Shown here piece after piece: positions 1-64,000 of a stretch of 64,000 bases of DNA. The stretch lies in sequence record OM867527.1; one strand, given 5' to 3'. Within the stretch, counting starts at the first letter, position 1; each line of letters begins with the position of its first letter. Source of the DNA: a phage. The notes beneath the pieces were generated by a model. It made no database searches, was not told the origin of the DNA, and was given only the letters and a program-made list of their open reading frames with translations. The translations under genes were made by a program, and so were the position numbers.

Positions 1-2
1 GA

Positions 3-845
3 ATGATTATGTCTTGTTCTGCTGAGGTAGAAGCTAACCGACTCCTTGAAGAGTTGACTAAGGGTGATGACTTTACCCTTCCTGATATTGATATGTCTGG
101 TCCTGAGTGGGATATCCCTGGTGGGGATGGTTCTCCAATCTTTGGTGCTATTGATAAAGTAACCAACGAATCTCTTACTACCCGTGAAGTAGGTGGTAGT
201 GGTACGTTTGATGCATTAATGGAATCTGCACACAACCATCTTAAAGCTGAGTTTAAGGCTAACCGTATTACAGGTGGTGAATATACCAAAGCATACATTG
301 CTATGATGGAATCATGCATGAGTAATGCTGTTCAGTTCTTACTTGGTCGTGACCAGGCATACTGGGCTGCTGCATTGGCACAGATTCAGGCAGTTACTGC
401 TCGTGTTACATTGGCTACTTCTAAAGCTCAGTTTGTACTGGCTAAGCTTCAGGCATTATCTGCTAAGAGTGAATATGCTCTCACTAAGATGAAGATTGCT
501 ACTGAGTCTGAAACGTACTGTGCTGCATTGTTTAATGTCAATCAGATGTTACCTCAACAGCTTAAGCTTATTACTGAGCAAACCGAGTCACAACGTGCAC
601 AGACACTAGATACTCGTACTGATGGTGCAGTAGTTAAGGGTTCTGTAGGTAAACAGAAAGAACTGTATTCCCAACAGATTACTTCTTATCAGCGTGATGC
701 AGAAGTTAAAGCATCTAAGCTGTTTACTGATGCATGGATTACTCAGAAGACTATTGATGAAGGCTTGAATCCACCGAATGGCTTCACTAACGCAAGTATT
801 GATACCATTCTAACCAAGCTGAAGTCTAACAACGGGTTGAACTGA
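3..845 (+). CDS. Virion structural protein, C-terminal part (5' end lies outside the window)
   Basis: ORF open from the window edge, co-oriented and contiguous with the downstream structural genes and vRNAP. Mostly helical-looking sequence; identity as capsid, tube or other cannot be decided by eye. Confidence 0.35.
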
Positions 846-846
846 T

Positions 847-3501
847 ATGGGCTTATTCAGTGGGAAGACCAAAGTATACGTAGCATCCTCTGTCTATAAC
901 ATGGCAGGGGATATACATAAACGTCCTAACTATATGAAGACTGTAGTCATTGGTAACATTATTTCCAATACAGGATTCACTATGGCAGATACTATCTCTG
1001 ATAGTTATCTGAATGGACCTGGTATTCGTATGCGACTGTTCTCCAGCTGGAGTAAGAACCACTATGATTCAGAAGTTGGTATGGCTGGTTCTTCATTGGG
1101 TGTACTGGCTAAGATTGACCCTACTGTAATAGAGGGTCAAATTACACCACCTGCTGGAGAATCAGTCTATGTTCAGGCAGCAGAGATTGGCTTTGCTGAT
1201 TTTGAGCAATGGTGTGACCAGTATCTTTATGAGAATGCTCCAAGTCGAATCATGGAACGATTCGACATAGACATTGATGAAGATACAAATGAAATTACTA
1301 TGACCTCCCTGGATGGAGGTTCTACTATTAAATTCACACCTACTAACTTTGAACCAGGTGCTTTGTATCTCTATGCTGATTACACATTCTATAAGTCCCC
1401 TACTACTAATCCACCTGTAGTAGGTCCGACTACTGTCTATGATGATGAGGATGACTTACCATCTACTTTGTTATGGTCTACTATCTCAAGCGATACGGCA
1501 GCTAATACAACCAATCTTACTAAGACTATACATACGCATTCTGTTTACTCTGATGGTAGACCAGATGAAGATAGTACTGTCACGGAACCAAGTGTAGATA
1601 ACTGGAACTCCTACATTAAGGTTTATCGTAGAGGGTTCACTGAGAAACCTGATAATGTGACTGTAGTTGTATCTGATAGAGTAATGACTCATAAAAAGTT
1701 TGGTGAGATTCAATCCAGTACTACTGTAGCTACCAACGTAGTTGATCTAGGTGGAGGTGTTACTCGTACCGACACAATTACTACAACTACAGAGACACTG
1801 GTTCGTAAGTATTCATCTCAGACTACTCGCACTGATACAGAGATGACTGCTGTTGGTACGCCTAAGATGCTTATCTATAAGCAGAACTCTGGTAACGTTG
1901 CACTGGATTCCCTGTTTAATACTGAGGCTACTGACAATCGTTTCTACCCATTCATTCCAATCAGGAATGATAAACAATGGGTAGAGAATGACCCAATCTA
2001 CCCACACTGTAAGAAAGCTCTTTATAAAGCTACTGGTGGAAAAATCGATAAGGTAGTGACTGAGCTTAAGAAGAATAACGATATAGGAGACATTCAGTAC
2101 ATTTATGGCACATTCGGTGTATCTCTTAATTCTCCTGAAGATACTGCTAAGGAATACATCTACCGTTTCTTTCAGATGGCTACTGAAGCATTCCCACCTG
2201 ACCCAACATACCCGACACTGGAAGCAGTGATTGCAGGGTATCAGGCAGCCAATGATGCAGTTGATGCATATGTAGAATGGTGGAGTAGGACTGAAGGGCA
2301 TACTATTGGAACTCCCCCACCACTGCCAGAATACCCTGTAATACCTAAACGAGAGTTTAGGGTGCACAGTAATAAGCATTACAAGTATGACATGACTATT
2401 GGCTGGAACTATGTATTTGAAACCACCCACTCAGGGCAAGCATGGTCTGGGGCTAAGCAAGGACAACTTCGAGCCAGATACGCAGGAGATATAACTCTTA
2501 CTCGTAAGAACATACGCACTGATAATAATTCAGGCTCAGTTACTGAGTTGGATGTTACTCCTACATTCTACACTATGCAGGAATATGAGTTACTCTGGCA
2601 GGATGGCAATGATACCTATCGTAAACTCAGAGTACTGGGTTTAAACCACAATAATAGGGTATATAAGAATAAGTCAGTACATATTGATGTTGCCGGGGCA
2701 ATGGGTGATGCAGAAGAGAGTGGATTCATTATTCCATTGCATACTAACATCTACCGTTCAATGTCACTGGTTCGAAGTACTCAGCTATCCACTGCCTGTT
2801 CCTACTTAGTAATGAACTCATACAAGAAGGTTAAGAAGAAATGGTATCAGACTGGAGCATTTAAGATTGTTGTTGTTGTGGTCGCTGTGGTTATCTCTGT
2901 ATTTACAGCTGGTGCTGGTGGTGCAGGTATACTTGGGGCATACGGTGCAGTTGGTGCATCACTCGGCTTTGTTGGATTAGCTGCTGTGATAGTTGGTGCT
3001 GTAGCAAATGCTATTGCTGGAATGATTCTGGTATCCATTATCACTAAAGTATCCACTTCACTGTTCGGTGATAAACTCGGTTTTATCATTGCAGCTATTG
3101 CTTCAATGGTAGCTATGAATGTTGGTACTGCCCTGTCTACCGGTACATCTCTGTCCACTCTGGCAAGTGAAATGATGAATGCCCAAAACATCATGCAGCT
3201 TACCAGTTCAGTAGGCAATGGTATTAGTCAGTATATTAATGCATCTACGGCTGCTACTATTCAGAAAGCAGAGAAAGTAATGCAGCAGTACAATACTGAT
3301 ATGATGGCAATTAATAAGCAGTATGAAGAGATGTTTGGTACTGCTGGACAGGGTGTAATTGACCCAATGCAATTCGTGTCAATGGAGTCACTGGATTCAT
3401 TCTTATCACGTACTCTCATGACTGGTTCAGATATAGCCGACCTGTCCTTAGACATGATAGGTAACTACTCTGATATGACCCTTAATACTGACCTTGTTTA
3501 A
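847..3501 (+). CDS. Large virion/internal protein (884 aa) with C-terminal Gly/Ala-rich hydrophobic segments
   Basis: ATG 1 nt after the upstream stop (TGA 843..845). C-terminal third has long hydrophobic glycine-zipper-like runs (VVVVAVVISVFTAGAGGAGILGAYGAVGASLGFVGLAAVIVGAVANAIAGMILVSII). Sits in the structural operon upstream of vRNAP. Confidence 0.45.
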   Translation: MGLFSGKTKVYVASSVYNMAGDIHKRPNYMKTVVIGNIISNTGFTMADTISDSYLNGPGIRMRLFSSWSKNHYDSEVGMAGSSLGVLAKIDPTVIEGQITPPAGESVYVQAAEIGFADFEQWCDQYLYENAPSRIMERFDIDIDEDTNEITMTSLDGGSTIKFTPTNFEPGALYLYADYTFYKSPTTNPPVVGPTTVYDDEDDLPSTLLWSTISSDTAANTTNLTKTIHTHSVYSDGRPDEDSTVTEPSVDNWNSYIKVYRRGFTEKPDNVTVVVSDRVMTHKKFGEIQSSTTVATNVVDLGGGVTRTDTITTTTETLVRKYSSQTTRTDTEMTAVGTPKMLIYKQNSGNVALDSLFNTEATDNRFYPFIPIRNDKQWVENDPIYPHCKKALYKATGGKIDKVVTELKKNNDIGDIQYIYGTFGVSLNSPEDTAKEYIYRFFQMATEAFPPDPTYPTLEAVIAGYQAANDAVDAYVEWWSRTEGHTIGTPPPLPEYPVIPKREFRVHSNKHYKYDMTIGWNYVFETTHSGQAWSGAKQGQLRARYAGDITLTRKNIRTDNNSGSVTELDVTPTFYTMQEYELLWQDGNDTYRKLRVLGLNHNNRVYKNKSVHIDVAGAMGDAEESGFIIPLHTNIYRSMSLVRSTQLSTACSYLVMNSYKKVKKKWYQTGAFKIVVVVVAVVISVFTAGAGGAGILGAYGAVGASLGFVGLAAVIVGAVANAIAGMILVSIITKVSTSLFGDKLGFIIAAIASMVAMNVGTALSTGTSLSTLASEMMNAQNIMQLTSSVGNGISQYINASTAATIQKAEKVMQQYNTDMMAINKQYEEMFGTAGQGVIDPMQFVSMESLDSFLSRTLMTGSDIADLSLDMIGNYSDMTLNTDLV

Positions 3502-3514
3502 CAGGAGAACCCTC

Positions 3515-3964
3515 ATGGATTTGTCATTCTTTACAGGCAACCAAACCCCACAGCCAGCTGCTATGTCTTGGTTGTCTAATAACAATCGTAACTTTAGTAC
3601 CCCAGCTATGAATTATCAGCCAGGACAGGTAGTTGGTATGGATTTTTTAAACGGAAATCTGGATAACTCACTGTTTGGTTCAGGTAATGGCTCAGCTGAC
3701 CAGCTTGGTATGAACATACCCACCATCCAACTAGGACTTGGTGCACTTGGTTCATTAGCTAATATCTATGGTGGTTTCCAGGCTAATAAGTTAGCCAAAG
3801 ACCAGTTGAACTTTGCTAAGAGTGTTACTAACACTAACCTGAATAATCAGATTAAGTCTTATAACACTGCACTGGAAGACCGTGCTCGTAGCCGTGCTAC
3901 AGCAGAGAACCGTGACCAATCCACTGCTGATGCTTATATTGCAGCTAATAAGCTAACTCGTTAA
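3515..3964 (+). CDS. Small virion-associated protein (about 149 aa)
   Basis: ATG at 3515 preceded by AGGAG (acaggagaaccctcATG); the track ORF starts earlier at 3494 but lacks an RBS. Lies between two structural genes. Confidence 0.4.
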   Translation: MDLSFFTGNQTPQPAAMSWLSNNNRNFSTPAMNYQPGQVVGMDFLNGNLDNSLFGSGNGSADQLGMNIPTIQLGLGALGSLANIYGGFQANKLAKDQLNFAKSVTNTNLNNQIKSYNTALEDRARSRATAENRDQSTADAYIAANKLTR

Positions 3965-3976
3965 TAGGAAACCATT

Positions 3977-5923
3977 ATGAGTCAGATAACATGGCGTAAT
4001 GTTGATGCACCTAACTTCTCCGGAGTTGGTGACAGCATTCGCACATTTGGCAACATGATTGGTAACGCCACCTCCGGCTTAAGTGATGCACTGGGTAATT
4101 TCCAGAACGCTGCCAAGCAGGAGGCTGGCAATGCCGTCATGATGAATGCTATGCAGTATCAAGACCCTACTGAATACCGTAATGCTCTGGCATCCGGTGC
4201 ACTGTTTCAGGGGGTTGACCCTTCATTGGTAAGTCAGCGTACTCTTCAGAATCTGGATGAGCGAGCAGGTACTCTTCTGACTCAGCAAGGTCAGCAAGGA
4301 ACCAATGACTATAATGCTTATAACTTTGGTCGCTTAAAGGATGTTAACTCTGCATTGGATAATGCTTCTCCAGCTATTCGATTGCTGTCTGAGGCTTATC
4401 AGTCAGGCGACCAGAATCGTATTAATGCTGCATTAGGTCAAACCCGTGAGGCATTATCTACACTTCCTGCTGACCAACAGTTAGATTTGCTAGGACGTCT
4501 ACAAGGACAGGGTGGTGCAGCTATTAATCAGGCAACTAATCGCTTTGACCTTAACGTGCGTCAACGTAATGATGCTGATTCACAAGCTGCATCCGGTGTA
4601 CTGACGGATATTTTCCGTAGTGCTTCTACGCCTATGGATGCTCTTACACTGGCAGAGTCTGCTATGCAGAATGCTTCCCCAGGTGTACGTGCTGCAATCA
4701 TGCGAGGTGTTAACGAGAGATTCCCGGGTACTTACGCTACGTCTTCTTCTGGCTCTGCTCCTGGAACTGCTGGTACTCGTTCTGGTTCTCCTTATGATGC
4801 AACTTATACCTTTGCTGCTACTGATAAGCCTATTACTGAGATGACACTGGGAGAGGTTACTAATCATCAGCAAACTATGATTAATAACCCGTCACAAGGT
4901 CATTCTCCTGTGGGTGCATTCCAGATTAATAAAGCTACTCTGGAAGACTATGCTCCTAAAGTACTTGGCTCAGATTGGCGTAATCAGCAAATGACTCCTG
5001 AAGTACAGGATAAAATTGCTGAAGCAATCTTTAATGACCGTAAGAGTGGTAACCTTTCTAAGACCTGGGCTGCATTACCTGACTTGGGTGTGGGTGGTTA
5101 TAAGGATATGCCTTGGAGTGAAGCACGTCAGTTAATTGCACAGGCAGAAGTAGGTGCACCTCTTGATCAGCTACAGACCCAGCAAGTAGTCTCAAACATG
5201 GCAGGCAATACAGTTGCTGCACGTCAGTCTGAAGATAACACTGGAACTATTACTGCTAACTATGCTCGTGCATTACGTGATAACTCTACCATTGGTGAAG
5301 TAGCAGACCGTCTTCTTAAGGATGCTTTCAAAGGTTCTGAGAAAGGATGGATGATTGCTCGGCTTAATGATGTTATGCAGGAATCCGGGCAGTCTCCTGC
5401 TGTAGCTGCCGAGATTCTTAAGCAATCTACTACCAACGTACCAGAGGGTATGATTAGTCGAGCACTCGATGCACTTAACCCATTCATCTCCAATGAGGGT
5501 GGTGGTGGTATTCGTATTGACGATACCGTTGCCAGAGAACTAGCACGTTCAGTACGACGTGGGGAAGGTATTGAAGCTACTGCTCGTGATAATGTTCTTA
5601 CTCAGGTACAGGGTAATATTGCTAACGCTCAGAACCAGGTAAACCAAGCAGAAGCCTTGCTTGCTGATACCCGTCGTCGTGTAGCTGCTGGGCAAAGTGG
5701 ACTTGCTGCTACTATACCTGCTCGTGAGGCTGAGTTAGTAAGAGCACGTGCTGCACTAGATGCTGCTGTTAATACTGTAGTAGCTAATCAAGGTAACCTG
5801 GTTCCACAGAACTTCCGTTCTAATGCTTCAGTAGAGCGTGAGCGTAGTCGTGAAGATGAAGAACGAGCTAAACGTTATCGAAAATTAGCAGAGGGTTTAC
5901 CTCCCTATATGCAACCTCGATAA
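3977..5923 (+). CDS. Virion/internal protein (648 aa), possible lytic-transglycosylase-like segment
   Basis: RBS aggaaa then ATG 3977. Central segment (TEMTLGEV...SPVGAFQINKATLEDYA) loosely resembles the catalytic Glu and GLMQ-type motif region of lysozyme-like transglycosylases; this is motif-level inference only. Confidence 0.4.
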   Translation: MSQITWRNVDAPNFSGVGDSIRTFGNMIGNATSGLSDALGNFQNAAKQEAGNAVMMNAMQYQDPTEYRNALASGALFQGVDPSLVSQRTLQNLDERAGTLLTQQGQQGTNDYNAYNFGRLKDVNSALDNASPAIRLLSEAYQSGDQNRINAALGQTREALSTLPADQQLDLLGRLQGQGGAAINQATNRFDLNVRQRNDADSQAASGVLTDIFRSASTPMDALTLAESAMQNASPGVRAAIMRGVNERFPGTYATSSSGSAPGTAGTRSGSPYDATYTFAATDKPITEMTLGEVTNHQQTMINNPSQGHSPVGAFQINKATLEDYAPKVLGSDWRNQQMTPEVQDKIAEAIFNDRKSGNLSKTWAALPDLGVGGYKDMPWSEARQLIAQAEVGAPLDQLQTQQVVSNMAGNTVAARQSEDNTGTITANYARALRDNSTIGEVADRLLKDAFKGSEKGWMIARLNDVMQESGQSPAVAAEILKQSTTNVPEGMISRALDALNPFISNEGGGGIRIDDTVARELARSVRRGEGIEATARDNVLTQVQGNIANAQNQVNQAEALLADTRRRVAAGQSGLAATIPAREAELVRARAALDAAVNTVVANQGNLVPQNFRSNASVERERSREDEERAKRYRKLAEGLPPYMQPR

Positions 5924-5940
5924 AATCTTACATACTAATA

Positions 5941-5965
5941 AAGCCCCATACGGGGCTTTTCTCTT
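5941..5965 (+). terminator. Rho-independent terminator candidate
   Basis: Hairpin AGCCCC-ATAC-GGGGCT followed by TTTCTCTT, just after the stop of the 648-aa gene. Confidence 0.5.
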
Positions 5966-6026
5966 ACATTCACTTACTGTACAGTGAATCTTCTTATACG
6001 ATATAAGTTTGAACAGGAATCATGCT

Positions 6027-9000
6027 ATGTCAACATTTGACCGTCTGGCAGGTTTCGCAGACAGCATCACTACTGCTAAGCAAGTCGATGTCTCTACTGC
6101 AACCTCTCGGAAACAAGCTGAACAAGGGCAAAACCCTTTCCAATTAACTCCTCAGAACGCTTACCAATTACAGGCAGGCCGTGCTGGTAACTTAGGTGCT
6201 GGTGCATTTGACCCAGGATCTATTCAGGCAGATTTTACTAATGCCTCCCCTCTTGAAATCATAAATAAGTATGGCAATGAGCAAGGAATGGGCATTCTCA
6301 ATGCTCGTGTCAATGCAGCTAATGCTGTTCGTCGTGATTTAACTAAGAGTCGTACATATGGTGAAGCACTTGGTGATACCCTTTCTGGTGTTGGTCTTGG
6401 TGTTGCTAATACCCTTGGGGGCATTGCTGCTCTTGGCACAGGCTTGGTCAATGATAATGCCGGGGCATCCATTGCTTCCGGTCTTGACTGGTTGAATAAA
6501 GGAGTACACAACCTACAGTCTGATGCACTGAATGCTCGCCGTAATGTAGTACAGAACCAGAACGTAATATCTGCTCAGGAAAACGAGAAACTCTATAAGC
6601 AGGATATTGATAAAGGAGAGAGTGAACTCGTTGCTTCTCTGTCTCGTATTGGGCGTGATGCTTATGATTCTGTTGCTAACACTTTGTCCAATGGCATGGC
6701 TGCTACAGATGGTCTGGCTGAAGGCGTTGGTTCACTGTTTACTGGTGGTCCACTTATCCGTGGTGTATCTGCACTTGGTAAAGTAATGGTAGGTGGGGAT
6801 AAAGCTGTTAAGGGCATTACCTTAGCTGCTGAATTAGGTTATCGTCCTGCACGTATTGCACAGACTGCTGGTCGTGTTGCTGCACCTGCTATAGCAATTG
6901 GTGGTATGGAAGCTGGTGGTGCATACCAACAGACTGCCAATGAAATTATGGAAATGCCATTCAGTGAACTGGCTGCTAAATCTCCTGTATACCAACAGCA
7001 TATTAAAGACGGTCTGTCTCCGGAAGAAGCACGTCGTCAGACTGCATCTGAAACGGGTATCACTGCTGCTGGCTTAACTGCTCCGGTTGCTGCTCTTACT
7101 GGTCCACTGGTATCTAAGTTTGAACTTAACCCACTCAAAGTAGGTTCACTGGCTGGTGCTGGTTCTAACATGCTGCGTGAGACTGTAGAAGAGGGTATCC
7201 AGTCTGGTACAAGCCAGCTTGCACAGAACAAGGCAATTCAAGGTAATGTAGATGCTAAACGTGATTTGCTTAAAGGTGTGGGTGAACAAGCTGGTCTTGG
7301 TGCATTGTATGGCTTTGGTTCTGCTGGAGTTGCTCAAGCTCCTGGTGCAACTGTTAAGGCTGCTGGTGCTGCCGTTGGTCCTGTTGTACGTACTACCCTG
7401 GCTGGTGCTTCTCTGGCTGGTAAGGCACTAGCAAAAGTAGCTTCCCCTATTACTAACATTCTGGTTCAACGTGGGGAAGAAGTTGCTAAGCGTAATGAAC
7501 AAGCATCCCCTGTATCAGACGCTACGGTTAATGCTGCTGCACAAGAAGCTACTGCTCAGGCAGAACAAGCACAAGCAACTGTTCAGGAAGCAGTAGATGC
7601 AATGGATATTTCTCCTGAAGAGAAAGCTGCTGCTACCCAGTATGCTGCTGACTTAACTCAGGCAATGAAGTTTGGCCCAGTAGAACTGGAACAAGCTAGT
7701 CCAGTAATCCGTGAAGCTGTTTCTGGTTCCACTAACCGTGTTGAAGCTATTCAGAAGATGGCTGACCTGGTTAATACTGCTGAAGACCCTAACGTTCAAA
7801 TGGAAGCTGCAATCCAGATGTATGACAACATCATGTCTATGGATAGCTTCATTAACCGTGACCCAGGTGCATTAGCTAATCTGGAACAAGGTTCTCCTGC
7901 TGCTAATATTGTTGACCAGTTCTCCGGCCTGATGGCTAACGTTCAGAATACACCTAAGGTGCTCCGTGCATTCCGTGCTATCCATTCCATGATTCAGGAA
8001 CAGGCAGAAGCAGGTAAACTGAAAGCTACTGAAGAAGCTAACCAAGCCCAGGCAAATAATATTGCTATGGCTGCTGATATGTCTCCAGAAGTACTGGATG
8101 CAGACTCAGTGAACATGGTTCTGAAACATGCAAGTGAAGGTAAGATTACGCTGGGGAATCGTCAGCGTGCTGCCCTGCAATCTGCTGCTGCTCTATTGCA
8201 AGGAGCACGAGAATTTGACGCTAAAGCAGAAGAACTGGGCTTACGTCCTCAAGACATTGTTAGTAAACAGATTAAAACCGACGAATCTCGTTCTAATGAA
8301 GGCCAGTACTCTGCGTTGCAACATGCTAAACGCATTCGTTCTGCGTACAACTCTGGTAACTTCGATTTGGCTTCCGCTTATCTCGACGACTTTATGAAGT
8401 TCGCCCAGCACATGCAGAATAAGGTCGGAGCGTTGAATGAGCATCTGATTTCGGGGAATGCGGATAAGAATAAGTCTGTCCATTATCAGGCTCTTACCCC
8501 CTCCCGTGAATGGGTACGTAGTCGTACTGGCCTCGGTGTCAATCCGTATGATACCAAGTCTGTTAAGTTTGCCCAGCAAGTAGGACTGGAAGCCAAGACC
8601 GTAGCTGATATTGCTAACGCACTTGCTACGGCTTACCCGGAGCTTAATGTTTCTCATGTGAAAGTTACCCCATTGGATTCACGTCTGGACAAGCCTGCTG
8701 CTCAGGTAGTTAAAGAGTTCCGTCAGGGCAATCTTGATGCTGCTCAATCCCAACAGACCAATGAACCAGTGAATCAGGTTGATGAAACTCCTGTTACGAA
8801 ACAGGAACCAGTTACCCCTACTGTACAGACTAAACCTTCTGTTAGTGAAGCTGTTAAAACAGAACCTACTATTAAAGAGTCTAAACCACAGACTGTAAAA
8901 GAACCTGAGAACCAGTCTGAAAAACAGGATAATGTTGATCAGTCTACTGAATCTGAAAGAGATGCTTATGTGAAAGAGAATACTATTTCACAAGATACTC

Positions 9001-12000
9001 TTAATAAGTACGGTGACCGTAAAGAGAGTCCTTGGCTTTTTGCAGATGGTACTGTTGTTGGTTCCAATGGTGACCACATTAGCCTGTCTGATGTATTTGG
9101 TCATGATGGTTATCGTGATATGTCATTAGATACAGGTGCTATTCGCTCTACCTTCTACAAAGGAAGCGAGCAACCATTTGTATCATTGCAACTGTTTGAT
9201 AATCAGAAACTGACTACTGAACAATTCAATACTGTTCAATCATTCGTAGAAGCAAACAATGCACTGATTCAGGTTGGTGTAGATACGTCTGGACGTAATA
9301 CCAATAATGTTGAGAAGCAAGAAGTATCACTGGCTCAACTGAAAGCAGACTATACAGTTGGTGGTAAACCACTCTCTGAGATGGAAACAGTGTTCCCTGT
9401 CTATAACAACGAAAAAACACCGAACCAGTTCCTTAAAGCATTTTCTCTACCAGAAGAACCTAAGTCCCGTACCATTGGTTCTGAATCCCCTTTGACTGAT
9501 GTTAAGAAAGCACTGTCTTCTGCTGCCCGTTTCGAAGCATTCACTCAAAAAGAAAATAACGCTCTCACAAGTGATGTGATTAAGCGTTATCAGGACTTAA
9601 TGGGGTTTGGTGAAACTCTGAAGACTACTTTATCTGATCGTCTGGCTAAGTTCCTTGCTAACAAGAATGTTGGTAAACGTTTTGCAGAAGGTACTGAGGC
9701 TAACCGCTGGGTAGGTGGTAAGTTACTTAACATCGTTGAGAAAGATGGCGACACCTTTAAGTTCAATGACCAATTGTTAGAGACTGCTGTACTTGCTGGT
9801 TTGCAATGGCGACTTACTGCTACCCAGAATGCTGCTGTTAAAGACATGAAAGGCGTAGCTGCCATTACTGGTGTGGAGGCATCCTTGTTACCTGAAGGTA
9901 TCCTTGCAGAGTTTGAGAATGCTCAGACCCTGGTTGAAGCTACTAACTCACTGGCTCAAAAGATTGAATCCTATTGGGGTTTGAATCGTAATCCTAATGC
10001 ACCTCTTGGTTATACCAAGGGTATCCCAATGGCAATGGCTACAGAGATTCTGTCTTCTCTCATTGAGATGGGTGAAGTTAAAGAGTCCATGCTGGATGTG
10101 TCTGAAATTGATCCAGAATCTAATAAGACTGTTGGTCTGTATACCATTGAGAAGTTAGATGATAACGATGCCATTAACAAATTCCCTACTGCTATTGAGG
10201 AAGCTGTCCTCCTAGAACCAGAAGAGAAGATGTACTTTGGTGATGACATTCCTTCCGTGGCTCAAACTCAGTTACGTAACCCAGCTGTTAAGAATACCCC
10301 GGAACAGAAAGCTGCTCTTAAAGCTGAGCAGGCTACTGAGTTCCATGTACATATGCCGATGGTTAACTTCTATGAAGCATTGGGTCGTGACAACATTCTG
10401 GAGCTGATGGGTGCTGGTGCTCTTAATCCTGAACTACTGAATGTGAATACCGCTAAATCTCTGGAAGGTAAAAACCTGTCCGTGTCTATGGCATATGATT
10501 CCTTGTTTGGTGTAATCAACCAGATTAAGGAACAAGAGAATGGTTTGGATACACCTATTCACTACGGTTACAACATGACCCGTGTAGGTCGTATGCAGAT
10601 GCTTGGTAAGAACAACCCACAATCCAGCAAGCTGGTACGTGAAGCAATCCTACCAACTTTCTCTACCATCGACTTAAGTAATGAAAACAGTCAAACGTTC
10701 TCTGACTTCCAGCTTGGACTGGCTCAGGCATTGGGTATCAAAGTTCATAAAATGTCCCGTGAAGTTATGTCGGATGAGCTGACTAAAGCTCTGGAAGGTA
10801 AATTGAAACCTGCCGTTGATATGATGGTTGAGTTTGATAAGTCTGGGCACTTACCTACTGATGCTGTGGATATTCTGAAGACCTCTTTGGGTAATGATAA
10901 ATCATTTGTAGCTCTCATGGCTCTGATGGAGTATGCCCGTTACTTGAACAGTGATGACCGTGCTAACTTTAATACCCCACTGTACGTTGAAGCTGATGGT
11001 GTAACCAACGGACCAATCAACGCAATGGTATTAATGACTGGTGGTAAGTTCACTTCAGATTGGATTAAGAATACTGCTAAAGGTGGTTTGTTCTTCGGTA
11101 AAGCTGGCAAGACTATGAACGAGCATCATTCACATGAGGATAGTGTTGACCTGTATGAAGCATCCACTAATAGCCTACAACAGGCACTGAACGAATTACG
11201 TAATACTTATCGTAACAACGTTCCTGTTACGAACCAGATGAAGCATCTCCAGAAGTTAATGGACCTATTCATTAAAGACTTCAATCTTAAGGAAGATGGT
11301 ACTCTGGACCTGAAACGCGGTATCGCTAAAAACCCACTGACTATCACCATCTACGGTTCAGGTGCTCGTGGTATTGCTGGCAAGATGGTAAGTGCAATTA
11401 CTGATGTCATCTATGAACGCTTCAGTGACGTTCTGCAAGCCCGTGCTGCTGACCCTAGCATTTCCCCGGCTATGGCAATGTTTGGTAAGGAGGCTGCATC
11501 TGAAGCTGACGCTCAGGCTATGCTGGATACTTTCCTTACTTCTATGGAAGCACTGACTGGTAATGTTCCGGTTATGCGTAAAGGCGAGCTGTCTATTCAG
11601 CAGGTAGAAGGTGCTCTGACCGGTAAATTAGACCCTCAGAAGTTTACTGTATCCGGTAATGCTCTGAAGAACTTACAAGAGAACATGCTTCACTTGTTCG
11701 TTGAGCCAATGCGTACTGGTATCCGAAATACTGTTGGTGAAGGTCTGATGTACTCTACTGAAAATTTGCAGAAGGCTACTCAGATTCAATCACTGGTATT
11801 GCAGGATATGTTCCAACAGGCAGTACAGGCTAAACTGGCAGAAAAAGAAAAAGACCCAACATGGAAGAAGGGTGATTTCTTAACGCAGAAAGAACTGAAT
11901 GAAATCCAGGAATCATTATCTCCACTGGCTCCAATGATTGAGACTGGTTCCCAGACTTTCTATATTGCTGGTAGTGAGAATACTGATGTTGCTAACCAAG

Positions 12001-20213: not shown

Positions 20214-21016
20214 TAACGTTTACCGAACAGTGATTTACCACCAGCAGGGGTAGTACCCGTGCCAGCACCTGCACCTGGTTTAGGAGGCAAGCCACCTTTA
20301 CCATTACCACCAGCAGAACCCTTGGTCTTATCACGAGTTTTGCCTTTGTTCTTTTCAAGCCATGCTGCGTAGAATACAGCCAGTTCTGGGGTCAGTTCTT
20401 TCTCAGCCTTCTCTGCTTCCTGAGCCTCGACGACTGTGACCAACAGTTCCGGATGAAACACTTTCTGAATCTCATTTACTTCACGAGTTTCACCGGAGTC
20501 AACGTAACCGTTGTCTCCTTTAACCTGCTTGGATTCCAGAACTTTTTCCAGAGCGAAGGTAACAGTCTGACCTACCAGGTCAACTGGAACCATGACAGAT
20601 TTATTAACTTCTGCTTTAGCGTCGTAGTCGTAGACTTTGACAATCTTCTCTTCGAAGTCTGCTTCAGGCAGTTCAGTACCGGTAGCCATCAGCATCATGT
20701 CGTTAATGACAGTGTAACCAGGCAAGAAGTATTCTTTACCGTTCTTCTCGTAAGTCGGCTTGTTACCCTTAGCATTACCAGAAGTGAAGTACACCTGAGC
20801 ACGGAACTCACCGGCAGGTACGCCATCAGAGTTCTTCAGGTCTTCAATAATTAACTGCATCCAGTCTGCACCAGAGTCAGCTTTACCTACGTAAGCTACT
20901 TTTACAGTACCGGTGTAGATATCGGATTCTTTTACACCGAAGCCGCCACCACCCAGAGAGTCTTTAGCAGCTTCAACGTTTTTGGTTTTTTCTTTCAGAT
21001 TACTGAACAATGACAT
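20213..21016 (-). CDS. Putative single-stranded DNA-binding protein (N4 SSB-like by size and position)
   Basis: 267 aa, immediately downstream of the P-loop ATPase and primase in the replication module; Gly-rich flexible C-terminus. Assignment is by synteny with N4-like phages, not by motif. Confidence 0.4.
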   Translation of the reverse strand: MSLFSNLKEKTKNVEAAKDSLGGGGFGVKESDIYTGTVKVAYVGKADSGADWMQLIIEDLKNSDGVPAGEFRAQVYFTSGNAKGNKPTYEKNGKEYFLPGYTVINDMMLMATGTELPEADFEEKIVKVYDYDAKAEVNKSVMVPVDLVGQTVTFALEKVLESKQVKGDNGYVDSGETREVNEIQKVFHPELLVTVVEAQEAEKAEKELTPELAVFYAAWLEKNKGKTRDKTKGSAGGNGKGGLPPKPGAGAGTGTTPAGGKSLFGKR

Positions 21017-21055
21017 ATGATTTTCCTAATAAGTGATTAACAACCAGGCAAACGC

Positions 21056-21808
21056 TTAAGCGTAGTATTCAGCCAGATGGTCTAAGAGTTTCTGGGCATC
21101 GTTATCAATGTAAGTCTCGGACTTATCGAACATACCCATTGGGGAACGAAGTCGTTTACCAACAGACTTCTTAGTTGGACGGGTCTGGAATACGTGCTTA
21201 TACCCTAAGTCACGTTCTTCTTCCGTAATTTCTAACATCTTGTTTCCATACTTCTCCAGTTCTTTAATGTCTACACGCTCTGCGTAAACTACTGTAGAGA
21301 AGTAGGCTTCAAGCCCGTTATTCTTAAGAGAACCTTTCACTGGGATGAACGTTTTCATCACACCAGCAGCTTCATCAAGTTCGTCTTTAGCATGAGCAGT
21401 AATAATTACTGGCTTACCAAACTTAACGACTTTTTGTTGCAGCAGTATCTTAAAGAACTGTGCAAAATCTCCCCATGCTTTCTGCGTATTTGCAGAAGGC
21501 AGAACATACTGGGATTCCAGCATATCCATCATAAAGGTTGCTGAGTCAATGATGATACCATCAACATCATCTGCCATTTCTCCACCAGGAGATGCAACAT
21601 CAAATGCTTCCCAGATTTGGTATGGGTCTTCGATGTTGTAGGTATTGAATTTGTTACGGAAAGGTAGACGCTTACCTGCTTCAGTATTCAGATAGAGCCA
21701 GCGTTCCTGGTTCCGGATATTACGCAGTGATGCTGATTTACCACTCGCTGAGAATCCTGCAATCAGGATTAGCTGAGTGTTCATATCATTGGGAATTACT
21801 TCGGACAT
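21056..21808 (-). CDS. P-loop ATPase (RecA-like, Sak4/AAA_24-type)
   Basis: Walker A GFSASGKS near the N-terminus and a hydrophobic strand ending in D (GIIIDSATF). Confidence 0.5.
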   Translation of the reverse strand: MSEVIPNDMNTQLILIAGFSASGKSASLRNIRNQERWLYLNTEAGKRLPFRNKFNTYNIEDPYQIWEAFDVASPGGEMADDVDGIIIDSATFMMDMLESQYVLPSANTQKAWGDFAQFFKILLQQKVVKFGKPVIITAHAKDELDEAAGVMKTFIPVKGSLKNNGLEAYFSTVVYAERVDIKELEKYGNKMLEITEEERDLGYKHVFQTRPTKKSVGKRLRSPMGMFDKSETYIDNDAQKLLDHLAEYYA

Positions 21809-21864
21809 TATTTTTCCTCATTTAATTTAGGAGTCCTTCAAACCAAGGAAAGACTCCTGTTTGC

Positions 21865-24018
21865 TTACTTGCCAGCGAAGCGTTTAGCCACGGTGACCAT
21901 TACGGTTGCATTCAATTCATCATCTGGCAATGGATTAGCCAGTTTCTTATTGAATGAGTGGACGGCTTGCTGTACTTGGGCAAAATCCCAACCACTGTCA
22001 ACCAATGCCAGTGCGTACTTAATCATTTGATTATTACGATTACCGGTAGCAATACGACTAGCGAACCAACGCTCCAGATTATCCAACGACTGTACTTTCT
22101 TCATCTGGTTCTGGAACTGCTCGTTCTTACTAGTACGAGGAATAAAGTCACGCACGTCCAACAGATTTGCTTCAAGATTGTAATGATAGGAACCAGTCTC
22201 GCAGGACATCCACTTCTTGGCTCGCTGGTTAGCAGACTCATCCGTTTCGAATGGTAACCAAGACATGACGTTATTCATGAACTCTTTGTATTCCTCAGTA
22301 TCGAGGTGTAACTCATAGTTCATTGGAATAATCAGTCGGAATCGGTTCTCTTCATCAGAATGACGTTTAGTGGTATAGGTCATGAACTTATATTCCTTCA
22401 TCAGTTCATGGCACGTATGCAGTGGTACTCCACCATCACAGTCAATAACAATCATGTTAAATCCTGGAATAACGTTCTCTTCAGAACGATGCCCATTCTT
22501 CATGTGATGGTTTACCCAGTGCATACCGGAAGCTTGGGTTAATACATGCAACTGGTCGAACGGTACACGTTCACCAATGTAGTCATAAGCAAAGCTATCA
22601 CTATATGCCACTATCATCTCATTGATGTCAGTTTCCTTCAGAGTTTCCCCACGGAAGAACTCAATACCTTCGTTGAAGGTTTTCTTAATGATGATGTGCT
22701 GTTTGTAACCCCATGCTGTAGCAAGAGTCATCATCTCATTACGAGCTGCATTGCCACTCTTATAGAATGGCAATGACTCTAGTAAATCAGCATGAGTCAC
22801 TTCTTTACCTACAGAGGCAATGTACTTAGCCAGCTTCACATAGGCTTTCTCACGATTGAGAATACCCTGGAATGCTGCCCCAGATTCCTCTACAAGCAGA
22901 ATTGCTTGTTTAAGATGAGACATTTCAATGAATGAACTCTGGTCAACAAACGCCAGTGCTCCAGCCAGTTTAAGTGCTTTAAAGTAACGGTGGGAGATTT
23001 CGGCCTTACGAATTTCTTCGTGGTCAGCCATAGCTTCTGCTTGTTTCTCACAATCAATTTTGTAAGTAATCAGAGCAATACCCACAGCATCTTCCACAAC
23101 CATCTTAAAGCCGAACAGGTTTGGGTCAGCCAAACTATGGAAGTGATTAGCCCACTTACCTAGAGACTGTACGTTATCCTGCTTAATCAGGTTACGGTAG
23201 ATTTCTTCTGGAGACATTGTTGCATGTGCTCGCTTGTCTAAATGCCCAATGGCAAACAGACAGCGACGTGCATACCCTGTATCCAGAAAGTCATAGAACT
23301 GGTCTTCAGTCTGACCACCATCTAGCAGCTTACTTGGCGTACCAAACAGCAACAGGTTAGCTGGAGTCTTACCATCCAGTTCTTCACCACGAACGCTTTC
23401 AGCAGTGTTCTTGGTTAACTTCTGTTTAACTTTACCCTGGTCATATAGTTCCAGGAACAGGGTTAACACATCCGTGTTAGCTAACAAGTTTGAACCAATT
23501 TCATCAATCTGAAGGTTGATTGAACCACACCCAGCCATTAACAGCTTATGACGTAGTTGTTTAACTGCCGGGGGAGTACCAGAGTCAAATGTAAATGGGT
23601 ATGCCCCAGCACGTTTATACTCTGCTTCAACTTTATCAAACTCATCATTCTGGTCTGTACCTTGTCGAGCAGCACGTTCGTTAGCAATCTTCCATAAACG
23701 GTCATTTGCAATGACAGGCATGGTGTCTTCCATAAAACGTTTACGGAAGCCAGTCATGAACCCGTCTTCAATAATATTTACCGAGTGACCTTTACCGAAG
23801 CCAGACGTTGCTAATGCCATAGCGTAAATGTTGACTGGTAAGTCACCACGGTCTTTAGTGACAATGGTTGCACCCATGCAGGATGCCATTTTAGCCAGGA
23901 AGTAGGCTACTTCGACACGGAAGAATCCTCTGTCGTTGTTTTGTGTCTTGTTACACAACACATCTACAATTTCTTCAATTGCAGGGTGGTGAGTGACTCC
24001 GGTCAGGTCAATACTCAT
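21865..24018 (-). CDS. DNA primase (primase-polymerase-like), about 717 aa
   Basis: Start taken at ATG 24018, which forms an ATGA overlap with the upstream stop (track start is 24075). C-terminal region has a hhhhDxD motif (FNMIVIDCDGG) typical of archaeo-eukaryotic-type primase-polymerases. Confidence 0.5.
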   Translation of the reverse strand: MSIDLTGVTHHPAIEEIVDVLCNKTQNNDRGFFRVEVAYFLAKMASCMGATIVTKDRGDLPVNIYAMALATSGFGKGHSVNIIEDGFMTGFRKRFMEDTMPVIANDRLWKIANERAARQGTDQNDEFDKVEAEYKRAGAYPFTFDSGTPPAVKQLRHKLLMAGCGSINLQIDEIGSNLLANTDVLTLFLELYDQGKVKQKLTKNTAESVRGEELDGKTPANLLLFGTPSKLLDGGQTEDQFYDFLDTGYARRCLFAIGHLDKRAHATMSPEEIYRNLIKQDNVQSLGKWANHFHSLADPNLFGFKMVVEDAVGIALITYKIDCEKQAEAMADHEEIRKAEISHRYFKALKLAGALAFVDQSSFIEMSHLKQAILLVEESGAAFQGILNREKAYVKLAKYIASVGKEVTHADLLESLPFYKSGNAARNEMMTLATAWGYKQHIIIKKTFNEGIEFFRGETLKETDINEMIVAYSDSFAYDYIGERVPFDQLHVLTQASGMHWVNHHMKNGHRSEENVIPGFNMIVIDCDGGVPLHTCHELMKEYKFMTYTTKRHSDEENRFRLIIPMNYELHLDTEEYKEFMNNVMSWLPFETDESANQRAKKWMSCETGSYHYNLEANLLDVRDFIPRTSKNEQFQNQMKKVQSLDNLERWFASRIATGNRNNQMIKYALALVDSGWDFAQVQQAVHSFNKKLANPLPDDELNATVMVTVAKRFAGK

Positions 24019-24995
24019 GATGGAAAATATCTCTCTCTTTGTTTGCAAATGGACGCGACAGGGCAGTATAGACAACGCTTAACCTGCCCCTCCACGACCT
24101 TGATAGCACCCTTGCCACCTTTTTCAGCCATGAAGATACGAGCAGATGCCATATCGTCAAAGTTTTTGGTACTTCTGGCTCCAGGTACATCTACCTTAGA
24201 AGCATCAGAGAAGTACTTGAACTGTGGCTCTGTTCGCCACAACTCCTCGTCAGTACATTCAGGAATTTCCTCTTCGGGTGCATTCCAGTACTTTTCAATG
24301 AGGTGAATCTTCTCTTCTACCCAACGTTCAGTCTTCTCAACAGATAGCAACGGAATATCCTTATGCATAATACGATTAGCAGGATAGTTTGGATTGCTAT
24401 TAGCCATGTGCTTCATGAAGTCAGTAAAGATGTAGTTAATACGAATTACATCCTCGGTAATGATGTCGTTGTGAATCCAACGGTACAAGCTGCCCTGCAT
24501 CTTATGTTCATCATCACGGGAACCAGAAACCCAGGAATAGGTTGAGGTAGACTTAAAGTCCTGCAACAGACCTTCTGTTACAATGTCGAACTTACCACCG
24601 ATAGTCCAACCCTTAACTACCCTGGTTCCACGCTGTTCAATGTAGATTGGGATAAGGTCAGGGTTAGCATCAAAGTCTGCTTTGGTTGGGTTAATGACTA
24701 CTGCATCAATTACTCGCTGAGGATAACCTAGCTTCTTCAATGCAGTCTTATGACCCAGCTTCCAGGCTTTCTCGATAGAGTCATGTAAACCAGTACCCAT
24801 TGATGTGGAGACGAAATCCATAACATCAATTGACTGGTCACTAAGATCTACACGGTGCTTCATGACGATTTGCTTAATGGGCTTAAGCAATGTAGTAACA
24901 GACAGATACTTAGGGTTATCTACATAGTCATACTCGTCATGCAATAGCCATACAGCCAGAGCCAGTGAGACATCATGATTGTTGGTTATCTTCAT
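24015..24995 (-). CDS. PD-(D/E)XK-family nuclease with C-terminal Cys cluster (Cas4/RecB-like)
   Basis: C-terminal cysteines (CLYCPVASIC plus an upstream Cys) consistent with the Fe-S module of Cas4-like exonucleases. Sits next to primase and DNA polymerase. Confidence 0.4.
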   Translation of the reverse strand: MKITNNHDVSLALAVWLLHDEYDYVDNPKYLSVTTLLKPIKQIVMKHRVDLSDQSIDVMDFVSTSMGTGLHDSIEKAWKLGHKTALKKLGYPQRVIDAVVINPTKADFDANPDLIPIYIEQRGTRVVKGWTIGGKFDIVTEGLLQDFKSTSTYSWVSGSRDDEHKMQGSLYRWIHNDIITEDVIRINYIFTDFMKHMANSNPNYPANRIMHKDIPLLSVEKTERWVEEKIHLIEKYWNAPEEEIPECTDEELWRTEPQFKYFSDASKVDVPGARSTKNFDDMASARIFMAEKGGKGAIKVVEGQVKRCLYCPVASICKQRERYFPS

Positions 24996-25257
24996 TATAA
25001 GCCTTTTTCAATATGCGATTGGCATAGTGCACAATCTTCTCTGAGTCGTACACCGAAGAGTTTCCAGGTTTACCATTACCCATACGGGCAGCAGCATTTC
25101 GCCATAGAGCTTTAAAGGCACAACCTTCATCGAAGGTCATGCCCAGTGCTTGGATAATATCCTCACACTCTGCTTGGTATGGCTCTTGCTCTTTCCGTTG
25201 AGGGTGCTTAACTGGCACTACATACCAGTTATTCAATCCACCGGAGAGCTTAGCCAT
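24973..25257 (-). CDS. Hypothetical protein (94 aa)
   Basis: Reverse ORF tightly packed between the DNA polymerase and nuclease genes. Confidence 0.4.
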   Translation of the reverse strand: MAKLSGGLNNWYVVPVKHPQRKEQEPYQAECEDIIQALGMTFDEGCAFKALWRNAAARMGNGKPGNSSVYDSEKIVHYANRILKKAYNEDNQQS

Positions 25258-25562
25258 TATTTCTCCTTTGGAATCATGTTTGCCTGGAACTCTGGTTCAG
25301 ACATCAGACCCAGGTTGCTAAGAGACAGATAAACAATGTCTTTTAGGTCAACAGAAGTGTCGAAACGCTGATCCAGACTAATCTTCAGTGAGTGATTGGC
25401 ACGGGCCAAATCTTTATAGGTCACATAAGGTTCATCAGTGAGCAACATTGTGTTCATGGTAAGCAGGGAACCATCATCCACTTTAGGAAGTTGGAAAACT
25501 ACTTGTGCTGCTACCATCCAATGATATTTTTTGACAACAGTTTCTTTAGTACTTTTGGTCAT
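25257..25562 (-). CDS. Hypothetical protein (101 aa)
   Basis: Reverse ORF with a 4-nt overlap with the DNA polymerase stop. Confidence 0.4.
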   Translation of the reverse strand: MTKSTKETVVKKYHWMVAAQVVFQLPKVDDGSLLTMNTMLLTDEPYVTYKDLARANHSLKISLDQRFDTSVDLKDIVYLSLSNLGLMSEPEFQANMIPKEK

Positions 25563-28138
25563 GCGAATGCCTTTTGAATTATTTGATGAACTTCTTCTGG
25601 GGTAGCGTGATTTGGAATTTCAATCTCGTTAGCCCACGTTGGGTAGAATAAGGATAGTTCCCCACCCAAACCAACCTCTGGATGAGCAATATCAGGATGG
25701 TCTTGCCAGTTAACGGCTTCAACCAGATGCTTGTTCGTGAACTGCAAGGTATCCATGTTGTCACGAATCATGAAGTACTGAGCATCGTGAATGTGAATAC
25801 TAGGACGAATATCTAACCTGAACGCACTGGCTCTGACTTTACGCATAAACTCTGAACCTGCACGGTTATTCAATAGACACCAGCTTTGCCCTAAAGCATT
25901 ACCAGCAGTTCTGCCTTCTGCTTCTGCTTCATACGGAGTCTTACATGTCCCACGCAATACCTGAGCCAGTAAAGGAGTACGCACTCTCAAACCGAATGCG
26001 GCAGTAACATAACCAGTTTTGGCAGCCTCGTCTAGCTTAGCCTGAACCCACCTGTCGCTAACTACATAGAGGTCGTGATAACGTTTCTCTGTAGTTTTAG
26101 CCTTCTCTTCAGAGAAGCCACAGTTTTTCATTAAGCCCATATACGTACCACCATAGGTAAGCAGGAAGGTTGGAGCCTTCGAGTCACTACGTAATGATTT
26201 GTACTTATGCTGAATGGAGTTAATGGATTCTACCGTGTCTACTATGTCTGGCATCTGCTCACCAAAGTAAGCATATGCACGGAGACTGTGACCATCATAG
26301 CCATCGGTATATACCTTAAGCTTCTGTGGGTCTTTAGTAGTTAGTGCAGAGATTCTGTCTTCCAGCGAGGCGAAGTCCAAGCCGCAAAATATCCAGCCTG
26401 GAGGAGCTTCGAAGCATTTCTTAATCTTCTTGGCATATTTAGAGCCGGATGGAATTGTTTGTAGATTTGGCTCTGAAGCCGATAGCCTACCGGAGACTGT
26501 GCCTCCCAGATTGAGATTGCCGAACAGGTAGTGCCAGCCATCCGGTCCCGGTTGGGCATTCCTGAAAGCTGGTATAAAGCTAGTGATAATCTTATCCACG
26601 AGCTTATAGTCGATAAGTGCATTGAGTAGTTCCTTAACATCTTCACTCTGCGTATGCGTACGCAGTGCTTTAATGGTGTCACCGTCAGTAGCAGGTTGCT
26701 TGCTCTTAGTAAGACCAAGAACTGGTAAGCCGATATAATCAAATAGCAGCTTCTGTAATTGTGGACCGGAGTTAGGATTAAACTCGATGTCACAATCAGC
26801 AAGTGTTACTTGTTTCTTTTTCAGCTTAGCATTCTTATCGTCTACCCATTCCTGACGAAGCATCAGGGTGAAGTTCTTCATGAGCTGAGACTCACGAATA
26901 GTTTTCAGAGCCTGGTTCCTGTCAGTTTCCATCTCCTTAGCTACTTGGTTAACGGTATCCATATTCATGGGCATACCGGTTAACTGCATCTGGATGATGT
27001 CTTCACAAGCTGGCTTAAAGATGTTGTTGTAAACATCCAGTTGGTCATCAGCAATGAGGGTATCCCAGTGCTTCTCATAGGTGTACCAGGTACACAAACC
27101 ATCAATGAGGTTGTAGCGTAACAGTTGCTCATTAGGAATAAGACGAATGTCTTTAATGTCATCCTGGGCATAGTTACCAGCATACTCCTGAGCCTGGTCT
27201 TTCAGACTAAGGTGATTACCAGCACAACTGTTAGTAGCTAAGTAGGTGATTAACTTAGTGCAATCCCAATTACGCAGCATGATTTCCATGCCATGCAGTA
27301 AGCCTCCTGTATCAATCAGGTTATCCATGAATAACTGATAGATGAGTACATACACGTCATAGCTAATGTTGTGATACATCTGCCGTTGGGTGTACTTAAT
27401 GAAGAACTCACGTAGAAGATTTCGAACAATATCATTTCTGTTGATACGTCCATAAGGTGCTTCAGTAGCTCCAGGAATTGGCTCGTAGTCAACATTAAAG
27501 GCTATGCCTTGTGTCTTACTCCAACAGAATGTAATTGTTCCTATACCGGCGTTATAGTGTTTTAAACCGAATGCTTCAATGTCTATAGCCAGAGGCTTAT
27601 TCATTTCAAGCAACTGGTCTAGCCAGGCTTTAATCTTCTCTGGAGTATCTGGGTAGGCTTCAAACTCAATGATTCCCTGACCTGGTTCAGCATACTGCCC
27701 ACGTATGTGGTTAAGTAATGCATCCATACCCTGAGCAATCTTAGATTTCACTACAGGAGGATCATAAAAGACCTGCCTGTAGCTAGGTGCATAGATAACC
27801 TTCTGCTTACCCCATATTGATTCACAAACATAGCCGAGGTTAGCCTCTGCTTTAGCTTCTTTAGTCAGTATTTTGAAGTAATCAGAATCGGTACAGATAA
27901 TGTACTGAGTCTCTGCATCATCCAGTACTTGTTGCAATTCCTGCTGTATGAACTCTTTAATCTCCCTTGCAGGAGTCTTCTTCTTGCCGGGGGCAGAATG
28001 AAGTTCAATGAAGATGAAATCTTCCATGCTTAGGTCATTAGGCAGCAGGTAGGTTTTAATCATCTCCTCCCTTCGGATTTGATGACCGAGGATAGCAATA
28101 GGATACTTACCCGTATCTTGAGAGGTGATGTAACGCAT
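25559..28138 (-). CDS. DNA polymerase, family A (Pol I-like) with 3'-5' exonuclease domain
   Basis: Exo I motif (LAIDIEAFGL), motif A (GLDFASLEDR), motif B (KAPTFLLTYGGTYMG), motif C (HIHDAQY). Confidence 0.85.
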   Translation of the reverse strand: MRYITSQDTGKYPIAILGHQIRREEMIKTYLLPNDLSMEDFIFIELHSAPGKKKTPAREIKEFIQQELQQVLDDAETQYIICTDSDYFKILTKEAKAEANLGYVCESIWGKQKVIYAPSYRQVFYDPPVVKSKIAQGMDALLNHIRGQYAEPGQGIIEFEAYPDTPEKIKAWLDQLLEMNKPLAIDIEAFGLKHYNAGIGTITFCWSKTQGIAFNVDYEPIPGATEAPYGRINRNDIVRNLLREFFIKYTQRQMYHNISYDVYVLIYQLFMDNLIDTGGLLHGMEIMLRNWDCTKLITYLATNSCAGNHLSLKDQAQEYAGNYAQDDIKDIRLIPNEQLLRYNLIDGLCTWYTYEKHWDTLIADDQLDVYNNIFKPACEDIIQMQLTGMPMNMDTVNQVAKEMETDRNQALKTIRESQLMKNFTLMLRQEWVDDKNAKLKKKQVTLADCDIEFNPNSGPQLQKLLFDYIGLPVLGLTKSKQPATDGDTIKALRTHTQSEDVKELLNALIDYKLVDKIITSFIPAFRNAQPGPDGWHYLFGNLNLGGTVSGRLSASEPNLQTIPSGSKYAKKIKKCFEAPPGWIFCGLDFASLEDRISALTTKDPQKLKVYTDGYDGHSLRAYAYFGEQMPDIVDTVESINSIQHKYKSLRSDSKAPTFLLTYGGTYMGLMKNCGFSEEKAKTTEKRYHDLYVVSDRWVQAKLDEAAKTGYVTAAFGLRVRTPLLAQVLRGTCKTPYEAEAEGRTAGNALGQSWCLLNNRAGSEFMRKVRASAFRLDIRPSIHIHDAQYFMIRDNMDTLQFTNKHLVEAVNWQDHPDIAHPEVGLGGELSLFYPTWANEIEIPNHATPEEVHQIIQKAFA

Positions 28139-28147
28139 AGCTTTACC

Positions 28148-28678
28148 TTAGAAAATTAGATGGGAAGCTGCATAGTACTCAATAGAGGGAAGAATCTTCT
28201 CATACTGCTTAATTGCCATAGCATCACCAGCAAGAGTCCAGGCTGCTTCACGAGTACGTGGCAGTTCCTTGTACTTACCAGTCTGATCCTGGGCTACCAG
28301 GCATTCAGGTAAAGCATCCCGTACATCCTGATAGGACATACAACCGCGAACCAGACGATATACAGTCTGGTTCACAAGGTGTACTTCCATAATCAGACGA
28401 CTGGAGGCTTTCAGATACTTGTCCATTGCAGGCCATAGTTCTGGATTAAGGGTTAATCGTTCACCGTAGGTTGGCGGTCTGGCAGCGTTAGAACGCTGAT
28501 AGAACTCCCCTTGATAAAGGAATCCAGCCGATACATCAATGCCATTAATACGGTCGTTCTTATCAATGATACCGTTTAACACACTATCAAGACGAACCAG
28601 TTCCGCTAAGAACAGGTGTTTGACTATCTCACTGCTATTGGCAACTTGCCCAATAGTCGTTGAACCAATCTGAGGCAT
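28148..28678 (-). CDS. Hypothetical protein (176 aa)
   Basis: Reverse ORF between the helicase and DNA polymerase. Confidence 0.45.
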   Translation of the reverse strand: MPQIGSTTIGQVANSSEIVKHLFLAELVRLDSVLNGIIDKNDRINGIDVSAGFLYQGEFYQRSNAARPPTYGERLTLNPELWPAMDKYLKASSRLIMEVHLVNQTVYRLVRGCMSYQDVRDALPECLVAQDQTGKYKELPRTREAAWTLAGDAMAIKQYEKILPSIEYYAASHLIF

Positions 28679-28688
28679 ATATCCTCCC

Positions 28689-29999
28689 TTAGAAAGTTAG
28701 ACCACCATACTTACTGGCAAGATTGCCATAGAACACTACACGCTTACGGGCACGGGACACAGCGACGTAAAGCAGACGAGCAACCATATCAGGTTGGCGA
28801 CAGCTTGAGAGGTCATCTGCATCAATGAAGATTGTGTCGTAAGTAGAGCCTTGTGATTTATGGACAGTACATGCATGAGTAGCACGTAGGTCTGGAATGG
28901 TTTCTTTAAGACGGAAGTAAGGTTCCCAGTTCTTCTCCTTACCCAGCCACTTAACCAAGCGGTTGAAGTATTCCGGGTCAGTAGGTACTGGAACTTCACT
29001 TACAATACCACCATAACCAAGGTCCAGAGTACTATCACGAACTTCCAGTTCCAGGTCACCTGTAACTGGAATCATGCGAGTACTACTATCCTGGTCAATG
29101 AGTTTTACGTCCTGCTCGATAGACAGACGATTATCCACACCCAAGCGAACAGCAGAGTTAGATACTAGTTGTTCACCGATGGAGTATTCACCTACGTAGC
29201 CATTAGCTTCACGAATGTAGTTATTGTAATTAATAACCTGGTCGTTTGTGTAAGCAACAATACGGCTGTTGGTAGGTTGTGTGAAGTGACTGAGAACCAG
29301 TTTCTCCATCTCTTCTCCCTGTACCCAGTCAATAATGCCTGGAATACACTTAATTGGCAGGAAGCCTGTTTTACCTTCTACCGTATCACGCAATTGCTGG
29401 TGCAATGCTTTGAGTTCCGGTGCATCGGTACGCATCTGTTCAGTCAGATAGTGTGTTGGGATATTACCTGCATATACCGGAGATTTATTCTCTTTAACAG
29501 GCAGAAGTTGAGAAGCATCGCCTACGAATACCAGCTTACACTGGTGAGTACCTTCACGAGCATATTTAAGTAACTGACGATCAATCATAGATGCTTCGTC
29601 TACGAAGATGATTTTGTTCTTCTTAATATTGAATGATTTAGATGGTACGACATTAGCCTCACCAGTCTTAAAGTCATTCTTAACAATCAGTCCCTGGAAG
29701 GAATGATAGGTAGACGTTGGTCGCCCAGTAGCCTGAGCCAGAACTTCAGCAGCTTTGTTCGTGGTCGCAGTCATAACGACTTCGTTATACAGGGGCTTGG
29801 TTCCCATAAGGGAGCAAGTTTCCATATATGCAGGCATAGTGTCATCAATGAGGTGCGACATCAGGAATGTCTTGCCAGTTCCCCCTGGGCCACTAATATT
29901 GAATTCGGTAGCATTAGGGTTGAGCAGGAAGTCGAAGAACTCCTTCGCAACCGCTTCTTGCCCCTTGTTCAACGGGGCTTTGGTAGGTTTGGAAAACAT
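28689..29999 (-). CDS. SF1 DNA helicase (Dda/RecD-like)
   Basis: Walker A GPGGTGKT, Walker B IIFVDEASMI, and motifs TVHKSQGSTYDTIFID and YVAVSRAR. Confidence 0.8.
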   Translation of the reverse strand: MFSKPTKAPLNKGQEAVAKEFFDFLLNPNATEFNISGPGGTGKTFLMSHLIDDTMPAYMETCSLMGTKPLYNEVVMTATTNKAAEVLAQATGRPTSTYHSFQGLIVKNDFKTGEANVVPSKSFNIKKNKIIFVDEASMIDRQLLKYAREGTHQCKLVFVGDASQLLPVKENKSPVYAGNIPTHYLTEQMRTDAPELKALHQQLRDTVEGKTGFLPIKCIPGIIDWVQGEEMEKLVLSHFTQPTNSRIVAYTNDQVINYNNYIREANGYVGEYSIGEQLVSNSAVRLGVDNRLSIEQDVKLIDQDSSTRMIPVTGDLELEVRDSTLDLGYGGIVSEVPVPTDPEYFNRLVKWLGKEKNWEPYFRLKETIPDLRATHACTVHKSQGSTYDTIFIDADDLSSCRQPDMVARLLYVAVSRARKRVVFYGNLASKYGGLTF

Positions 30000-30032
30000 T
30001 AAAATCTCCAGTAAAAAACCCTCCGTAGAGGG

Positions 30033-30500
30033 TTAGATGTAAGGGGTTAAATCCGGGGGAGTGTAGTCTTTCCCTTTCATAACTTTCTTATTCTCATTGA
30101 AGACAGGTTCCCCATCTTCAAACTTAGAATAGTTTGAGCGATTAACTTCAGCCAATGCTCCAGGGACATTCATCCCAAGGAAAGTACCGACGCCAGTTGC
30201 TGTAACAATCTGGTCTGCCAGTGAGTCCAGCAGTTCTTTGCGGTCTTCCTCTTTAATGAAGAAGCTATCTTCCTCTTGCTTAAGCAAGTTGGATATAAAG
30301 CGTAAATGTTTACGTGCATCATCTAGCTTATTTTTATACCCAGGATATTTAGTTTGTAGTACATCCAGCATCTCTACAACTTCTTCCAGATGGCAACCCA
30401 TCTGGGTACTAATGTTCTTACTTGTCGGATTTGGTACTGCTTTCCGGAACCAGGCTTCCGTATTTGCCAGCGTACAAACGGATGAACTTGTCATGCTCAC
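30033..30500 (-). CDS. MazG-like nucleotide pyrophosphohydrolase (putative)
   Basis: All-helical protein with an EExxE motif (HLEEVVEMLD) and downstream acidic residues. True start is probably internal, since the track ORF overlaps the upstream gene. Confidence 0.4.
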   Translation of the reverse strand: MSMTSSSVCTLANTEAWFRKAVPNPTSKNISTQMGCHLEEVVEMLDVLQTKYPGYKNKLDDARKHLRFISNLLKQEEDSFFIKEEDRKELLDSLADQIVTATGVGTFLGMNVPGALAEVNRSNYSKFEDGEPVFNENKKVMKGKDYTPPDLTPYI

Positions 30501-30813
30501 TCTCTTGGTTAAGGTGGCGATTGTTATATGCCTCCAGAATCAAGTCTCTTACATATGAGCGAATCTCATAAGCAGGACCAACTTGTTCTGACAGCCAATC
30601 AGCCACATGGGTTGGTAAAGGTCGTAATACGTTTTCCATGAACGTCCGACGTGTATCGGCTGGTTCAATGTTTAGAGAACGCAATCGCAAAGTAACCGTA
30701 GTGGGGTGAACCCCCAACGTCTTAGCGATAGTTGCGAGGGACAGACCAACAGCATTCATACGAATGATGTCTTCATCGGTTGCTTTGCGATTACTTCTGA
30801 ATACTTTACTCAT
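30418..30813 (-). CDS. Small helix-turn-helix DNA-binding protein (putative)
   Basis: ATG 30813 has a GGAGGA RBS. Contains an HTH-like segment (AVGLSLATIAKTLGVHPTTVTLRLR). Confidence 0.4.
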   Translation of the reverse strand: MSKVFRSNRKATDEDIIRMNAVGLSLATIAKTLGVHPTTVTLRLRSLNIEPADTRRTFMENVLRPLPTHVADWLSEQVGPAYEIRSYVRDLILEAYNNRHLNQESEHDKFIRLYAGKYGSLVPESSTKSDK

Positions 30814-30875
30814 AGTACATTTCCTCCTCAAAATTACCCTCACTTTATTACAAGTGAGGGCTTTTGAACAGGCTA

Positions 30876-32918
30876 TTACTTAGCAGCTTTGATCAGCTTG
30901 GTAGCTAACTTAGCTTCTTCTTCAGTCAGACCCATTGCAGTGAATGACTTCTTAGCATGACGTTTATAGTCTTGCAGAGCATGGCCTTTCTGATAGTCGG
31001 AGTACGTCGTATCGTTAAGGATGCTACGCAGATTATTAGCGTGTGTTCCATTAATTGGTTTAGGGGCAGTTTTAATAGGTTTGCTTACCTTCACTGGCTT
31101 AGGTTTACCAATAGGCTTAGCTGTATAGGTTGCACGTACATCGGCAATCTTAGCTACAACATCACTACCTACGTCGAATGCACCCCAGGGCTTACGAGCT
31201 TTACCACGCAGTTCTACTAGAAGGTCAGCAGCAGCTAACTTATCTTCTGGTGTTGTTGCATTAAGGAACTCTTTGACCAGTTCCTGGATTTGTTCTTTCA
31301 CAGTAGGAGCCTTCTTAATAACAGGTTTAAGGTCGGTAGCTTTCACTGGTTCAGCTGCTACAGCTTCATTCAGTGACTCTTCCATGTTCAGTGTCTCTTT
31401 ACTAGCAACTGTACGGAATTGTTCTACTGAACCAGATGTGAGATTGGTGTATTTGAGGTTAGTACCATAATGGCCTCCAACCATAATAAGTGTGGTAGGT
31501 GAACTATGGTTCCCAACGATGGCATCATTAAGCAGCTTCTTACCTACTTCTGTCTTAGACAGGTAGATACCATTATTAACGTTATTACGTTCCTCTTCCG
31601 GTAGTTCAGCAATAATGTGATACGCAGATACACGCATCTTATTGGTGCTGTACTCAGGAACAGCAAATACATCTTCTGGAGCTACTTTACCAAGGATAGT
31701 TACGTTACCACCGAAGCTACGAATATAGCTCATGGATGCTACGTGCAGACCATTGGAACAGTCCTGACGACGGTCAGGGTCTACCAAGTCTTCTCGTACC
31801 TGCACTTTACAACCTACCCACTGACGAATGTTACCTGAGTGACAGTCAACGAATACACGCTTACCATCCTCTGTGCCTTTATATTGCAGGCGTTTGAGGA
31901 ACAGGATTGAACCATCATCGGCAATAGGCAGTTCAGCAGTTTCCATGAACTTCATCAGGTCTTCCACTGAGTGCAGACGGTCTTTAATAACCGGAGCCAG
32001 ACGCTCAAGGAACTTAGTAAAGCCCTTGTAGTCTTTCAGCTTGGCAGACTGGCGTAAGTGACGATGCAGATTCTCAACTCCAGGGATAACCCCATTGTTG
32101 GTAACAGCAACAACCACTTCATCTTCTTTCACTTCAGTATGGAAGTTAGCGTCATCGGTGCTAATAGCTCCCAATGCAGCTAACTTCTCAGAAGCAGCAG
32201 CCAGCTTATCTTGGTTCGTAGTTTTAGCTACTTCAATGTAAGGCGGTGGGGTATGTTTACGGCTGGTGAATACAATGTGTACTCCTTTGATGTGTTTAGC
32301 TTGTTTAGCAAACTCGCTCATTTCATCATCGGATACTGCACGAATTGCAATAGGCCATTCCTGAGCAAGGGTACGGCTGGTGTGGGCATAACCCCAACGC
32401 AGTACGTCGTTAATAAAGCGAACCAGTGCAGGATGGTTATGGTCCTTATCCCAGCCAGTAACCCACATCAGATTGTCACGTCTGTCGTAGCAACCGTCAG
32501 ATACAGTTACTTCTGGTTCATTAGCCTGTACAGCCAGGAAGGTATCCATAGCTTTAGACACCAGTGTCTTAGTAGGATTGCCTAGCTTAATATCGGAAAC
32601 GGTATGTGCAGTGGGAACACCAGTACCATCCTGGAAGAACTCTTTAAGTTTAGCTTTAGCTACCTTGAAGAAACGGACGAATCCGTTAGTGTTCTTCTCT
32701 GCTTCCAGATATTCAGTACGCAGGTTTACTTCCGGTGCAATGTTTACTTCTATCTGGTCTTTGGTAGTTCCCAGACCTTTGGTTTGTGCTTCAGATACAA
32801 TGCGAGCAACCCGTGGGTCGCTCTGAGGATATACAATCGTGGAGCCATCAGGCTTCCACAGTGTAAGGTTACGACTGTCAACTGCCAGTGCGATGATAGA
32901 AATCAGTTCGATTTTCAT
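30876..32918 (-). CDS. rIIB-like protein (assigned by position downstream of rIIA-like)
   Basis: 680-aa ORF directly downstream of the rIIA-like gene with a 5-nt gap. No independent motif support. Confidence 0.3.
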   Translation of the reverse strand: MKIELISIIALAVDSRNLTLWKPDGSTIVYPQSDPRVARIVSEAQTKGLGTTKDQIEVNIAPEVNLRTEYLEAEKNTNGFVRFFKVAKAKLKEFFQDGTGVPTAHTVSDIKLGNPTKTLVSKAMDTFLAVQANEPEVTVSDGCYDRRDNLMWVTGWDKDHNHPALVRFINDVLRWGYAHTSRTLAQEWPIAIRAVSDDEMSEFAKQAKHIKGVHIVFTSRKHTPPPYIEVAKTTNQDKLAAASEKLAALGAISTDDANFHTEVKEDEVVVAVTNNGVIPGVENLHRHLRQSAKLKDYKGFTKFLERLAPVIKDRLHSVEDLMKFMETAELPIADDGSILFLKRLQYKGTEDGKRVFVDCHSGNIRQWVGCKVQVREDLVDPDRRQDCSNGLHVASMSYIRSFGGNVTILGKVAPEDVFAVPEYSTNKMRVSAYHIIAELPEEERNNVNNGIYLSKTEVGKKLLNDAIVGNHSSPTTLIMVGGHYGTNLKYTNLTSGSVEQFRTVASKETLNMEESLNEAVAAEPVKATDLKPVIKKAPTVKEQIQELVKEFLNATTPEDKLAAADLLVELRGKARKPWGAFDVGSDVVAKIADVRATYTAKPIGKPKPVKVSKPIKTAPKPINGTHANNLRSILNDTTYSDYQKGHALQDYKRHAKKSFTAMGLTEEEAKLATKLIKAAK

Positions 32919-32922
32919 CTGA

Positions 32923-35490
32923 TTAGTTACCTTTCAGTTTATTTAGACGATTACGGTAGAGGGACTTAAACCCAGGAATATCCTCTGGATTTTTCTTGAG
33001 GTGTTTAACTAAACTACCTAAGTCCAGCGTCTGTAGGATGTCATTTTTATTCCAGCTATAACTGAATAATCCTTTGTAATCATTAAGTATTTGGAAATAT
33101 TTATGATTGCGCGGATTAACCATCATTGTATATGGCTCTAAGTCATCAACTGACTTAATACAACCCATTTCAACAAGTTTTTCTTTGTTGTCATGCGGTC
33201 GATTTCGTAGAAAGTCATATGCCCATTCATATTCTGGTTTAAAAATCAGATTCTGTAATGGTTTGAATGTTAGACCCAGTATGTCTAGAATTTCCCAGTA
33301 CTCTCTGTCATCCAGTCCTATGTATTCCAGAATACCAATACGGTGTTCAGTAACATATTTCTTGAATCCTTTACTGGTAATAACAGACATCAACTCATTA
33401 AAGCGAACATCATCAATGTGGATGGCACCACGTCGTTTGGCTTTGTTAGCTTCGATTTGATTACGGCAGACAACAGTCTCTGCTTTCATCTCATCGGATA
33501 ACTCATACCATTTCCACATGGTTCCAATTTGAGCAGTTGCAGGACTACCAGAACCAACCTGATTGGCTAGTACGTAGTACTTAGGCTGTTCTACTTCAAC
33601 GAAACCATATTTCTCATGACGACTTGGGTCAGCAAATTCTTTCTGAATATACGGCTTGGGTTCCCAATCTCCATTTTTATTCCGTACCTGGGTAGTATCA
33701 AGAACTGCATTCAATGAAACCAGTGCATTAGTTTTACCCCCTGCTTTGGTTTTATTGGCAGCTATTGTCTTAGCCCGTTTCTCGGCAGCTAACTTAGCCT
33801 GTTCCCTACGGAAGTTAGTTGGCTTGTCCCACTCATTATATTGAGTAAGGTCAATTACCCGATAGCCCATAGCAGTGAACTTAGCTACAGCTTCCTCTGC
33901 TGCACCCTTCTTAGGACCAACGACGTGAACAAAAGCTGTACGCTCCAAGTCACCTCGGTTGTATTCAGGGAAGTACGAGAAAGAGTCTGCACAATCAGAC
34001 AAACGTCTGGTAACTACAACGTTTTTGGTAGTGAATATACCGATACTCTGGTGAGAGTTATTGTATATCCTAAAGTAATCAGTAAGTTTACCTTTTACCA
34101 AGTCAACACGGTTACCTTGATTCATTATGTAACCAGACCACTTAATACCTGAGGTTTTTAAAGCAGCAAGTTGAGGTAGGTGCAGATGGCGATATACTAA
34201 TTCCGAGAATGGGGAGTATGTACTTTCTCCACGAGTATCCTTAAGAGCACGCATAGCCTTACCATACAACTTCTTAAGTCCTGCATATTCAGGACGGGCC
34301 AATAATGCTTTATTGGATAGGTTACGCCAGTGCTTGATGTAATGCTTGCGTTGCTTAGCCCACAAACTAGAGGACATATAGCGTTGAACGGTTCTGTCTG
34401 TAACAGCACCCAGGAAAGAAGGATATTCCCAGAAGCGGGTAGAGGATTCAGAGGCGTATTCCTCAACCTGCTTAATAGCTTCAGGAATCTTAGCCTTAAT
34501 CTCTTTCTCCATACGGTCTACTAAATCTACACACAGAGTAGTAATACCATCGTCGGTTAACTTCTGGTTAGATAGTGTTTCACGACTAGGAGCAATAGCT
34601 AGAGTATCCGGTGCAGCCTGAACTACTAGATTGTCAGCACCAATAATATTCATGAAGTTGAGGATAAGACCTACAGCTTCTTCACTAGCAGGGCTGGATA
34701 CAATTGGGTACATTACATTACCGTAACGAACGAATATGTTACTGTTGCCCATATAGCCTTTATACCAGCTATCAGACATATCATATGAACCAGGTTCAAA
34801 TGACATACCCAGCGTATTCAGTAGAGTGTAGTCACCTTGTTGAATACTATTACCTTCTTCCGTTTTAACAAGTTTAGGAATACTAAGTTCAGCTTTAATC
34901 TCACCGTTAAATACAATTGATGTGATGTAATGCACGAAGGTATTTACATCATGCTTTCCTAACTGGAATTTAACTTCCAGACCAGATTCCTCAGTGGGAA
35001 TATTGGTAACAATAGGAACAATACCAGGCTTACCATCATTCTCAATTGCAGCCTTAGCTACGTTATATACCGACATCTTTCCTTGGTTCCATGAAGTAAC
35101 CTGGAAGCTATCTGTATAAGCGAATGGGGATTTACATCCCAGACCAAAGCCACCAGTAACACTACTATTGGCTTTCTTAGTAGATGCACCATAGACGCCA
35201 TAAATGGAACCAATGAGTTCATCCGGGATACCATTACCAAAGTCACGGAAGGTAATAAAGTTATCAGTATCAATAGTGATACGGATAGGAGTATCAGTCT
35301 TACCTGCTTCAATATGAGCATCCCAACTATTACAGATAGTCTCACGAACCACTGCTAAAGTAGGATTGTTATACAGGGAAGTACTTAATACATGAAAGAA
35401 TGCTGGGTCATCAGAGATGCCAAAGGCAATTGTTTCTTTGCCACCCAGTGTCGCTGAGGTAGCTATTTCATTGGTATCTGCAACTAACAT
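32923..35490 (-). CDS. rIIA: rIIA-like protein with GHKL (Bergerat-fold) ATPase domain
   Basis: N-box (VRETICNSWDA), G1 box (FRDFGNGIP) and G2 box (GGFGLGCKS) of a histidine-kinase-like ATPase, as in T4 rIIA. Confidence 0.55.
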   Translation of the reverse strand: MLVADTNEIATSATLGGKETIAFGISDDPAFFHVLSTSLYNNPTLAVVRETICNSWDAHIEAGKTDTPIRITIDTDNFITFRDFGNGIPDELIGSIYGVYGASTKKANSSVTGGFGLGCKSPFAYTDSFQVTSWNQGKMSVYNVAKAAIENDGKPGIVPIVTNIPTEESGLEVKFQLGKHDVNTFVHYITSIVFNGEIKAELSIPKLVKTEEGNSIQQGDYTLLNTLGMSFEPGSYDMSDSWYKGYMGNSNIFVRYGNVMYPIVSSPASEEAVGLILNFMNIIGADNLVVQAAPDTLAIAPSRETLSNQKLTDDGITTLCVDLVDRMEKEIKAKIPEAIKQVEEYASESSTRFWEYPSFLGAVTDRTVQRYMSSSLWAKQRKHYIKHWRNLSNKALLARPEYAGLKKLYGKAMRALKDTRGESTYSPFSELVYRHLHLPQLAALKTSGIKWSGYIMNQGNRVDLVKGKLTDYFRIYNNSHQSIGIFTTKNVVVTRRLSDCADSFSYFPEYNRGDLERTAFVHVVGPKKGAAEEAVAKFTAMGYRVIDLTQYNEWDKPTNFRREQAKLAAEKRAKTIAANKTKAGGKTNALVSLNAVLDTTQVRNKNGDWEPKPYIQKEFADPSRHEKYGFVEVEQPKYYVLANQVGSGSPATAQIGTMWKWYELSDEMKAETVVCRNQIEANKAKRRGAIHIDDVRFNELMSVITSKGFKKYVTEHRIGILEYIGLDDREYWEILDILGLTFKPLQNLIFKPEYEWAYDFLRNRPHDNKEKLVEMGCIKSVDDLEPYTMMVNPRNHKYFQILNDYKGLFSYSWNKNDILQTLDLGSLVKHLKKNPEDIPGFKSLYRNRLNKLKGN

Positions 35491-35530
35491 TTATTTACTC
35501 TCCAGATTAAATGTTGCTTCTTAATATTGA

Positions 35531-35839
35531 TTAACGTTTACTTGCCATTGCTTGAAGGACAAATACTACAGTATCGGAAACTTGTTCATCCGTTGGTTCA
35601 ACTAATTGTCCATTCTCGTCATACATTTCTTTCAGAAGTGCATTCAGTTCAGCCATACCAGCCAGTATCATTTCCTTGCTTGGCTCTATCCATAACTTAC
35701 GTTCCTCTGCCAGTGCAGCAATGCACATACATAGAGAAGCAATGTTAGCTGGGCAAGCAGCAATATCACCTGTAACTGCAATTTCGCTAAGTGGAACAGC
35801 CTTACCGGTTTTACTATGAATTACTTCAGGGTTAATCAT
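35531..35839 (-). CDS. Hypothetical protein (about 102 aa)
   Basis: ATG 35839 has a GGAG RBS and avoids overlap with the upstream gene. Confidence 0.4.
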   Translation of the reverse strand: MINPEVIHSKTGKAVPLSEIAVTGDIAACPANIASLCMCIAALAEERKLWIEPSKEMILAGMAELNALLKEMYDENGQLVEPTDEQVSDTVVFVLQAMASKR

Positions 35840-36044
35840 GAATTTGCTCCAGGTTATGGGCAGGAATAGGGAAGCATGGATAGTCACCGGTAGGGTCCAG
35901 TGTTACTGACACATGCAGTGTATTGGTCATTTGGGTTAGCATCTGAGCAGCATTGAAATCATCCTGGATACAGGCATATACAATGTCACCCTTCTCACCC
36001 TCACACATTATGGGTGTGTCTTTGATACGGTATTTAGCAGGCAT
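35832..36044 (-). CDS. Hypothetical protein (70 aa)
   Basis: Short reverse ORF in a co-directional array. Confidence 0.35.
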   Translation of the reverse strand: MPAKYRIKDTPIMCEGEKGDIVYACIQDDFNAAQMLTQMTNTLHVSVTLDPTGDYPCFPIPAHNLEQIHD

Positions 36045-36053
36045 ATTGTTTCC

Positions 36054-36278
36054 TTATTTTTTAATAACAATGGGATTTCTGTAATCCCAGGCTCTATTAA
36101 GTTTTTCCAACTTAAATCCTGCATACTCTGCTTCTTTAGACAGGATATCTTCGGCAGTGTCCATTGCATTAATTTTGCGTAAACGCCCATCTATACAGAT
36201 GTTTTTAAAACTGCCTATGGATTCTCTGTATATTCCATTGGAATCTTTCTCTAGCATGGTTGCATACCAACTTGCCAT
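36054..36278 (-). CDS. Hypothetical protein (about 74 aa)
   Basis: ATG 36278 has a strong AGGAGG RBS at 5-nt spacing. Confidence 0.4.
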   Translation of the reverse strand: MASWYATMLEKDSNGIYRESIGSFKNICIDGRLRKINAMDTAEDILSKEAEYAGFKLEKLNRAWDYRNPIVIKK

Positions 36279-36304
36279 AAGTCCTCCTGGGACAGTTATT
36301 GAAA

Positions 36305-36333
36305 CCAAAAAAAGACCTCCCGGAGGAGGTCTT
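36305..36333 (-). terminator. Rho-independent terminator (minus strand)
   Basis: Minus-strand reading: GACCTCC-TCCG-GGAGGTC followed by TTTTTTT. Confidence 0.55.
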
Positions 36334-36337
36334 AGGT

Positions 36338-36574
36338 CTACTTACTATTTCCACCAAAGAAGCGTATCACACGTTCCTTTGCTTCATCCTGCTCCTTAAT
36401 GGCTACATAATCCCGTGCATAGTAATATGCACACCATAAGCCAAGAGTACATGCAGAGAAGCGAGCCACTACGAAGAACATCTCTTCCAGGCTCTGAGCA
36501 TTATGTAATGAAAATACAAATTCCAGAACCAGGATGATACTTATAATCATTGCTTGGATAGCTAGTTTTTTCAT
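36338..36574 (-). CDS. Small membrane protein (78 aa)
   Basis: Two hydrophobic helices (LAIQAMIISIILVLEFVF and FSACTLGLWCAYYYA). Confidence 0.4.
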   Translation of the reverse strand: MKKLAIQAMIISIILVLEFVFSLHNAQSLEEMFFVVARFSACTLGLWCAYYYARDYVAIKEQDEAKERVIRFFGGNSK

Positions 36575-37515
36575 TCAGTAATAGTCTCACCAGGAATTAA
36601 TTTACGGAATTGAATAAAGTGAAGCAGGTTACCTGAGTACAGTTTCCCTTCTTTATCCATGGATGTAACACCTTGTTCCCAGGTAACTGGGTTCATGTTA
36701 TTCACGTACTTCTCACCAAGATTCATAGGTGTAGCCTGATGTTCTGTTGGGGAAGCATGAATAGGTTGGTTTTCCACTAACTTAGCAAATAAGCCAAGGT
36801 CTTCTTCAATAGTAGATGGTCGTCCCTCAAAGTTGTTATAGGAAGCACGGGCACAGCGTGCAGCACTTACTTTGAGAAGTAGGCCATGCACTTCTGCATC
36901 ACTTGGTTCATCGCGTGTAATTCGATTACGTTTGCAGAAATTGTAAGCCCCAACACGGTCAATATGAGCAATATATGGCATATGCCATTGACCGTACGGT
37001 AATGCTCTTGGTGTGCTTTCTTCGTGTGCCTTACGCATTGCTTGAGCCAGTTCACGAATCTCTGGTTGTGCATCTTTGTGGTCACGCAGTCCATAGAAAT
37101 TAGCCCAGCTAGTCGAAGTTACCACTACACGGATGTGTGTGAATGGTTCCAGAATACGGTTAACAATCTGCTTATGTACTTGCCCACGACGCAGCTGTTC
37201 AGCATACACAGCAGCAGCAGATGCAGCGTTATCCCAGATAAACTTAGCATCCTCAATCTCCATAGGAGTGAGTTCTTCCTCTGCTTGCATACCTTTCTGG
37301 TTTTTACCCCAGTGACTTGGCATCACTGGTTCATTACGAACCTGTTCAATAAGCTTAGAGGTAGGAATAGCACGACTGCTTGAAGCATTACGGTTGAATA
37401 CACGGTGAGTCATAAACTCACTGTGGATGAATCGGGGATAAACCAATTCAAAGGTTGTGATACGAGTTCCTGTTTCTGGGTGAACGGAATCTGCAATTAC
37501 TGATGCCTTAATCAT
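36571..37515 (-). CDS. thyX: Flavin-dependent thymidylate synthase ThyX (putative)
   Basis: FMTHRVFNRNASSSRAIP fits the ThyX signature (R/T)HRx7SxR. Confidence 0.55.
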   Translation of the reverse strand: MIKASVIADSVHPETGTRITTFELVYPRFIHSEFMTHRVFNRNASSSRAIPTSKLIEQVRNEPVMPSHWGKNQKGMQAEEELTPMEIEDAKFIWDNAASAAAVYAEQLRRGQVHKQIVNRILEPFTHIRVVVTSTSWANFYGLRDHKDAQPEIRELAQAMRKAHEESTPRALPYGQWHMPYIAHIDRVGAYNFCKRNRITRDEPSDAEVHGLLLKVSAARCARASYNNFEGRPSTIEEDLGLFAKLVENQPIHASPTEHQATPMNLGEKYVNNMNPVTWEQGVTSMDKEGKLYSGNLLHFIQFRKLIPGETITE

Positions 37516-37958
37516 TAGAATGACCTTAGATAGTTGGTGATACCACTTCTCGTCTCTGTGATTCTCTTAACCTGAACGTATACCAGCTTAAACTCACTAC
37601 GAGGTAGTTCTTGTAATACTGCTACACCTTCAGTAAGAGCCACAGAACACGCTACAGCGGTTTCTTCTTTAAAGGAGTACAAGTCTTCATACATGAGGGC
37701 TTCATACTCTTTACGGAGCATACAGAGAGCATTTCTTGCCTTATCACTTACTTCTTGTGAACCAGCAGATATAGCTAAGCTGTATATGATAAAGACTTGT
37801 TCAAAAACAAAGTCCAGTAATCTATCAGGATTGTTAGTCCCTATGAATAATTTTGTTGTGTAGGAACGAGCTTTACGATTGAGTTCATACTCATCCTCTA
37901 TACCTTTCTTATAAAGAACATGGCTTCGTTCTCTTTTTCTTAGGAATGGGATACGCAT
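37515..37958 (-). CDS. Hypothetical protein (147 aa)
   Basis: Reverse ORF; start and stop coupled to the neighbouring genes. Confidence 0.4.
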   Translation of the reverse strand: MRIPFLRKRERSHVLYKKGIEDEYELNRKARSYTTKLFIGTNNPDRLLDFVFEQVFIIYSLAISAGSQEVSDKARNALCMLRKEYEALMYEDLYSFKEETAVACSVALTEGVAVLQELPRSEFKLVYVQVKRITETRSGITNYLRSF

Positions 37959-38356
37959 TAGTATTTACTACCTCTTCTATACCAGGGGTAGTGATGGGTA
38001 GTGCTCTTACTTTTAAACACATCCTTAGTACGAGGATTCTTTTGTATTTGAGCCAGATAAAGTTGTGTAACATCACCACACGGGTTAAGCCAGAACTTAT
38101 CTATGATTCGGTCTACCTTAGATTTCAAATGTGGTTCTGGGGAAACGTAAGTTTCAACAAATACCTGTCTACCTGACCATCCATTAGCTAATGTTTGTTT
38201 CATCTTGGAGAGCGTATTCTCCAGACTCATTAAATCAAACTTAGACTCAGTAATATCTACCGAGTCATGAATTCCTGCGTGTGCAATTAGTCTTTCTTCC
38301 AGTTTACTAAAGTCCAAATCATGTAGGACTGATTTACCTCGTCTATTTTGAAACAT
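37958..38356 (-). CDS. Hypothetical protein (132 aa)
   Basis: Reverse ORF. Confidence 0.4.
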   Translation of the reverse strand: MFQNRRGKSVLHDLDFSKLEERLIAHAGIHDSVDITESKFDLMSLENTLSKMKQTLANGWSGRQVFVETYVSPEPHLKSKVDRIIDKFWLNPCGDVTQLYLAQIQKNPRTKDVFKSKSTTHHYPWYRRGSKY

Positions 38357-38370
38357 AACAGTACCTGTAA

Positions 38371-38398
38371 TTAAAAAAGCCCACGGGTTAGGTGGGCT
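38371..38398 (-). terminator. Rho-independent terminator (minus strand)
   Basis: Minus-strand reading: AAGCCCAC-CTAACCC-GTGGGCTT followed by TTTTTT. Confidence 0.55.
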
Positions 38399-38471
38399 TG
38401 GGTTAGGAGATGGATAAGCAATGAGCTGGAAGTAACTTCCAGAAGTACCCTCTTAGGGATACTTCGGTTAG

Positions 38472-38750
38472 TTACTCTGCTTTACTGCCACCATTGGTTT
38501 GTACAACAGTTACATTAGTAACCTGGTTCTGACCTTTGTTGGACAGTGACCAAATCAGTGCTACTACCCAGAATACTAGTGACCAGCCTAATACGATATT
38601 AAGCACACCAATGCCCCACTTAGAGGCATGGCCTCGTGAGAAAGCAATGATAGTAGGGATAAGGTATACAGCTAATATGAATAAGAAAACAAGGATTGCT
38701 GCTAAAGATTCCATGATGGTTCCTATGTGGGGTTGAGTTAGTTTCTTCAC
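38472..38750 (-). CDS. Superinfection-immunity-like two-TM membrane protein (T4 Imm-like family)
   Basis: Two TM helices with the pattern LIPTIIAFSRGH...VLNIVLGWSLVFWVVALIWS, matching the family signature as I recall it (PTIIA-x-R-x-H ... LGW ... ALIW). Confidence 0.55.
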   Translation of the reverse strand: MKKLTQPHIGTIMESLAAILVFLFILAVYLIPTIIAFSRGHASKWGIGVLNIVLGWSLVFWVVALIWSLSNKGQNQVTNVTVVQTNGGSKAE

Positions 38751-38787
38751 AAATAGCCCAACTATGCTGGGCTATTTAGGCAGCTAC

Positions 38788-38997
38788 TTACTCAGCATCT
38801 TTGCTTGCAGGAGCAAGAGCTTTCTTCAGGTAATTACGTACCGAACGATAGGTTTCTTTGGTGTCCATAGTACTATCATTTACGAATGTGATACGTGCAC
38901 AATCAGACAGTGGAATCTGTTCCACTCCTACTACATTTGCAGCATTAATGGTTACACGTACATCTGAGGTTGCATGAGTTACTTGAAATACTGACAT
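38788..38997 (-). CDS. Hypothetical protein (69 aa)
   Basis: Short reverse ORF. Confidence 0.35.
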   Translation of the reverse strand: MSVFQVTHATSDVRVTINAANVVGVEQIPLSDCARITFVNDSTMDTKETYRSVRNYLKKALAPASKDAE

Positions 38998-39006
38998 GTT
39001 GTTTCC

Positions 39007-39513
39007 TTATTTACTTTCTTTAGCTTTTACTGGTTTATCCGGTTGATTCATGTACTTGCCATTGTAATTAGCAGGTTCCTGAACCAGATGAAATAATACT
39101 TGAGCTATCCCAGCACCAGCCGGGATATGCAATTTCTTACGACCATGATAGACCAATTCAAGGGTAAGATATCCTTTCCATCCTGGTTCTATTACGGTAT
39201 TGAACACTGATAATGCGCGTCTTGCCCATGTAGACTTATCGTGAACGATAGCTACACAGGACGGAGACATGTTGAACTTCTCAATTGCTGAAGCCAATGT
39301 GAACTTACCGAAATGGTGTGATACTTGATTTCCATCAACGACTTTCACCATTGGAATCAACCCAAATAAGCGATAGAAGGTAATATCTTGTTTGATACGA
39401 ATATCATAACCAGCTTCCCCCAATCCATAGCTTACACCGTGTTCGGATACCTTACGGTCTGGAACATCCAGCAATTGGGATGAACGATATAGAGAATTAC
39501 CGTTAACAACCAT
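39007..39513 (-). CDS. dCTP deaminase/dUTPase-superfamily protein
   Basis: GYDIR and NTVIEPGWKGYLTLEL...GAGIAQVLF resemble the dCTP deaminase beta-barrel motifs. Confidence 0.5.
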   Translation of the reverse strand: MVVNGNSLYRSSQLLDVPDRKVSEHGVSYGLGEAGYDIRIKQDITFYRLFGLIPMVKVVDGNQVSHHFGKFTLASAIEKFNMSPSCVAIVHDKSTWARRALSVFNTVIEPGWKGYLTLELVYHGRKKLHIPAGAGIAQVLFHLVQEPANYNGKYMNQPDKPVKAKESK

Positions 39514-40721
39514 TATTTCATTCCTTTAGGGATATGAACTACCTCCCCAAAAGGTACGGTAGCATTAGGATTATTCAGAACACACCAGATGATAGGAATA
39601 TCAAATGGCAATTCTTCCATTGGACGAACATACATATCAGAGAATATGATTGCAGCGGTTGGCTTATTCTTAATAATCCACTCGCGTACTGGTTCTAGGT
39701 TTGTACCACCACGACCAGTAATCTTAATCTCTTCGAAAGTATCTTCTTCAGTGATGTCTATTTCTTCTTGAATAATATCGTCAAAGGTAATTAAGGACAT
39801 CTTCTTAGGATTGAACTGGCTCTTAACGTAGGCAACCTCTGAGTTAAAACGTAGAGAGTCAGCACTACTAATAGAACCAGATACATCTTCAAAGTAGGCT
39901 AAGTGTCGTAGACGTCCTTCATCATCTTCCAGTGAAGGTAGATAGATGTCAGTGTAACGACGGTTAGGTCTGGCCCACGTATAGTGAGTGTCATTAATGT
40001 CGGTAAAGAAGTTCATGAGAACTTCCTGCCATGGAACCACTGGCTTAAGGAATTGGGTAATAACCTCTTCCATACGACCAGCACCTTTACCGGGCATCTG
40101 TCCACCAGCCATCTTCTGGCTCTGCATTGCACGTACTACGTTGTTGACAACAGCACCCTGGGACTGCCCCGAAGTGGGGGATTTCATGTCGCCAGCAAGA
40201 CCTGCTCCAGCACCCCCCGACGGCTTCTGCCTTTTCTGGGGGTTCTTCATCAGGTCATCGTAGATGTCTTCTTCAACCCATCCTTTATATTGAGGGTCTT
40301 TGCAAATGCCTTCATCGATACCAGTGAACTTGTAACCATCCTCTTCTAACTGAAGGTTAATGAAGTGGTCACACGCCTGGTTCCAGACTTCTGGGTCACG
40401 GCTTCCACGACGAATGTCATGTAGATATGCCACATGCCATAGTTCATGCATTAATACTGTTTCTCTTGCATCTGGACACATCCAGATAAAGAAATCAGGG
40501 TTGAAATGGAGTTCTATCCCATCAGTACATGCAGTGGGGCAATCCTCACGTTTCCATGAGAATTTAAGGCTACACAGTAATGAACCAAAGAACGCAGCAC
40601 TGCGTCCTAGGAAAGCCTGAGCCTGAATACGGTCATACTCACGCATGAGTTGTTCATCACTAAGTGTGTGCTGAGGAAATTGGTTCATGTTGTGATTATC
40701 CGTGAATGTAACGAGAGACAT
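39513..40721 (-). CDS. VWA-like domain protein with HExxH-like metallopeptidase-type motif
   Basis: LMHELWHVAYLHD (HExxH) in the N-terminal half; overlaps the upstream AAA+ gene by 26 nt, implying co-translation. Domain identity is from recollection of the VWA/DUF2201-type family; needs an HMM check. Confidence 0.45.
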   Translation of the reverse strand: MSLVTFTDNHNMNQFPQHTLSDEQLMREYDRIQAQAFLGRSAAFFGSLLCSLKFSWKREDCPTACTDGIELHFNPDFFIWMCPDARETVLMHELWHVAYLHDIRRGSRDPEVWNQACDHFINLQLEEDGYKFTGIDEGICKDPQYKGWVEEDIYDDLMKNPQKRQKPSGGAGAGLAGDMKSPTSGQSQGAVVNNVVRAMQSQKMAGGQMPGKGAGRMEEVITQFLKPVVPWQEVLMNFFTDINDTHYTWARPNRRYTDIYLPSLEDDEGRLRHLAYFEDVSGSISSADSLRFNSEVAYVKSQFNPKKMSLITFDDIIQEEIDITEEDTFEEIKITGRGGTNLEPVREWIIKNKPTAAIIFSDMYVRPMEELPFDIPIIWCVLNNPNATVPFGEVVHIPKGMK

Positions 40722-41748
40722 TAGCAGCAGCCTTACGCCACTCAGGTGTAGCCTGAATTTCTGGTAATGCTCTGCCTACTGTGCGGAAGTACAGAATCTT
40801 ATGGGTGAACGTTTTAAAGCGTTCAATATACTGAAGAACACCAACAAAGTTCTCTTCAGTAGTTTTGTTAGCCAGATGGTTAACGGTAGCCCAACACAGG
40901 TTGTTATCTTCCGGTAGTGCACAGCCCAGTGGGTCTTTGACTACTTTCTCAATCGTAATGATACGATTATACACCTGAGTGAATTGAACAAACTCTGTAG
41001 CCTTACCGGCAGTAACGTGACCTGCATAATAGATAGAATCTTCATCAGGAAGAGCACCTTCTGGCAGGTTCTTGAGGTCTTTGTTAACAAAGTCCCAAGT
41101 ACGTGGACAACAGAACGTTTTGTTCTTATGAGCTGGGTCGAAGTCATGTAGATAGCCTGGATTAGCATGTAAGAATGCAACCAGACGTTCATCCCATTGT
41201 TGAGGAATCATTACGTCTTCAACAAAGATGTCGAAGTTAAGTTCCATTTCAAAATGAACCACACGAGACTGCATTGCAGTACCCAGAGGGTTAACAATGG
41301 CACGGTCAGTAGCTTTGTTACCAGCGCAGACAATCATCACATTGGGATGAAGTTTTTTCTGACCAGTCATACGGTCGAGAATCAGTTTGTATGCAGCAGC
41401 TACTACCTCTTTCTTAGCTGAGTTGAACTCATCAAGGAACAGGAGCCAGCCATTATACCCTTCTGGTACTTCATCCCCTTCAATGGGGAATAAGTCAGCG
41501 AATGGAATAAACTCTGCACGGTCACCATTACGGAATGGTAAGCCAGACAGGTCTTCCGGGGCAGAAGTAGACAGACGATGGTCTATCAGCTTCATACCAA
41601 ATTCTTCTGCAATAGAACGAATGATTGCAGATTTACCCATGCCTGGTGATGAAGTCAGGAACGGTACGTTACCTGCTTTTAAGGCACGGATAATAAAGTT
41701 ACGAGCTTGACGTGAATTACATACGGTCAAGGAGTCAATGCTTGCCAT
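40696..41748 (-). CDS. AAA+ ATPase, MoxR-like
   Basis: Walker A SSPGMGKSAII, Walker B LLFLDEFN, and size (350 aa) typical of MoxR-family ATPases. Confidence 0.55.
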   Translation of the reverse strand: MASIDSLTVCNSRQARNFIIRALKAGNVPFLTSSPGMGKSAIIRSIAEEFGMKLIDHRLSTSAPEDLSGLPFRNGDRAEFIPFADLFPIEGDEVPEGYNGWLLFLDEFNSAKKEVVAAAYKLILDRMTGQKKLHPNVMIVCAGNKATDRAIVNPLGTAMQSRVVHFEMELNFDIFVEDVMIPQQWDERLVAFLHANPGYLHDFDPAHKNKTFCCPRTWDFVNKDLKNLPEGALPDEDSIYYAGHVTAGKATEFVQFTQVYNRIITIEKVVKDPLGCALPEDNNLCWATVNHLANKTTEENFVGVLQYIERFKTFTHKILYFRTVGRALPEIQATPEWRKAAANVSRYIHG

Positions 41749-41782
41749 TTACTTACTCTCCTAAAGCTAATGGGATTACTAA

Positions 41783-42112
41783 TTAAGATTTAGTGCAGGG
41801 GTATGCCTTGTGTACTGAGTACGCAACAATTTGAGATGTATTCTTCATCTTGAGGATTGCAGAGTCATAAATAACTACTTTGGCAATCTTAGGCAGAATG
41901 ACTGAATACTTAATACCTTCAGGAACACAGTTATTTGTGCTCTCGATGTAAGAGATCATACTGCCCATGAAGAATCCCTGTCCGAACGCATCACGGGTGT
42001 CATCCAGGTAAGCCTGAGCACCCTCCAGAATAGGTTCTGGTTCAATTGCTTGTGCATTTGGGGTCAAAGCTATCAGTGCAGCTACTGCAATACCTTTAAG
42101 TAAAGTTTTCAT
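41783..42112 (-). CDS. Exported small protein with N-terminal signal peptide (periplasmic, putative)
   Basis: MKTLLKGIAVAALIALTPNAQA then mature region with two Cys; classic n-h-c signal peptide ending AQA. Confidence 0.45.
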   Translation of the reverse strand: MKTLLKGIAVAALIALTPNAQAIEPEPILEGAQAYLDDTRDAFGQGFFMGSMISYIESTNNCVPEGIKYSVILPKIAKVVIYDSAILKMKNTSQIVAYSVHKAYPCTKS

Positions 42113-42298
42113 TTAGTTACCTTTCATTTCATTGAGTTTAAGTACACCGATAGGGGTTAATGACCACCCAAGACCAGTATTGAACTGTACTAAGCCCAGC
42201 TTCTTAAGAGACTGTGCGGTTTTGTTATTACGGTTGCTGGTGGCAGAGCCACCTTGAACCATGCGAAGGAAGATTGCTTGGGATTGGGTTAATTTCAT
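42113..42298 (-). CDS. Hypothetical small protein (61 aa)
   Basis: Start overlaps the upstream stop. Confidence 0.35.
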   Translation of the reverse strand: MKLTQSQAIFLRMVQGGSATSNRNNKTAQSLKKLGLVQFNTGLGWSLTPIGVLKLNEMKGN

Positions 42299-42483
42299 TT
42301 CTTCTCCGGTACGAACTGCATTACGCAGTTTTGATTACGAGGGATATTAAGTTCACATTCATGCTTGAGGGTTTGTGTTACAGAATTTGGAGTAGAACCA
42401 AAGTAGGTATTAGAAATAGCTACAAATCCTGCACCTATTAAACCACCTAGCAAGAATGAGAAGAATGCAATCTCTTTATACAT
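42295..42483 (-). CDS. Small membrane peptide (62 aa)
   Basis: N-terminal TM helix (IAFFSFLLGGLIGAGFVAI). Confidence 0.35.
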   Translation of the reverse strand: MYKEIAFFSFLLGGLIGAGFVAISNTYFGSTPNSVTQTLKHECELNIPRNQNCVMQFVPEKK

Positions 42484-42508
42484 TTCCTGGCTCCAGGATG
42501 TTTAAGTC

Positions 42509-42538
42509 AAAAAAAGACCTCCTTTCAATAAGGAGGTC
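42509..42538 (-). terminator. Rho-independent terminator (minus strand)
   Basis: Minus-strand reading: GACCTCC-loop-GGAGGTC followed by TTTTTTT. Confidence 0.5.
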
Positions 42539-42813
42539 AATAGATATCAAAGGAATGTTATGGGTTTTATCAACCCAAATAAAGCAATCAGTCTTTTTTA
42601 GATACTAACATACCGTATTTATCCAATAACTTACGTGCTCTAGATAGTGGCCCCATACCAATTCCCTTACGGTTATTGTATTTGTAATTTTCTAAGATTT
42701 CTTTAAGCATTTTTAATGCTTCATCCCTTTCTTCTTCTGCTGTCATTTTTACTCTCCTATATACACAAGAAAGCCCTCGCTAAGGAGGGCTATAACCACA
42801 AAAAGAAGTACTA

Positions 42814-43647
42814 TTACTCTGCAACAGTAACAGGGATTGTTACATCTACCTTACCGTTGGTAACTACTACAGAAGTAGCTTCACCAGCAGCCACAGGCTT
42901 AACTGTCAGTACGTTACCAGCAATGGTAGCTGTAGCACGACCAGATTCTGGAGCAGTCTTGATAGACAAAGCATCAGAAGAAGAACCAACAGGCATAGCA
43001 ACAATTGTTACAGTCTTACCATTAGTAGTATCAGCAGCAACAGACAGATCCAGTGAAGCAGGAGTAGCTACCAGTGAGCTTGCTACGTAGTAGCCTACAG
43101 CCAGCAGCGTCTCATCTTCTACCGTGGTTCCATTAGCATCAGTAACAATCACTTTATAAGTACCAGCAGAAGTAGCTGCTACATCATTAAGAGTTAGTGT
43201 TGCAGTAACAGCAGATGGGTTAGTACTGGAGCTAATATCAGCGAATGCTGCACCAGCGGTATTAGCTTTGAATTGCCATTTATAAGTAAATGGTGCTTTA
43301 CCACCTGCTACATCAACATGCCAGTCAATACCTTCACCTTCAATAGCGGAGACTACACGAGGCAGTTTGGTAACAATAGTCAACCGTGGAGTAGCTTTCA
43401 TATCAATAGAGATAGACTGCATATCCACGATGTTGTTAGGCCAGAAGCCTTCTTTACTAGGGTCTTTGGCAGAACGTTTATACAGCAGATCACGAACACC
43501 ATGGAAGATAACTAAGCTATCAGGGTAAGTGGCATCCGGGTGTACAAAAGTACCTACTTCTACGGAACCACCTGGAATAGAACCACTGGCATCCAGTACA
43601 GTTGCAACATTAGTGGTTTTGTTAAAACCTACTTTCAAAGTTGGCAT
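42814..43647 (-). CDS. Ig-like (BIG2-type) domain protein, candidate capsid decoration protein
   Basis: ATG 43647 has a GAGGAA RBS. Beta-rich T/V/A-rich sequence with Ig-like repeats. Located just downstream of the RNAP II genes, where N4-like phages place their decoration protein. Confidence 0.5.
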   Translation of the reverse strand: MPTLKVGFNKTTNVATVLDASGSIPGGSVEVGTFVHPDATYPDSLVIFHGVRDLLYKRSAKDPSKEGFWPNNIVDMQSISIDMKATPRLTIVTKLPRVVSAIEGEGIDWHVDVAGGKAPFTYKWQFKANTAGAAFADISSSTNPSAVTATLTLNDVAATSAGTYKVIVTDANGTTVEDETLLAVGYYVASSLVATPASLDLSVAADTTNGKTVTIVAMPVGSSSDALSIKTAPESGRATATIAGNVLTVKPVAAGEATSVVVTNGKVDVTIPVTVAE

Positions 43648-43693
43648 ATCAATTTCCTCATAAGTAAATAGCAGAGTTAGTATACATGACAGA

Positions 43694-43723
43694 TAAAAAA
43701 ATAAACCCTCCGTTAAGAGGGTT
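43694..43723 (-). terminator. Rho-independent terminator (minus strand)
   Basis: Minus-strand reading: AACCCTC-TTAACG-GAGGGTT followed by TATTTTTTTAT. Confidence 0.55.
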
Positions 43724-43937
43724 AGTTGTTTACGCAGTAGATAGCAAAAGCTATCCATCCCGCTATTACAAAGCAGCCTAGTGAGTATGCTCCATAATAG
43801 CAGTAAGCAAACTTAGACTTGTGGGCACGGACTATCGTAGCCAGAGCCAGTACGGATAAAACTATCAGTATTAACTGAAAGATTATTTCAAAAGTGATTA
43901 GCATAGTTGCTACCTCCAAAGAAAAAATAAGCCTCAC
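43722..43937 (-). CDS. Small membrane protein (up to 71 aa)
   Basis: Two hydrophobic helices. True start may be the internal Met, since the first codons overlap a terminator hairpin. Confidence 0.35.
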   Translation of the reverse strand: MRLIFSLEVATMLITFEIIFQLILIVLSVLALATIVRAHKSKFAYCYYGAYSLGCFVIAGWIAFAIYCVNN

Positions 43938-43954
43938 TCCCGAAGGAATGAGGC
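43921..43954 (-). terminator. Rho-independent terminator (minus strand) after RNAP II large subunit
   Basis: Minus-strand reading: AGCCTCA-loop-TGAGGCT followed by TATTTTTTCTTTG. Confidence 0.5.
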
Positions 43955-43961
43955 TAGTTTA

Positions 43962-45179
43962 TTAACTTAATGCATAGTCTGTTTCAAGAATGTCCTGCCA
44001 GAGGCTGTCATCCAGCTTACCAGCAGAGAACTCTTGCCCCAGTACCTGAGACAGAATGAAGCCCAGCAGGTCACTCTTAGCAATGTCAGACAGAATCTGA
44101 TTGTACTGACGACGTAAGTCGTTACCGTAGTTAGGATGGCAACGGAAGCAGTCATGTACAGTCATTACAGGGAATGGCTTCTTAGGCAAAGTATTGAGCA
44201 TAGTTAAGATTACATCTGTATCTACCAATGCAATGGTTTCTGAATCCAGGTAATCAAAGATACGGGTAGACAGGAATCCAGACTTCTTATAACTAGTCCA
44301 TAATGTATTAACCATTTCATGGCTAGCACCTGGGACAACTATGTATTCACTGGTTCCCTCACAGAGGGACTTAATATAGTTCACCTGGTTCATGTTGAAG
44401 TTACAACGACGCAGCATCTCACGTACCACCATTCCATCAATAGAGTGAGTGATGTTAGCAGAGAGCATACGGGTCTTTTCTTCAGTACCCTGAACCATAC
44501 GAGTGATGTCGAATGGCTTACCTAAGAAGTTAACAGTCTGTACCTCTGGAACCATGACCTTAATGACAGCATGGAAGTTGTCAGGCAGTACCCATATGTA
44601 ACGGTTGGCATCAGGGTTACCACATTGCAGTAAGAACTTGTTGAGTGCCCAAGGACCACTAGCAACAGTTTCCATTACATTCTCAAAAGTCTTGAGACGA
44701 ATACCTTCACCGAATACCTCTTTAGGCTTGGCTTCTGAGCCGTAGAATGCAGTCATAACAGCCTGCTTAGTGTCACTACGTTTAATACGTGATGCTTCAC
44801 CAAGGATGTCCAGCATCTTATGATAGATGACTGTATAAGCATCACGGCGTAATGGTTTACCATTCTCACCCATGTAATTAACTACGTTACACAGTTCAGC
44901 AGCAGAACGGTCACCGGTCAGACAGGCCAGTAACTGCAAGCCTGATGATGTAGCATCCAGAGCTACGGCATAGCCAATAGGCTTACCTGCTTTCATATCT
45001 TTCCATGCGTTTACACCAGCAAAGAACAGAGCAGAATCTTCAGCTTCATCTACCAGATTAAGCAGGTTAGCTTCGTTCTCATCGAACCAGGCAATACGTT
45101 CATCCCATGTCTTCTTATCTAAGCCATAGTTATTAGCAATATCTACTTTCAGGTATTCTTTAGCGGTTAACAGTTGCAT
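43962..45179 (-). CDS. Phage RNA polymerase II, large (catalytic C-terminal) subunit, T7-like
   Basis: Motif B RSDTKQAVMTAFYGS (RxxxKxxxxxxxYG), motif C TVHDCF, and C-terminus ILETDYALS comparable to the T7 RNAP C-terminus. Size (405 aa) matches the N4 RNAP II large subunit. Confidence 0.8.
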   Translation of the reverse strand: MQLLTAKEYLKVDIANNYGLDKKTWDERIAWFDENEANLLNLVDEAEDSALFFAGVNAWKDMKAGKPIGYAVALDATSSGLQLLACLTGDRSAAELCNVVNYMGENGKPLRRDAYTVIYHKMLDILGEASRIKRSDTKQAVMTAFYGSEAKPKEVFGEGIRLKTFENVMETVASGPWALNKFLLQCGNPDANRYIWVLPDNFHAVIKVMVPEVQTVNFLGKPFDITRMVQGTEEKTRMLSANITHSIDGMVVREMLRRCNFNMNQVNYIKSLCEGTSEYIVVPGASHEMVNTLWTSYKKSGFLSTRIFDYLDSETIALVDTDVILTMLNTLPKKPFPVMTVHDCFRCHPNYGNDLRRQYNQILSDIAKSDLLGFILSQVLGQEFSAGKLDDSLWQDILETDYALS

Positions 45180-45236
45180 TTTATGTTCCTTTTGCTTCTT
45201 GGCTCCCCACTATGAAGAGCCTGCTTATTGGGATTA

Positions 45237-45851
45237 TTACTTCCAGGCCCACTTAAAGCCTTTGTATGTTTTGGGGTTATAAATATGACCTCTGCCATCC
45301 TTCACAGGGATACCATTGGCTACCGTTATAATACCCCACGTTCTACCACTTACATGGCGTGCAGCATCTGCTGTAGTAACAAATTCTTTATAGAATGTAC
45401 CGTCTAGGTGATAGGCGATAACAGGTTGTGCAGTGGCAATGTTACCTTCTTTCTTGCTACGTGCTCCTTTATCCCTATTCTCTTTCCAGGACATTAGTTG
45501 AATGTTATCCAGAGTATATGGTTTTTGGTCATCTATACGGTCTACAGATGGTTTATAGTCTTTTGCATAGTCACTCGCTACATAATCATCCCATAGTTGA
45601 TGAATATTTGGTTGTTTATCCAACCATTCATAGAAATCTTCTAGTGAATAGTTGGGTGGTGGGTGTCCTCTTTTAATAGAGTGAGATAGTTGAGTTAGAT
45701 AAGTCTTCCTGAACATACATACCGGGTCGGCTTTGTTATACCTCAAAGTCCGACATTTACGGCACCGTACCTCATAACCGTCTTTGCAGGTTGATTTTGG
45801 TACGAACTCTGTGAGGTCTTTTGTTTCCCCACAGTCCTTGCAGATTTTCAT
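45237..45851 (-). CDS. HNH homing endonuclease with N-terminal zinc finger and C-terminal NUMOD-like DNA-binding region
   Basis: CKDCG...CRKCR zinc ribbon; HNH-type core SVDRIDDQKPYTLDNIQLMSWKENRDKG; C-terminal helix AARHVSGRTWGII. ATG overlaps the stop of the upstream RNAP II small-subunit gene. Confidence 0.65.
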   Translation of the reverse strand: MKICKDCGETKDLTEFVPKSTCKDGYEVRCRKCRTLRYNKADPVCMFRKTYLTQLSHSIKRGHPPPNYSLEDFYEWLDKQPNIHQLWDDYVASDYAKDYKPSVDRIDDQKPYTLDNIQLMSWKENRDKGARSKKEGNIATAQPVIAYHLDGTFYKEFVTTADAARHVSGRTWGIITVANGIPVKDGRGHIYNPKTYKGFKWAWK

Positions 45852-46666
45852 TAGTCCTCCACGAGTTCTTTATGTGCGAACTCTATTACTGCCTTATTCC
45901 ATGAAGTACCCGCATAATTAATATGGTAACCACAGGCATATGTACGCCCACGTTTGTCATATTTGTGAGCCAGAGAGAAATTATTACCTTCTTTGGTCAC
46001 TAACTCCATTACTTCCTTAGCTGTACGACTGTATTTCTCAAAGGCTTTGACTCGTTTCTCATATTCCTGACGGGTTTCACCTTCTTTTGGTTTATCCATG
46101 TTAGGACGAGAGTCTTTTACGTAGTTAGCAACGTCCCAGTTAATGCAGAGACGTTGATTGTTCATACGGTTGATGTGGTCAAGACAGACATCCATCTCAT
46201 GATGGTTCTTCTTGAGGATGATGCTACCCCTGCTTTCGTAGTAACCAGTATCACGGTTACATTTAACAGGCTTAGGAGCACTTACGATAGGCAATGGATA
46301 CTGGAATGCTTCTAGTTCCATCTGTACATCTTCACTAATCTCATAGATAACACCGAACTTGTCGATGGTAGGGTCATAGTTGAAGCAGTCATTCTCTGCC
46401 ATCTTATACAGACAGTCAGCGATGTACTGAGCATCATCTGAGTGACTCATAAGAGAGCCAATCATAGTCTGAATGTCAGCACGTTTATGTAGGGCAATCT
46501 GCACCATTGCATCAATGAGCAGCTTATAATCAATTTCCAAATAGGCAGCGAATGCCTTAAAGTCAATTTCTTCGGAGTCCTCGAATTCCTTCCTCATGCG
46601 AGGGAGTAATTGATTCTTGTTGAAAAGGATTTCAAGTCGCTTCTGATGTTCAATAGATGAGTACAT
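45851..46666 (-). CDS. Phage RNA polymerase II, small (N-terminal-like) subunit, T7-like
   Basis: KYDKRGRTYACGYHINYAGTSWNKA resembles the T7 RNAP segment DWRGRVYAV...NPQGNDMTKG. Size (271 aa) and position match the N4 RNAP II small subunit. Confidence 0.7.
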   Translation of the reverse strand: MYSSIEHQKRLEILFNKNQLLPRMRKEFEDSEEIDFKAFAAYLEIDYKLLIDAMVQIALHKRADIQTMIGSLMSHSDDAQYIADCLYKMAENDCFNYDPTIDKFGVIYEISEDVQMELEAFQYPLPIVSAPKPVKCNRDTGYYESRGSIILKKNHHEMDVCLDHINRMNNQRLCINWDVANYVKDSRPNMDKPKEGETRQEYEKRVKAFEKYSRTAKEVMELVTKEGNNFSLAHKYDKRGRTYACGYHINYAGTSWNKAVIEFAHKELVED

Positions 46667-46686
46667 CGCATATTCTCCTAATTAAT

Positions 46687-46920
46687 TTAAACAATACTTG
46701 CTATTAGAGTCCTAGTTTTATGTTCACTAGCACATCGGTAATACATTCTTATGTAGTTTCCATGGAAGTTATGTCTCCATGCCCACGGGAAGGGTAGTTC
46801 TACTTCACACCAGTTATTAGGGCTTTCATATGCCCCTTTAACTGCTTCTTTAATCTTTGGATAATTACCCCATTTATGTTTATGTTTCTTAGCTATGATT
46901 TGCTGAATTGATACCGACAT
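46687..46920 (-). CDS. Hypothetical early protein (77 aa)
   Basis: Short reverse ORF in a tightly packed early array. Confidence 0.35.
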   Translation of the reverse strand: MSVSIQQIIAKKHKHKWGNYPKIKEAVKGAYESPNNWCEVELPFPWAWRHNFHGNYIRMYYRCASEHKTRTLIASIV

Positions 46921-46947
46921 TGCATATCCTTAAGCTGCGGAGCAGCT

Positions 46948-47298
46948 TTAACTCCAGTAGTTGTAAGCATCACCTAAGTATTTACGCCATGCTTCTGGTA
47001 ACAGCACGTTGCCAGTGACATTAATGAACAGGTATGGGTCCATAAAATCCATTCTCATTACTTTGAAATCCCATTGCGGATTAATAGATGCATAAGCAAT
47101 AAAACCCTCAATGAAGCCATAAATAGCACCTTCTTTGATCCGGTCACCACTACCATCTCTTACCGGAATGGCGAAGCTATTACCATAATGACCATAGGCC
47201 ATTCCCCATCGAGCACCATGCTTCTTATAAGCTAATTTGGCAGCAGCATTAGTATGCTGCCCTAGTGTATTGGTAGTGAATACTAAGATTTCTTTCAC
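46948..47298 (-). CDS. Hypothetical early protein (116 aa), Rossmann-like N-terminus
   Basis: N-terminal beta-strand/Gly pattern (EILVFTTNTLGQHTNAAAK...GNSFAIPV). No firm family assignment. Confidence 0.4.
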   Translation of the reverse strand: MKEILVFTTNTLGQHTNAAAKLAYKKHGARWGMAYGHYGNSFAIPVRDGSGDRIKEGAIYGFIEGFIAYASINPQWDFKVMRMDFMDPYLFINVTGNVLLPEAWRKYLGDAYNYWS

Positions 47299-47492
47299 AT
47301 TAATCCCCTTACTTCTTTATAGAATTTAATAGCATCTTCCTGAGTTTCAGGCTTAACTTCATAAACACAGTCAAGAGCTTGTTCATGGTCACGTTGCTCC
47401 TTCTTTGTTCGGCAATGACCACATTTACCATCCCATTGGGATACATGGCCTTTACCACATTTACATTGCTTATCCATTTGGATTCTCCACAA
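47295..47492 (-). CDS. Small zinc-ribbon protein (65 aa)
   Basis: CxC...CxxC pattern (CKCGKGH...CGHC). Confidence 0.4.
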   Translation of the reverse strand: MWRIQMDKQCKCGKGHVSQWDGKCGHCRTKKEQRDHEQALDCVYEVKPETQEDAIKFYKEVRGLM

Positions 47493-47850
47493 AGTAGTTA
47501 TACATAGCCTTTACTAGCTTCTCTTTAATAACCTCACCATGACATGGTTTTGGATAACAGAAGCACTGTAAGGCTAATCCTTTCTCGTCAATGGCTTTAT
47601 TACCAAGACGATTTAATTCATCCAGTACAACTGGATTCTTCCTCATAATTTGTTCATTAAGCCATACTCGATATTTGGCTATAACCTGTTCTCTTGAACC
47701 GTCTTTACCAATGACAAATGGATTGCCTAATGGTGAACCACGTCCAATATATTCACCGGATTTACCGTGATGTTTATTAACAATAATGATTGGACGTGCA
47801 GATACACCTAGTAAAGCATTGGTGTCGTCACCTAATGACATAATCTTCAT
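47470..47850 (-). CDS. Hypothetical early protein with GNPF motif (DUF4326-like by recollection)
   Basis: GRGSPLGNPF and downstream CFCYPKPCHG. Family assignment is tentative and needs an HMM check. Confidence 0.35.
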   Translation of the reverse strand: MKIMSLGDDTNALLGVSARPIIIVNKHHGKSGEYIGRGSPLGNPFVIGKDGSREQVIAKYRVWLNEQIMRKNPVVLDELNRLGNKAIDEKGLALQCFCYPKPCHGEVIKEKLVKAMYNYFVENPNG

Positions 47851-48161
47851 GGCTTAAGTACCTGGAATGGGAACACAGGACGTTTACTACTCCACTGGTT
47901 CATAGCTAATTCACTAGTTTCAGAACCATCATGTAAGTCGTAGATAAATGAAATTACATAGTCTGGTTCTTCCGGGAAGTTTTCTGTAGAGAAGGGTAGA
48001 CCTGATTCCTTAAGAATAGGGACTAGAGGAGAATCAGCATTACAATAGAGGGTAAACTCTTCATTGAATGCTTGGCTTGTCTGAGATACATAATCAATAT
48101 TACGCATCATCTTATCTACATCAGTAAATGTAGAATCATGTACTACTAGAATAGTTTTCAT
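47847..48161 (-). CDS. Hypothetical early protein (104 aa)
   Basis: N-terminus MKTILVVHDSTFTD parallels the neighbouring 118-aa protein (MKLIVAGGRDFTD), suggesting a shared fold. Confidence 0.4.
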   Translation of the reverse strand: MKTILVVHDSTFTDVDKMMRNIDYVSQTSQAFNEEFTLYCNADSPLVPILKESGLPFSTENFPEEPDYVISFIYDLHDGSETSELAMNQWSSKRPVFPFQVLKP

Positions 48162-48349
48162 ACTGGCTCCTTGCCTGTAAATGCTACTACTTTTCCTGAC
48201 ATATTTCGTATGGTTACCTGTGCTGAGTTAACATCAGCAAATTGCTCTGCAACCCAATTAAGCATCTCAGGTTCATTATTTAATTGTTTGTTAATCACCG
48301 TTTTACTATCTGCTGTTACTAAAGTGATTTCATAATTTTCAATATTCAT
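48158..48349 (-). CDS. Hypothetical early protein (63 aa)
   Basis: Start overlaps the upstream stop. Confidence 0.35.
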   Translation of the reverse strand: MNIENYEITLVTADSKTVINKQLNNEPEMLNWVAEQFADVNSAQVTIRNMSGKVVAFTGKEPV

Positions 48350-48603
48350 GATACTTTCTCCAAAGTTAAGTAAGTCTTATTATCTTCAGGCACATAATTA
48401 CAAATACCAATCTCTTCCTGCCTTCCTTTAGATACCCAAGTACCTTCAGCAGTTAGTTTGGGCTTTCTTGCAAAACCCATAAGAGAAGAGTTATTACTAG
48501 TATATGTACGTGGTAACAGGGCAACATATTTAACCCATAAAGGTATTGCAATTGTTTGCCCCATGTAATTGAACGGTCTACAGGTAGGGTATGTAATAAT
48601 CAT
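48346..48603 (-). CDS. Hypothetical early protein (85 aa)
   Basis: Start overlaps the upstream stop. Confidence 0.35.
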   Translation of the reverse strand: MIITYPTCRPFNYMGQTIAIPLWVKYVALLPRTYTSNNSSLMGFARKPKLTAEGTWVSKGRQEEIGICNYVPEDNKTYLTLEKVS

Positions 48604-48960
48604 TTAGTACCTCACAATATATACAGGTTTATTTAGCCTCTGCATGATATCAATCATGTGCTTGGTTCCTTTGGATTTACCATCCCAGAAACATACAGCA
48701 GCATCTGCAAATTCCCCCATTTCTTTATTCCTACGGAATCCAGCAGACTTGCCATAGGTATCCCATTCAGCAGGGAAGAAATGTATTTGCATATTCGCAG
48801 ATTTCCATAGATAGAAAGCTCTTATATCTGCACCACGAGCCATACCACATACTAATTCTGGGCATTCAGGTATACTTCCTGAATTTACTAACTTCTGTAG
48901 TTCCTCAACCATACGATTGGTATCAGTGAAGTCACGTCCACCAGCTACAATTAGTTTCAT
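48604..48960 (-). CDS. SLOG/DUF2493-like Rossmann-fold protein (putative nucleotide-binding)
   Basis: KLIVAGGRDFTD...VCGMARGADIRAF...AAVCFWDGKSKGTKHMI resembles the DprA/LOG-like small Rossmann domains found in phages. Recollection-based. Confidence 0.4.
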   Translation of the reverse strand: MKLIVAGGRDFTDTNRMVEELQKLVNSGSIPECPELVCGMARGADIRAFYLWKSANMQIHFFPAEWDTYGKSAGFRRNKEMGEFADAAVCFWDGKSKGTKHMIDIMQRLNKPVYIVRY

Positions 48961-49178
48961 TTCTGATAACCCTCTATGAAGTTAGTACGACGAATAAGCT
49001 GAGTAGATGCCTTAACGGCTGTCTTCTTGAACTCATCTTTGTGTTGGTTTTCCAATATCTTATCCCATTCTTTCTGGTTCCGTTGTTTCTGTAGAATACG
49101 ACTACACTTCTTATGATTAGCAACTCCTTTACGTTTGCTACATACAGGGCAAACACCATAATCAGTTGAGTACATCAT
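48957..49178 (-). CDS. Small zinc-ribbon protein (73 aa)
   Basis: CPVCSKRKG...HKKCS. Confidence 0.4.
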   Translation of the reverse strand: MMYSTDYGVCPVCSKRKGVANHKKCSRILQKQRNQKEWDKILENQHKDEFKKTAVKASTQLIRRTNFIEGYQK

Positions 49179-49483
49179 TGGCTTAAAGCCTCCAGTAATA
49201 TTTTACGAATAACATTTACGTCAGATTCAGTACCAATTAAGCCAACAGGCTTACCTGTACTATCCATTACAAAGGATGCAATCCTTTCCATCTCTGCTGT
49301 AATTAACTTGTCACCACTAATAAGACGATTACGAAGGTAAGCTTCATAAGCTACCTCTACATCTTCTACCGTGGTTCTTTCATTACGAGTGAATGGATTG
49401 CTTAATGGGAATGGTAGGTGGATACGTATATTCCGGTCAGCTATCTTAGCTGAATGTGGAAGTATACAAACAATTTCATTCAA
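49175..49483 (-). CDS. Hypothetical early protein with NPF motif
   Basis: HLPFPLSNPFTRNERT; shares the NPF motif with the 126-aa protein at 47470..47850. Confidence 0.35.
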   Translation of the reverse strand: MNEIVCILPHSAKIADRNIRIHLPFPLSNPFTRNERTTVEDVEVAYEAYLRNRLISGDKLITAEMERIASFVMDSTGKPVGLIGTESDVNVIRKILLEALSQ

Positions 49484-49525
49484 GGTTATTTCTCCTATTT
49501 AAATACATATCTAACTATTCAAGAA

Positions 49526-49558
49526 TAAAAAATAGAAGCCCTCCTAATGGAGGACTCC
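49526..49558 (-). terminator. Terminator-like hairpin (minus strand)
   Basis: Imperfect stem (GTCCTCC / GGAGGGC) followed on the minus strand by a T-rich run. Confidence 0.35.
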
Positions 49559-49565
49559 TTACAGT

Positions 49566-49778
49566 TTAGGAATATAGTTTGAATAGTTTTACTCCTAGCT
49601 CCATTACAAACCAAATTGTATAACCAATAGTTACACCACTGAGTAATGAACTGAAGTAACCCAATACAACAGCAGCAATATAATTGTTACTGCTTTTAAG
49701 TGCATGCAGTGCTTCTTTACCATTACGCTTCTGCCAACCGTTCATGATTAGCAGGGTTACTAAGATGATAATTTCCAT
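49566..49778 (-). CDS. Small membrane protein (70 aa)
   Basis: Two TM helices (IIILVTLLIMNGW and AAVVLGYFSSLLSGVTIGYTIWFV). Confidence 0.35.
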   Translation of the reverse strand: MEIIILVTLLIMNGWQKRNGKEALHALKSSNNYIAAVVLGYFSSLLSGVTIGYTIWFVMELGVKLFKLYS

Positions 49779-49896
49779 TAGTTGTTTCCTAGGATTGGAT
49801 GATTGAAGGTTACGATACGACGTACTGATTCAGATGTCTGTTTCTTAGTAGCCAGACGTTCTTTCATCTTTTGCACGTCAGCTTTAGTTCCCATGA

Positions 49897-50079
49897 TTAA
49901 TGATTTACGCATGATTTAGTACTCCACATAAAGTTAAAAGGTTTATTGTTACGTACAATTCTTACAACCATTTGATAGCCATTGAGTTGCACAACACCAT
50001 AGTGTCGTTTCTGTACACCAATGTGATACCTACGAAAGATACACTCTTCAATGGCATCTTCTATGTTAGTGAATATCAC
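49897..50079 (-). CDS. Hypothetical small protein (60 aa)
   Basis: Short ORF; start overlaps the upstream gene's stop. Confidence 0.25.
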   Translation of the reverse strand: MIFTNIEDAIEECIFRRYHIGVQKRHYGVVQLNGYQMVVRIVRNNKPFNFMWSTKSCVNH

Positions 50080-50294
50080 TGGTTCCTCTTAGCAAACTTT
50101 TCAGCTTCATTAGCCCAGAGTTGCTTACGAACTTCTTTGGCTACAATGGAAGCAAACAGACACTTAACGAATACAACTGGTAACTTGCAGATAAGTACCA
50201 GCTTAGTAATTACCCACTTGGCTCCATTGAGGATGTAACCACGTAGGCGATACAGCACATAGCAGAGTATTACAAACGCAATGAAGTCCAACAT
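50076..50294 (-). CDS. Small membrane protein (72 aa)
   Basis: N-terminal TM (MLDFIAFVILCYVLY) and a second hydrophobic segment. Confidence 0.35.
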   Translation of the reverse strand: MLDFIAFVILCYVLYRLRGYILNGAKWVITKLVLICKLPVVFVKCLFASIVAKEVRKQLWANEAEKFAKRNQ

Positions 50295-50298
50295 AGTC

Positions 50299-50484
50299 TT
50301 ACGCCTTATGAAGTTTACGGATTTGTTTACGAGTAGGTTTAGCTACAAAGAAGTGGTCATAGCAGTGACCATTTTCATCTTTTACGGATACCTGCCAACG
50401 AGCATTCAGTGTCATCTTACTGCCCCAAGGTTGCAACATAACAATCATCTTCTGTGAGTTATAACGGTTACATAATGTACGCAT
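50299..50484 (-). CDS. Hypothetical small protein (61 aa)
   Basis: Short ORF. Confidence 0.3.
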   Translation of the reverse strand: MRTLCNRYNSQKMIVMLQPWGSKMTLNARWQVSVKDENGHCYDHFFVAKPTRKQIRKLHKA

Positions 50485-50590
50485 AATGGTTACTCCTTCA
50501 TCTAATATAAATCTATATCTATCTGGTTACTGTTTCAGTACCCTTCGTCTAAAGATACTCAAAAAGTAGAAATAGCTTATCGTCTAGTTA

Positions 50591-50618
50591 AAAATAAAAG
50601 ACTCCCCGAAGGGAGTCT
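50591..50618 (-). terminator. Rho-independent terminator (minus strand), UUCG tetraloop
   Basis: Minus-strand reading: AGACTCCC-TTCG-GGGAGTCT followed by TTTTATTTTT. Confidence 0.6.
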
Positions 50619-50627
50619 ATTGATTGA

Positions 50628-51008
50628 TTAGAAAGTCAGTTTACGAGCATATTTATTCTCGTCTGCTGGGATGTCAGCAGCCTCTGCTTTCACACGACGA
50701 AGTTGAACTTGCAGGTTAATGATACCTTCCTCACCTGGTTCCAGGTTCTGAGCATATGCAATTAACTGTTCAAGCAAGTCATTCTGTGCACAACGCATAG
50801 CACGGAAGTCAGCATTGCTGCTATTAGTAGGCAGCGGTTCCTGAGTATCCAGTGGAATACCAGTAGGCAGAGAGATGAATTTCTCATCATCAGAGCCTTC
50901 GTTAGCTACATAACCAATGTTCAGCCAGAACTGAGCTTTAGGCTTATCAGTTTTAGCAGTGGTAGCAGCAGCGTTAAATTGACCGAAAGTGAATTTTTGA
51001 ATAGACAT
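50628..51008 (-). CDS. Hypothetical mildly acidic early protein (about 126 aa)
   Basis: ATG 51008 has a GGAG RBS (track start 51107 is upstream of it). No recognisable motif. Confidence 0.45.
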
Positions 51009-51194
51009 TTTGTACTCTCCAGATAAATGATTGTTTGATTTATGGGTTTGTCCGTCGGTGACTAAACCCAAGAAAAGACTTAGGATTTCGATAAGAAGTG
51101 GATTCATTCTTATCCTTTAGACGCGGAGCGTCTTGGTTTTTAGAAGTAGAAGTAAAGTAGATAGTTATCTACTTTTGACTATCTATCTAATGTT

Positions 51195-51222
51195 CAAAAC
51201 AGGAGACTCCGAAGAGTCTCCT
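51195..51222 (-). terminator. Rho-independent terminator (minus strand), UUCG tetraloop
   Basis: Minus-strand reading: perfect 9-bp stem AGGAGACTC-TTCG-GAGTCTCCT followed by GTTTTG. Confidence 0.6.
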
Positions 51223-51229
51223 AAGTGGC

Positions 51230-51553
51230 TTAGTCTTTAGTCAGGATGTCAATTACTTTGGAATATTCTGCGTTATAGATACGAGCGTTCTCTGAATCCT
51301 TGCAGAATTCCTCAATACTTTTCTTACGCAGAGTCTCAGTCATAGCTGTTTCCTCTGCCAGTTTATTAACAAAGGTATGCATTTCTAATTTAGTACGAAT
51401 GGCTTGTTTCTCTGCCATAGTACTTACATATGAATTAAGCATACCTACTGCTTTAGTTGCTGTACTGAATGTATCTGCAACAGTAGTAGCAGCTGAGTTA
51501 ACAGTACCAAGTAAAGTTCCTGCGGTCATACGTACAGTAGCTTGAGTAGTCAT
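51230..51553 (-). CDS. Hypothetical early protein (107 aa)
   Basis: Reverse ORF; helical-looking. Confidence 0.4.
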   Translation of the reverse strand: MTTQATVRMTAGTLLGTVNSAATTVADTFSTATKAVGMLNSYVSTMAEKQAIRTKLEMHTFVNKLAEETAMTETLRKKSIEEFCKDSENARIYNAEYSKVIDILTKD

Positions 51554-51637
51554 GATGATAGCTCCAATAGTTGATGATAGGACGACATGTCCATAACATG
51601 CGGAGCATGTGTAACGTGTAAGGTGGGGTAGGGTAGT

Positions 51638-51688
51638 GGCTACACCGTCAACATACCGGGGGGGCTAGTTGAGTGTAAGGGTGTAGCC
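51638..51688. repeat. Inverted repeat GGCTACACC ... GGTGTAGCC, 9 bp arms, 33-nt spacer
   Basis: Arms at 51638..51646 and 51680..51688 inside a 550-bp ORF-free gap; the spacer contains a G7 run. Confidence 0.45.
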
Positions 51689-51787
51689 CCAGCCACACCA
51701 CTATAGCCATGCATAACTATCACAATTTTGACATGCAAAAATATTATAGGCACTGTCTCTATAAGCAGATAACTTTGAGGTACTAAC

Positions 51788-51913
51788 ATGAAAGATGGAT
51801 GGGGTAACTACAATCCTACAGACCCTGAGAACTGGTTGCACTTTATTGCCTGTGCTTGTGCTGTAGGATTCATAGGTATTGTACTCTTGTCACTGGTTCT
51901 ACCTTATTTATAA
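51788..51913 (+). CDS. Candidate small hydrophobic peptide (41 aa) on the opposite strand
   Basis: ATG 51788 with upstream GAGG; encodes MKDGWGNYNPTDPENWLHFIACACAVGFIGIVLLSLVLPYL, which ends in one TM helix. Below the ORF-track length cutoff. Confidence 0.3.
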   Translation: MKDGWGNYNPTDPENWLHFIACACAVGFIGIVLLSLVLPYL

Positions 51914-52102
51914 ATACTATGGGGGATATCTATCTATCCCCTATTCATCGTAGCGTTTGATACTTAAAACCTCATATAGCCTACCATTTACAAGCAATGG
52001 TCCACCTACTTCTATGAAAGCTAGGCTGTGTACTATCACTGGTTCAGAGGAATAATGCAGTAAGTTAGTACCTTTCATTCCTAATAGTTTAACGTTCATG
52101 CT

Positions 52103-52387
52103 TCAGTACCTTTCCTTATAGATTGGGGTGTTGTTCTCGAAGGATAGGATGTACTTGTCTGTATTGAGATGCCAAGGGCTAAAGCTACCCTGCCAGGACA
52201 TTGGTGTACCTGGTTCAAGTAGATGTACTACCGAATTCTTATTGTATAGGAAGAGTAATCCTTGTATCTCATGTAGGGACTGTTCATCTGGAACCAGGAT
52301 AAGTACATCAGCATTCAGGTCAGCTATTTCTTTATGGAGGATGTAATTTTCCCCATTAGGCTCTGGATAAATTTTACTGATAACCAT
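52103..52387 (-). CDS. Member of a tandem paralogous early-protein family (94 aa)
   Basis: Shares the motif block LILVPDEQSLHEIQGLLFLYN...LLEP with the neighbouring ORFs. Confidence 0.45.
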   Translation of the reverse strand: MVISKIYPEPNGENYILHKEIADLNADVLILVPDEQSLHEIQGLLFLYNKNSVVHLLEPGTPMSWQGSFSPWHLNTDKYILSFENNTPIYKERY

Positions 52388-52707
52388 TAGAGACTCTTGC
52401 CGCTAGATAAATATGAGGTAGAAGGGTAGAGGGTAATAAGCCTGCCAGTTAAGGTAGTTACTACCATAGGTTCATTTTCAGAGAGTATGTACACGGAGGT
52501 GTGTTCCGGTATTTCCACGGAATCTACTATCTTAATGAATTGGATAGGTTGCCCTAACATTAAGCAAGTACCTATGAACACATCTGCTTCTTCACTTGGC
52601 TCATACAAGATGGCAGTAACTCTACCCTTACCTGCCAGAATATTATCCAATGTGTATGGGGATAAATAGCAAGTAGTGGCAAAGCTAATCAGGCAATACA
52701 GGTGCAT
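52387..52707 (-). CDS. Divergent member of the tandem paralogous early-protein family (106 aa)
   Basis: Weaker match (AILYEPSEEADVFIGTCLMLG...IVDSVEIPE) in the same position of the protein. Confidence 0.35.
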   Translation of the reverse strand: MHLYCLISFATTCYLSPYTLDNILAGKGRVTAILYEPSEEADVFIGTCLMLGQPIQFIKIVDSVEIPEHTSVYILSENEPMVVTTLTGRLITLYPSTSYLSSGKSL

Positions 52708-52710
52708 ATC

Positions 52711-53088
52711 TTACTTCCTTACATAGTAGTAACGGTATTCCCCCTTCTCATAACGACTCTCCCACTGATAGTCATCAGATACCATCATGTATGGGATAGG
52801 GTCATTAGCGTTATAGTTGGTATAGACAGAAGGAGGAATGATACATACAACCTTACGATCAATACCTGCTAAGAAAAGTTGACCCCTTACTTCATGGTAG
52901 TCCTCTAGAGCAGGAACTAAGATTACTTGATGAGGATTACTGCATATGACTTCTTCTAAAGTGAAGTCAGTTGTATACATAGGCTCCCTTTCATCATAGC
53001 TGGGGATGGTCATTATGAATTTCATGATTGATTTTCCTTCCTTTAGGGATAGGTCTGAAGTAAATGGAAAGTGTTTTATTAAAGACAT
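52711..53088 (-). CDS. Member of the tandem paralogous early-protein family (125 aa or shorter)
   Basis: VILVPALEDYHEVRGQLFLAG...CIIPP. Start is probably an internal Met, since the 5' end overlaps the upstream ORF. Confidence 0.45.
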   Translation of the reverse strand: MSLIKHFPFTSDLSLKEGKSIMKFIMTIPSYDEREPMYTTDFTLEEVICSNPHQVILVPALEDYHEVRGQLFLAGIDRKVVCIIPPSVYTNYNANDPIPYMMVSDDYQWESRYEKGEYRYYYVRK

Positions 53089-53389
53089 TATGGGCAGCTA
53101 TCAATTCCCAACCAGGTATTTTATAGAAACGTATACCAGGGAAGAACTCTTTGAAACCGTCATAACAGGTGAGGTCATACACCTTTGGTTCGGTAAGTAT
53201 CTCGGTATTGAGTTGTAGGTTTGCTAAGAAGAGAGAGCCAACAATCTCATGGGATTCTTCACAGTTAGGTAAGAACACAGATTGCCAGGGAGCAATGAAC
53301 TTACTTACTGTTTCTGGTTCCCCAAGTAGATAAGGTTCTTGCTTATGAAGTACTCCGGTAATATCAATATCAAAAGCGTAGATGCTCAT
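52994..53389 (-). CDS. Member of the tandem paralogous early-protein family (131 aa)
   Basis: VFLPNCEESHEIVGSLFLAN...ILTEP. Confidence 0.45.
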   Translation of the reverse strand: MSIYAFDIDITGVLHKQEPYLLGEPETVSKFIAPWQSVFLPNCEESHEIVGSLFLANLQLNTEILTEPKVYDLTCYDGFKEFFPGIRFYKIPGWELIAAHNVFNKTLSIYFRPIPKGRKINHEIHNDHPQL

Positions 53390-53402
53390 ATTTGCATACC
53401 TC

Positions 53403-53440
53403 CTGAAAAAGAAATGGGGTAGAGCCTCTCGACTCTACCC
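53403..53440 (-). terminator. Terminator-like hairpin within the paralog array
   Basis: Perfect 9-bp stem GGGGTAGAG / CTCTACCCC with 8-nt loop; T-rich run follows on the minus strand (ATTTCTTTTTC). Confidence 0.45.
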
Positions 53441-53589
53441 CTTACCGTTTTCTATCACGGGTCAGTTCATCACCCTAGATACATGTGTATCGTTAGCCTA
53501 CTAGGTAGGAAAGGAGCCGGGCAACCCTGACTGTAGAAGTTATTAACTCTTTACGAGTACCGCCACTGTCTACTAGGCGGCATGACTAA

Positions 53590-53880
53590 TCACATCGTCA
53601 CCGTCATCCGAACACTGTCTTTGCTTCGCCTGACGGAGACACTATGAGGTAATTTTGTGAAGAACACAAGAGCTGAAAGGCGTTTTTCTAAAGAGTAAGT
53701 TTCTCTTGGTTCTAAGATTTTAATGCCTGGACGATTCTCTAAAAGCATCATCCCAGCTAATTCATGGTAGGTGTCTTCATCATGTGTGATAATAATGTCA
53801 TCTGAGAGAATACCAGCTTTAGTGTGGTCTAGTTCTTTGTATTCATCTTTAGAGTCCTGGACTCTCATATAGATTCTCAA
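53590..53880 (-). CDS. Member of the tandem paralogous early-protein family (96 aa)
   Basis: IIITHDEDTYHELAGMMLLEN...ILEP. First gene of the reverse early block. Confidence 0.45.
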   Translation of the reverse strand: MRIYMRVQDSKDEYKELDHTKAGILSDDIIITHDEDTYHELAGMMLLENRPGIKILEPRETYSLEKRLSALVFFTKLPHSVSVRRSKDSVRMTVTM

Positions 53881-54051
53881 AGGTTACTCCTTTTAGTAAT
53901 AGGGTCATCGGAACATTACATACTATACAGTATCATGAACTTTTTCTATATCATGACTAAAGTGTAACTGTATGGTATCGTTTCTTCAAGGGGTAACTCA
54001 CCCCAAGAAAAGAATCTTCTTTAATAGACATAACTTTGTAGCGAGATAAGT

Positions 54052-54741
54052 ATGAGTGAATTAACTAAGCAGCAGATTATTAATGCCTTACCTGCTAACT
54101 TCAAAAACAGTGTGACCCAGGAGTTGGTAGACACGATTAACAACATTACCCAAGACCAACTGGTTGCTGAGTCCTTCCGTGAAAACTTTATCTCCTACTC
54201 TGGTGTAATGAAGGAAGGTAAGTTTAAGACGCAGGACTACATGAATGCAGTTCAGTATGTGACTTACAAACATATGGGCTACTCAAATAAGGAAGCCTAC
54301 TTCAAGACATTCCCTAACCGACAAGCAGAACTCGTAGCACGAGGAACCAGTGAGAAAGATATTAGTGCTTATGTATCTGCTTATCACAGAGGTAAGCTAG
54401 TTAACCTCATCATGGAACAAAGTTTGGTTCCAGTGTGGATTGTGAACCAGGACAATTATCAGAAGGCTATCAATGTTCAGGTTGAACTGATGACTACAGC
54501 AGTAAGTGAGAAAGTAAGATGTGATGCAGCTAACTCTATCCTTACTCACTTAGCTAAACCAAAGGATCAGGTAACAAATATCAATCTGGACTTGAGAGAG
54601 AACTCTGGATTAACTGACCTCAAGGCAACACTTGCTGCATTAGCTGAACAGCAAATCAGTGCAATCAATAGTGGTGTACCTACCAAAGAGGTTGCTGGTT
54701 CTAAACTAGTACGTGCAGATGAGGACATTACAGATGTCTGA
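54052..54741 (+). CDS. Putative terminase small subunit (by position upstream of the large subunit)
   Basis: 229-aa ORF whose stop overlaps the terminase large-subunit start; first gene of the forward late block. No motif confirmation. Confidence 0.35.
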   Translation: MSELTKQQIINALPANFKNSVTQELVDTINNITQDQLVAESFRENFISYSGVMKEGKFKTQDYMNAVQYVTYKHMGYSNKEAYFKTFPNRQAELVARGTSEKDISAYVSAYHRGKLVNLIMEQSLVPVWIVNQDNYQKAINVQVELMTTAVSEKVRCDAANSILTHLAKPKDQVTNINLDLRENSGLTDLKATLAALAEQQISAINSGVPTKEVAGSKLVRADEDITDV

Positions 54742-56323
54742 GTTAATTAAACAGGAACTTGACGAATGGCTAGACCAGGTGGATTACTCCCACCTAAATT
54801 CTTCCAATTATGTTCCTAGTCAGTTTGCTCTTACCTTTGCCAACTTTATTAAGTTGGTTAATGGCAAAGAGGGTGAATCCAACAAAACACCTCCAGTTCA
54901 CCTGAAGATGTTGGATAAGATGATTAGCCCTAACCAGTATGTAGTTAACCTGTGCTTCCGTGGTGCAGGTAAGACTGCTGTATTCATGGAATACTTTACT
55001 TTATTCCTGGCAGTGTTTGGGCATTTACCAAGCCTGGGTAAGGTAGAAGGAATGATTTACGTATCTGACTCAATGGATAACGGTGCTAAGTCTGCACGTA
55101 AAAACATTGAGTTTCGTTACAAGAATAGTGAGTTCCTTCAGCAATGGATACCTGAAGCTACCTTTACGGATAACCTACTGGAGTTCCGTAATGTAGAAGG
55201 ACATCGGCTTGGTGTTAAGCTGTTTGGTGCTAAGACAGGTCTTCGTGGTACGAAGATATATGGTAAGCGTCCAACACTCTGTGTACTGGATGACTTGATT
55301 AGTGATGGTGATGCTAACTCCAAGACGAGTATGGAAGCTATTAAAGACACCGTTTATAAAGGTGTGAACCATGCTCTTGACCCAACCCGTCGTAAAGTAA
55401 TCTTCAACGGTACTCCCTTTAATAAGGAAGATATCATCATTGAAGCAGTAGAGTCTGGTGCATGGGATGTCAACGTGTGGCCTGTGTGTGAGAAGTTCCC
55501 CTGTAGTAGGGAAGAATTTCAGGGTGCATGGGATGACCGTTTCTCTTACGACTACATTAAAGCCCAATACGACATGGCAGTTAAAACAGGTAAGCTGGCA
55601 GGCTTCTATCAGGAACTTATGCTTCGTATCAGTTCAGAGGATGAGAGACTGGTTCAGGATAGTGAAATTAGATGGTATAGCAGACAGCAACTGTTAAGGA
55701 TGAAGTCCTGCTACAACTATTACATTACAACCGACTTTGCTACTTCGGAGAAACAGACCAGTGACTATAGTGTCATATCAGTTTGGGCTTATAGTTCTAA
55801 TGGAGATTGGTTCTGGGTTGATGGTGTGGCTAATCGTCAGCTTATGGATAAAAACTTTGATGACCTGTTCCGTCTGGTTCAAGAATACCAACCACAAAAC
55901 GTTGGGGTCGAAATCACGGGGCAGCAAGGTGGATTCATTTCCCTTCTTCAGAAAGAAATGATTAACCGTAATGTCTTCTTTAACTTTGCATCCTCTGAGG
56001 GTGGTAAGCCAGGCATCCGTCCTGTAACTTCTAAGCTGTCACGCTTTAACCTGGTAGTTCCCTGGTTCAAAGCTGGTAAGATGTACTTCCCAGAAGAGTT
56101 GAGAGATTCAACTATTATGGGTCTGTTCATGGGCCAGATTAAACTAGCTACCATTAATGGAATTAAAGGTAAGGATGACTGTATTGATACTATCTCCATG
56201 CTGGGTTATCTCAATCCTTGGAAACCGCAAGCAGGTATGACTATGGTGGATAACAAGGGTGACCCAATGTGGGATGATGAAGAAGAAGATAGTGTTAACC
56301 CACTACGTTCATACATTGTGTGA
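54734..56323 (+). CDS. Terminase large subunit
   Basis: ATPase motifs (LCFRGAGKTAV Walker A-like, LCVLDDLISD Walker B) and a C-terminal RNase H-like nuclease segment (ITTDFATSEKQTSDYSVISVWAY). ATG 54734 overlaps the upstream stop. Confidence 0.8.
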   Translation: MSELIKQELDEWLDQVDYSHLNSSNYVPSQFALTFANFIKLVNGKEGESNKTPPVHLKMLDKMISPNQYVVNLCFRGAGKTAVFMEYFTLFLAVFGHLPSLGKVEGMIYVSDSMDNGAKSARKNIEFRYKNSEFLQQWIPEATFTDNLLEFRNVEGHRLGVKLFGAKTGLRGTKIYGKRPTLCVLDDLISDGDANSKTSMEAIKDTVYKGVNHALDPTRRKVIFNGTPFNKEDIIIEAVESGAWDVNVWPVCEKFPCSREEFQGAWDDRFSYDYIKAQYDMAVKTGKLAGFYQELMLRISSEDERLVQDSEIRWYSRQQLLRMKSCYNYYITTDFATSEKQTSDYSVISVWAYSSNGDWFWVDGVANRQLMDKNFDDLFRLVQEYQPQNVGVEITGQQGGFISLLQKEMINRNVFFNFASSEGGKPGIRPVTSKLSRFNLVVPWFKAGKMYFPEELRDSTIMGLFMGQIKLATINGIKGKDDCIDTISMLGYLNPWKPQAGMTMVDNKGDPMWDDEEEDSVNPLRSYIV

Positions 56324-56329
56324 GGAACC

Positions 56330-57040
56330 ATGCAAAAATTATCGGAAGTATATCGTGGTTTGGCACTAAGTACCTTAAAGGGTACTGGTGCAGTCACGGA
56401 TAACAGATTAGATATTGAACCAGATAGTAAGCCTGAGATACTGGCTGCTATTAATGAGGGGCTGGTACGACTACATAGTCGTTTCCCTTTGAGGACTAAT
56501 AGCTGCATTGTGGAGATGAAGGAAGGTCGTACTGATTATCCTCTTCAATCCAGATATGCTTACTCCAGATTTACTAAGCCTACTCTTGAGATTCAATATC
56601 CATACATCATGGATGGGTTCATGAAACCTTTCCAGGATGATGTTATTAAAATCCTAAATGTGTTTGATAACTCAGGGAATCGACGTAGACTGAACGACGA
56701 TTCAGACCCTCATGCAATTTTCACTCCTCGGCCTGATACTATTCAGTGTATGCGACCTCGACACTTCGAGGCACTTAACGTAACTTATCAAGCTAAGCAC
56801 CCAGTACTTACGGGTGATGAAGAACAGGAAGTTGACTTAGCAGACACGCTAATGACAGCACTTCATAACTGGGTGGGTTATCGTTACCACACTGGTTTGA
56901 ATACTCCGGAAGCTAATGCTAAGGCAGCAGAGTATCTGCAAACATATGAAAGCATCTGTGGTGAGGTTGTTGATTACGACCTAGCTAATGGAAGTATTTC
57001 AATTACCGAAACTAAATTTGAACAACGAGGATGGCGATGA
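56330..57040 (+). CDS. Virion structural protein (236 aa)
   Basis: Located between terminase and the tail fiber genes; start 7 nt after the terminase stop. Confidence 0.4.
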   Translation: MQKLSEVYRGLALSTLKGTGAVTDNRLDIEPDSKPEILAAINEGLVRLHSRFPLRTNSCIVEMKEGRTDYPLQSRYAYSRFTKPTLEIQYPYIMDGFMKPFQDDVIKILNVFDNSGNRRRLNDDSDPHAIFTPRPDTIQCMRPRHFEALNVTYQAKHPVLTGDEEQEVDLADTLMTALHNWVGYRYHTGLNTPEANAKAAEYLQTYESICGEVVDYDLANGSISITETKFEQRGWR

Positions 57041-59934
57041 ACGCACATACCCCCTTTGATGCAAATAAGGATTGGACCAATCCTTACTGCCAGAATAGTT
57101 CCAATGACCCGATGGTAGATGCACTGCTCGGTAATGCTTACCATGTGGTTCGTACTGTGTACTGCAACCTGGGTAATCTTAAACTCATTTATGATTTCTT
57201 GAATAAATACGGAATGGTGTTAGGTGTTCAATCAGAAACTGAACTGAAGGCCATGCCTACCAGTGCATCTTATGTACGACTGTATGGTTTTGATAATACT
57301 CTTAAAAGAGTTGTTACAGACTATCTGTATGTAGAGGGTGACCGTACTGGTGTAATTCCAGATGACCCTTCCGCTACTGGTTCCTGGATTTTGGTTGCCA
57401 CTTCTAATTCAGACAGTGGGGGAGATGATGGTGAAGGTAAAGCATCGCCACCGTATATTCCATACTCATACAATAATGGTTCTGCTATCGGTGGTGAAAC
57501 CACTATTCCAGTGCCTGCTGGTACGATTGGCGTGCCGATGATTGTAATTAACGGCTATACCAACTTAGTTGGTTATGGTTTTACTTATGATGCATCTACA
57601 CTAACTGTTACTCTGGCTCAACCATTAGAACCAGGTGATGAAGTACACCTGTTCTTAACTGGTACTCCAGCAGTTCCTAATAACCCTAATGTGTCTGACT
57701 GGGTTCAGATTAACTGGTTGTATAACGGTGGGTATGCTTCGGGTGGCGAGCAAGTAATTGCTATTCCTTACACATTTGAATCTGTACCGGCTATCTATAA
57801 GAATGGTGAACGTTACTACGCAGGTTTAGCAGATAAGTCTTATGCAGTTGATGCTGCTAACCAACGCATCCTATTGACTGAGCCATTAGCTACTAATGAC
57901 CGTCTGATTGTTCAGATTGGTGGTGAATCCACTACTCTCATTATGTCTGACCGTACTGTTCAGGAAATAGCTCGTTCTGCTAACGTACATGAGAATGATG
58001 TTATTCTGAGTACAAATACCACTCAGTATTTGAATGGTATGAAGGTCTTATATGATGTGGTAGGGCAGAAGATTTATGGTCTTCCTACTCTACCTACTAA
58101 CGTTTACATCAATTCTGTATCCAACGGTCAGTTAACTTACTCACCAGGGAATATCACAGTTGACCTATTGCCAATGCCTAGTGAAGCGTTGTCTGCTTTG
58201 GAGACTTTAGAAAATAGTTTAAATTCTCCACTTGGCTTTACCAATATCGGACGTGTGCAGTCATTCGCTGCCCTAAGAACTTTGGTTCCACCTTCAGCTG
58301 GTGCACGCGTCCTTCTGTCTGGGTACTATGATAATAGTGATACTGGTGGTGGTGAATTTATTGCTCGTTCAACTACAGGTATGTCTGAAGTACCTGACGA
58401 TGATGGTGGGGTGATTGCAACAGTAAATTCAAACTGGTATTGGGAACGAGTAGATACTAATAATGCTACTGTAGAGGATTTTGGTGCAATCTCTTATACC
58501 GGGGATGACACAGCAGGTATTGCTGATTCTTCCGATGCATTCCAGAGAATGTTTAACTCCCTCAACCGAATCTTTTCCGCAGAATCAAGTAAGAGATTTG
58601 TGATTGATGCACCCATACTGCTTAAGGGTTCCCACTTTAAAATTGATTTATCAGGGGGTCGTGTAGCAAAAAGAACATCCACTAAATCAGGCATTACCTC
58701 TTTAATACCTGTTTTTGGTGGGTATGCTCCTGCTAACATTAACTGCGTATTCATGGCTACTGAGACTGTGCGTTACTTCCAAATTAAGAACATAGATATT
58801 TGGTGTAACGAGGCTCCCATTGGTGACCGTCCAGTTGGTATTTACATCCCAAGTGCTACTAATTACAGCACAGAGAATATAAATTTCCGTGGATGTTTAT
58901 ATGATATCTGGTGTAAGAATGCATGGCGTGGAACACACAAAGACATTCGTGGTAATGATACTATTTCCCACTCTTGCTTCTACGACGGTACACGTACAAA
59001 TGCTGAGGGAGTACCTATTGCAGATGCTCAATCTGCTACCAGTCTACTGTTTGATGGGTACTATGCTAATTCACCGGGTGGTTCTGGTTTTTATTTGAAC
59101 GGAGTAGACTACTCAAACTTTGCTATGGCTGCCGTAGACCATGCTAAGTTAGCTTCTTATACATTTATCAATTCTAACGTTACAGGTACGTTAGGTGCAG
59201 AATATGCTACGGTAGAGTACATCAACGTTGACGGTGGGGTAGTTGATGCCTACCTTAGTACTTATGATGATACTACTGATAATACTAACTATGTTGCTGT
59301 AGTGAAGGGTACTACCGGGGCTATTGTTAAGCTATGCGGTCGTTTCAGGACTCAGAAGTACCGACTTGCTAATGTCACTGGTTCGGATAATGTTGTAGAA
59401 ATTGATATTAGTAATTATTGGAACGGTTCTTCTAAAAGCGTTCCACAATCAGTATGTACTATTGGTAATTATCTTGATGTAAAACTTGGTATCGGTGGGG
59501 CAATTCGTAGATACCGGGACGGTGTTTTGCAGGAAGGAAGAGCATCGGCTCCATCTTATACTACTACTCCAGGTGCTACAGGTTCCCCATACTCATCCCC
59601 TATTCTAAGGGTTGGTATGGTTAGTCCCAGTACTACTATCCAGATACCTATGTATCGTATTAAAGAAGTGTTCCCTAACTTCAACAAGACTGGTAGTACT
59701 TTAGTAGAGTTCTTGCGTATTAAAACCACCAACGGTAATGGATTAGCAGTAGGTGCTCTTTTCATGTGTTCCGACAATACTGTAGTAAGTAGTAAACTTG
59801 ATAATCAAATTCAAGTAGGTAGCGGTGCAGCAGCAGCGGTTATAACTGCAATTGCAGCTGACTCTGGCAACCTTACTATTACTTTTACAGGCACCGTTGG
59901 TTCTGGTGCTGTAATTGAGTTAAGTTACGCTTGA
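57037..59934 (+). CDS. Tail fiber/tailspike-like protein (about 965 aa)
   Basis: ATG 57037 forms an ATGA overlap with the upstream stop and has a GAGGA RBS. Long beta-rich Gly/Thr/Ser/Asn-rich sequence typical of receptor-binding fibers. Confidence 0.55.
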   Translation: MNAHTPFDANKDWTNPYCQNSSNDPMVDALLGNAYHVVRTVYCNLGNLKLIYDFLNKYGMVLGVQSETELKAMPTSASYVRLYGFDNTLKRVVTDYLYVEGDRTGVIPDDPSATGSWILVATSNSDSGGDDGEGKASPPYIPYSYNNGSAIGGETTIPVPAGTIGVPMIVINGYTNLVGYGFTYDASTLTVTLAQPLEPGDEVHLFLTGTPAVPNNPNVSDWVQINWLYNGGYASGGEQVIAIPYTFESVPAIYKNGERYYAGLADKSYAVDAANQRILLTEPLATNDRLIVQIGGESTTLIMSDRTVQEIARSANVHENDVILSTNTTQYLNGMKVLYDVVGQKIYGLPTLPTNVYINSVSNGQLTYSPGNITVDLLPMPSEALSALETLENSLNSPLGFTNIGRVQSFAALRTLVPPSAGARVLLSGYYDNSDTGGGEFIARSTTGMSEVPDDDGGVIATVNSNWYWERVDTNNATVEDFGAISYTGDDTAGIADSSDAFQRMFNSLNRIFSAESSKRFVIDAPILLKGSHFKIDLSGGRVAKRTSTKSGITSLIPVFGGYAPANINCVFMATETVRYFQIKNIDIWCNEAPIGDRPVGIYIPSATNYSTENINFRGCLYDIWCKNAWRGTHKDIRGNDTISHSCFYDGTRTNAEGVPIADAQSATSLLFDGYYANSPGGSGFYLNGVDYSNFAMAAVDHAKLASYTFINSNVTGTLGAEYATVEYINVDGGVVDAYLSTYDDTTDNTNYVAVVKGTTGAIVKLCGRFRTQKYRLANVTGSDNVVEIDISNYWNGSSKSVPQSVCTIGNYLDVKLGIGGAIRRYRDGVLQEGRASAPSYTTTPGATGSPYSSPILRVGMVSPSTTIQIPMYRIKEVFPNFNKTGSTLVEFLRIKTTNGNGLAVGALFMCSDNTVVSSKLDNQIQVGSGAAAAVITAIAADSGNLTITFTGTVGSGAVIELSYA

Positions 59935-59942
59935 TAAACAAA

Positions 59943-59966
59943 CCCCTCTTCGGAGGGGGATTCTTA
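59943..59966 (+). terminator. Terminator-like hairpin with TTCG tetraloop (plus strand)
   Basis: CCCCTC-TTCG-GAGGGG followed by GATTCTT. Confidence 0.45.
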
Positions 59967-59985
59967 GAAAAACAAAGAGGTTATT

Positions 59986-62271
59986 ATGAACGAAATGTTC
60001 TCCCAAGGTGGTAAAGGCTCTGCTGGTATTCTTACCAATAAGCAAGCCATTGCCCGTAAGTTTGGTGTTAAGCAGTCTGAGATTGTTTACTTCTCAGTTG
60101 GTATACTGCTTGATGGGTACAAAGTTATTTATGACAAGGCGACCCAGCGAGCATACTCCTTACCGGCTAACCTTGGCTCTGGAATTACTGCTGTAAGTCT
60201 TAGTATTGCTGGTGAGCTAGTTCACTCTGCTGGTAGTGTGGACTTAGGTGCTTTAGCTGTTACTCGTGAAGAGTATGTGACTTTACCCGGATCATTTTCT
60301 ACCGGAGTAACTGTTAATGCTAAGAATGAGTTAGTCATCTTTACAGATGGTAAGTATCGCTGGGAAGGTGAATTACCTAAAATCGTTTCTGCTGACTCAA
60401 CCCCAGAGAGTGCTGGTGGTGTTGGTCTAGGTAAGTGGGTTAGTGTTGGTGTTGCTTCTTTGCGCTCGAATCTGGCATCAACTCAAGACGAAATGTTAGG
60501 AGATAATTTAATTGGTGTAAAACTGCCATCTTACGGTGCGATTGCCAGAACGCAACATGATAAGAATGCTGATTTACTATCAATTCAGGATTTAGGGGCT
60601 ATAAGTGGTGTTGGTAACCCAGCTGTTGATGATAAGGTTATGGCGGTGCTAAATGCCAATGCAGGGCTATTAATTCCAGCAGGTTTTGTGTATGTAACCA
60701 CCAAACCCCTGCACACCGCAGCAGGGAAGTCTTTTAATATCATCTGCCCTAACGGAAAAGCCACTATTAAATCATCTGGTGGATACACAATGTTCACGCA
60801 AGATGGTCCATTCAAGTTCCAATACTGCACTTTTAAAAATATTATTTTCGACGGCTCTGATATTACGAATAGTGCTAACATTTTCATGGAATCTGCCGCT
60901 AGCAGTTGTGTAGCGACGTTTACTACTCATAACTGTGTATGGCAAGGTTTTCATACTGTATGGAAAGCGATATGGATTGCTGTTTACCACTATAATCCGA
61001 TATTCAAATCGGTTAGCGATTATGGCTACATTGTTGATACTCCTGTAGATGAGGGTAATTTTGCATCGTTTAATTTAAACTTCATGGAAAGCCCCGTCTT
61101 TCTTGGTTCTCGCGCCAGAATGTTCTTCCGTATCATAGGCGGGTTTAACTTCACCATTAACAACCCGTGGTTTGAGAAAAACGAAGTATTTGGTGGGGCA
61201 TTTTTCTATTTGCGTCAATTCTTTAACTTTAAGATTAACGATGGCTGGTTTGAATACTTTAAAGGCCAAAATCTGATTTATCTTAAAACAGACGGCACCG
61301 AAAACACCCAGTCAGACCACATCATTATAGATGGGTTGCATATTAATAACTCTCGTGCTGATTCTGGATTCAATGGACTTGTTCTTATGGATCCTCCGCA
61401 ATACACAGGAAACTACACAGACCCTAAATGTGTGTTTAAAAACATAGTTGAGCATAACAACTCAGTGGCTGGCTGGTACTTGCTTAAATCCGGTGAAGTT
61501 ACAAACCGGGCAGAGTCTCTTACAGAAATAAAAAACCTTCGTCTTAAATACGGGCAACCTTCTTGTTCAGATGGGATGACAATAGCAAGAACTCAATCAG
61601 GTGGTAATCCTGATATCATAAACTCAATAAGAAGCCTTAGCACGCAGGGGCTTCAGTTTCTACCAAGAAGTTATCAAACAACGAACTATCGCACAAAAGA
61701 CGGTCTGTATCAGCATCAACAAGTAGTTGATAACGCAGCAAAAATAGCATACTGGAAAATAGGTGATTCAGCAGTTCTTACGTGGGGTGTTGATTATGTT
61801 CGCCCCGGTATAAACAATGCTCAAACATGCGGAACATCTACTTATGCATGGTCAGGTGGGTATACACAAACTGCTTTCCAAATCACGTCAGATCGCAATG
61901 CTAAAATGGATGAAGAGGCTATTTCTGATGCTGTTCTTGATGCCTGGGGGGATGTTCAGTATGTGTCTTATAAACTAAAGGATAGTGTAGCCAAGAAGGG
62001 GTCTGAAGCCCGAAGACATATTGGGGTCATAGCTCAGGACATCAAGGCAGCATTTGAAGCCCACGGAGTGGACCCATTTGAGTATGGTATCCTTTGCTAC
62101 GATGATACCCCTGCTACAGAAGCTGTCTATGATACTTTAGAAGATGGTACTCAGGTAATGCTTCAGGCTGCACAGGAAGCTCACTCAGGTTACACAGTAC
62201 GCTATGAAGAAGTACTTTGTCTTGAGGCTGCGTACATGCGTAGGGAACTTTCACGATTAAGGTCAAACTAA
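59986..62271 (+). CDS. Tailspike/tail fiber with C-terminal intramolecular chaperone (peptidase S74-type) domain
   Basis: C-terminal signature TSDRNAKMDEEAISDAVLDAWGDVQYVSYKL...RRHIGVIAQDIKAAF matches the autoproteolytic chaperone domain of phage tailspikes and endosialidases. RBS aagagg then ATG 59986. Confidence 0.75.
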   Translation: MNEMFSQGGKGSAGILTNKQAIARKFGVKQSEIVYFSVGILLDGYKVIYDKATQRAYSLPANLGSGITAVSLSIAGELVHSAGSVDLGALAVTREEYVTLPGSFSTGVTVNAKNELVIFTDGKYRWEGELPKIVSADSTPESAGGVGLGKWVSVGVASLRSNLASTQDEMLGDNLIGVKLPSYGAIARTQHDKNADLLSIQDLGAISGVGNPAVDDKVMAVLNANAGLLIPAGFVYVTTKPLHTAAGKSFNIICPNGKATIKSSGGYTMFTQDGPFKFQYCTFKNIIFDGSDITNSANIFMESAASSCVATFTTHNCVWQGFHTVWKAIWIAVYHYNPIFKSVSDYGYIVDTPVDEGNFASFNLNFMESPVFLGSRARMFFRIIGGFNFTINNPWFEKNEVFGGAFFYLRQFFNFKINDGWFEYFKGQNLIYLKTDGTENTQSDHIIIDGLHINNSRADSGFNGLVLMDPPQYTGNYTDPKCVFKNIVEHNNSVAGWYLLKSGEVTNRAESLTEIKNLRLKYGQPSCSDGMTIARTQSGGNPDIINSIRSLSTQGLQFLPRSYQTTNYRTKDGLYQHQQVVDNAAKIAYWKIGDSAVLTWGVDYVRPGINNAQTCGTSTYAWSGGYTQTAFQITSDRNAKMDEEAISDAVLDAWGDVQYVSYKLKDSVAKKGSEARRHIGVIAQDIKAAFEAHGVDPFEYGILCYDDTPATEAVYDTLEDGTQVMLQAAQEAHSGYTVRYEEVLCLEAAYMRRELSRLRSN

Positions 62272-62275
62272 AATT

Positions 62276-62300
62276 AAGGCTCCATTTGGGGCCTTTTCTT
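62276..62300 (+). terminator. Rho-independent terminator after the tailspike gene
   Basis: AAGGCTCC-ATTT-GGGGCCTT (one G-U pair) followed by TTCTT. Confidence 0.5.
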
Positions 62301-62354
62301 ATATAGAGCATACTGTTTTCATTGCCCTATCTAACGTCTACACATTATGTCTAG

Positions 62355-62390
62355 ATGTCTCTAATCATACTAAGTATTATCTAAGAGCCA
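62355..62390 (+). promoter_or_regulatory. Candidate sigma70-type -10 element (TATTATAAT) upstream of the lysis cassette
   Basis: TATTATAAT at 62381..62389, about 55 bp upstream of ATG 62443. The -35 region is poor, which would fit activator-dependent late promoters, but this is a single unverified match. Confidence 0.25.
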
Positions 62391-62442
62391 TATTATAATG
62401 CGGCCTTATTAAGGTTCTTAACCACACAGTTACGGTAATATT

Positions 62443-62772
62443 ATGAATGAATCGGGTGAACTGCTTCTAGTCAGACTGGAGGAACGATTGAAGACTCTGT
62501 TTGATAACCAGGCAAGAGACAGACAGGACCGTGAGAAACTGGAGGAAACTCTGGTAGAACTACGGGATTCAATCAATGACATAGGTAATAGACTAAAGAA
62601 TGTGGAGGATAGTTTAGCTAAGAATGAACCTACTATTGAAGAGTTCATCACCATTAAGCATAAAGTTGTTGGTGCTGGGATTTTTGGTAAGTGGGTATGG
62701 GCTGGTGCAGGTGCAATTATTGGTGTATTGGCTGCTGCAAGACGGGAGATATTCGCATGGTTCGCAGGCTAA
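62443..62772 (+). CDS. Lysis-associated protein with coiled-coil N-terminus and C-terminal glycine-zipper TM (holin or antiholin candidate)
   Basis: Charged helical N-terminal region followed by VVGAGIFGKWVWAGAGAIIGVLAAA; first gene of the lysis cassette. Confidence 0.4.
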   Translation: MNESGELLLVRLEERLKTLFDNQARDRQDREKLEETLVELRDSINDIGNRLKNVEDSLAKNEPTIEEFITIKHKVVGAGIFGKWVWAGAGAIIGVLAAARREIFAWFAG

Positions 62773-63017
62773 AAAGAAAGGTAGAGTTAGTACCAAACTG
62801 GAAAAGATGCTGGAAGTGGGCATCTATTCAGATTAGTACGCTTGGGTTAGTTCTGTTTTCTGCTATAGATATCATTCAACCAATGCTGACAGGGTTACCC
62901 CGTCACATCCTGGAAGATATTCCTCATGGTTCCAATATTGCAATCGCACTATTTGCCCTAAACATCATTGGCAGATTGATACGATTCCGTCCAAAGGATA
63001 ATTCACATGAAAGCTAA
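62757..63017 (+). CDS. Holin candidate (two TM helices, about 86 aa)
   Basis: ATG 62757 overlaps the upstream gene's end. Predicted TMs ASIQISTLGLVLFSAIDII and NIAIALFALNIIGRLI, with a charged C-terminus. Stop overlaps the endolysin start. Confidence 0.45.
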   Translation: MVRRLKRKVELVPNWKRCWKWASIQISTLGLVLFSAIDIIQPMLTGLPRHILEDIPHGSNIAIALFALNIIGRLIRFRPKDNSHES

Positions 63018-63642
63018 ACAAAAACTTGCTGCGAAAGGTGGTGCAGTGGGAGGAGTTATCGCTGCTATTCTGGGGGCAGTGTTTTATATGGAAGGGGGGT
63101 ATGTAAACAATCCCCGTGACCCAGGTGGGGAAACCAATCATGGTATTACCCATTCAGTAGCTAAGTCTCACAAAGAAGTTCTGGCTACTGAATACGGTTG
63201 GGACGGTTCTATGAAAGGTTTATCTAAAGAGATGGCTGCTGAGATATACATTGATGACTACGTACTTAAACCCAACTTCGTAGCCTTCGCTGATATATCT
63301 CCTGCTGTAACTCACAAGCTGGTAGATGCTGGTGTTAACACTGGTGTAACCCGTCCTGCTAAGTGGTTGCAGTTATCTCTTAATGAGATGTCCCGTAATG
63401 GCAAAGACTACCCTAAAATACAGGTTGATGGTAAAGTCGGTACAAGTACTGTTAATGCATATAAAGCATTACAGAAAAAACGAGGCAAAGTTGAAGCATG
63501 TAAGGTAATGATTAAGTTACTTGATGCTAAACAACTGAACCACTACACCTCATTAAACATGCCAGACTTTACGTATGGTTGGGTAGCTAACCGAATAGGC
63601 AATGTGCCACTGGAGGCATGTAATGAAGATGCTAATCTCTAA
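63007..63642 (+). CDS. Endolysin, N-acetylmuramidase (GH108-type) with peptidoglycan-binding C-terminal region
   Basis: EGGYVNNPRDPGGETNHGIT matches the GH108 catalytic signature found in the N4 lysin family. Confidence 0.8.
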   Translation: MKAKQKLAAKGGAVGGVIAAILGAVFYMEGGYVNNPRDPGGETNHGITHSVAKSHKEVLATEYGWDGSMKGLSKEMAAEIYIDDYVLKPNFVAFADISPAVTHKLVDAGVNTGVTRPAKWLQLSLNEMSRNGKDYPKIQVDGKVGTSTVNAYKALQKKRGKVEACKVMIKLLDAKQLNHYTSLNMPDFTYGWVANRIGNVPLEACNEDANL

Positions 63643-64000
63643 AGGTTGGCCTTATCTTCTGGTGGTGGTCCTAGGGGCCACCATTTACTTTTGGGGTAAC
63701 TCCAATGGACAGTCTACTGTTCAAAAGAAGTGGGATGCCCAAAAGGTTGAAGATCAGAAGGCACTACAAAAATTACAGGACAAATACAATGCTCTCCAAA
63801 GAAACCATAGTTATGAAGTCGGGTTACTCACCTCCCGGTTGCAGACGGCTGAGAGTAATTACGCAAGCGAGCTTGCTCGCGTTAGCAGTGATTACGACAG
63901 CCGGATGCAACAGTCTGAAAGACGAGCATCGGTATATAAACGTCAAGCCGAAGCCGGAACCTTTGAGTGCAGAAGTCTTGCAAGCCATGCAGCCAGACTC
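63623..64000 (+). CDS. i-spanin (Rz-like), 3' end outside the window
   Basis: ATG 63623 overlaps the endolysin end. N-terminal TM (WPYLLVVVLGATIYFW) followed by a charged, Q/K/E-rich periplasmic coiled-coil-like region. ORF still open at the window end. Confidence 0.55.
   Translation, partial: MKMLISKGWPYLLVVVLGATIYFWGNSNGQSTVQKKWDAQKVEDQKALQKLQDKYNALQRNHSYEVGLLTSRLQTAESNYASELARVSSDYDSRMQQSERRASVYKRQAEAGTFECRSLASHAARL
63813..64000 (+). CDS. Embedded o-spanin candidate (Rz1-like lipoprotein) in the +1 frame of the i-spanin, 3' end outside the window
   Basis: Alternate-frame ORF encoding MKSGYSPPGCRRLRVITQASLLALAVITTAGC (lipobox-like TAGC) followed by a Pro-rich stretch (KPKPEP). Start codon choice is uncertain. 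Confidence 0.4.
   Translation, partial: MKSGYSPPGCRRLRVITQASLLALAVITTAGCNSLKDEHRYINVKPKPEPLSAEVLQAMQPD

What the first reader, a model, noticed from the sequence alone, without database searches (positions are those of the whole stretch)
38472..38750. Superinfection-immunity-like two-TM membrane protein in a lytic N4-like genome
The 92-aa protein carries the PTIIA-x-R-x-H ... LGW ... ALIW pattern that I associate with the T4 Imm-type superinfection immunity family. It would let infected cells exclude DNA injection by competing phages.
Basis: partly seen in the sequence, partly recalled or inferred. Interest (0 to 1): 0.45.

Follow-up and report, generated by a model that had tools for sequence, protein, structure and literature searches.

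The report
T4-type Imm gene, N4-like phage
This is a real, conserved 80-residue two-helix membrane protein of the same family as phage T4's Imm superinfection-exclusion protein. It is already annotated as such in the public record of this very phage, so the finding is correct but ordinary.

Summary
The window is 100% identical to Escherichia phage HK2 (Gamaleyavirus, an N4-like podovirus). The ORF at 38472..38750 (-) exists, but the real gene starts at the ATG at 38714 and encodes 80 aa, not 92. That ATG has an AGGA ribosome-binding site. The upstream GTG is lost in phage ECBP1 and is out of frame in Moo19, and 87 of 89 close homologues begin with 'ME'.

Pfam PF14373 (Imm_superinfect) scores 61.9 bits against a cut-off of 27.9 and covers the full profile. 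T4 Imm itself scores 58.2 bits in the same family and aligns end to end at 28% identity.

The protein has two hydrophobic helices joined by a short basic loop. It is under strong purifying selection (dN/dS 0.03-0.2). It sits as 'gp27.1' between the homologues of N4 gp27 and gp28, and N4 itself has no copy. The phage's holin is elsewhere, next to the endolysin.

Blocking genome entry by later-arriving phages is inferred from T4 only. I found no experiment on any N4-like Imm. GenBank already labels this gene 'immunity to superinfection', and a 2013 paper listed the orthologue. Verdict: already known, low interest.

The parts
38472..38714 (-). imm ('gp27.1') coding sequence, 80 aa plus stop: MESLAAILVFLFILAVYLIPTIIAFSRGHASKWGIGVLNIVLGWSLVFWVVALIWSLSNKGQNQVTNVTVVQTNGGSKAE
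   Evidence: PF14373 at 61.9 bits against a cut-off of 27.9. PHROG 1039 at 1e-30. Annotated 'immunity to superinfection' in PP514361.1 at 44334-44576. dN/dS 0.03-0.2.
38715..38750 (-). 5' leader that the 92-aa ORF wrongly includes. It contains the Shine-Dalgarno AGGA at 38721-38724.
   Evidence: The GTG is GAG in ECBP1. The GTG-to-ATG distance is not a multiple of 3 in Moo19. AGGA is conserved.
38637..38708 (-). Transmembrane helix 1 (residues 3-26, with Pro20)
   Evidence: Kyte-Doolittle 15-residue means up to 3.1. AlphaFold helix at 2-26.
38619..38636 (-). Short basic loop R-G-H-A-S-K (residues 27-32). It holds the family's conserved R-G.
   Evidence: Charges at R27, H29 and K32. R27, G28 and H29 are invariant in 25 homologues. 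R-G is also present in T4 and Bp7 Imm.
38541..38618 (-). Transmembrane helix 2 (residues 33-58), carrying LGW and ALIWS
   Evidence: Hydropathy. AlphaFold helix at 33-62. W49, I54 and W55 are invariant.
38475..38540 (-). Hydrophilic C-terminal tail (residues 59-80), the variable part of the protein. This is the shorter of two alleles seen in relatives.
   Evidence: Predicted disordered from residue 63, with pLDDT below 50 for 67-80. Two tail alleles and a frameshifted tail in Bp4.
38751..38777 (-). Conserved hairpin AAATAGCCCAGC-ATA-GTTGGGCTATTT between the gp27 homologue's stop and imm. It is probably a leaky terminator of the upstream gene.
   Evidence: Conserved in 8 Gamaleyaviruses. Moo19 keeps an equivalent hairpin with an altered stem and loop. 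A hairpin occupies the same position in N4. It did not pass the terminator scan because its T-run is short.
38442..38465 (-). Hairpin 1 of the 3' untranslated region
   Evidence: RNAalifold finds 3 pairs with changes on both sides. There are only two haplotypes, so few independent events.
38427..38441 (-). Hairpin 2, TGGAAG-TTA-CTTCCA (3-nt loop). Role unknown.
   Evidence: The stem is invariant and the loop varies across 9 phages.
38371..38399 (-). Intrinsic terminator AAGCCCACCTAACCCGTGGGCTT plus T-run, ending the imm transcript just before the gp28 homologue
   Evidence: Terminator scan hit. Invariant stem. The 3' half plus TTTTTTAATTA is 19/20 identical to the N4 gp27-gp28 spacer.

Best explanation
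The gene encodes an 80-residue inner-membrane protein of the T4 Imm family (Pfam PF14373). It consists of two transmembrane helices joined by a short basic loop (RGHASK), followed by a hydrophilic, disordered tail.

It is transcribed with the nucleotide-metabolism and replication genes of this virulent N4-like phage. It lies on the same strand as those genes and has its own ribosome-binding site and terminator.

By analogy with T4 Imm, it most likely inserts into the cytoplasmic membrane of the infected cell. There it would stop later-adsorbing phages from getting their genome across that membrane, without blocking adsorption. This would spare the infected cell both competition and the membrane damage caused by secondary adsorptions.

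Shown here: the gene, its true start, its family, its two-helix anatomy, purifying selection, and its position as an extra gene relative to N4. Inferred: membrane location, timing of expression, the exclusion phenotype and which phages are excluded.
For: Family:
- PF14373 at 61.9 bits against a 27.9 cut-off, full profile.
- T4 Imm and Bp7 Imm score 58.2 and 65.1 bits in the same family.
- End-to-end BLASTP alignment with T4 Imm, 28% identity, E 8e-11.
- PHROG 1039 at 1e-30.
- P, A, R-G, G-I, two W and I-W are shared by all four of HK2, Moo19, T4 and Bp7.

Anatomy:
- Two hydrophobic stretches with a basic loop.
- AlphaFold helices at 2-26 and 33-62 with a disordered tail.

A real, selected gene:
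- dN/dS 0.03-0.2.
- Intact in 53 phage records at 90% or higher identity.
- Present at the same gp27/gp28 junction in an N4-like contig only about 60% identical.

Context resembling T4:
- T4 imm lies between gene 42 (dCMP hydroxymethylase) and gene 43 (DNA polymerase).
- Here imm lies between the dCTP deaminase and ThyX genes, co-directional with the RNAPII, replication and rIIA/rIIB genes.

Not the holin:
- A canonical holin (PHROG 1356 at 2.5e-30; 65% identical to N4 gp62) lies at 62757..63017, directly upstream of the endolysin.

T4 function:
- Imm and Sp block genome translocation by secondary phages without blocking adsorption. Imm is a plasma-membrane protein (PMC6832632; PMC7677548; PMC11436027).
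Against: - No experiment on any N4-like Imm homologue was found.
- T4 Imm is the only characterised member I found, in a family of about 13,000 sequence clusters at 50% identity. That family includes proteins up to 348 aa, so uniform function is not assured.
[quoted passage not shown] Those are myoviruses with a different ejection apparatus from N4-like podoviruses, which eject a 3594-aa RNA polymerase.
- T4's partner protein Sp has no homologue here.
- N4 itself does without the gene.
- How T4 Imm works at the molecular level is itself unresolved.
Confidence: 0.62

Rival explanations
1. The protein is an Imm-family membrane protein whose main role is to protect the long-lived infected cell against damage from secondary adsorptions. 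That would mean resistance to 'secondary traumatisation' and lysis from without, and stabilisation of lysis inhibition. It would work alongside the phage's rIIA/rIIB genes rather than mainly keeping out competitor genomes.
For: [quoted passage not shown] They show premature collapse of lysis inhibition, and superinfection 'traumatises' imm-minus infected cells (PMC6832632). The window carries rIIA and rIIB homologues on the same strand, a few kb downstream. It also has a separate holin-endolysin cassette.
Against: This overlaps with the main explanation, since both are phenotypes of T4 Imm, and sequence cannot separate them. The review states that rIIA/rIIB act on lysis inhibition by an unrelated mechanism. 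N4 also has rIIA/rIIB yet lacks Imm.
Confidence: 0.2
2. The protein is a holin-like or antiholin-like small membrane protein that takes part in the timing of lysis. Its Imm family name would then be misleading for this lineage.
For: Small proteins with two transmembrane helices are typical of class II holins. T4 Imm 'reportedly molecularly resembles a holin' (PMC6832632).
Against: The phage has a canonical holin (PHROG 1356 at 2.5e-30; 65% identical to N4 gp62) immediately upstream of its endolysin. imm lies about 24 kb away from that cassette, among nucleotide-metabolism genes. The protein matched no holin family. Its PHROG matches were family 1039 and four families of unknown function. Its Pfam matches below threshold were not holin families.
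Confidence: 0.06
3. The protein is a conserved small membrane protein with some other role, for example altering a host membrane transporter or envelope process. It would share only an ancient two-helix module with T4 Imm.
For: The family is very large and varied: 12,953 clusters at E<=1e-3, with lengths from 57 to 348 aa. It occurs in very different phage types: T-even-like myoviruses, N4-like podoviruses, AP22-like Acinetobacter phages, Jersey-like Salmonella phages and mycobacteriophages. Only T4 Imm has been characterised among the papers I found.
Against: This protein has the same size, architecture and conserved residues as T4 Imm over the full length. It comes from a virulent coliphage and sits in an analogous genomic context.
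Confidence: 0.12

Closest known systems
Bacteriophage T4 Imm (gene imm, 83 aa; Pfam PF14373 Imm_superinfect)
   Same: Same Pfam family at a similar score (61.9 against 58.2 bits). Same size (80 against 83 aa). Both start ME[ST]L. Same layout of two hydrophobic helices with a basic R-G loop and a short hydrophilic tail. Alignable end to end. Both come from virulent coliphages and lie among nucleotide-metabolism and replication genes.
   Different: Only 28% identical. The host phage is an N4-like podovirus with a different genome-ejection machinery. No Sp (spackle) partner is present. The exclusion phenotype and target range are untested.
'gp27.1' / 'putative membrane immunity protein' of G7C-like phages (Gamaleyavirus: Bp4, St11Ph5, EC1-UPM, IME11, ECBP1, U1G and others) and of Moovirus Moo19
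   Same: Orthologues: 90-99% protein identity within Gamaleyavirus and 68% to Moo19. Same position between the gp27 and gp28 homologues, with the same flanking hairpins. The HK2 record itself is 100% identical and annotated 'immunity to superinfection'. The orthologue was listed in the 2013 EC1-UPM genome paper with IPR016410 (PMC3853248).
   Different: Nothing of substance. HK2 carries the shorter of two C-terminal tail alleles, which account for 14 of the 89 homologue clusters.
Other phage inner-membrane injection blockers, e.g. P22 SieA
   Same: Inner-membrane proteins reported to block passage of incoming phage DNA (PMC11436027; PMC10883804).
   Different: I know of no sequence relationship and did not test for one. 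SieA was not among the family matches. SieA is expressed from a prophage, whereas imm here belongs to a virulent phage.

Membership tests
Pfam PF14373 Imm_superinfect (T4 Imm family) | Sequence match to the family profile above the curated gathering score | tested here: met
   61.9 bits against a cut-off of 27.9, E 5.4e-17, profile 1-42 of 42, residues 16-57. The 92-aa form scores 61.4 bits.
Pfam PF14373 Imm_superinfect (T4 Imm family) | The experimentally characterised reference protein (T4 Imm) belongs to the same profile and aligns directly with this protein | tested here: met
   T4 Imm scores 58.2 bits and Bp7 Imm 65.1 bits in PF14373. BLASTP of HK2 against T4 Imm covers residues 1-74 against 1-82, 28% identity, E 8e-11.
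Pfam PF14373 Imm_superinfect (T4 Imm family) | Small protein (about 80 aa) with two hydrophobic membrane-spanning stretches and a short basic connecting loop | tested here: met
   Hydropathy maxima over residues 3-26 and 34-58, with loop R27, H29 and K32. AlphaFold helices at 2-26 and 33-62, mean pLDDT 69.
Pfam PF14373 Imm_superinfect (T4 Imm family) | Conserved residues of the core (P, A, R-G, G-I, W, W, I-W) | tested here: met
   Four-way alignment of HK2, Moo19, T4 and Bp7. Invariant columns in 25 homologues.
T4-type superinfection exclusion system (functional class) | Location in the cytoplasmic membrane of the infected cell | not testable with these tools
   Only predicted from hydropathy and the model.
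T4-type superinfection exclusion system (functional class) | Expression alone blocks genome entry of secondary phage without blocking adsorption | not testable with these tools
   No experiment on an N4-like Imm was found in the literature held.
T4-type superinfection exclusion system (functional class) | Expressed early, from the pre-late gene block of a virulent phage | tested here: inconclusive
   The gene is co-directional with, and embedded in, the block homologous to N4 gp15-gp44 (RNAPII, nucleotide metabolism, replication). It has its own SD and terminator. No transcript data were available.
T4-type superinfection exclusion system (functional class) | Companion periplasmic protein Sp (spackle). 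This is part of the T4 system, not of the Imm family. | tested here: not met
   tblastn of T4 Sp against the window gave no hit at E<=0.01.
Class II holins | Membership of a holin family and a position in the lysis cassette next to the endolysin | tested here: not met
   No holin family matched this protein. The phage's holin is at 62757..63017, next to the endolysin at 63007..63642.

The most novel reading that the evidence does not exclude
The same core module occurs in very different phage types: T-even-like myoviruses, N4-like podoviruses, AP22-like Acinetobacter phages, Jersey-like Salmonella phages and mycobacteriophages. This suggests Imm may act on a generic property or component of the cytoplasmic membrane rather than on a phage-specific ejection protein. 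If so, the HK2 protein could exclude unrelated coliphages such as T-even phages that compete for the same host. The variable C-terminal tail, with two alleles exchanged among lineages, might tune specificity.
Probability: 0.15. Interest if true: 0.5.

Novelty: already known. Interest (0 to 1): 0.15.

Why it matters
As it stands, this confirms a routine annotation.

It would matter only through experiment. T4 Imm's molecular mechanism is still unresolved after decades, and no member outside the T-even phages appears to have been tested. An 80-residue orthologue from a podovirus with a very different ejection machinery offers a clean comparison. If it excludes its own kind only, Imm proteins recognise phage-specific ejection components. 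If it also excludes T-even phages, they act on the membrane or on a shared host factor.

For phage-therapy cocktails that mix Gamaleyaviruses with other coliphages, cross-exclusion would be practically relevant.

Tried and rejected
1. The 92-aa GTG-initiated reading was rejected in favour of the 80-aa ATG start.
2. Spurious ORF was rejected on the HMM score, dN/dS and conservation.
3. The antisense ORF 38536..38736 (+), 66 aa, was considered. Part of this strand is annotated in PGN829.1 as 'putative membrane immunity protein'. It was rejected as an annotation artefact, because the intact minus-strand imm ORF is present in that phage too.
4. Holin was rejected; see the membership test.
5. A known defence-system component was checked. 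PADLOC gave no match, and NCBIfam gave only sub-threshold noise.
6. A second copy or a T4 Sp partner in the window: none found.
7. An Imm homologue in N4: none. The best six-frame HMM hit was 10 bits, E 0.03.
8. A solved structure of a family member: none. The only PDB sequence hit is a de novo designed protein with no significant stretch.
9. A fold search of the AlphaFold model was not run. A two-helix hairpin at pLDDT 69 would give only uninformative matches.
10. Hairpin 2 downstream of imm (stem with a 3-nt loop) was considered as an N4 virion-RNA-polymerase-type promoter. This was not pursued. From my own knowledge of N4, such promoters sit at the early end of the genome and have a purine at the loop centre; here the loop centre is T.
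11. The original T4 Imm papers (PMC250924, PMC237878) are not held in the library. T4 facts are therefore cited from reviews.
12. One paper's plasmid 'Imm' (UniProt Q03708; PMC10433841) was not used as evidence. I could not verify that it belongs to this family.

Full report
**Identity of the window.** A 1.7-kb stretch around the finding is 100% identical to Escherichia phage HK2 (PP514361.1; Schitoviridae, Enquatrovirinae, Gamaleyavirus). It is 87-94% identical to about 58 other G7C-like phages. Window position 1 corresponds to HK2 position 5863. The window encodes a 3594-aa protein that is 60-70% identical to the N4 virion RNA polymerase gp50. It also encodes the two-subunit RNAPII, rIIA/rIIB and replication genes, and has no annotated integrase. 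'Lytic N4-like genome' is therefore correct.

**The observation.**
- The mechanical ORF 38472..38750 (-), 92 codons from a GTG, exists and carries the quoted residues.
- The motif is PTIIA-FS-R-G-H, so two residues, not one, separate A and R. LGW and ALIW are as stated.
- The 5' end is wrong. On the minus strand the sequence reads ...GGGCTATTT GTG AAG AAA CTA ACT CAA CCC CAC AT**A GGA** ACC ATC **ATG** GAA TCT.... The ATG at 38714 has an AGGA six bases upstream.
- The GTG abuts a hairpin and has no ribosome-binding site.
- In a nine-phage DNA alignment, the GTG is GAG in ECBP1. Moo19 has two 2-nt deletions between the GTG and the ATG, which put them out of frame. The AGGA-N6-ATG arrangement is conserved throughout.
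- The HK2 record annotates the 243-nt CDS.
- All 89 close homologues found in the large protein collection are 44-86 aa, and 87 of them begin with 'ME'.
- T4 Imm (METL...) aligns from residue 1.
- The gene is therefore 38472..38714, encoding 80 aa.

**What it is.**
Pfam PF14373 Imm_superinfect scores 61.9 bits against a gathering score of 27.9, E 5.4e-17, and covers the whole 42-position profile (residues 16-57) (for the 92-aa form).
- I took T4 imm from NC_000866 and a T-even-like imm from phage Bp7. Both fall in the same Pfam family, at 58.2 and 65.1 bits.
- BLASTP of the HK2 protein against T4 Imm aligns residues 1-74 with 1-82 at 28% identity, E 8e-11.
- PHROG 1039 ('immunity to superinfection') matches at 1e-30.
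- PADLOC has no match and NCBIfam has nothing above threshold.
- Hydropathy shows two strongly hydrophobic stretches (about residues 3-26 and 34-58). They are separated by R-G-H-A-S-K and followed by a polar tail.
- An AlphaFold2 model built on 25 homologues gives helices at 2-26 and 33-62 and a disordered tail, with mean pLDDT 69.
- In the four-way alignment of HK2, Moo19, T4 and Bp7, the shared core is P..(I/L)A..RG.(S/A/R)(K/S)..GI.....L..W(S/T)...W....IW.

**It is a real, selected gene.**
- Over codons 1-61, pairwise dN/dS among eight Gamaleyaviruses and Moo19 is 0.03-0.20, with dS up to more than 1.
- tblastn finds the protein in 785 of 50,697 phage records. 53 are at 90% identity or higher (Gamaleyaviruses). 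The remainder are mainly T-even-like Salmonella, Klebsiella and Escherichia myoviruses, AP22-like Acinetobacter phages (61-64% over the core, closer than the T-evens at about 50%), Jersey-like Salmonella siphoviruses and some mycobacteriophages.
- A profile search of 1.84 billion cluster representatives finds 12,953 clusters at E<=1e-3 and 1,157 at E<=1e-10. Their lengths run from 57 to 348 aa. This is a very large family in which only T4 Imm has been characterised, as far as I could find.
- No family member has a solved structure.

**Genomic anatomy.**
- All neighbours are on the minus strand. In transcription order they are the gp25-like protein, the dCTP deaminase (gp26), a 69-aa gp27 homologue (38788..38997; 36% identical to N4 gp27), imm, and a 132-aa gp28 homologue (37958..38356; 39% identical to N4 gp28). 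These are followed by the gp29-like protein, ThyX and, further on, rIIA and rIIB.
- Records of relatives name the gene 'gp27.1', meaning it is extra relative to N4.
- N4 has a 113-nt spacer between gp27 and gp28. It has no Imm homologue anywhere in its 70,153 bp: tblastn finds nothing significant, and the best six-frame HMM hit is 10 bits. The window has exactly one copy, at 114.7 bits.
- A metagenomic N4-like contig whose Imm is only about 60% identical has the same ATPase-gp25-gp26-gp27-imm-gp28-gp29-ThyX order. The gene is therefore old in this branch. The data do not say whether N4 lost it or the branch gained it.
- A related Imm also occurs in a 44.6-kb contig with a different gene order.
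- Upstream of imm is a conserved 12-bp hairpin (38751-38777). N4 has a hairpin in the same place.
- Downstream, the 115-nt spacer holds two hairpins and a clear intrinsic terminator (38377-38399 plus a T-run).
- The terminator's 3' half plus TTTTTTAATTA is 19/20 identical between HK2 and N4.
- imm thus looks like a self-contained cassette, with its own SD and its own terminator, set into the gp27-gp28 spacer.

**Mechanism.**
- They block genome translocation by the secondary phage without blocking adsorption. Imm is a plasma-membrane protein.
[quoted passage not shown] - By homology, the most likely account for HK2 is the same. The protein would be made before late gene expression, insert into the inner membrane, and prevent incoming genomes from crossing it. 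This would also limit membrane damage from secondary adsorptions. I put this at about 0.6.
- A variant in which protection of the infected cell is the main benefit gets about 0.2.
- These steps are inferred, not shown. No T4 Sp homologue is present. The target range is unknown, and N4-like podoviruses eject their DNA together with a giant RNA polymerase by a route unlike that of T4.
- The holin alternative is weak. A gp62-type holin (PHROG 1356 at 2.5e-30; 65% identical to N4 gp62) lies at 62757..63017, overlapping the start of the endolysin gene at 63007.

**Novelty.**
- The gene is annotated 'immunity to superinfection' in the HK2 record itself. In many relatives it is 'putative membrane immunity protein', 'immunity to superinfection' or 'superinfection immunity protein'.
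- The Bp4 record notes similarity to the Imm of phage JS98.
- The 2013 EC1-UPM genome paper lists the orthologue with InterPro IPR016410 (PMC3853248).
- I found no functional study of it.
- The finding is therefore correct, already known as an annotation, and of low interest. The residual value is as an experimental handle on the unresolved Imm mechanism.

**Variation worth noting.**
- The C-terminal tail comes in two alleles. One is ...GQNQVTNVTVVQTNGGSKAE (80 aa, as here). The other is ...GQSQTTIVNVGSGNQYNVSQTSSKAE (86 aa), which is the commoner in the database: 54 against 14 clusters.
- The longer tail allele is also carried by the more distant Moo19.
- Bp4 has a 1-nt deletion that truncates the tail but leaves both helices.
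- T4 and Bp7 tails also contain a short run of beta-branched residues (VIII, IIIV). This may or may not be meaningful.

Noticed in passing
window 17618..17702 (-): An 85-nt tRNA-like sequence scores 53.9 bits with Rfam RF00005, but ARAGORN does not call it. It has 24 nt where the anticodon stem-loop core should be 11. The acceptor and T arms are identical to the annotated 74-nt tRNA-Ile of phage ECBP1, but the D arm and anticodon region differ. It is unannotated in the HK2 record. Relatives annotate tRNA-Ile, tRNA-Xle or tRNA-Val at this site. It may be a disrupted or mosaic tRNA gene.
   Followed up: partly
window 6027..16811 (+): This 3594-aa ORF is the virion RNA polymerase, 60-70% identical to N4 gp50 over its full length. 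The public HK2 record labels it 'DNA polymerase'.
   Followed up: yes
window 62757..63017 (+): A class II-type holin gene (PHROG 1356 at 2.5e-30; 65% identical to N4 gp62) overlaps the start of the endolysin gene. It is not annotated in the HK2 record, which leaves a gap here.
   Followed up: yes
window 38357..38471 (-): The 115-nt spacer after imm is more conserved than the imm tail. It holds two hairpins plus a terminator. Hairpin 1 exists as two haplotypes with three compensated pairs. Hairpin 2 has an invariant stem with a variable 3-nt loop. The terminator 3' half plus TTTTTTAATTA is 19/20 identical to N4's gp27-gp28 spacer, so it may be a combined terminator and middle promoter. No Rfam family matches.
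   Followed up: partly
window 39513..40721 (-): The gp25-like protein is labelled 'HNH endonuclease' in HK2 and in PHROG 1314. However, it contains an HExxH motif (HELWH), and its orthologue on a related contig hits Pfam DUF2201_N and DUF2201, which other records label VWA-like or metallopeptidase-like. The HNH label looks doubtful.
   Followed up: no
L007 (Escherichia phage PGN829.1) 673..931: The intact 80-aa imm ORF is annotated there as two fragments. One of them lies on the opposite strand and is labelled 'putative membrane immunity protein'. This is an annotation artefact.
   Followed up: yes
L013 (phage N4) 7668..9092: N4 lacks Imm. It carries gp18, annotated 'superinfection exclusion, similar to P22 gp17', followed by a small membrane protein (gp19) and a lipoprotein (gp20). 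None of the three has a homologue in the HK2 window, so the two genera carry different accessory envelope-related genes.
   Followed up: partly

Follow-up and report, generated by a model that had tools for sequence, protein, structure and literature searches.

Phage HK2 carries the N4-like core pair gp24/gp25, a MoxR-type AAA+ ATPase and a partner with a VWA domain and a putative zincin-like domain

Two neighbouring genes in the 64,000-nt stretch of DNA of the N4-like coliphage HK2 analysed here (sequence record OM867527.1; the window, to whose minus strand all coordinates below refer) are the already catalogued Schitoviridae core pair gp24/gp25, by both orthology and synteny. The first gene (40696..41748), preceded on direct reading by the Shine-Dalgarno sequence AGGAGA (41757..41762) 8 nt 5' of its ATG, encodes a 350-aa AAA+ ATPase that is 62% identical over its full length to N4 gp24. 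The second (39513..40688), encoding 391 aa from its conserved start, specifies the partner, which combines a zincin-like domain with a VWA domain and shares 61% full-length identity with N4 gp25. Both N4 genes are middle transcripts and belong to the published set of 14 genes that make up the N4-like core (PMC4193335); conservation across this group is what an earlier note on this DNA had suggested checking. The pair is thus already known and the finding is ordinary in kind; its function is the genuine question.

In HK2 the two genes are part of the early/middle strand. They share a block with a dCTP deaminase gene (39007..39513), whose ATG overlaps the stop codon of the partner by 1 nt (TAATG), and ThyX, rIIA/B and RNAPII genes are close by. 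Gene order and neighbours are the same in N4, where RNAPII genes precede the pair and dCTP deaminase, ThyX and rIIA/B follow it, although gp24 and gp25 are separated there by 167 nt, compared with 7 nt in HK2. Terminator-like hairpins, each a consensus match only, are found upstream (42516..42538) and downstream (38377..38399) of the gene block.

Judging by its motifs, the ATPase is a catalytically competent AAA+ protein of the MoxR/AAA_5 type (the dynein-midasin-CbbQ/NorQ group). The 350-aa reading frame and the Walker A sequence SSPGMGKSAII described in the earlier note are both present, and G38 and K39 of its PGMGKSA core (41626..41646) are kept in all 77 homologues. In the Walker B motif LLFLDE (41428..41445), D106 is likewise invariant, while E107 is found in 73 of 77 and is replaced by D in the four plasmid homologues. 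Sensor-1 residue N144 (77/77) ends a β-hairpin predicted by the AF2 model (residues 131–144, strands 131–133 and 137–144; 41317..41358). R162 in the motif QSRV (41263..41265; 77/77) is a candidate arginine finger, a role that we take from analogy with the MoxR xxRF motif, and R216 in CCPRTW (41101..41103; 76/77) is a candidate sensor-2 arginine, so that with these two candidates the AAA+ catalytic set is complete. Residues 60–100 (41449..41571), a putative helix-2-insert region between β2 and β3 that contains the motif STSAPEDLSG, include P64, D66, G69, P71, F80, F83, P88 and G100 among many invariant residues, with D66 and G69 kept in 77/77. The insert of about 40 residues after β2 is conserved but is modelled with low confidence (pLDDT 50–70, compared with 87 for the ATPase model); by analogy with NorQ, residues 60–100 may form a pore or a partner contact.

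Placement in the MoxR group rests mainly on the fold and on profile evidence from the whole family, because the HK2 ATPase by itself scores below the AAA_5 threshold (17.7 bits against a cut-off of 22; E = 0.0038), with only the generic AAA family above it (7e-06). Among 54 homologues, AAA_5 is matched by 49 (E ≤ 1; best 9e-06), AAA_3 by 11 and bpMoxR, weakly and below threshold, by 12 (E ≤ 1). The nearest solved folds – NorQ, CbbQ2, CbbQ, dynein and midasin – are all members of the MoxR/AAA_5 group, and a PDB sequence search with the ATPase returned a single match, the midasin AAA module. Fold and family-wide profiles support the proposed MoxR assignment. The protein also matches PHROG 1297 (‘ATPase’) at 1e-132; NCBIfam gave no match for the ATPase or the partner. 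A CobS/CobT identity was rejected, as CobS-specific families do not match the ATPase.

The partner had been described as a 402-aa protein with an HExxH motif and a VWA-like C-terminal region. Motif and region are there, and the length applies only to the longest open reading frame (39513..40721), the conserved start giving 391 aa. Pfam assigns the protein to DUF2201_N (PF13203; 8e-57) and DUF2201 (2e-34), the former at 193 bits against a cut-off of 23.2 and with matches in 55/55 homologues. Residues 17–253 (39930..40640), which Pfam treats as a putative metallopeptidase domain, are predicted from this profile match and from the HExxH motif to be zincin-like. In that motif, HELWH (40434..40448), H81 and E82 are kept in 90 of 93 homologues and H85 in 92; H90 is kept in 90/93, and D107 of a C106-D107 motif (40368..40373), a candidate further metal or catalytic ligand, in 92/93. 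One homologue, P0206, carries an intein immediately 5' of the CD motif; inteins and homing endonucleases are also inserted in gp24/gp25-type genes of several relatives.

Between the domains lies the linker WARPNRRYTDIYLP (residues 238–251; 39936..39977), in which R243, R244 and P251 are each found in 92/93 homologues. Residues 230–257, spanning it, are modelled at pLDDT < 50, and the linker may contact the ATPase. The C-terminal half adopts a VWA (Rossmann-like) fold (residues 263–386; 39531..39902) with a complete MIDAS: the motif DVSGS (DxSxS; 39873..39887), which aligns with DGSGS of integrin alpha-X, is joined by T329 (39702–39704) and D351 (39636–39638), and D268, S270, S272, T329 and D351 are identical in 93/93 homologues, including members from jumbo phages, Vequintavirus and plasmids. 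Together with the DUF2201_N and DUF2201 matches, this confirms the VWA/DUF2201 character suggested for the partner. PDB sequence searches with the partner, as a single sequence and as a profile, found no solved relative, a search of the literature on DUF2201/COG3864 found no functional work, and the CRISPRi-ART paper mentions neither phage N4 nor gp24, vWA or MoxR.

The junction between the two genes does not support the translational coupling that the earlier note had drawn from a 26-nt overlap. Such an overlap is indeed seen between the longest reading frames, but it is not a conserved feature; it is an artefact that arises because the longest frame was taken. The upstream ATG (40721) is specific to HK2 and results from a codon change at the ATPase C-terminus, where HK2 reads AANVSRYIHG and its relatives AANISRYIHG; those whose partner proteins are 96–99% identical read ATA or ACA at this position. 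GenBank and nearly all homologue gene calls use the ATG at 40688. In the resulting junction (40686..40698), the ATPase stop TAA (40698–40696) is followed by a 7-nt spacer and the conserved partner ATG (40688–40686; MNQ...). This spacer and a weak Shine-Dalgarno sequence still allow coupling by termination-reinitiation in HK2, an arrangement that is not kept across the family: in 68 related loci, the distance from the ATPase stop to the start of the aligned region of the partner ranges from −65 to about 2950 nt, and no junction that has a clear start codon is tighter than a 1-nt start/stop overlap. Subject to this correction and to the AAA_5 score given above, the reading of the genes as a MoxR-VWA pair holds.

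The association itself extends well beyond N4-like phages, with the pair also found in Vequintavirinae, other large phages and conjugative megaplasmids. Among 74 loci with enough flanking sequence, the ATPase gene lies upstream of the partner on the same strand in 68. Searches by tblastn with both HK2 proteins recovered homologues of the K64-1 and RaK2 type, and in jumbo phage K64-1 the two genes are adjacent; on Burkholderia, Cupriavidus and Variovorax plasmids the ATPase gene, whose product matches the phage profile at 9e-48, lies two genes upstream of the partner. A scan of genome contigs returned N4-like sequences only and found no independent cellular homologues. No conserved third component was found, since the reading frames between ATPase and partner form lineage-specific clusters without mutual similarity or a family match (213–242 aa in 18 loci, 295–311 aa in 5 loci), with a DUF3150-type protein on the plasmids. 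In Vequintavirus, the gene that precedes the partner encodes an HNH-type endonuclease (PHROG 3118) with no relation to the ATPase.

We consider it probable that the two proteins form a two-component, ATP-driven machine, targeted through the MIDAS, that remodels and cleaves one protein substrate. The ATPase would assemble into a hexameric ring and, if NorQ-NorD, CbbQ-CbbO and Rea1 are a guide, the partner would dock on or into it through its VWA domain and its conserved RPNRR linker. On the same analogy, the MIDAS site would hold one particular target protein by an acidic residue, and ATP hydrolysis would remodel either the target or the partner such that the zincin domain can cut the target. 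Cryo-EM work on NorQD serves as the mechanistic template (PMC13036017). For the target, the weakest step of this proposal, we lean towards an intracellular protein rather than strictly a virion protein, because conjugative plasmids carry the pair as well.

A further reading, which we offer tentatively, is that the pair may not be a virion chaperone at all but a machine common to mobile elements, to lytic phages as much as to conjugative megaplasmids. While the incoming element establishes itself or replicates in a new cell, the pair would recognise through the MIDAS, and then cut, a protein that is either conserved in bacteria or transferred along with the element. Such a target could be a host factor for replication, the nucleoid or defence, or else a large protein that accompanies the DNA, for instance the virion RNA polymerase of N4 or a substrate of a T4SS. 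ATPase residues 60–100 and the RPNRR linker of the partner, the two most conserved segments for which no confident model was obtained, would form the ring-adaptor interface.

We regard it as unlikely that the pair is a chaperone for virion assembly that also processes structural proteins by proteolysis. Such a role has been proposed for the matching architecture in group 2.2 jumbo phages, on the model of p618/p892 in tail development of Acidianus two-tailed virus (ATV) (PMC7824862), and it agrees with the K64-1 pair adjoining annotated virion structural genes and with a second structural module near gp24/gp25 homologues in roseophages (PMC4193335). A Hoc-like head-decoration gene also lies about 1 kb upstream of the HK2 pair on the same strand, which shows that this region is not free of structural genes. 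However, homologous modules are present on conjugative and on non-mobilizable megaplasmids, where no virion is built; the genes are distant from the portal, capsid and terminase block; and the middle transcription of the N4 pair, as well as the absence of both gp24 and gp25 from the virion protein lists quoted in PMC4193335, argue in the same direction.

Less likely still, and in our view improbable, is that the pair acts as an enzyme activase or metal-insertion chaperone (similar to NorQD, CbbQO or CobST) that matures a nearby enzyme of nucleotide metabolism, with HExxH binding a metal instead of serving in cleavage. This is exactly the role of its nearest solved relatives, NorQ and CbbQ (PMC13036017), and it would fit the coupling of the partner to dCTP deaminase through their 1-nt overlap, as well as the presence of ThyX or thymidylate synthase within a few kb of the pair in N4-like phages and K64-1. 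The deaminase gene, however, lies 3' of the partner in only 35 of 89 related loci, all from closer clades, and this linkage is absent in distant phages and plasmids; moreover, no family specific to CobS or CbbQ is matched by the ATPase, and the combination of HExxH with other invariant residues, in what Pfam describes as a metallopeptidase family, points to hydrolysis. Finally, the idea that the partner is a nuclease of the HNH type with no functional tie to the ATPase, which has in its favour the name of PHROG 1314 (‘HNH endonuclease’) and the repetition of this label in HK2, N4 RefSeq and many other records, is refuted by DUF2201_N and DUF2201 spanning the whole protein and by the VWA fold of its C-terminal half, with no HNH family matched in a Pfam scan (E ≤ 5) and the ATPase-partner gene order kept across unrelated phages and plasmids.

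gp24 and gp25 are among the few genes common to all N4-like phages. Identification of their substrate would supply a missing piece in the model of N4 infection and give the DUF2201 family its first function. We take the pair to have an important and general role for mobile DNA, because its catalytic and MIDAS residues are conserved, its genes are invaded by inteins and homing endonucleases, and it recurs in unrelated large phages and conjugative plasmids. The ‘HNH endonuclease’ label that so many records give to the partner is wrong, having been inherited through PHROG names, and needs correction in annotation pipelines.

Several known systems invite comparison. The vWA-MoxR-VMAP ternary conflict systems also combine MoxR with vWA, and in some of them the vWA component carries a fused peptidase (Kaur et al. 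2020, eLife 9:e52696); this identity was rejected here, as no VMAP or other third component is kept across lineages and bpMoxR remains below threshold. PADLOC gave noise-level matches only (DolB 0.0067, IetA 0.069), and the pair is therefore no catalogued defence system. NorQ and CbbQ, at about 255–267 aa, are about 15% identical to the phage ATPase, which in the AF2 model is extended at its C-terminus by a helical region of about 120 aa. Their partners NorD and CbbO, unlike that of HK2, lack a zincin domain, and the output of those pairs is metal insertion or inhibitor release rather than proteolysis. Rea1/Midasin unites AAA ring and MIDAS domain in one eukaryotic chain of six fused AAA modules, without a peptidase. 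A MoxR-VWA pair encoded by a virus is cited for ATV (p618, MoxR; p892, VWA; PMC7824862, PMC7159879); ATV is an archaeal virus whose pair lacks a peptidase domain and acts in extracellular tail development. Group 2.2 jumbo phages have a counterpart in their pair of a MoxR protein and a metallopeptidase-vWA protein (Iyer et al. 2021, Viruses 13:63; PMC7824862), for which the accessible part of that paper holds no link to N4-like phages that we could find. The jumbo-phage proteins are longer (444 and 461 aa) and only 24–30% identical to those of HK2, but they share its two-gene architecture.

The earlier note correctly identified the two genes as those of a MoxR-like AAA+ ATPase (350 aa, 40696–41748) and a partner with metallopeptidase and VWA features, both on the minus strand of a region (bases 39000–42200) that matches Escherichia phage HK2 (PP514361; Gamaleyavirus, Schitoviridae) at 100% identity and some 55 further G7C-like coliphages at 92–95%. 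Gene order is the same in N4, whose gp24 and gp25 share 62% and 61% identity with the ATPase and the partner, respectively; gp24 (“unknown”) and gp25 (“vWFA domain”) are both listed among the 14 genes that form the N4-like core (PMC4193335; see also PMC2784036). As a core module already catalogued for N4-like phages, the pair is ordinary as a finding, with a real and long-standing question about its function behind it; a literature search turned up no experiments on the two proteins.

Judged by its sequence, the ATPase is an active-looking member of the AAA_5/MoxR type. Pfam matched the HK2 protein to the generic AAA family (7e-06), with AAA_5 just under threshold, and among 54 homologues of 50–96% identity, AAA_5 was matched by 49, bpMoxR by 12 and AAA_3 by 11. 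The sole PDB relative found by sequence is an AAA module of midasin (3.6e-4). The catalytic set, consisting of K39 (Walker A), D106-E107 (Walker B), N144 (sensor-1), R162 and R216, is kept in 73–77 of 77 homologues, which take in jumbo-phage and plasmid members. The structure model has a β-hairpin ahead of sensor 1 and a helical extension formed by the last ~120 residues. A 40-residue insert past strand β2 (STSAPEDLSG...) is highly conserved but poorly modelled.

In the partner, both the MIDAS-VWA domain and the HExxH site are intact at the level of sequence: D268, S270, S272, T329 and D351 of the MIDAS are kept in 93/93 homologues, HExxH in 90–92/93 and D107 in 92/93. Inteins usually occupy highly conserved functional sites, and the position of one (Pfam PF14890) exactly before the C106-D107 motif in a metagenomic homologue, P0206, therefore fits this motif being important. 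Many records, including those of HK2, N4 (RefSeq) and K64-1, label the partner an ‘HNH endonuclease’ (window 39513–40688, minus strand; N4 gp25, locus L090, 2165–3307; K64-1 gp060, locus L096, 3438–4823). No HNH domain is present in the protein, which consists of DUF2201_N and DUF2201, and the label seems to go back to the way PHROG 1314 is named.

The junction between the genes differs from the translational coupling through a 26-nt overlap that had been proposed. Both ORFs are present as called (40696–41748, and 39513–40721 for the longest-ORF, 402-aa version of the partner), but the overlap is an artefact of an ATG at 40721 found only in HK2, which arises from an Ile-to-Val codon change at the ATPase C-terminus (aat gtc, giving aATGtc). 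In relatives with 96–99% identical partner proteins this position reads ATA or ACA, which leaves no start codon there; all of them share the ATG of MNQ..., 3–7 nt past the ATPase TAA. This start, used by GenBank and by nearly all gene calls of homologues (390–394 aa), places the partner at 39513–40688 (391 aa), with a spacer of 7 nt. Since the ATPase has a strong Shine-Dalgarno sequence (AGGAGA, 8 nt ahead of its ATG) whereas the partner has a weak GGA only, termination-reinitiation coupling is plausible in HK2. It is no family-wide property of the pair; where the ATPase precedes the partner on the same strand (68 loci), the distance to where the partner's alignment begins is ≤60 nt in 26, 60–1000 nt in 32 and >1 kb in 10, and in N4 167 nt separate the genes.

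The gene partnership itself is conserved. In tblastn searches of phage records the partner was found in 734 and the ATPase in 829, including Schitoviridae on many hosts, Vequintavirinae and RaK2/K64-1-type jumbo phages (the genes are adjacent in K64-1); Bacillus phage G and PA5oct have the partner only, and some cyanophages the ATPase only. Distant viral clades (~30% identity to the HK2 partner) carry a conserved 213–242 aa ORF between the two genes (~18 loci within L059–L089, e.g. L070, 3324–3986), and another distant clade a 295–311 aa ORF (L057, L058 and L062–L064, e.g. L062, 2974–3906); both gave no match in Pfam or PHROG and are unlike the middle gene of plasmid modules, and a search beside the pair for a third gene conserved across lineages found none. 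Selfish elements occur in homologues P0206, P0021, P0025 and P0048 and in phages PW8, Bp4, pSb-1, JA-1 and ZC08. In several phages the region matched by the ATPase has homing-endonuclease genes annotated in it, and in PW8 and JA-1 two ATPase features stand beside one such gene, which suggests that the ATPase gene is split in these two.

Plasmids carry the partner as well (107 records). Megaplasmids of Burkholderia, Cupriavidus and Variovorax have, in this order, the ATPase, a ~308-aa protein (annotated DUF3150 on the Cupriavidus plasmid) and the partner (betaproteobacterial loci L091, 4935–8197; L093, 5036–9137; L094, 5928–9152; L095, 5963–9251), and a profile of the phage ATPase picks up the plasmid ATPase at 9e-48. 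On two Burkholderia plasmids the module is immediately followed by a type IV secretion operon (virB-type T4SS genes), and on the Cupriavidus plasmid it is near a PRTRC cassette (PRTRC ThiF gene); the Burkholderia gladioli module is interrupted, between ATPase and middle gene, by a gene for the DNA polymerase III beta subunit. Two bacterial contigs hold the pair with dCTP deaminase and ThyX, one from Mesorhizobium yinganensis (contig2, L006; 727 kb, 434974–448110) and one a Roseococcus MAG contig that adds RNAPII subunits (L005; 297 kb). This synteny suggests either that N4-like proviruses are integrated there or that the assemblies are chimeric, and agrees with the lysogenic N4-like viruses reported in PMC10654107.

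In the window, genes for both RNA polymerase II subunits and for a Hoc-like decoration protein lie 5′ of the pair, and dCTP deaminase (39007–39513, minus strand), ThyX (36571–37515, minus strand) and rIIA/rIIB lie 3′. The partner stop and the start of dCTP deaminase have one base in common (TAATG), and ThyX follows within ~2 kb; perhaps by chance, a thymidylate synthase gene also lies ~2 kb 3′ of the pair in K64-1, an unrelated jumbo phage (L096, 6667–7596). Terminator-like hairpins, by consensus match only, flank the gene block at 42516–42538 and 38377–38399, and the last gene of this putative transcription block, right ahead of the latter hairpin, encodes a small protein with two TM segments (38472–38750, minus strand) that is annotated as ‘immunity to superinfection’. 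Directly upstream of the ATPase, a 109-aa ORF (41783–42112, minus strand) has a signal-peptide-like N-terminus (MKTLLKGIAVAALIALTPNAQA); it has no Pfam match, belongs to PHROG 11132 (function unknown) and is named ‘tai4 protein’ (T6SS amidase immunity protein) in one related record.

For group 2.2 jumbo phages, in which a MoxR ATPase and a vWA protein with an N-terminal metallopeptidase were already described, the two were proposed to serve virion assembly, including the proteolytic processing of structural proteins, by analogy with the MoxR-VWA pair of ATV (PMC7824862). Structural genes near the pair in K64-1 and in roseophages, and the head-decoration gene in the same region of HK2, argue for such a role. 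As a general explanation, however, it is opposed by the presence of the module on plasmids that build no virion, and by transcription of the pair as a middle gene: gp24 and gp25 are described as middle transcripts, and both are missing from the virion protein lists quoted in the same source (PMC4193335). Less likely is a part in metal insertion or enzyme activation tied to the nucleotide-metabolism genes next to the pair, since these are linked to it in some clades only.

At the molecular level, we favour remodelling-driven cleavage of a specific protein, a picture that we consider fairly probable by analogy. The partner would dock on a hexameric ring of the ATPase, its MIDAS site would bind an acidic residue of the target, and ATP-driven remodelling would then allow the zincin domain to cleave it. 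NorQ-NorD provides the template: in those structures a VWA finger reaches into the pore of the ring and touches the helix-2 inserts, and a linker in the VWA protein is remodelled by ATP hydrolysis (PMC13036017). NorQ/CbbQ chains (254–267 aa) are much shorter, with no room for the helical extension of the phage ATPase.

Follow-up and report, generated by a model that had tools for sequence, protein, structure and literature searches.

A putative selfish homing endonuclease gene with a PacI-like core between the RNA polymerase II subunit genes of an N4-like phage

Why does an N4-like phage carry a nuclease gene between the genes for the two subunits of its middle RNA polymerase, RNA polymerase II (RNAP II), in the middle of an essential operon, and is this gene a selfish invader, a working part of the operon or a remnant? 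The window considered here is the whole 64,000-nucleotide stretch of phage sequence record OM867527.1. Over positions 43900-46700 its sequence and that of Escherichia phage HK2 (PP514361.1), an N4-like phage classified in Schitoviridae, Enquatrovirinae, Gamaleyavirus, are 100% identical, and the product of the 204-aa ORF in question is identical to the HK2 CDS WYA83887.1, which carries the GenBank label "endonuclease". The gene is called HEG-A below and its product the HK2 protein. The features of the locus, in the order in which they are read on the minus strand, are as follows.

45851..46666, minus strand: RNAP II small-subunit gene, homologue of N4 gp15, 271 aa (PHROG 2166, "N4-like RNA polymerase", E 4.5e-115)
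45851..45913, minus strand: recoded 3' end of the small-subunit gene, the predicted altered target region, marked by a drop in nucleotide identity
45849..45860, minus strand: coupling junction GGAGGACTAATG, read directly from the sequence, with the Shine-Dalgarno within the final small-subunit codons
45237..45851, minus strand: HEG-A, putative free-standing homing endonuclease gene, ATG start, 204 aa plus stop (ORF call)
45180..45236, minus strand: conserved spacer of 57 nt with a hairpin at 45201..45221, forming the downstream edge of the variable cassette
43962..45179, minus strand: RNAP II large-subunit gene, homologue of N4 gp16, 405 aa (PHROG 2051, E 7.6e-176)
43930..43955, minus strand: strong intrinsic terminator ending the small subunit-endonuclease-large subunit unit, with an 11-bp stem and then a run of T

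The two flanking genes are 65% (small subunit, to gp15) and 69% (large subunit, to gp16) identical to their N4 counterparts at the amino acid level, and the large subunit also gives a Pfam RNA_pol match with an E of 1e-14. HEG-A lies exactly between these two PHROG-assigned genes, as the first-pass annotation of this DNA had claimed from the sequence alone, and the adjacency of the two subunit genes in N4, which it had also stated, is confirmed: gp15 and gp16 are separated there by a 47-nt gap and the slot is empty. The translational coupling to the upstream subunit that it had also proposed can be read directly from the junction, where the small-subunit stop TAA (45853..45851) and the HEG-A ATG (45851..45849) share one base (TAATG) and a GGAGG at 45860..45856 lies 4 nt upstream of this overlap, within the coding end of the small-subunit gene. 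A terminator scan of the coding strand gave none within HEG-A or at its two junctions with the subunit genes; apart from the terminator after the large-subunit gene, the minus strand has a single candidate, a weak 6-bp stem (46367..46351) inside the small-subunit gene. Scanning the coding strand for sigma-70 promoters was uninformative. As judged from the sequence, HEG-A is transcribed as part of the RNAP II operon and translationally coupled to the small-subunit gene.

The spacer hairpin, GGCUCUUCA-UAG-UGGGGAGCC, has a 9-bp stem and a 3-nt loop and closely precedes the ribosome-binding site of the large-subunit gene; folding of the 76-nt stretch does not differ significantly from that of shuffled sequences (z -1.1). 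In HK2 the hairpin carries a C-to-U change with pairing maintained as G-U. Among the aligned variants the 57-nt spacer is present in HK2, pSb-1, PhAPEC7, Bp4, and 24-32N, and it is replaced by the cassette in G7C. An Rfam search of 43800-46800 returned no match at E<=1, group I introns included, and because no intron-like RNA was found HEG-A is regarded as free-standing. A group I intron context, of the kind described for g16 in phages N4G2 and Sz33, is ruled out by the same search. The rest of the window was searched for further members of the HEG-A family and none was found.

When the locus was compared across N4-like relatives, HEG-A was found in only 3 of the 59 related phage records that match it, namely HK2 and the two accessions of Shigella phage pSb-1, whose protein is 96% identical to that of HK2; elsewhere the slot holds other contents or none. 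Within the genus there are at least seven contents for this one slot. Three of them are nuclease genes, two of which (HEG-A and the G7C type) are distantly related to each other while the third, in UE-S5a, is an unrelated canonical HNH_3+AP2 endonuclease. The G7C ORF15.1-type slot, present in seven records, encodes a 193-aa relative from the same D-R-Y-N-N family, with 33-35% identity to the HK2 protein. A 53-aa ORF that overlaps the small-subunit end occupies the slot in 24 records (Bp4, PhAPEC7, and others), 24-32N has this 53-aa ORF plus a 79-aa ORF, PBM-3 has the 79-aa ORF by itself, and E20 has ORFs of 38 and 80 aa. A six-frame hmmsearch with all filters off detected no HEG-A remnants in the endonuclease-free slots, and an origin of the 53-aa and 79-aa ORFs by decay of HEG-A is therefore rejected. 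The first-pass annotation had described HEG-A as inserted; alternative cassette is the better description.

Other variation was seen around the same genes. Directly upstream of the small-subunit gene lies a second variable slot (46687..46920, minus strand), which holds a 77-aa ORF in HK2 and in which HK2 is 94-100% identical to 24-32N and ~40-60% identical to pSb-1, G7C, PhAPEC7, and Bp4. In L013, a metagenomic Gamaleyavirus-like contig, a further HNH_3+AP2 endonuclease gene (1228-1704) is located directly upstream of the small-subunit gene, besides the endonuclease downstream of it. The large-subunit gene has two allele classes with <60% nucleotide identity at ~44190..44400 (aa ~261-330), one shared by HK2, 24-32N, PhAPEC7, and G7C and the other by Bp4 and pSb-1; HK2 and pSb-1 share the endonuclease and differ here, which indicates recombination ~800 nt downstream. 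In the pSb-1 record a 1-nt frameshift divides the large-subunit gene into two annotated CDS. In other N4-like phages a second endonuclease gene breaks up the large RNAP II gene, at 5223-5771 in L006 (pVco-5), 911-1438 in L019 (XC38), and 4968-6674 in L010, which leaves the polymerase of pVco-5, XC38, and L010 in three pieces.

A close examination of the small-subunit gene in carriers and non-carriers identified a change that is linked to the cassette. Over its first 747 nt HK2 is 92-96% identical to the endonuclease-free phages, while over the last 57 aligned nt before a terminal indel the identity falls to 61-65%, with changes that are mostly synonymous. The variable segment has its upstream edge ~63 nt into the small-subunit gene and its downstream edge at the HEG-A stop codon. 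All five carriers (HK2, pSb-1, and the metagenomic L011, L012, and L013) end the small subunit in ...ELVED*, whereas the non-carriers end in ...ELVN(E/D)(D/E)*, which is one codon longer. The junction string GTGGAGGACTAATGAAAA, which provides both the Shine-Dalgarno and the overlapping start, is kept in HK2, pSb-1, L011, L012, and L013, and each of the other cassette types has its own version of the small-subunit tail. Such a linked recoded flank would be the expected pattern if the target were at the junction and the gene moved together with a flank that is immune to cleavage.

The rates of change suggest that the gene is both functional and mobile. Between HK2 and pSb-1 the dN/dS of HEG-A is 0.069, comparable to that of the flanking polymerase genes, and purifying selection of this strength indicates a functional gene; dS for the same pair is 0.27 in HEG-A and 0.36 in the flanking small-subunit gene. 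The subunits of L011 and L013 share 92-96% identity with those of HK2, but the endonuclease is only 76% and 71% identical, respectively, and its synonymous sites are saturated (pS 0.72-0.76, against 0.26-0.35 in the flanks). The opposite relation is seen in the distant L010, where the endonuclease is 49% identical and the subunits 28% and 38%, and L008 combines 58% identity in the endonuclease with 53% in each subunit. The divergence of HEG-A thus does not track that of its flanking genes, which points to horizontal movement. The endonuclease gene directly follows the small-subunit gene in L008, L010, L011, L013, and Vibrio phage pVco-5, and distant family members (~30-37% identity) are present at other loci in phages rV5, VBP47, MIF8, and XC38.

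What kind of nuclease is encoded is less obvious than the annotation implies. The HK2 protein matches PHROG 1035 ("endonuclease VII") along its full length with an E of 4.5e-33, and its AlphaFold2 (AF2) model has a mean pLDDT of 92. Alignments of 29 and 42 sequences were made from the 56 homologues found, and three modules can be distinguished in the protein.

45753..45842, minus strand: N-terminal Cys4 zinc ribbon, aa 4-33 (CKDC...CRKC), from conservation in homologues
45462..45551, minus strand: predicted beta-beta-alpha-metal nuclease core without the His, aa 101-130, PSVDRIDDQKPYTLDNIQLMSWKENRDKGA, from the model and conservation
45240..45434, minus strand: predicted C-terminal NUMOD/helix-turn-helix DNA-binding tail, aa ~140-204, from profile alignment to I-HmuI 54-162

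Scans of the HK2 protein against Pfam and NCBIfam gave no significant match and no nuclease family, so the nuclease assignment rests on PHROGs, profiles, and structure. Pfam HNH, HNH_3, and Endonuclease_7 do not match the HK2 protein; HNH matches just one of 29 relatives (E 0.013), and Endonuclease_7 is absent from the HK2 protein and from all 29 relatives at E<=0.1. The T4 endonuclease VII identity given in the pSb-1 record and in the label of PHROG 1035 is rejected on that ground. Other PHROGs labelled endonuclease VII, the full-length PHROG 1035 apart, match the N-terminal zinc-ribbon region only.

In the AF2 model the nuclease core consists of two strands (101-105 and 117-121) and a helix (122-135), which gives the beta-beta-alpha fold with Asp and Asn at the metal-binding positions. 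The alignments of 29 and 42 homologues show no variation at D104, Y112, N116, and N125 and at least 90% conservation of R105, with PSVDRxDDxxPYTLDNIQLMTWxEN as the core motif of the family. The position of the catalytic His is occupied by Arg105 in HK2, which aligns in the family profile with the His of I-HmuI VDHKDGN. An exhaustive profile search returned 1,763 clusters at 50% identity with E<=1e-30, from which 204 proteins were sampled and scored for the motif P[STA]xD-x-x6-Y-x3-N-[IVLM]-x7-(N/H). It is present in 196 of them, 194 having both the Arg and the final Asn; a His stands in place of the Arg in one of the 196, and the last Asn is replaced by His in one. With Arg in 195 of the 196 motif-matching sampled proteins, a recent inactivating mutation as the origin of Arg105 is ruled out. 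The family member with His for Arg105 is the downstream endonuclease copy of L013. Having the beta-beta-alpha fold and lacking the His, the protein belongs to the HNH/His-Me superfamily by fold and is neither a canonical HNH enzyme nor a T4 endonuclease VII. The first-pass label "HNH" therefore survives in part: the fold is there and so is some of the motif, while the Pfam HNH and HNH_3 matches and the His are missing.

The zinc ribbon that the first-pass annotation had read from the sequence is conserved, with C4, C7, and C30 invariant and C33 at least 90% conserved across 42 homologues, and with CxxC...CxxC in 180 of the 204 sampled family members. The NUMOD-like C-terminus it had proposed is supported indirectly, through the relatives and the profile alignment to I-HmuI. 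Pfam, searched for HNH_3 and NUMOD domains, finds NUMOD1 in 14 and I-HmuI_NUMOD-like in 11 of 29 relatives, and the HK2 protein itself matches neither. Three long proteins, P0058 (1122 aa), P0062 (1044 aa), and P0153 (894 aa), matched the family profile in 10-13 separate stretches each; the best-scoring one in each lies in the C-terminal tail, the D-R-Y-N-N core motif is absent, and the proteins resemble arrays of NUMOD-like DNA-binding repeats.

Comparison of the family profile with PDB sequences placed I-HmuI (1U3E) first, with an E of 0.0026, and gave PacI at a marginal E of 0.087 over the full length; with the N-terminal module alone PacI came out on top, again marginally (E 0.039). The aligned PacI segment, 90-GVDRSDSFEGYSPQNARLACFICNRIKS in residue numbers deduced from the profile alignment, pairs with the HK2 family core SVDRIDDQKPYTLDNIQLMSWKENRDKG, so that HK2 SVDRIDDQKPYTLDN...N is aligned with PacI GVDRSDSFEGYSPQN...N, and the N-terminal Cys-rich segments also align. 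PacI is a beta-beta-alpha-metal enzyme without a catalytic His, in which Asp and Asn hold the metal and a loop Tyr between the strands takes the role of the His as proposed general base or nucleophile (PMC5714182, PMC4081073). As the general-base His is absent from the HK2 protein, its nuclease activity rests on the analogy with PacI. By that analogy we infer a PacI-type active site, with Asp104 and Asn125 as metal ligands, Asn116 in a structural role, and Tyr112 replacing the His. Taken as a whole, the HK2 protein is best described, from its alignments, as a PacI-type nuclease module joined to an I-HmuI-type DNA-binding tail.

Together, the sporadic presence of the gene, the alternative occupants of its slot, the linked flank, and the divergence that does not follow the neighbors support a homing endonuclease, and we consider it probable, at roughly three chances in four, that HEG-A is a selfish free-standing homing endonuclease gene at the RNAP II gene junction with a PacI-type core. 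The first-pass annotation had arrived at a free-standing homing endonuclease as well, and the distribution, the slot contents, the linked flank, and the lack of intron RNA all argue for that proposal. The NUMOD/helix-turn-helix tail would bind an extended, asymmetric DNA site, as I-HmuI does, and the protein would cut or nick the matching junction in co-infecting relatives without the gene. Judging from the divergence pattern, the cut site probably lies in the last ~60 nt of the relative's small-subunit gene or at the start of its slot occupant. Recombinational repair from an HK2-type genome would then copy the endonuclease gene together with the recoded small-subunit end, and this end would render the carriers immune to cleavage. 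In the active site Asp104 and Asn125 would hold the metal and Asn116 would brace the loop, in which Tyr112 may act as base or nucleophile and take over the role of the missing His.

Three other readings are less well supported than the homing endonuclease. An active nuclease might serve mainly in competition between phages, cutting co-infecting relatives to exclude their markers or degrading foreign DNA. The fold and motif evidence suits such a role just as it suits homing, three different nucleases compete for the one slot in the genus, and a precedent is available in T4, where the seg and mob genes cause marker exclusion. Sequence data cannot separate this function from homing, but the linked recoded flank looks like a product of gene conversion from a carrier, a process that copies the gene itself, and we regard competition as the main function as improbable. 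More improbable again is a domestication in which the protein no longer cuts and acts as a DNA-binding factor beneficial to the phage, for example as a regulator or accessory of RNAP II expression or promoter use. The lack of the canonical catalytic His would be explained, as would the tight translational coupling within the polymerase operon, the strong purifying selection (dN/dS 0.07), and the constant position after the small-subunit gene in phages with subunits only 28-53% identical; moreover, the His-Me superfamily includes DNA-binding members without catalysis, such as SMAD MH1 (PMC5714182). However, phages can do without the gene: in most Gamaleyaviruses and in N4 the slot lacks it or holds unrelated ORFs, and the Asp, Asn, and loop Tyr, the residues that make PacI active, are kept in 194 of the 204 sampled proteins. 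The signs of horizontal movement in its divergence speak against domestication too.

They also bear on the least probable of the three, that HEG-A is an old Gamaleyavirus gene which was lost or replaced in most lineages and persists as a relic, possibly inactive, and not as an invader. The presence of relatives at 46-76% identity in the same position of diverse N4-like contigs would fit this history, and so would the HK2/pSb-1 pair, in which the endonuclease dS is near that of the small subunit and compatible with vertical descent. Yet within the genus the synonymous divergence of the endonuclease is saturated and that of the flanks is not, the endonuclease-free slots hold no remnants of the gene, and the strong purifying selection is hard to reconcile with decay. 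We thus return to the selfish homing endonuclease as the preferred reading.

Much of the setting is already known: the gene is annotated in GenBank, and endonucleases between these two genes were published in 2017. Amgarten et al. described a "G7C-type" RNAP organization, with nucleases and anywhere from none to eight genes separating RNAP1 and RNAP2, and proposed that a homing endonuclease split an ancestral single-subunit T7-like polymerase (PMC5418858). A 2019 preprint reported that g16 of the G7C-like phages N4G2 and Sz33 contains a group I intron that is spliced and carries a homing endonuclease, and that a mobile insertion has divided the DNA polymerase in G7C-like phages (bioRxiv 10.1101/542787). 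Given the G7C annotation and this literature, HEG-A represents one more allele lineage in a phenomenon already described. The additions made here are that the nuclease family lacks the His and resembles PacI, that at least seven contents, three of them nucleases, compete for the slot within one genus, and that a linked recoded flank likely marks the target region.

The locus provides a natural example of several cassettes, some selfish and others not, in competition for a single junction within an essential operon. Each cassette brings its own form of the neighboring coding sequence, and this bears on the origin of mosaicism and on the choice of phylogenetic markers. The published proposal that the two-subunit N4 polymerase arose through homing endonucleases gains further data here. 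In enzymology, the locus draws attention to a large family with a conserved D-R-Y-N-N center to which the names HNH and endonuclease VII are wrongly applied, and members of which might yield new long-site nicking or cutting enzymes. A broader and more tentative reading, to which we give somewhat less than even odds, is that a large family of phage homing endonucleases labelled "HNH" or "endonuclease VII", comprising at least 1,763 clusters at 50% identity (E<=1e-30), really uses a His-less PacI-type site with an I-HmuI/MobE-type tail. If Tyr112 were the general base or a covalent nucleophile, these enzymes would form a distinct catalytic class of homing endonuclease, and PacI would then seem to descend from a mobile-element nuclease.

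Among known systems the closest is G7C ORF15.1 (YP_004782142.1, "putative HNH homing endonuclease"), which is in the same genus and the same slot and belongs to the same family as HEG-A, with an A2 profile E of 9e-54, the D-R..Y..N motif, and a NUMOD1 tail. The two cassettes differ in their boundaries, that of G7C abutting the large-subunit start at the place where HK2 keeps its spacer, and the recoded small-subunit end of G7C is a different version from that of HK2. With 33-35% identity, another boundary, and another recoded end, HK2 and pSb-1 carry an allele lineage separate from that of G7C. The tail of the G7C-type paralogue matches T-even MobE with ~40% identity over aa 122-189, and in tblastn it is the tail alone that matches, the MobE nuclease domain giving no alignment. 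T4 MobE, a free-standing HNH homing endonuclease whose gene is located between nrdA and nrdB, is like HEG-A in that both genes sit between the subunit genes of one essential enzyme; the host gene pair is a different one and the protein likeness is to the tail of the G7C-type paralogue.

I-HmuI, the HNH nicking homing endonuclease of Bacillus phage SPO1, is aligned in the profile with the tail of the HK2 family. The Asp-Arg of HK2 corresponds to a canonical Asp-His pair (VDHKDGN) in I-HmuI, which has no N-terminal zinc ribbon and is encoded within a group I intron, unlike the free-standing HK2 gene. PacI (PDB 3LDY/3M7K; His-Me finger group 20) has an N-terminal Cys4 followed by a VDRxDxxxxYxxxN...N core, as in HK2, and the PacI-like features of the HK2 protein are the replaced His, the loop Tyr (Y112), and Asp and Asn at the metal-ligand positions. 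The second Cys4 site that PacI has within its core is missing in HK2, where LMSW/LMTW aligns with the CFIC of PacI, and of the two Cys4 sites per subunit only one conserved set (C4, C7, C30, C33) was found in the HK2 family. The HK2 protein has in addition an inserted helical segment (aa ~40-95) and the predicted NUMOD/helix-turn-helix tail. PacI is a homodimeric restriction enzyme of 142 aa that recognizes the 8-bp palindrome TTAATTAA, whereas the tail of the HK2 protein is typical of monomeric homing enzymes.

Follow-up and report, generated by a model that had tools for sequence, protein, structure and literature searches.

N4-like phages are candidates for therapy and a classic model of transcription. 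In one of them, Escherichia phage HK2, a run of small genes in the early region raises the question of which protein families it encodes and what these proteins might do for the phage. The window analyzed here, i.e. the whole 64,000-nt stretch of sequence record OM867527.1, is DNA of this phage (Gamaleyavirus, N4-like), with 100% identity to GenBank PP514361.1. Five of the nine translationally coupled proteins belong to a set (SLOG/Macro/DUF4326) that earlier computational work has described in phages, since the individual domain calls, presented below, hold.

Gene layout and early promoters

Ten minus-strand ORFs, matching the deposited coding sequences of HK2, are located at 46687-49483, as in the preliminary description of this DNA, but the tight coupling ascribed there to all ten extends to nine only (46948-49483). 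All features located below are likewise on the minus strand. The junctions within the nine-gene block comprise six 4-nt overlaps (ATGA/GTGA), one gapless TAAATG and one 8-nt overlap. The tenth ORF (46687..46920), encoding a 77-aa protein of unassigned function, is set off from the block by 27 nt containing the hairpin of the vRNAP early promoter P3; its inclusion in the coupled block was ruled out because this hairpin intervenes. It is the first gene past P3, is followed by an RNAPII gp15-like gene and is part of the following transcription unit, the RNAPII operon. Among the relatives compared, a close homolog of the 77-aa protein was found only in phage 24-32N.

N4-type vRNAP promoters are composed of a hairpin, a heptamer centred at -11 and inverted repeats, and P1-P3 have been described (PMC4496689). 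The P3 hairpin of HK2 (46932..46948; AAGCTGC-TCC-GCAGCTT), with a 7-bp stem and a 3-nt loop, is an exact copy of the P3 hairpin of phage N4 (N4 positions 4546-4562). Three hairpins with a GC-rich heptamer and flanking inverted repeats were identified in the window (51595-51611, 51118-51134 and 46932-46948); all are intergenic, lie on the coding strand and occupy positions equivalent to those of the three N4 hairpins. Each genome has exactly three such coding-strand hairpins, and they are conserved in five relatives; the bare heptamer shows no enrichment (4 observed vs 2.1 expected). As judged from sequence, the HK2 pattern fits the published description of P1-P3 (PMC4496689).

The block lies between vRNAP promoters P2 and P3, at the position of N4 genes gp9-gp14, which agrees with its earlier designation as an early-gene island. 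We infer early timing from this position. A terminator-like hairpin (49534..49559; 11 pairs followed by a T-run) precedes the block, just upstream, and early transcription by vRNAP would therefore need read-through or another promoter. The injected virion RNA polymerase would use P2 and P3, which flank the block, and its proteins would then be made within minutes of DNA entry.

The N4 genes gp9-gp14 (NC_008720, 2805-4528) have the same order and orientation as their counterparts in HK2 and likewise precede the P3 hairpin and the RNAPII genes. The HK2 and N4 products share 74% identity for gp9, 81% for gp11, 89% for gp12, 61% for gp13 and 46% for gp14. N4 gp10 is replaced in HK2 by four genes, encoding proteins of 73 aa, 118 aa (SLOG), 85 aa and 63 aa; unlike N4, HK2 also has a degenerate gp14 and the extra 77-aa gene after P3. 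Genes gp9, gp11, gp12 and gp14 are conserved with N4, and the other genes of the block are cassettes gained or lost between relatives. In HK2, a G7C-type N4-like phage, the block makes up the variable, accessory portion of the early region: it consists of early accessory genes of a known N4-like coliphage and does not amount to a novel type of system.

Independent gain and loss of cassettes is what would be expected if the block had no joint function and were a mosaic of unrelated accessory genes, with SLOG, DUF4326 and macro proteins together by coincidence; the first two domains are, moreover, individually very common in phages (808 and 758 records, respectively). Nevertheless, the order of gp9, gp11, gp12 and gp14 is constant in N4 and the six Gamaleyavirus relatives compared, and single-polypeptide fusions of these domains occur elsewhere (PMC9503650; 10.1101/2025.06.06.658234). 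We consider such a coincidence very improbable.

Protein families of the block

The 118-aa product (48604..48960) is a stand-alone YAcAr (DUF2493) SLOG protein. It matched the Pfam model PF10686 (YAcAr) with 30.1 bits (cut-off 28.2) over all 66 model positions, and among the matches listed from the 4829 homologs found, all 120 carry PF10686. Its motif set comprises GGRD, GMARGAD, RN and GxSxGTxH, within which G7, G8, R9 and D10, then G39, M40, A41, G43, A44 and D45, then R77 and N78, and finally G94, S96, G98, T99 and H101 do not vary among 25 close homologs. The SLOG/DUF2493 character proposed for this protein on first reading is borne out by both the score above the gathering threshold and the invariant motifs. 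The SLOG gene is missing from N4 and ECBP1 and is the most divergent one, with 67-92% identity vs 90-98% for Gamaleyavirus copies of the conserved genes.

DUF4326 has been predicted to be a rhodanese-phosphatase-type enzyme (PMC9503650). The preliminary description had listed this family for a Pfam check, which succeeded for the 126-aa homolog of N4 gp12 (47470..47850; PF14216, 81.1 bits, cut-off 25) but not for the 102-aa homolog of N4 gp9 (49175..49483), which scored 16.8 bits, under the gathering score, and covered only profile positions 9-59 of 82. In the 126-aa protein the motifs GRGSPLGNPF and CFCYPKPCH are unchanged in relatives; PDB searches yielded no solved relative of it by sequence. 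The 102-aa protein starts with TTG, with an AGGAG ribosome-binding site 8 nt upstream. Its DUF4326 homology is indicated by phrog_464 (E = 1e-16) and by BLASTP against the 126-aa protein (E = 2e-7). The C-terminal CxCx4CH was sought in it by alignment, and KPVGLIG was found there instead, in HK2 and N4 gp9 alike. By these comparisons the 102-aa protein has diverged from its DUF4326 paralog, with PLSNPF kept and the Cys/His motif lost. The NPF motif earlier noticed in both proteins is the DUF4326 motif, present as PLGNPF in the 126-aa and PLSNPF in the 102-aa protein.

Homologs of DUF4326 proteins also occur beside nucleotide-metabolism genes, and many are labelled 'NrdA-like'. The block may accordingly be of use in the phage's own metabolism of nucleotides or nucleic acids, e.g. 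in salvage, DNA modification, RNA repair or handling of ssDNA at the onset of replication. This would suit the 758 DUF4326 phage records, which often lie beside, or are labelled as, ribonucleotide-reductase-associated ORFs, the fusion of DUF4326 to replication and restriction-modification components (PMC7824862), the frequent DprA-like annotation of YAcAr proteins and the hydrolysis of AMP-type nucleotides by LOG-clade SLOG enzymes (PMC9503650). We nevertheless rate such a metabolic role as rather unlikely: the block is situated in the early host-takeover region and not among replication genes, N4 and ECBP1 do without its SLOG gene, and degeneration has affected two of its five domains, a better fit to binding or conflict than to housekeeping catalysis.

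Macro-type features were found in the 116-aa homolog of N4 gp14 (46948..47298; GTG start), which has a macro fold of the TARG1/DarG type. It had been described, together with the 104-aa protein, as beginning with Rossmann-like strands similar to those of the SLOG protein; this description may suit the 104-aa protein, whose predicted fold is nearest to SLOG proteins, but the 116-aa protein is macro-domain-like, and its TARG1/DarG-like fold ruled it out as a SLOG protein. In HK2 it has lost the catalytic Lys equivalent to TARG1 K84 / DarG K80, which is replaced by Arg (IPTK -> IPVR), the Gly loop and, through an 8-aa deletion, the RIGCGLAG loop; the Lys equivalent and the GCGLAG loop are lost in its clade. 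The Lys and the GCGL(D/G) phosphate-binding loop are both kept in 47 of the 56 gp14-family members, including N4 gp14. From its aligned residues, the 116-aa protein lacks those required for ADP-ribose hydrolysis and probably also those for ADP-ribose binding.

Profile searches did not place this family further. No Pfam Macro model matched any of the 56 gp14-family members at E <= 1, and the weak 5-FTHF cyclo-ligase matches in the same Pfam scan were dismissed as chance. The gp14-family profile retrieved no macro chain from the PDB, where single-sequence and profile searches also gave nothing usable for the 116-, 126-, 118- and 104-aa proteins, and for gp14 NCBIfam offered nothing beyond an uninformative family name. 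A link between gain of the SLOG gene and degeneration of the macro protein was considered and rejected, as ECBP1 has a degenerate macro protein without the SLOG gene. Phage K57alpha1.2 carries the SLOG gene plus a divergent gp14 of N4 length (123 residues).

The 104-aa homolog of N4 gp11 (47847..48161) represents an orphan family. Its predicted beta-alpha fold is Rossmannoid, with SLOG proteins as the nearest neighbours. A Pfam scan of this protein gave no match, and it carries no SLOG sequence motifs; the loop after strand 1 contains H8-D9 and not a GGxD-type motif. Alignment of the gp11 family with YAcAr (hhalign) gave a probability of 0.3%, i.e. no sequence link. When gp11 relatives were sought exhaustively by profile, the family proved to be confined to some eight real clusters, and nothing connected it to known families. 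Its distribution is narrow and limited to phages.

Two further proteins are putatively zinc-binding, with four ligands rightly spaced. The 60-65-aa homolog of N4 gp13 (47295..47492; the GenBank start is the ATG at 47477) carries CxCx12CxxC, and the 73-aa protein of the G7C gp9.1 type (48957..49178; phrog_6887), which has a basic tail and is missing from N4, carries CxxCx8HxxC. Both patterns are invariant in all relatives examined, in agreement, at the pattern level, with the two zinc ribbons noted at the outset. The 85-aa protein gp9.2 (48346..48603; phrog_1972) has no assigned function, and the 63-aa accessory protein (48158..48349; phrog_24669) shows a sporadic distribution. A weak Dmd-like PHROG match of the latter was also observed (E = 3e-4).

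Possible roles of the block

The N4 early protein gp8 acts against the host in this manner, by binding and inhibiting the clamp loader. Host takeover is a general role of early phage genes (PMC4496689), and the proteins of the block could be takeover factors that bind to proteins of the host and inhibit them, their nucleotide-binding folds being mere scaffolds. The early-region position, the loss of catalytic motifs from the macro-like and gp9-like proteins and the narrow distribution of the gp11 family would all be in line with this. However, the SLOG and DUF4326 family motifs are unchanged across relatives, which argues for a ligand or catalytic function, and we regard this takeover role as unlikely.

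Several of the families identified are linked to NAD/ADP-ribose chemistry, and the block is therefore a reasonable anti-immunity candidate. Folds from the NAD+/ADP-ribose-processing network are present in five of its nine products: the intact YAcAr SLOG protein, the SLOG-like orphan gp11, the intact DUF4326 protein gp12, its paralog gp9 and the degenerate macro protein gp14. We give an even chance to its being an early accessory operon of the NAD+/ADP-ribose network and a candidate for counter-defence against host immunity; counter-defence against NAD/ADP-ribose-based immunity is our best-supported guess. This reading would fit the published predictions for SLOG, Macro and DUF4326 domains (PMC9503650, PMC7824862), and also two experimental precedents from other phages (PMC13309987; bioRxiv 10.1101/2024.04.14.589459). 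The proteins would bind or degrade ADP-ribose-derived molecules of host immunity, which could be immune signals or else ADP-ribose attached to nucleic acids as adducts. Any catalysis in HK2 would come from the SLOG and DUF4326 proteins, and the degenerate macro protein and gp9 would be binders or regulators.

A more elaborate version of counter-defence would cast the degenerate macro protein (gp14-like), the Cys-less gp9-like protein and the SLOG-like gp11 as pseudo-enzymes that act jointly with the SLOG and DUF4326 proteins still intact, in a multi-part early anti-immunity module. Its members would soak up ADPr-derived immune signals as sponges or decoys, or would inhibit host ADP-ribosyltransferase toxins stoichiometrically; in Gamaleyavirus, gp14 would have turned into a binder, having been a DarG-like hydrolase. 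In this specific form we find the proposal quite doubtful.

These results place N4 gp9-gp14 in the SLOG, DUF4326 and macro families and distinguish copies that keep their catalytic motifs from copies that have lost them; a literature search for N4 gp9-gp14 found no experimental data. They also provide a short, concrete list of genes for tests against NAD+/ADP-ribose defences, such as Thoeris, DarTG, SIR2 systems and AVAST. Judging from the residues retained, N4 gp14 and HK2 gp14 may form a natural active-versus-degenerate pair for a possible DarG-like anti-defence enzyme.

Comparison with known systems

PADLOC models (e.g. DarG, ShosA and ThsA) gave no meaningful match to N4 gp14 or to nine of the ten window proteins (all except the 77-aa protein). 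SLOG, Macro, NADAR and DUF4326 domains co-occur and fuse in DNA viruses, where their predicted task, early in infection, is the processing of ADPr derivatives (PMC9503650, PMC7824862). The viral sets described by Iyer, Burroughs, Aravind and co-workers resemble the HK2 block, in which a YpsA-clade (YAcAr) SLOG protein, DUF4326 and a macro-type protein likewise stand together in the early region. Unlike those sets, HK2 has no NADAR or Nudix domain, and its domains are on separate, unfused small proteins; its macro protein and one DUF4326 copy no longer have their motifs. The role published for the viral sets is a predicted one as well.

Two precedents from other phages are experimental. AdfM, a DarG2-like macro domain of chimalliviruses, strips the ADP-ribose added by DarT2 off DNA (PMC13309987). 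In contrast to AdfM and to TARG1/DarG macro domains, the HK2 protein carries Arg instead of Lys, has no GCGLAG loop and matches no Pfam Macro model. Phage DruSM1 lacking ORF83, a Rossmann protein annotated as Smf/DprA, becomes sensitive to AVAST type III (10.1101/2024.04.14.589459; 10.1101/2025.06.06.658234). As far as its published description allows the likeness, ORF83 is, as is the 118-aa protein, a small stand-alone SLOG-type phage protein; the spacing of the R-N ... T-x-D/S active site reported for it, compared as a pattern and not as sequence, corresponds to R77-N78 ... T99-x-H101 of the 118-aa protein.

Organization and conservation of the gene block

The analyzed region is 100% identical to that of Escherichia phage HK2 (PP514361.1; Schitoviridae, Enquatrovirinae, Gamaleyavirus) and shares 85-92% identity with other G7C-type phages. 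The block belongs to the early region at the left end of an N4-like genome, which is read on the minus strand of the window: homologs of phage N4 gp2 and gp1 lie upstream, and the genes for the gp15- and gp16-like subunits of RNAPII (45851-46666 and 43962-45179, minus strand) follow downstream in the same orientation. The two subunit genes are separated by a 204-aa HNH/AP2-type endonuclease ORF (45237-45851, minus strand), which looks like a mobile homing-endonuclease insertion, since in relatives this place is taken by a short ORF or by another HNH gene.

All ten small ORFs reported as tightly coupled in the preliminary description were found, and the same ten CDSs are annotated in GenBank, nearly all as hypothetical proteins. 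Nine of them (46948-49483) overlap or abut at their junctions (six ATGA/GTGA overlaps, a single TAAATG and an overlap of 8 nt), which makes them translationally coupled. For the 102-aa and 116-aa ORFs, which begin with TTG and GTG, respectively, the start sites are backed by Shine-Dalgarno sequences and homolog N-termini. The tenth, a 77-aa ORF (46687-46920, minus strand), stands apart, separated from the block by a 27-nt gap containing the hairpin AAGCTGC-TCC-GCAGCTT (7-bp stem, 3-nt loop).

Comparison with N4 (tblastn) revealed counterparts of five genes: gp9 (102 aa, 74% identity), gp11 (104 aa, 81%), gp12 (126 aa, 89%), gp13 (65 aa, 61%) and gp14 (116 aa, 46%). None was found for the 73-, 118-, 85-, 63- and 77-aa genes. 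Presence or absence was then compared among six Gamaleyaviruses. Homologs of gp9, gp11, gp12 and gp14 occur in all six, mostly with 89-98% identity (the exception being the gp14 homolog of Klebsiella phage vB_Kpl_K57alpha1.2, 50%), as do the 73- and 85-aa genes. The 118-aa gene is absent from ECBP1 and is the most divergent (67-92%), and the 63-aa, gp13-like and 77-aa genes are sporadic. As is usually seen, the block combines a conserved scaffold with cassettes that can be exchanged.

In K57alpha1.2 (OY979416.1), tRNA features are annotated over protein-coding ORFs of the homologous block (3500-5500), which, unlike in other Gamaleyaviruses, adjoins the genes for the virion RNA polymerase (vRNAP) and replication. 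This is probably an artefact of annotation or assembly.

Promoter- and terminator-type hairpins

N4 has three vRNAP early promoters, P1-P3, in the leftmost 10% of its genome, each with a GC-rich heptamer centred at -11, inverted repeats on either side, and template bases -8G, -9C, -10G, -11G and -12A (PMC4496689). The coding strands were scanned for GC-(TCC/TTC)-GC hairpins. Three were identified in N4 (88-104, 557-573 and 4546-4562, upstream of gp1, gp2 and gp15) and three at equivalent positions on the minus strand of the window: upstream of the gp1-like gene (51595-51611), upstream of the gp2-like gene (51118-51134) and at P3 (46932-46948), the last having the same sequence as the hairpin that precedes N4 gp15. 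These hairpins fit the published description of P1-P3 (PMC4496689). Exactly three occur in each of five other Gamaleyaviruses, and a GG at the predicted +1 position is conserved after every one; the two window hairpins upstream of the gp1- and gp2-like genes likewise have GG there and keep their position across N4 and five Gamaleyaviruses. The heptamer by itself shows no enrichment in the window (4 found, 2.1 expected); the case for promoters lies in stem, position and conservation taken together.

The hairpin within the 27-nt gap corresponds to P3, and so the 77-aa gene heads the P3/RNAPII unit; the nine-gene block sits between P2 and P3. The accessory ORF by P3 varies among relatives: in St11Ph5 and ECBP1 (2217-2498) it is an 86-aa gene on the upstream side of the hairpin, and in HK2 (46687-46948 in the window) and 24-32N it is a 77-aa gene on the downstream side.

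Terminator-like hairpins follow the gp2-like gene (50599-50618) and directly precede the block (49534-49559), so early expression, which we infer from position, would require read-through or an unmapped promoter. Within 45000-52500, matches to sigma-70-like promoters are strongly depleted (6 observed, 22.5 +/- 4.1 expected) and terminator-like hairpins enriched (13 observed, 5.0 expected). Five more small coupled ORFs (44-72 aa; 49566-50484, minus strand) lie between the terminator-like hairpins at 50599-50618 and 49534-49559, and by eye at least two resemble membrane proteins.

Predicted protein families

The proposed SLOG/DUF2493 identity of the 118-aa protein (48604-48960) was borne out by Pfam YAcAr (PF10686, formerly DUF2493; 30.1 bits, cut-off 28.2) and phrog_289 (1.5e-29). 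It has 4829 homologs, with PF10686 on all 120 listed, and matches 808 phage records from many hosts, commonly labelled DprA-like or GTP-binding. Its motif residues do not vary among close homologs. The protein is a genuine stand-alone member of the SLOG superfamily.

The 126-aa protein matches DUF4326 (81 bits, Pfam) and 758 phage records. The 102-aa protein scores 16.8 bits, under the cut-off, but matches the PHROG of the 126-aa protein (1e-16), aligns with that protein at E = 2e-7 and is a diverged paralog of it. The NPF motif noted earlier is indeed present (PLSNPF); the CxCx4CH motif is missing, as in N4 gp9, and the paralog is probably non-catalytic.

The two zinc-ribbon-type proteins predicted previously have invariant patterns, CxCx12CxxC (60-65 aa) and CxxCx8HxxC (73 aa). 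The N-terminal Cys-rich half of the gp13-like 4-Cys protein is conserved across the compared relatives; its C-terminal half in HK2 (47295-47400, minus strand) differs from all of theirs, which suggests local replacement or recombination. The 63-aa ORF (48158-48349, minus strand), present only in HK2, ECBP1 and K57alpha1.2 among the compared genomes, weakly matches a PHROG of T4 Dmd, an antitoxin against RnlA/LsoA (E = 3e-4 over 30 residues).

Predicted role and comparison with known systems

The phage and its genes are already public, as are the families and the predicted connection among them. Added here are the grouping of N4 gp14 with TARG1/DarG-like macro domains and its degeneration in Gamaleyaviruses, a tentatively predicted SLOG-like fold for gp11, the gp9/gp12 paralogy and the position of the block, between P2 and P3. 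The value of the block is mainly as a well-defined target set for experiments.

SLOG, SLOG-like, DUF4326 (two copies) or macro-type folds are predicted for the products of five of the nine coupled genes, and the most likely role of the block would be early neutralization of NAD+/ADP-ribose-based immunity. Against this, no block protein matched the defence-system models, and the HK2 macro copy is unable to act as a DarG-type hydrolase. The block may possibly serve the phage's own nucleotide metabolism, act in host takeover aimed at proteins, or be a mosaic with no joint function.

The anti-immunity role is favoured by the five domain-bearing genes together with published predictions and two experimental precedents in other phages. 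SLOG, Macro, NADAR and DUF4326 (the last assigned to the rhodanese-phosphatase superfamily) co-occur and fuse in DNA viruses, often in early regions, and are predicted to process ADP-ribose derivatives from host immunity (Iyer, Burroughs, Aravind and co-workers; PMC9503650, PMC7824862). AdfM, a DarG2-like macro domain of other phages, strips DarT2 ADP-ribose from DNA (PMC13309987). Phage DruSM1 lacking ORF83, a protein annotated as Smf/DprA, later modelled as LOG-like and fused to DUF4326 in viral homologs, is sensitized to AVAST type III (10.1101/2024.04.14.589459; 10.1101/2025.06.06.658234).

Follow-up and report, generated by a model that had tools for sequence, protein, structure and literature searches.

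An intergenic gap in the record of Escherichia phage HK2 that holds a probable genome end, a predicted N4-type promoter and a small acquired gene

In coliphage N4 the left end of the linear genome enters the cell first, with the first ~500 bp going in ahead of transcription, and the dependence of this linear genome on gyrase is surprising, requiring as it does a topological constraint (PMC4496689). Promoters of the N4 type have a stem of 5–7 bp and a 3-nt loop, with a GC-rich heptamer centred at −11 (PMC4496689), and require a purine at −11, G at −10, A at −12, C at −9 and G at −8 of the template strand. Their stems may have any sequence provided that they pair, and initiation from them in vivo resists rifampicin and needs gyrase together with the single-strand-binding protein of the host. 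Middle transcription in N4 is restricted to the leftmost half of the genome (PMC4496689). The left end of N4 has been described as unique, in contrast to the gp1-proximal end of IME11 with its three to four adjacent read starts, and N4-type ends are reported to have 3′ extensions with one end being micro-heterogeneous, unlike those of T7-like phages. Among the Gamaleyaviruses, read starts of IME11 pile up at 63122–63124 and at 62722, and its repeat is 401 bp (PMC3896407). The ends of G7C were checked by run-off sequencing and the left end of Mimir124, which has a repeat of 401 bp, was located with PhageTerm (PMC11640937).

The window, meaning the whole stretch of 64,000 nucleotides analysed here (OM867527.1), is a 100% match to Escherichia phage HK2, a Gamaleyavirus of the Schitoviridae and a G7C-like relative of N4. 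The record starts at an arbitrary position, contains one copy of the terminal repeat and is without annotation of the ends, the terminal repeat or the three early promoters. An initial annotation had drawn attention to a 550-bp stretch free of open reading frames inside the early block. The record is very probably a linear N4-like genome written in circularly permuted form, with the gap representing the seam of its two physical ends, where the unique DNA of the right end would join the single collapsed copy of a direct terminal repeat of ~400 bp. The position inside the early block holds for the permuted record only. In the linear genome the flanks of the gap lie far apart, one at each end, with the homologs of gp70–gp72, which have the higher coordinates, at the far right. 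Within the gap are the predicted left end of the genome, the first of the hairpin promoters of the virion RNA polymerase and an acquired gene for a small membrane protein. Each is of a known kind, making HK2 a new instance of an ordinary N4 architecture.

In the layout proposed for the minus strand, read from high to low coordinates, the right-end operon would close with the gp72 homolog and then a terminator hairpin, followed on the opposite strand by a horizontally acquired gene for a membrane protein of 41 amino acids. A conserved block would then run up to the site of the packaging cut in the concatemer, with the left genome end at ~51696. The first ~85 bp would comprise a conserved module of TACAC boxes, a C7 tract and CCTACCCCAC, after which a DNA hairpin at 51596–51610, extruded on the template strand, would act as promoter P1 for the injected virion RNA polymerase, with transcription running from 51592 into gp1.

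The predicted left end and direct terminal repeat

Alignment with relatives whose ends have been mapped shows the position of the predicted genome end. The physical left end, using the N4 convention, falls at 51693..51697 on the minus strand, most likely at 51696, though the terminal nucleotide could be anywhere in 51693–51697. Nucleotide 1 of N4, G7C, St11Ph5, PhAPEC7, U1G and KP8 corresponds to positions 51693–51696 of the window and, with IME11 and Mimir124 included, the ends of all eight fall in the same register at 51693–51697. The main read start of IME11, GTGGCTGGGGCTACACC, is equivalent to 51696 and its two sets of pile-ups map to 51695–51697 and 51295, respectively; IME11, whose record runs in the same direction, shares 99% identity with HK2 over the terminal 121 nt. 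From these mapped ends the direct terminal repeat of HK2 would be ~402 bp in length, present as one collapsed copy at about 51295..51696 on the minus strand, and would take in the terminal module, P1 and ~86 codons from the start of gp1. The repeat region annotated for Mimir124 (403 bp in its record) stops at the equivalent place, and the records of UE-S5a, UE-M3, UE-S5b and PBM-3 start at the equivalent of 51295. The end is thus positioned in HK2 as it is in G7C, IME11 and Mimir124, implying a repeat of ~401 bp. The record of G7C has a 1160-bp stretch labelled only as containing the terminal repeat.

Across the phages compared, the end is found at a near-constant 3–6 nt from GGGGCTACACC and the conservation covers both sides of the cut. 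Just outside the repeat, comparison with relatives reveals a conserved non-coding block (51697..51780, minus strand), which contains the T-run (ATATTTTTGCAT) of the putative right-end terminator and, immediately before the cut that forms the end, the sequence ..AGTGGT. This block is conserved in all Gamaleyaviruses, with or without the small gene described below, and is recognisable in N4, where its last 60 nt are 66% identical. In N4, IME11/HK2, JWAlpha and the N4-like L189, L194 and L162, the end comes after a motif resembling CAGTNNT. K1-5 and HK2 also share a few bases just ahead of their repeats (GTCAAAATT.TGAT), a likeness treated as chance. A perfect TATAAT at 51748–51743 on the minus strand was also discarded as a promoter; it is not conserved, being TATCAT, TATGGT or CTAAAT in relatives, and it overlaps the T-run of the putative terminator. 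Three minus-strand open reading frames, at 51640..51789, 51701..51841 and 51498..51608, run across the physical end or the promoter and were for this reason not accepted as genes. The records of several relatives have spurious gene calls running across the physical end.

The probable right end and its small membrane-protein gene

The gap is smaller than was first described, ~390 bp rather than 550 bp, because 51941..52099 on the minus strand encodes a homolog of N4 gp72, leaving 51554..51940 as the gene-free stretch of that strand. The protein, of 52 amino acids, is the last of the right-end operon formed by the homologs of gp70–gp72. It is annotated in the HK2 record, belongs to phrog_19797 (E 2.7e-21) and is 63% identical to N4 gp72 by BLASTP (E 8e-15). 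Between this gene and the small gene that converges on it, a terminator scan picked out a hairpin at 51922..51941, GGGGATA-GATAGA-TATCCCC, with a stem of seven pairs (four of them GC) and a 6-nt loop, and with a DNA fold of −5.4 kcal/mol (z −2.6 for either strand). Its resemblance to a terminator is limited to the minus strand, where alone the tail, CATAGTATTT, passes the criterion of the scan of five Ts in eight. In the relatives L114 and L023, where the small gene is missing, the equivalent hairpin directly abuts the better T-run of the block before the terminus.

On the opposite strand the initial annotation had noted a 41-codon open reading frame with a ribosome-binding site and one transmembrane helix, and both features are borne out. 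The frame lies at 51788..51913 on the plus strand, with GAGGT at 51777–51781, 6 nt upstream of the ATG, and the helix spans residues 20–38 (mean Kyte–Doolittle value 2.78). Homologs were found by tblastn in eight other Gamaleyavirus records at 87–98% identity and in 12 records of Vectrevirus (K1-5-like) at 53% (E 1e-6), and the protein matches K1-5 gp49 by BLASTP with an E of 3e-15. With pN/pS values of 0.06–0.36, the comparisons show the frame to be a real gene, under purifying selection, for a predicted single-pass membrane protein. UE-S5a carries a natural amber variant of it. It has no PHROG or Pfam family; an exhaustive HMMER search added only P0006 and P0007, which on inspection were repeat-junk proteins. 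The gene is present only in some Gamaleyaviruses and in K1-5-like phages, and the evidence points to an accessory gene of patchy occurrence, not to one that regulates the gap. It may be a ‘moron’, being patchy among close relatives and having homologs across families, a ribosome-binding site and a downstream hairpin, though the match to a promoter is only 9/12. This candidate sigma-70-like site, ATCACA-17-TATTAT at 51719..51747 on the plus strand, came from a consensus scan and is weak. The scan was set aside as evidence for a promoter, there being fewer matches in the region (3) than in shuffles (9.7), and conservation of the site cannot be credited to a promoter because relatives without the small gene keep the same bases.

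T7-like phages have short exact terminal repeats, and the non-coding DNA flanking the repeat boundary is conserved on either side. Their concatemer junctions resemble that of HK2 in layout, with no similarity in sequence. The likeness extends to the final gene, a small one that closely precedes the right repeat; that of K1-5 gp49 ends 39 nt before a repeat of 234 bp. K1-5 gp49, an unannotated protein of 42 amino acids, is 53% identical to the HK2 protein over 36 residues, and the two have in common the motif KDGW..Y.PTDP.NW followed by one transmembrane helix. Both genes adjoin the right terminal repeat. However, gp49 is co-oriented with all the other K1-5 genes, towards the repeat, while the HK2 gene is on the strand opposite to its neighbours and points away from it.

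The predicted promoter P1 and the early genes

A motif scan, with criteria taken from the review PMC4496689, and alignment with P1 of N4 identified a promoter of the virion RNA polymerase hairpin type at 51596..51610 on the minus strand. The template (plus) strand reads ACATGC-GGA-GCATGT, forming a 6-bp stem with a 3-nt loop, in agreement with the fold, and the heptamer GCGGAGC occupies 51600–51606, so that both stem and loop are those of an N4-type promoter. The bases required of the template strand are all present: G51603 (−11), G51602 (−10), A51604 (−12), C51601 (−9) and G51600 (−8). The predicted start, a template C at 51592, is 39 nt upstream of the homolog of gp1, and the promoter is ~105 nt from the predicted left end. 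The site aligns base for base with P1 of N4 and with a site annotated as ‘early promoter’ in KP8; the row of PGN829.1, which had wrong coordinates, was disregarded. On the template strand, N4 and HK2 agree in the loop and the pairs that close it (GC-GRA-GC) as well as in the C at +1; they differ in the stem, ACATGC/GCATGT in HK2 and GTTGC/GCAAC in N4, and in the loop, which is GGA in HK2, as in P2 of N4, and GAA in P1 of N4.

Two other stem-bearing matches to the motif were found, both on the strand of P1 and upstream of early genes. The P2-like promoter (51119..51133, minus strand; template AGACGC-GGA-GCGTCT) has its predicted start at 51115, 8 nt before the ATG of the gp2 homolog, and the P3-like promoter (46932..46948, minus strand; template AAGCTGC-GGA-GCAGCTT) at 46929. 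In all three a template C is found at +1, eight nucleotides downstream of −8 (C51592, C51115 and C46929), and the RNA would begin with GG, as from P1 and P2 of N4. Across 14 promoters 100% of the cells are paired, with 16 double changes and three of the five hairpin pairs changed on both sides; none of 500 shuffles reaches this, although the promoters were picked for having at least two extra stem pairs, a choice that inflates the statistic. The setting of P1 is also as expected: it is in the leftmost part of the genome, on the early-gene strand and ahead of an early gene, and the phage has a gene of its own for the polymerase (6009..16811; 3600 amino acids; phrog_2206, E 0). The early gene, at 51230..51553 on the minus strand, is the first and belongs to phrog_5020, has a GGAG ribosome-binding site at 51565–51562 and encodes a protein 66% identical to N4 gp1 (E 7e-51). 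The anatomy of a predicted N4-type virion RNA polymerase promoter is shown by these comparisons, and P1 would be expected to be used in transcription. The suggestion that the gap might be a promoter or regulatory region was therefore correct in that it contains P1, but it had been attached to the wrong element, as the inverted repeat that had been flagged, which ends 28 nt upstream of P1, is not the promoter.

The terminal module and its possible roles

Between the end and P1, conservation and the uniqueness of its elements define a terminal cis-module (51611..51696, minus strand), consisting of GGGGCTACACCC at 51690–51679, a C7 tract at 51664–51658 followed by GGTATG, CCTACCCCAC at 51632–51623 and, within the same interval, the TACAC boxes. 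The left end of N4 (nucleotides 1–153 of EF056009) has the same order as HK2: the end, GGGGCTACACC, poly-C, GTGTAGCC, CCTACCCCACC, TACAC boxes, the hairpin, the TTATGG start and gp1. In N4 the poly-C is C9 followed by TGTC, and relative to N4 there are ~6 extra bases (TGGCTG) beside the end in HK2. The terminal block is 77% identical between the two phages, compared with 72% and 75% for the coding sequences of gp1 and gp2. Neither C7 nor CCTACCCCAC is found a second time in the 64 kb, and 110 nt hold five TACAC/GTGTA sites where 0.23 would be expected, a density reached nowhere else in the window. The module is specific to the terminus, being absent upstream of P2 and P3. The combination of C7-GGT, a C-rich box and a hairpin is also seen in KP8, RiverRider, JWAlpha and uncultivated N4-like contigs, and in LUZ7, whose end was mapped by experiment, the C7-GGT tract lies 28 nt from that end. 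A first pattern used on IMG/VR, CCTACCCCAC...GCTYCGC, was too unspecific, giving at least 120 stretches that were mostly chance and were filtered afterwards; a second scan gave 49 distinct sequences, and a real hairpin was present in only ~15 of them. These comparisons show conservation of the predicted module (TACAC boxes, C7 tract and CCTACCCCAC) across the Schitoviridae, other subfamilies included.

It would seem likely that the TACAC boxes and C-rich elements are recognition sites for a protein in the formation of ends by terminase, although a role in anchoring the end, or a structural one, would be equally compatible with the conservation of the module. The product of 54052..54741, a homolog of gp69, is no more than a guess for the small subunit of the terminase. 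The literature searched contains neither a description of these terminal elements nor a defined packaging signal of N4-like phages. Of the other roles, that of an anchor fares best but is still unlikely. The leading end would here be bound by an ejected protein, the virion RNA polymerase or another, or by a host factor, and the resulting topological constraint would leave gyrase able to extrude the P1 hairpin even with a free end only ~90 bp away. Such an anchor would suit both the constraint that gyrase dependence demands of a linear genome and the entry of the left end, ~500 bp of it, before transcription (PMC4496689). The position of the module between the end and P1 and at no other promoter, as well as its family-wide conservation, is consistent with it too. 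However, the conservation continues outside the repeat, across the cut, which a packaging signal fits better, because the DNA across the cut sits at the opposite end of the mature genome. There is a similarly small chance that the module (TACAC boxes, C7-GGT and the CCTACCCC box) is a cis-element of the whole Schitoviridae that acts at infection to hold the leading DNA end; it may do so through binding of an ejected protein or through a non-B fold of the G-rich template strand. If true, the first hairpin promoter could be extruded ~90 bp from a free end, and this would give a handle on a long-noted puzzle, the gyrase-dependent early transcription from the linear N4 genome.

The inverted repeat described in the initial annotation is present, with perfect 9-bp arms GGCTACACC (51638–51646) and GGTGTAGCC (51680–51688) and a 33-nt spacer that includes the G7 run at 51658–51664. 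It lies 8–58 nt inside the genome end, upstream of the predicted P1 start, and is made up of one inverted TACAC box paired with the terminal CTACACC box. That it works as a DNA structure, with the terminal ~75 nt folding back or extruding as a cruciform that could prime replication of the end or offer terminase a structure to cut, is improbable. An imperfect extension, with 20-nt arms (51627–51646 and 51680–51699) that are 75% complementary, does reach the very end of the genome, shorter versions are found in N4 (8 bp), G7C (7 bp, with the register shifted) and the relative L060 (6 bp), and beside the cut site of some distant N4-like contigs there is a local hairpin, strong and made of GC pairs (8 bp in L162, 7 bp in L189 and 6 bp in L118). 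Against this, among 500 dinucleotide shuffles of 51553–52103 there are 65 (13%) in which perfectly matched arms of 9 bp or more stand 3–60 nt apart, and the region itself has a longer inverted repeat, of 10 bp, at 51812–21/51861–70. Across 16 distinct relatives 67.4% of the cells are paired, compared with 67.9% in shuffles, and none of the nine pairs has a compensatory change. Single-strand folding is equally unsupportive, with z only −1.6 and −1.9 in HK2 and −0.3 in N4. The distal arm is conserved. The proximal arm decays in Bas96, G7C and L060; in Bas96, L090 and L114 it has mutations that the other arm does not make good, and KP8 no longer has it. Terminal local hairpins were not accepted as a universal theme, occurring in about a third of lineages; there is none in HK2, RiverRider, L133, L161, L190 or L196. 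The inverted repeat is thus best regarded as without a structural role, a probable by-product of oppositely oriented TACAC boxes, though since it is kept at 8–9 bp in both N4 and HK2-type phages a structural role limited to these lineages may remain.

Less probable still is that the G-rich plus strand, the template of P1, forms a G-quadruplex, or the C-rich strand an i-motif, that would keep the end single-stranded. By G4Hunter, 51658–51682 is the top 25-nt window of the 64 kb (1.60) and 51616–51640 is within the top six, and 11 lineages have three to five C-tracts on the same strand, with 36–52% C against 2–23% G, a count that is partly circular because the relatives were selected on two of the C-tracts. 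The window has no canonical quadruplex motif (four tracts of G3 or more with loops of up to 12 nt), however; four G3 tracts would need loops of about 24 and 14 nt, and 51625–51681 qualifies only when loops of up to 30 nt are allowed.

The proposal that the gap is a small regulatory RNA, or a switch between early and middle transcription made of a terminator and a promoter, has very little to recommend it: although a terminator-like hairpin (51922–51941) and P1 are indeed there, Rfam covariance models gave no match at E≤1 on either strand of 50000–54200 and ARAGORN no tRNA or tmRNA in the whole window, the repeat has no compensatory changes, lies upstream of the P1 start and has no promoter from which it could be transcribed by itself, the apparent break corresponds to the physical end of the genome and the edge of the terminal repeat, in the infecting molecule there is no transcription across the gap, and the confinement of middle transcription to the leftmost half of N4 (PMC4496689) argues against a switch at this place.

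For annotation, the lesson is that an apparent internal gap in a phage record can be the seam between genome ends. As the promoter and the genome end are already known from N4, there is little biological surprise in them. What is added is modest: elements in the first ~85 bp that are conserved from coliphages to phages of Pseudomonas, Achromobacter and Xanthomonas, and that are obvious targets for work on packaging and on the anchoring of the end.

Gene setting and the ends of the HK2 genome

The stretch 50500-53500 matches Escherichia phage HK2 (PP514361, megablast) at 100%, a Gamaleyavirus of the Schitoviridae whose relatives include G7C, IME11, Mimir124 and Bas96, with coliphage N4 more distant; window positions are those of the HK2 record minus 5862. 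The minus strand carries the early genes, with homologs of N4 gp1 at 51230..51553 (-; 66% identity) and of gp2 at 50628..51107 (-), and the 3600-residue virion RNA polymerase is encoded at 6009..16811 (phrog_2206, E 0). The region between gp1 and the paralog array had been described as a 550-bp gap free of ORFs, which is an overstatement, as 51941..52099 (-) encodes a homolog of N4 gp72 that is annotated in the HK2 record. The array itself (52103..53880, -) consists of gp70/gp71-family genes, on which the models phrog_16338, 11661 and 7213 cross-hit each other.

The gap is the seam where the genome ends meet. The G7C and N4 records start 144 and 153 nt upstream of their respective gp1 genes, and nucleotide 1 of N4, G7C, St11Ph5, PhAPEC7, U1G and KP8 aligns to window 51693-51696. 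Run-off sequencing confirmed the ends of G7C, and PhageTerm put the left end of Mimir124 in a similar place and gave a repeat of 401 bp (PMC11640937), annotated as 403 bp in the Mimir124 record. IME11, 99% identical to HK2 at the end region and in the same orientation, shows read-start pile-ups at 63122-63124 (GTGGCTGGGGCTACACC...) and 62722, separated by 401 bp (PMC3896407); these transfer to window 51695-51697 and 51295, and the records of UE-S5a and several other phages start exactly at the equivalent of 51295. Because the mapped ends and record starts of relatives coincide there, we infer a terminal repeat in HK2 at ~51295..51696, its end being homologous to the mapped ends. The genes at higher coordinates (gp70, the gp71 paralogs and gp72 homologs) lie at the right-hand terminus of the linear genome and not 'upstream' of gp1. 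N4-like phages are known to vary strongly immediately ahead of the right repeat, where LUZ7 has 29 extra small genes (PMC3715699). Since the predicted right end at 51295 falls within gp1, the right-hand copy of the repeat would carry P1, the hairpin promoter discussed below, and a gp1 truncated after ~86 codons.

In IME11 the gp1-proximal end comprises 3-4 adjacent read starts and the opposite end is sharp (PMC3896407), whereas N4 is described in reverse, with a unique left and a heterogeneous right end; this may come from the repair of 3' extensions at the ends or from the orientation chosen in the paper. Small minus-strand CDSs are annotated in Bas96 (1341-1439, Bas96_0088) and Mimir124 (204-314, XLZ23735). 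Both overlie the terminal module or the P1 region, Bas96_0088 crossing the physical genome end, and they are probably over-calls.

Predicted hairpin promoters for the virion RNA polymerase

N4 early promoters are template-strand DNA hairpins with a 5-7 bp stem, a 3-nt loop and a GC-rich heptamer centred at -11, contacted through the -11 purine, -10G and -8G, with a template C at +1 (PMC4496689). The heptamer fits the GCGNAGC mini-hairpin motif as outlined in PMC13037366. Scanning the 64 kb for GCGRAGC gave seven sites, only three of which have at least four extra stem pairs, all three on the + (template) strand of the early region: P1 at 51596-51610, a P2-like hairpin at 51119-51133 and a P3-like hairpin at 46932-46948. 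In all three a template C lies exactly 11 nt from the centre of the loop, and the predicted RNAs, starting on the minus strand at 51592, 51115 and 46929 respectively, all begin GG, as do the N4 P1 and P2 RNAs. The P1 site aligns base for base with N4 P1 and with the KP8 site annotated 'early promoter'. Among 14 promoters, a set chosen for some pairing, the stem is paired throughout while its sequence varies. At the level of sequence, P1 shows all the features by which an N4 early promoter is defined. The suggestion that the gap is a promoter or regulatory region is right in outline, although the element singled out, the inverted repeat, was the wrong one; neither a small RNA locus nor a switch between early and middle transcription is supported.

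The predicted P1 start lies 39 nt ahead of the gp1 ATG, which has GGAG 8 nt upstream. From the P2-like start the leader to the gp2 homolog ATG at 51107 is only 8 nt, without a Shine-Dalgarno sequence; that of N4 P2 is also short, at ~14 nt. No hairpin promoter precedes the genes at 52103..53880, which would therefore not be driven by the virion polymerase. Within this array, 53416-53441 (-) forms a strong hairpin resembling a terminator. A separate hairpin, GGAGACTC-TTCG-GAGTCTCC at 51202-51221 (-), directly follows the gp1 stop codon, as a similar one does in N4, and probably either terminates early transcription or stabilises the RNA.

The small ORF at 51788..51913

The 41-codon plus-strand ORF at 51788..51913, with its GAGGT ribosome-binding site, is present as first described, and its product, an acidic 19-residue N-terminal tail and one hydrophobic helix, does end in that helix. 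By tblastn it occurs in HK2, PE007, PBM-2/3, the UE phages and VTCCBPA_322 and is absent from G7C, Bas96 and Mimir124; K1-5-like Vectreviruses carry a homolog at 53% identity as gene 49. Two large protein searches returned no homologs beyond these Gamaleyavirus and K1-5-like copies, and a PHROG/Pfam search found no family. The pN/pS of 0.06-0.36 among the Gamaleyavirus copies shows that the ORF is coding. In UE-S5a (494-619) an in-frame TAG at codon 14 interrupts a copy otherwise equal to the intact one of PBM-3, so the gene is either dispensable or very recently lost; it is left unannotated in both UE-S5a and UE-M3. The cassette separates the gp72 terminator hairpin from the T-run by which this hairpin is followed in relatives, and its candidate promoter matches the consensus only weakly. 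In K1-5 (2498-2899) gene 49 is the last of the genome, and 39 nt lie between its end and the 234-bp right terminal repeat. This spacer holds GTCAAAATTTTGAT, resembling GTCAAAATTGTGAT in the HK2 pre-terminus block, a likeness that may be due to chance.

The inverted repeat and the terminal module

The 9-bp inverted repeat (51638-51646 and 51680-51688, with a 33-nt spacer including G7) exists in the sequence; it is located 8-58 nt inside the genome end, on the upstream side of the P1 start. It does not stand out statistically: when the region is shuffled with dinucleotides preserved, 13% of the shuffles contain an equally long or longer repeat, and the gap itself contains a longer one. Folding gives z-scores of just -1.6 to -1.9. 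Covariation proposed as a check was not seen: in 16 distinct relatives no arm pair had changed on both sides and pairing was at shuffle level. The end-proximal arm (GGGGCTACACCC) is kept as sequence, while the other drifts (CCTGTAGCC in Bas96, GGGTGTAC in G7C, lost in KP8). Each arm is a copy of one short box, TACAC.

This box belongs to a terminal module at 51611..51696 (-). A stretch of 110 nt here holds five TACAC boxes, of which four are direct and one is inverted, where 0.23 would be expected, and no other part of the window has as many; the C7 tract and CCTACCCCAC each occur once in the 64 kb. The block is 77% identical to N4, conserved at least as well as the adjacent coding sequences, and the order TACAC boxes, C7-GGT, C-rich box and hairpin promoter recurs in KP8 (Klebsiella), RiverRider (Xanthomonas), JWAlpha (Achromobacter) and uncultivated N4-like contigs. 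In LUZ7 (Pseudomonas) a C7-GGT tract lies 28 nt from ends mapped by direct sequencing. The poly-C tract (51658-51664) is C7 in most relatives, C6 in U1G, VTCCBPA_322 and L090, C9 in N4, L060 and L114, and C12-13 in PE007 and L029 (L-numbers denote relatives' sequences); such variation between close relatives looks like homopolymer slippage or sequencing error. In some distant N4-like phages, the IMG/VR contigs L162, L189, L118 and L181, a strong hairpin rich in GC (5-8 bp stem, 3-5 nt loop) adjoins the predicted cut site, just within the predicted left end, and that of L189 shares with the promoters a GGA loop on the template strand; no such end-adjacent hairpin is present in HK2 and several other N4-like phages.

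Outside the terminal repeat a further ~80 nt are conserved, ending in an ..AGTGGT motif right at the cut, and the distance from the cut to GGGGCTACACC is near-constant. Given conservation on both sides of the cut and this spacing, the module is most economically read as a site recognised when the ends are formed during packaging. It could possibly instead anchor the genome end at infection. A non-B DNA structure is also possible, the module's plus strand having the highest-scoring G4Hunter window in the 64 kb, although a G-quadruplex would form here only with long loops. We found no description of the module in the literature searched. The gap as a whole is a new instance of the well-described N4 architecture, and the conserved terminal module is the sole part of it that might repay experiments.
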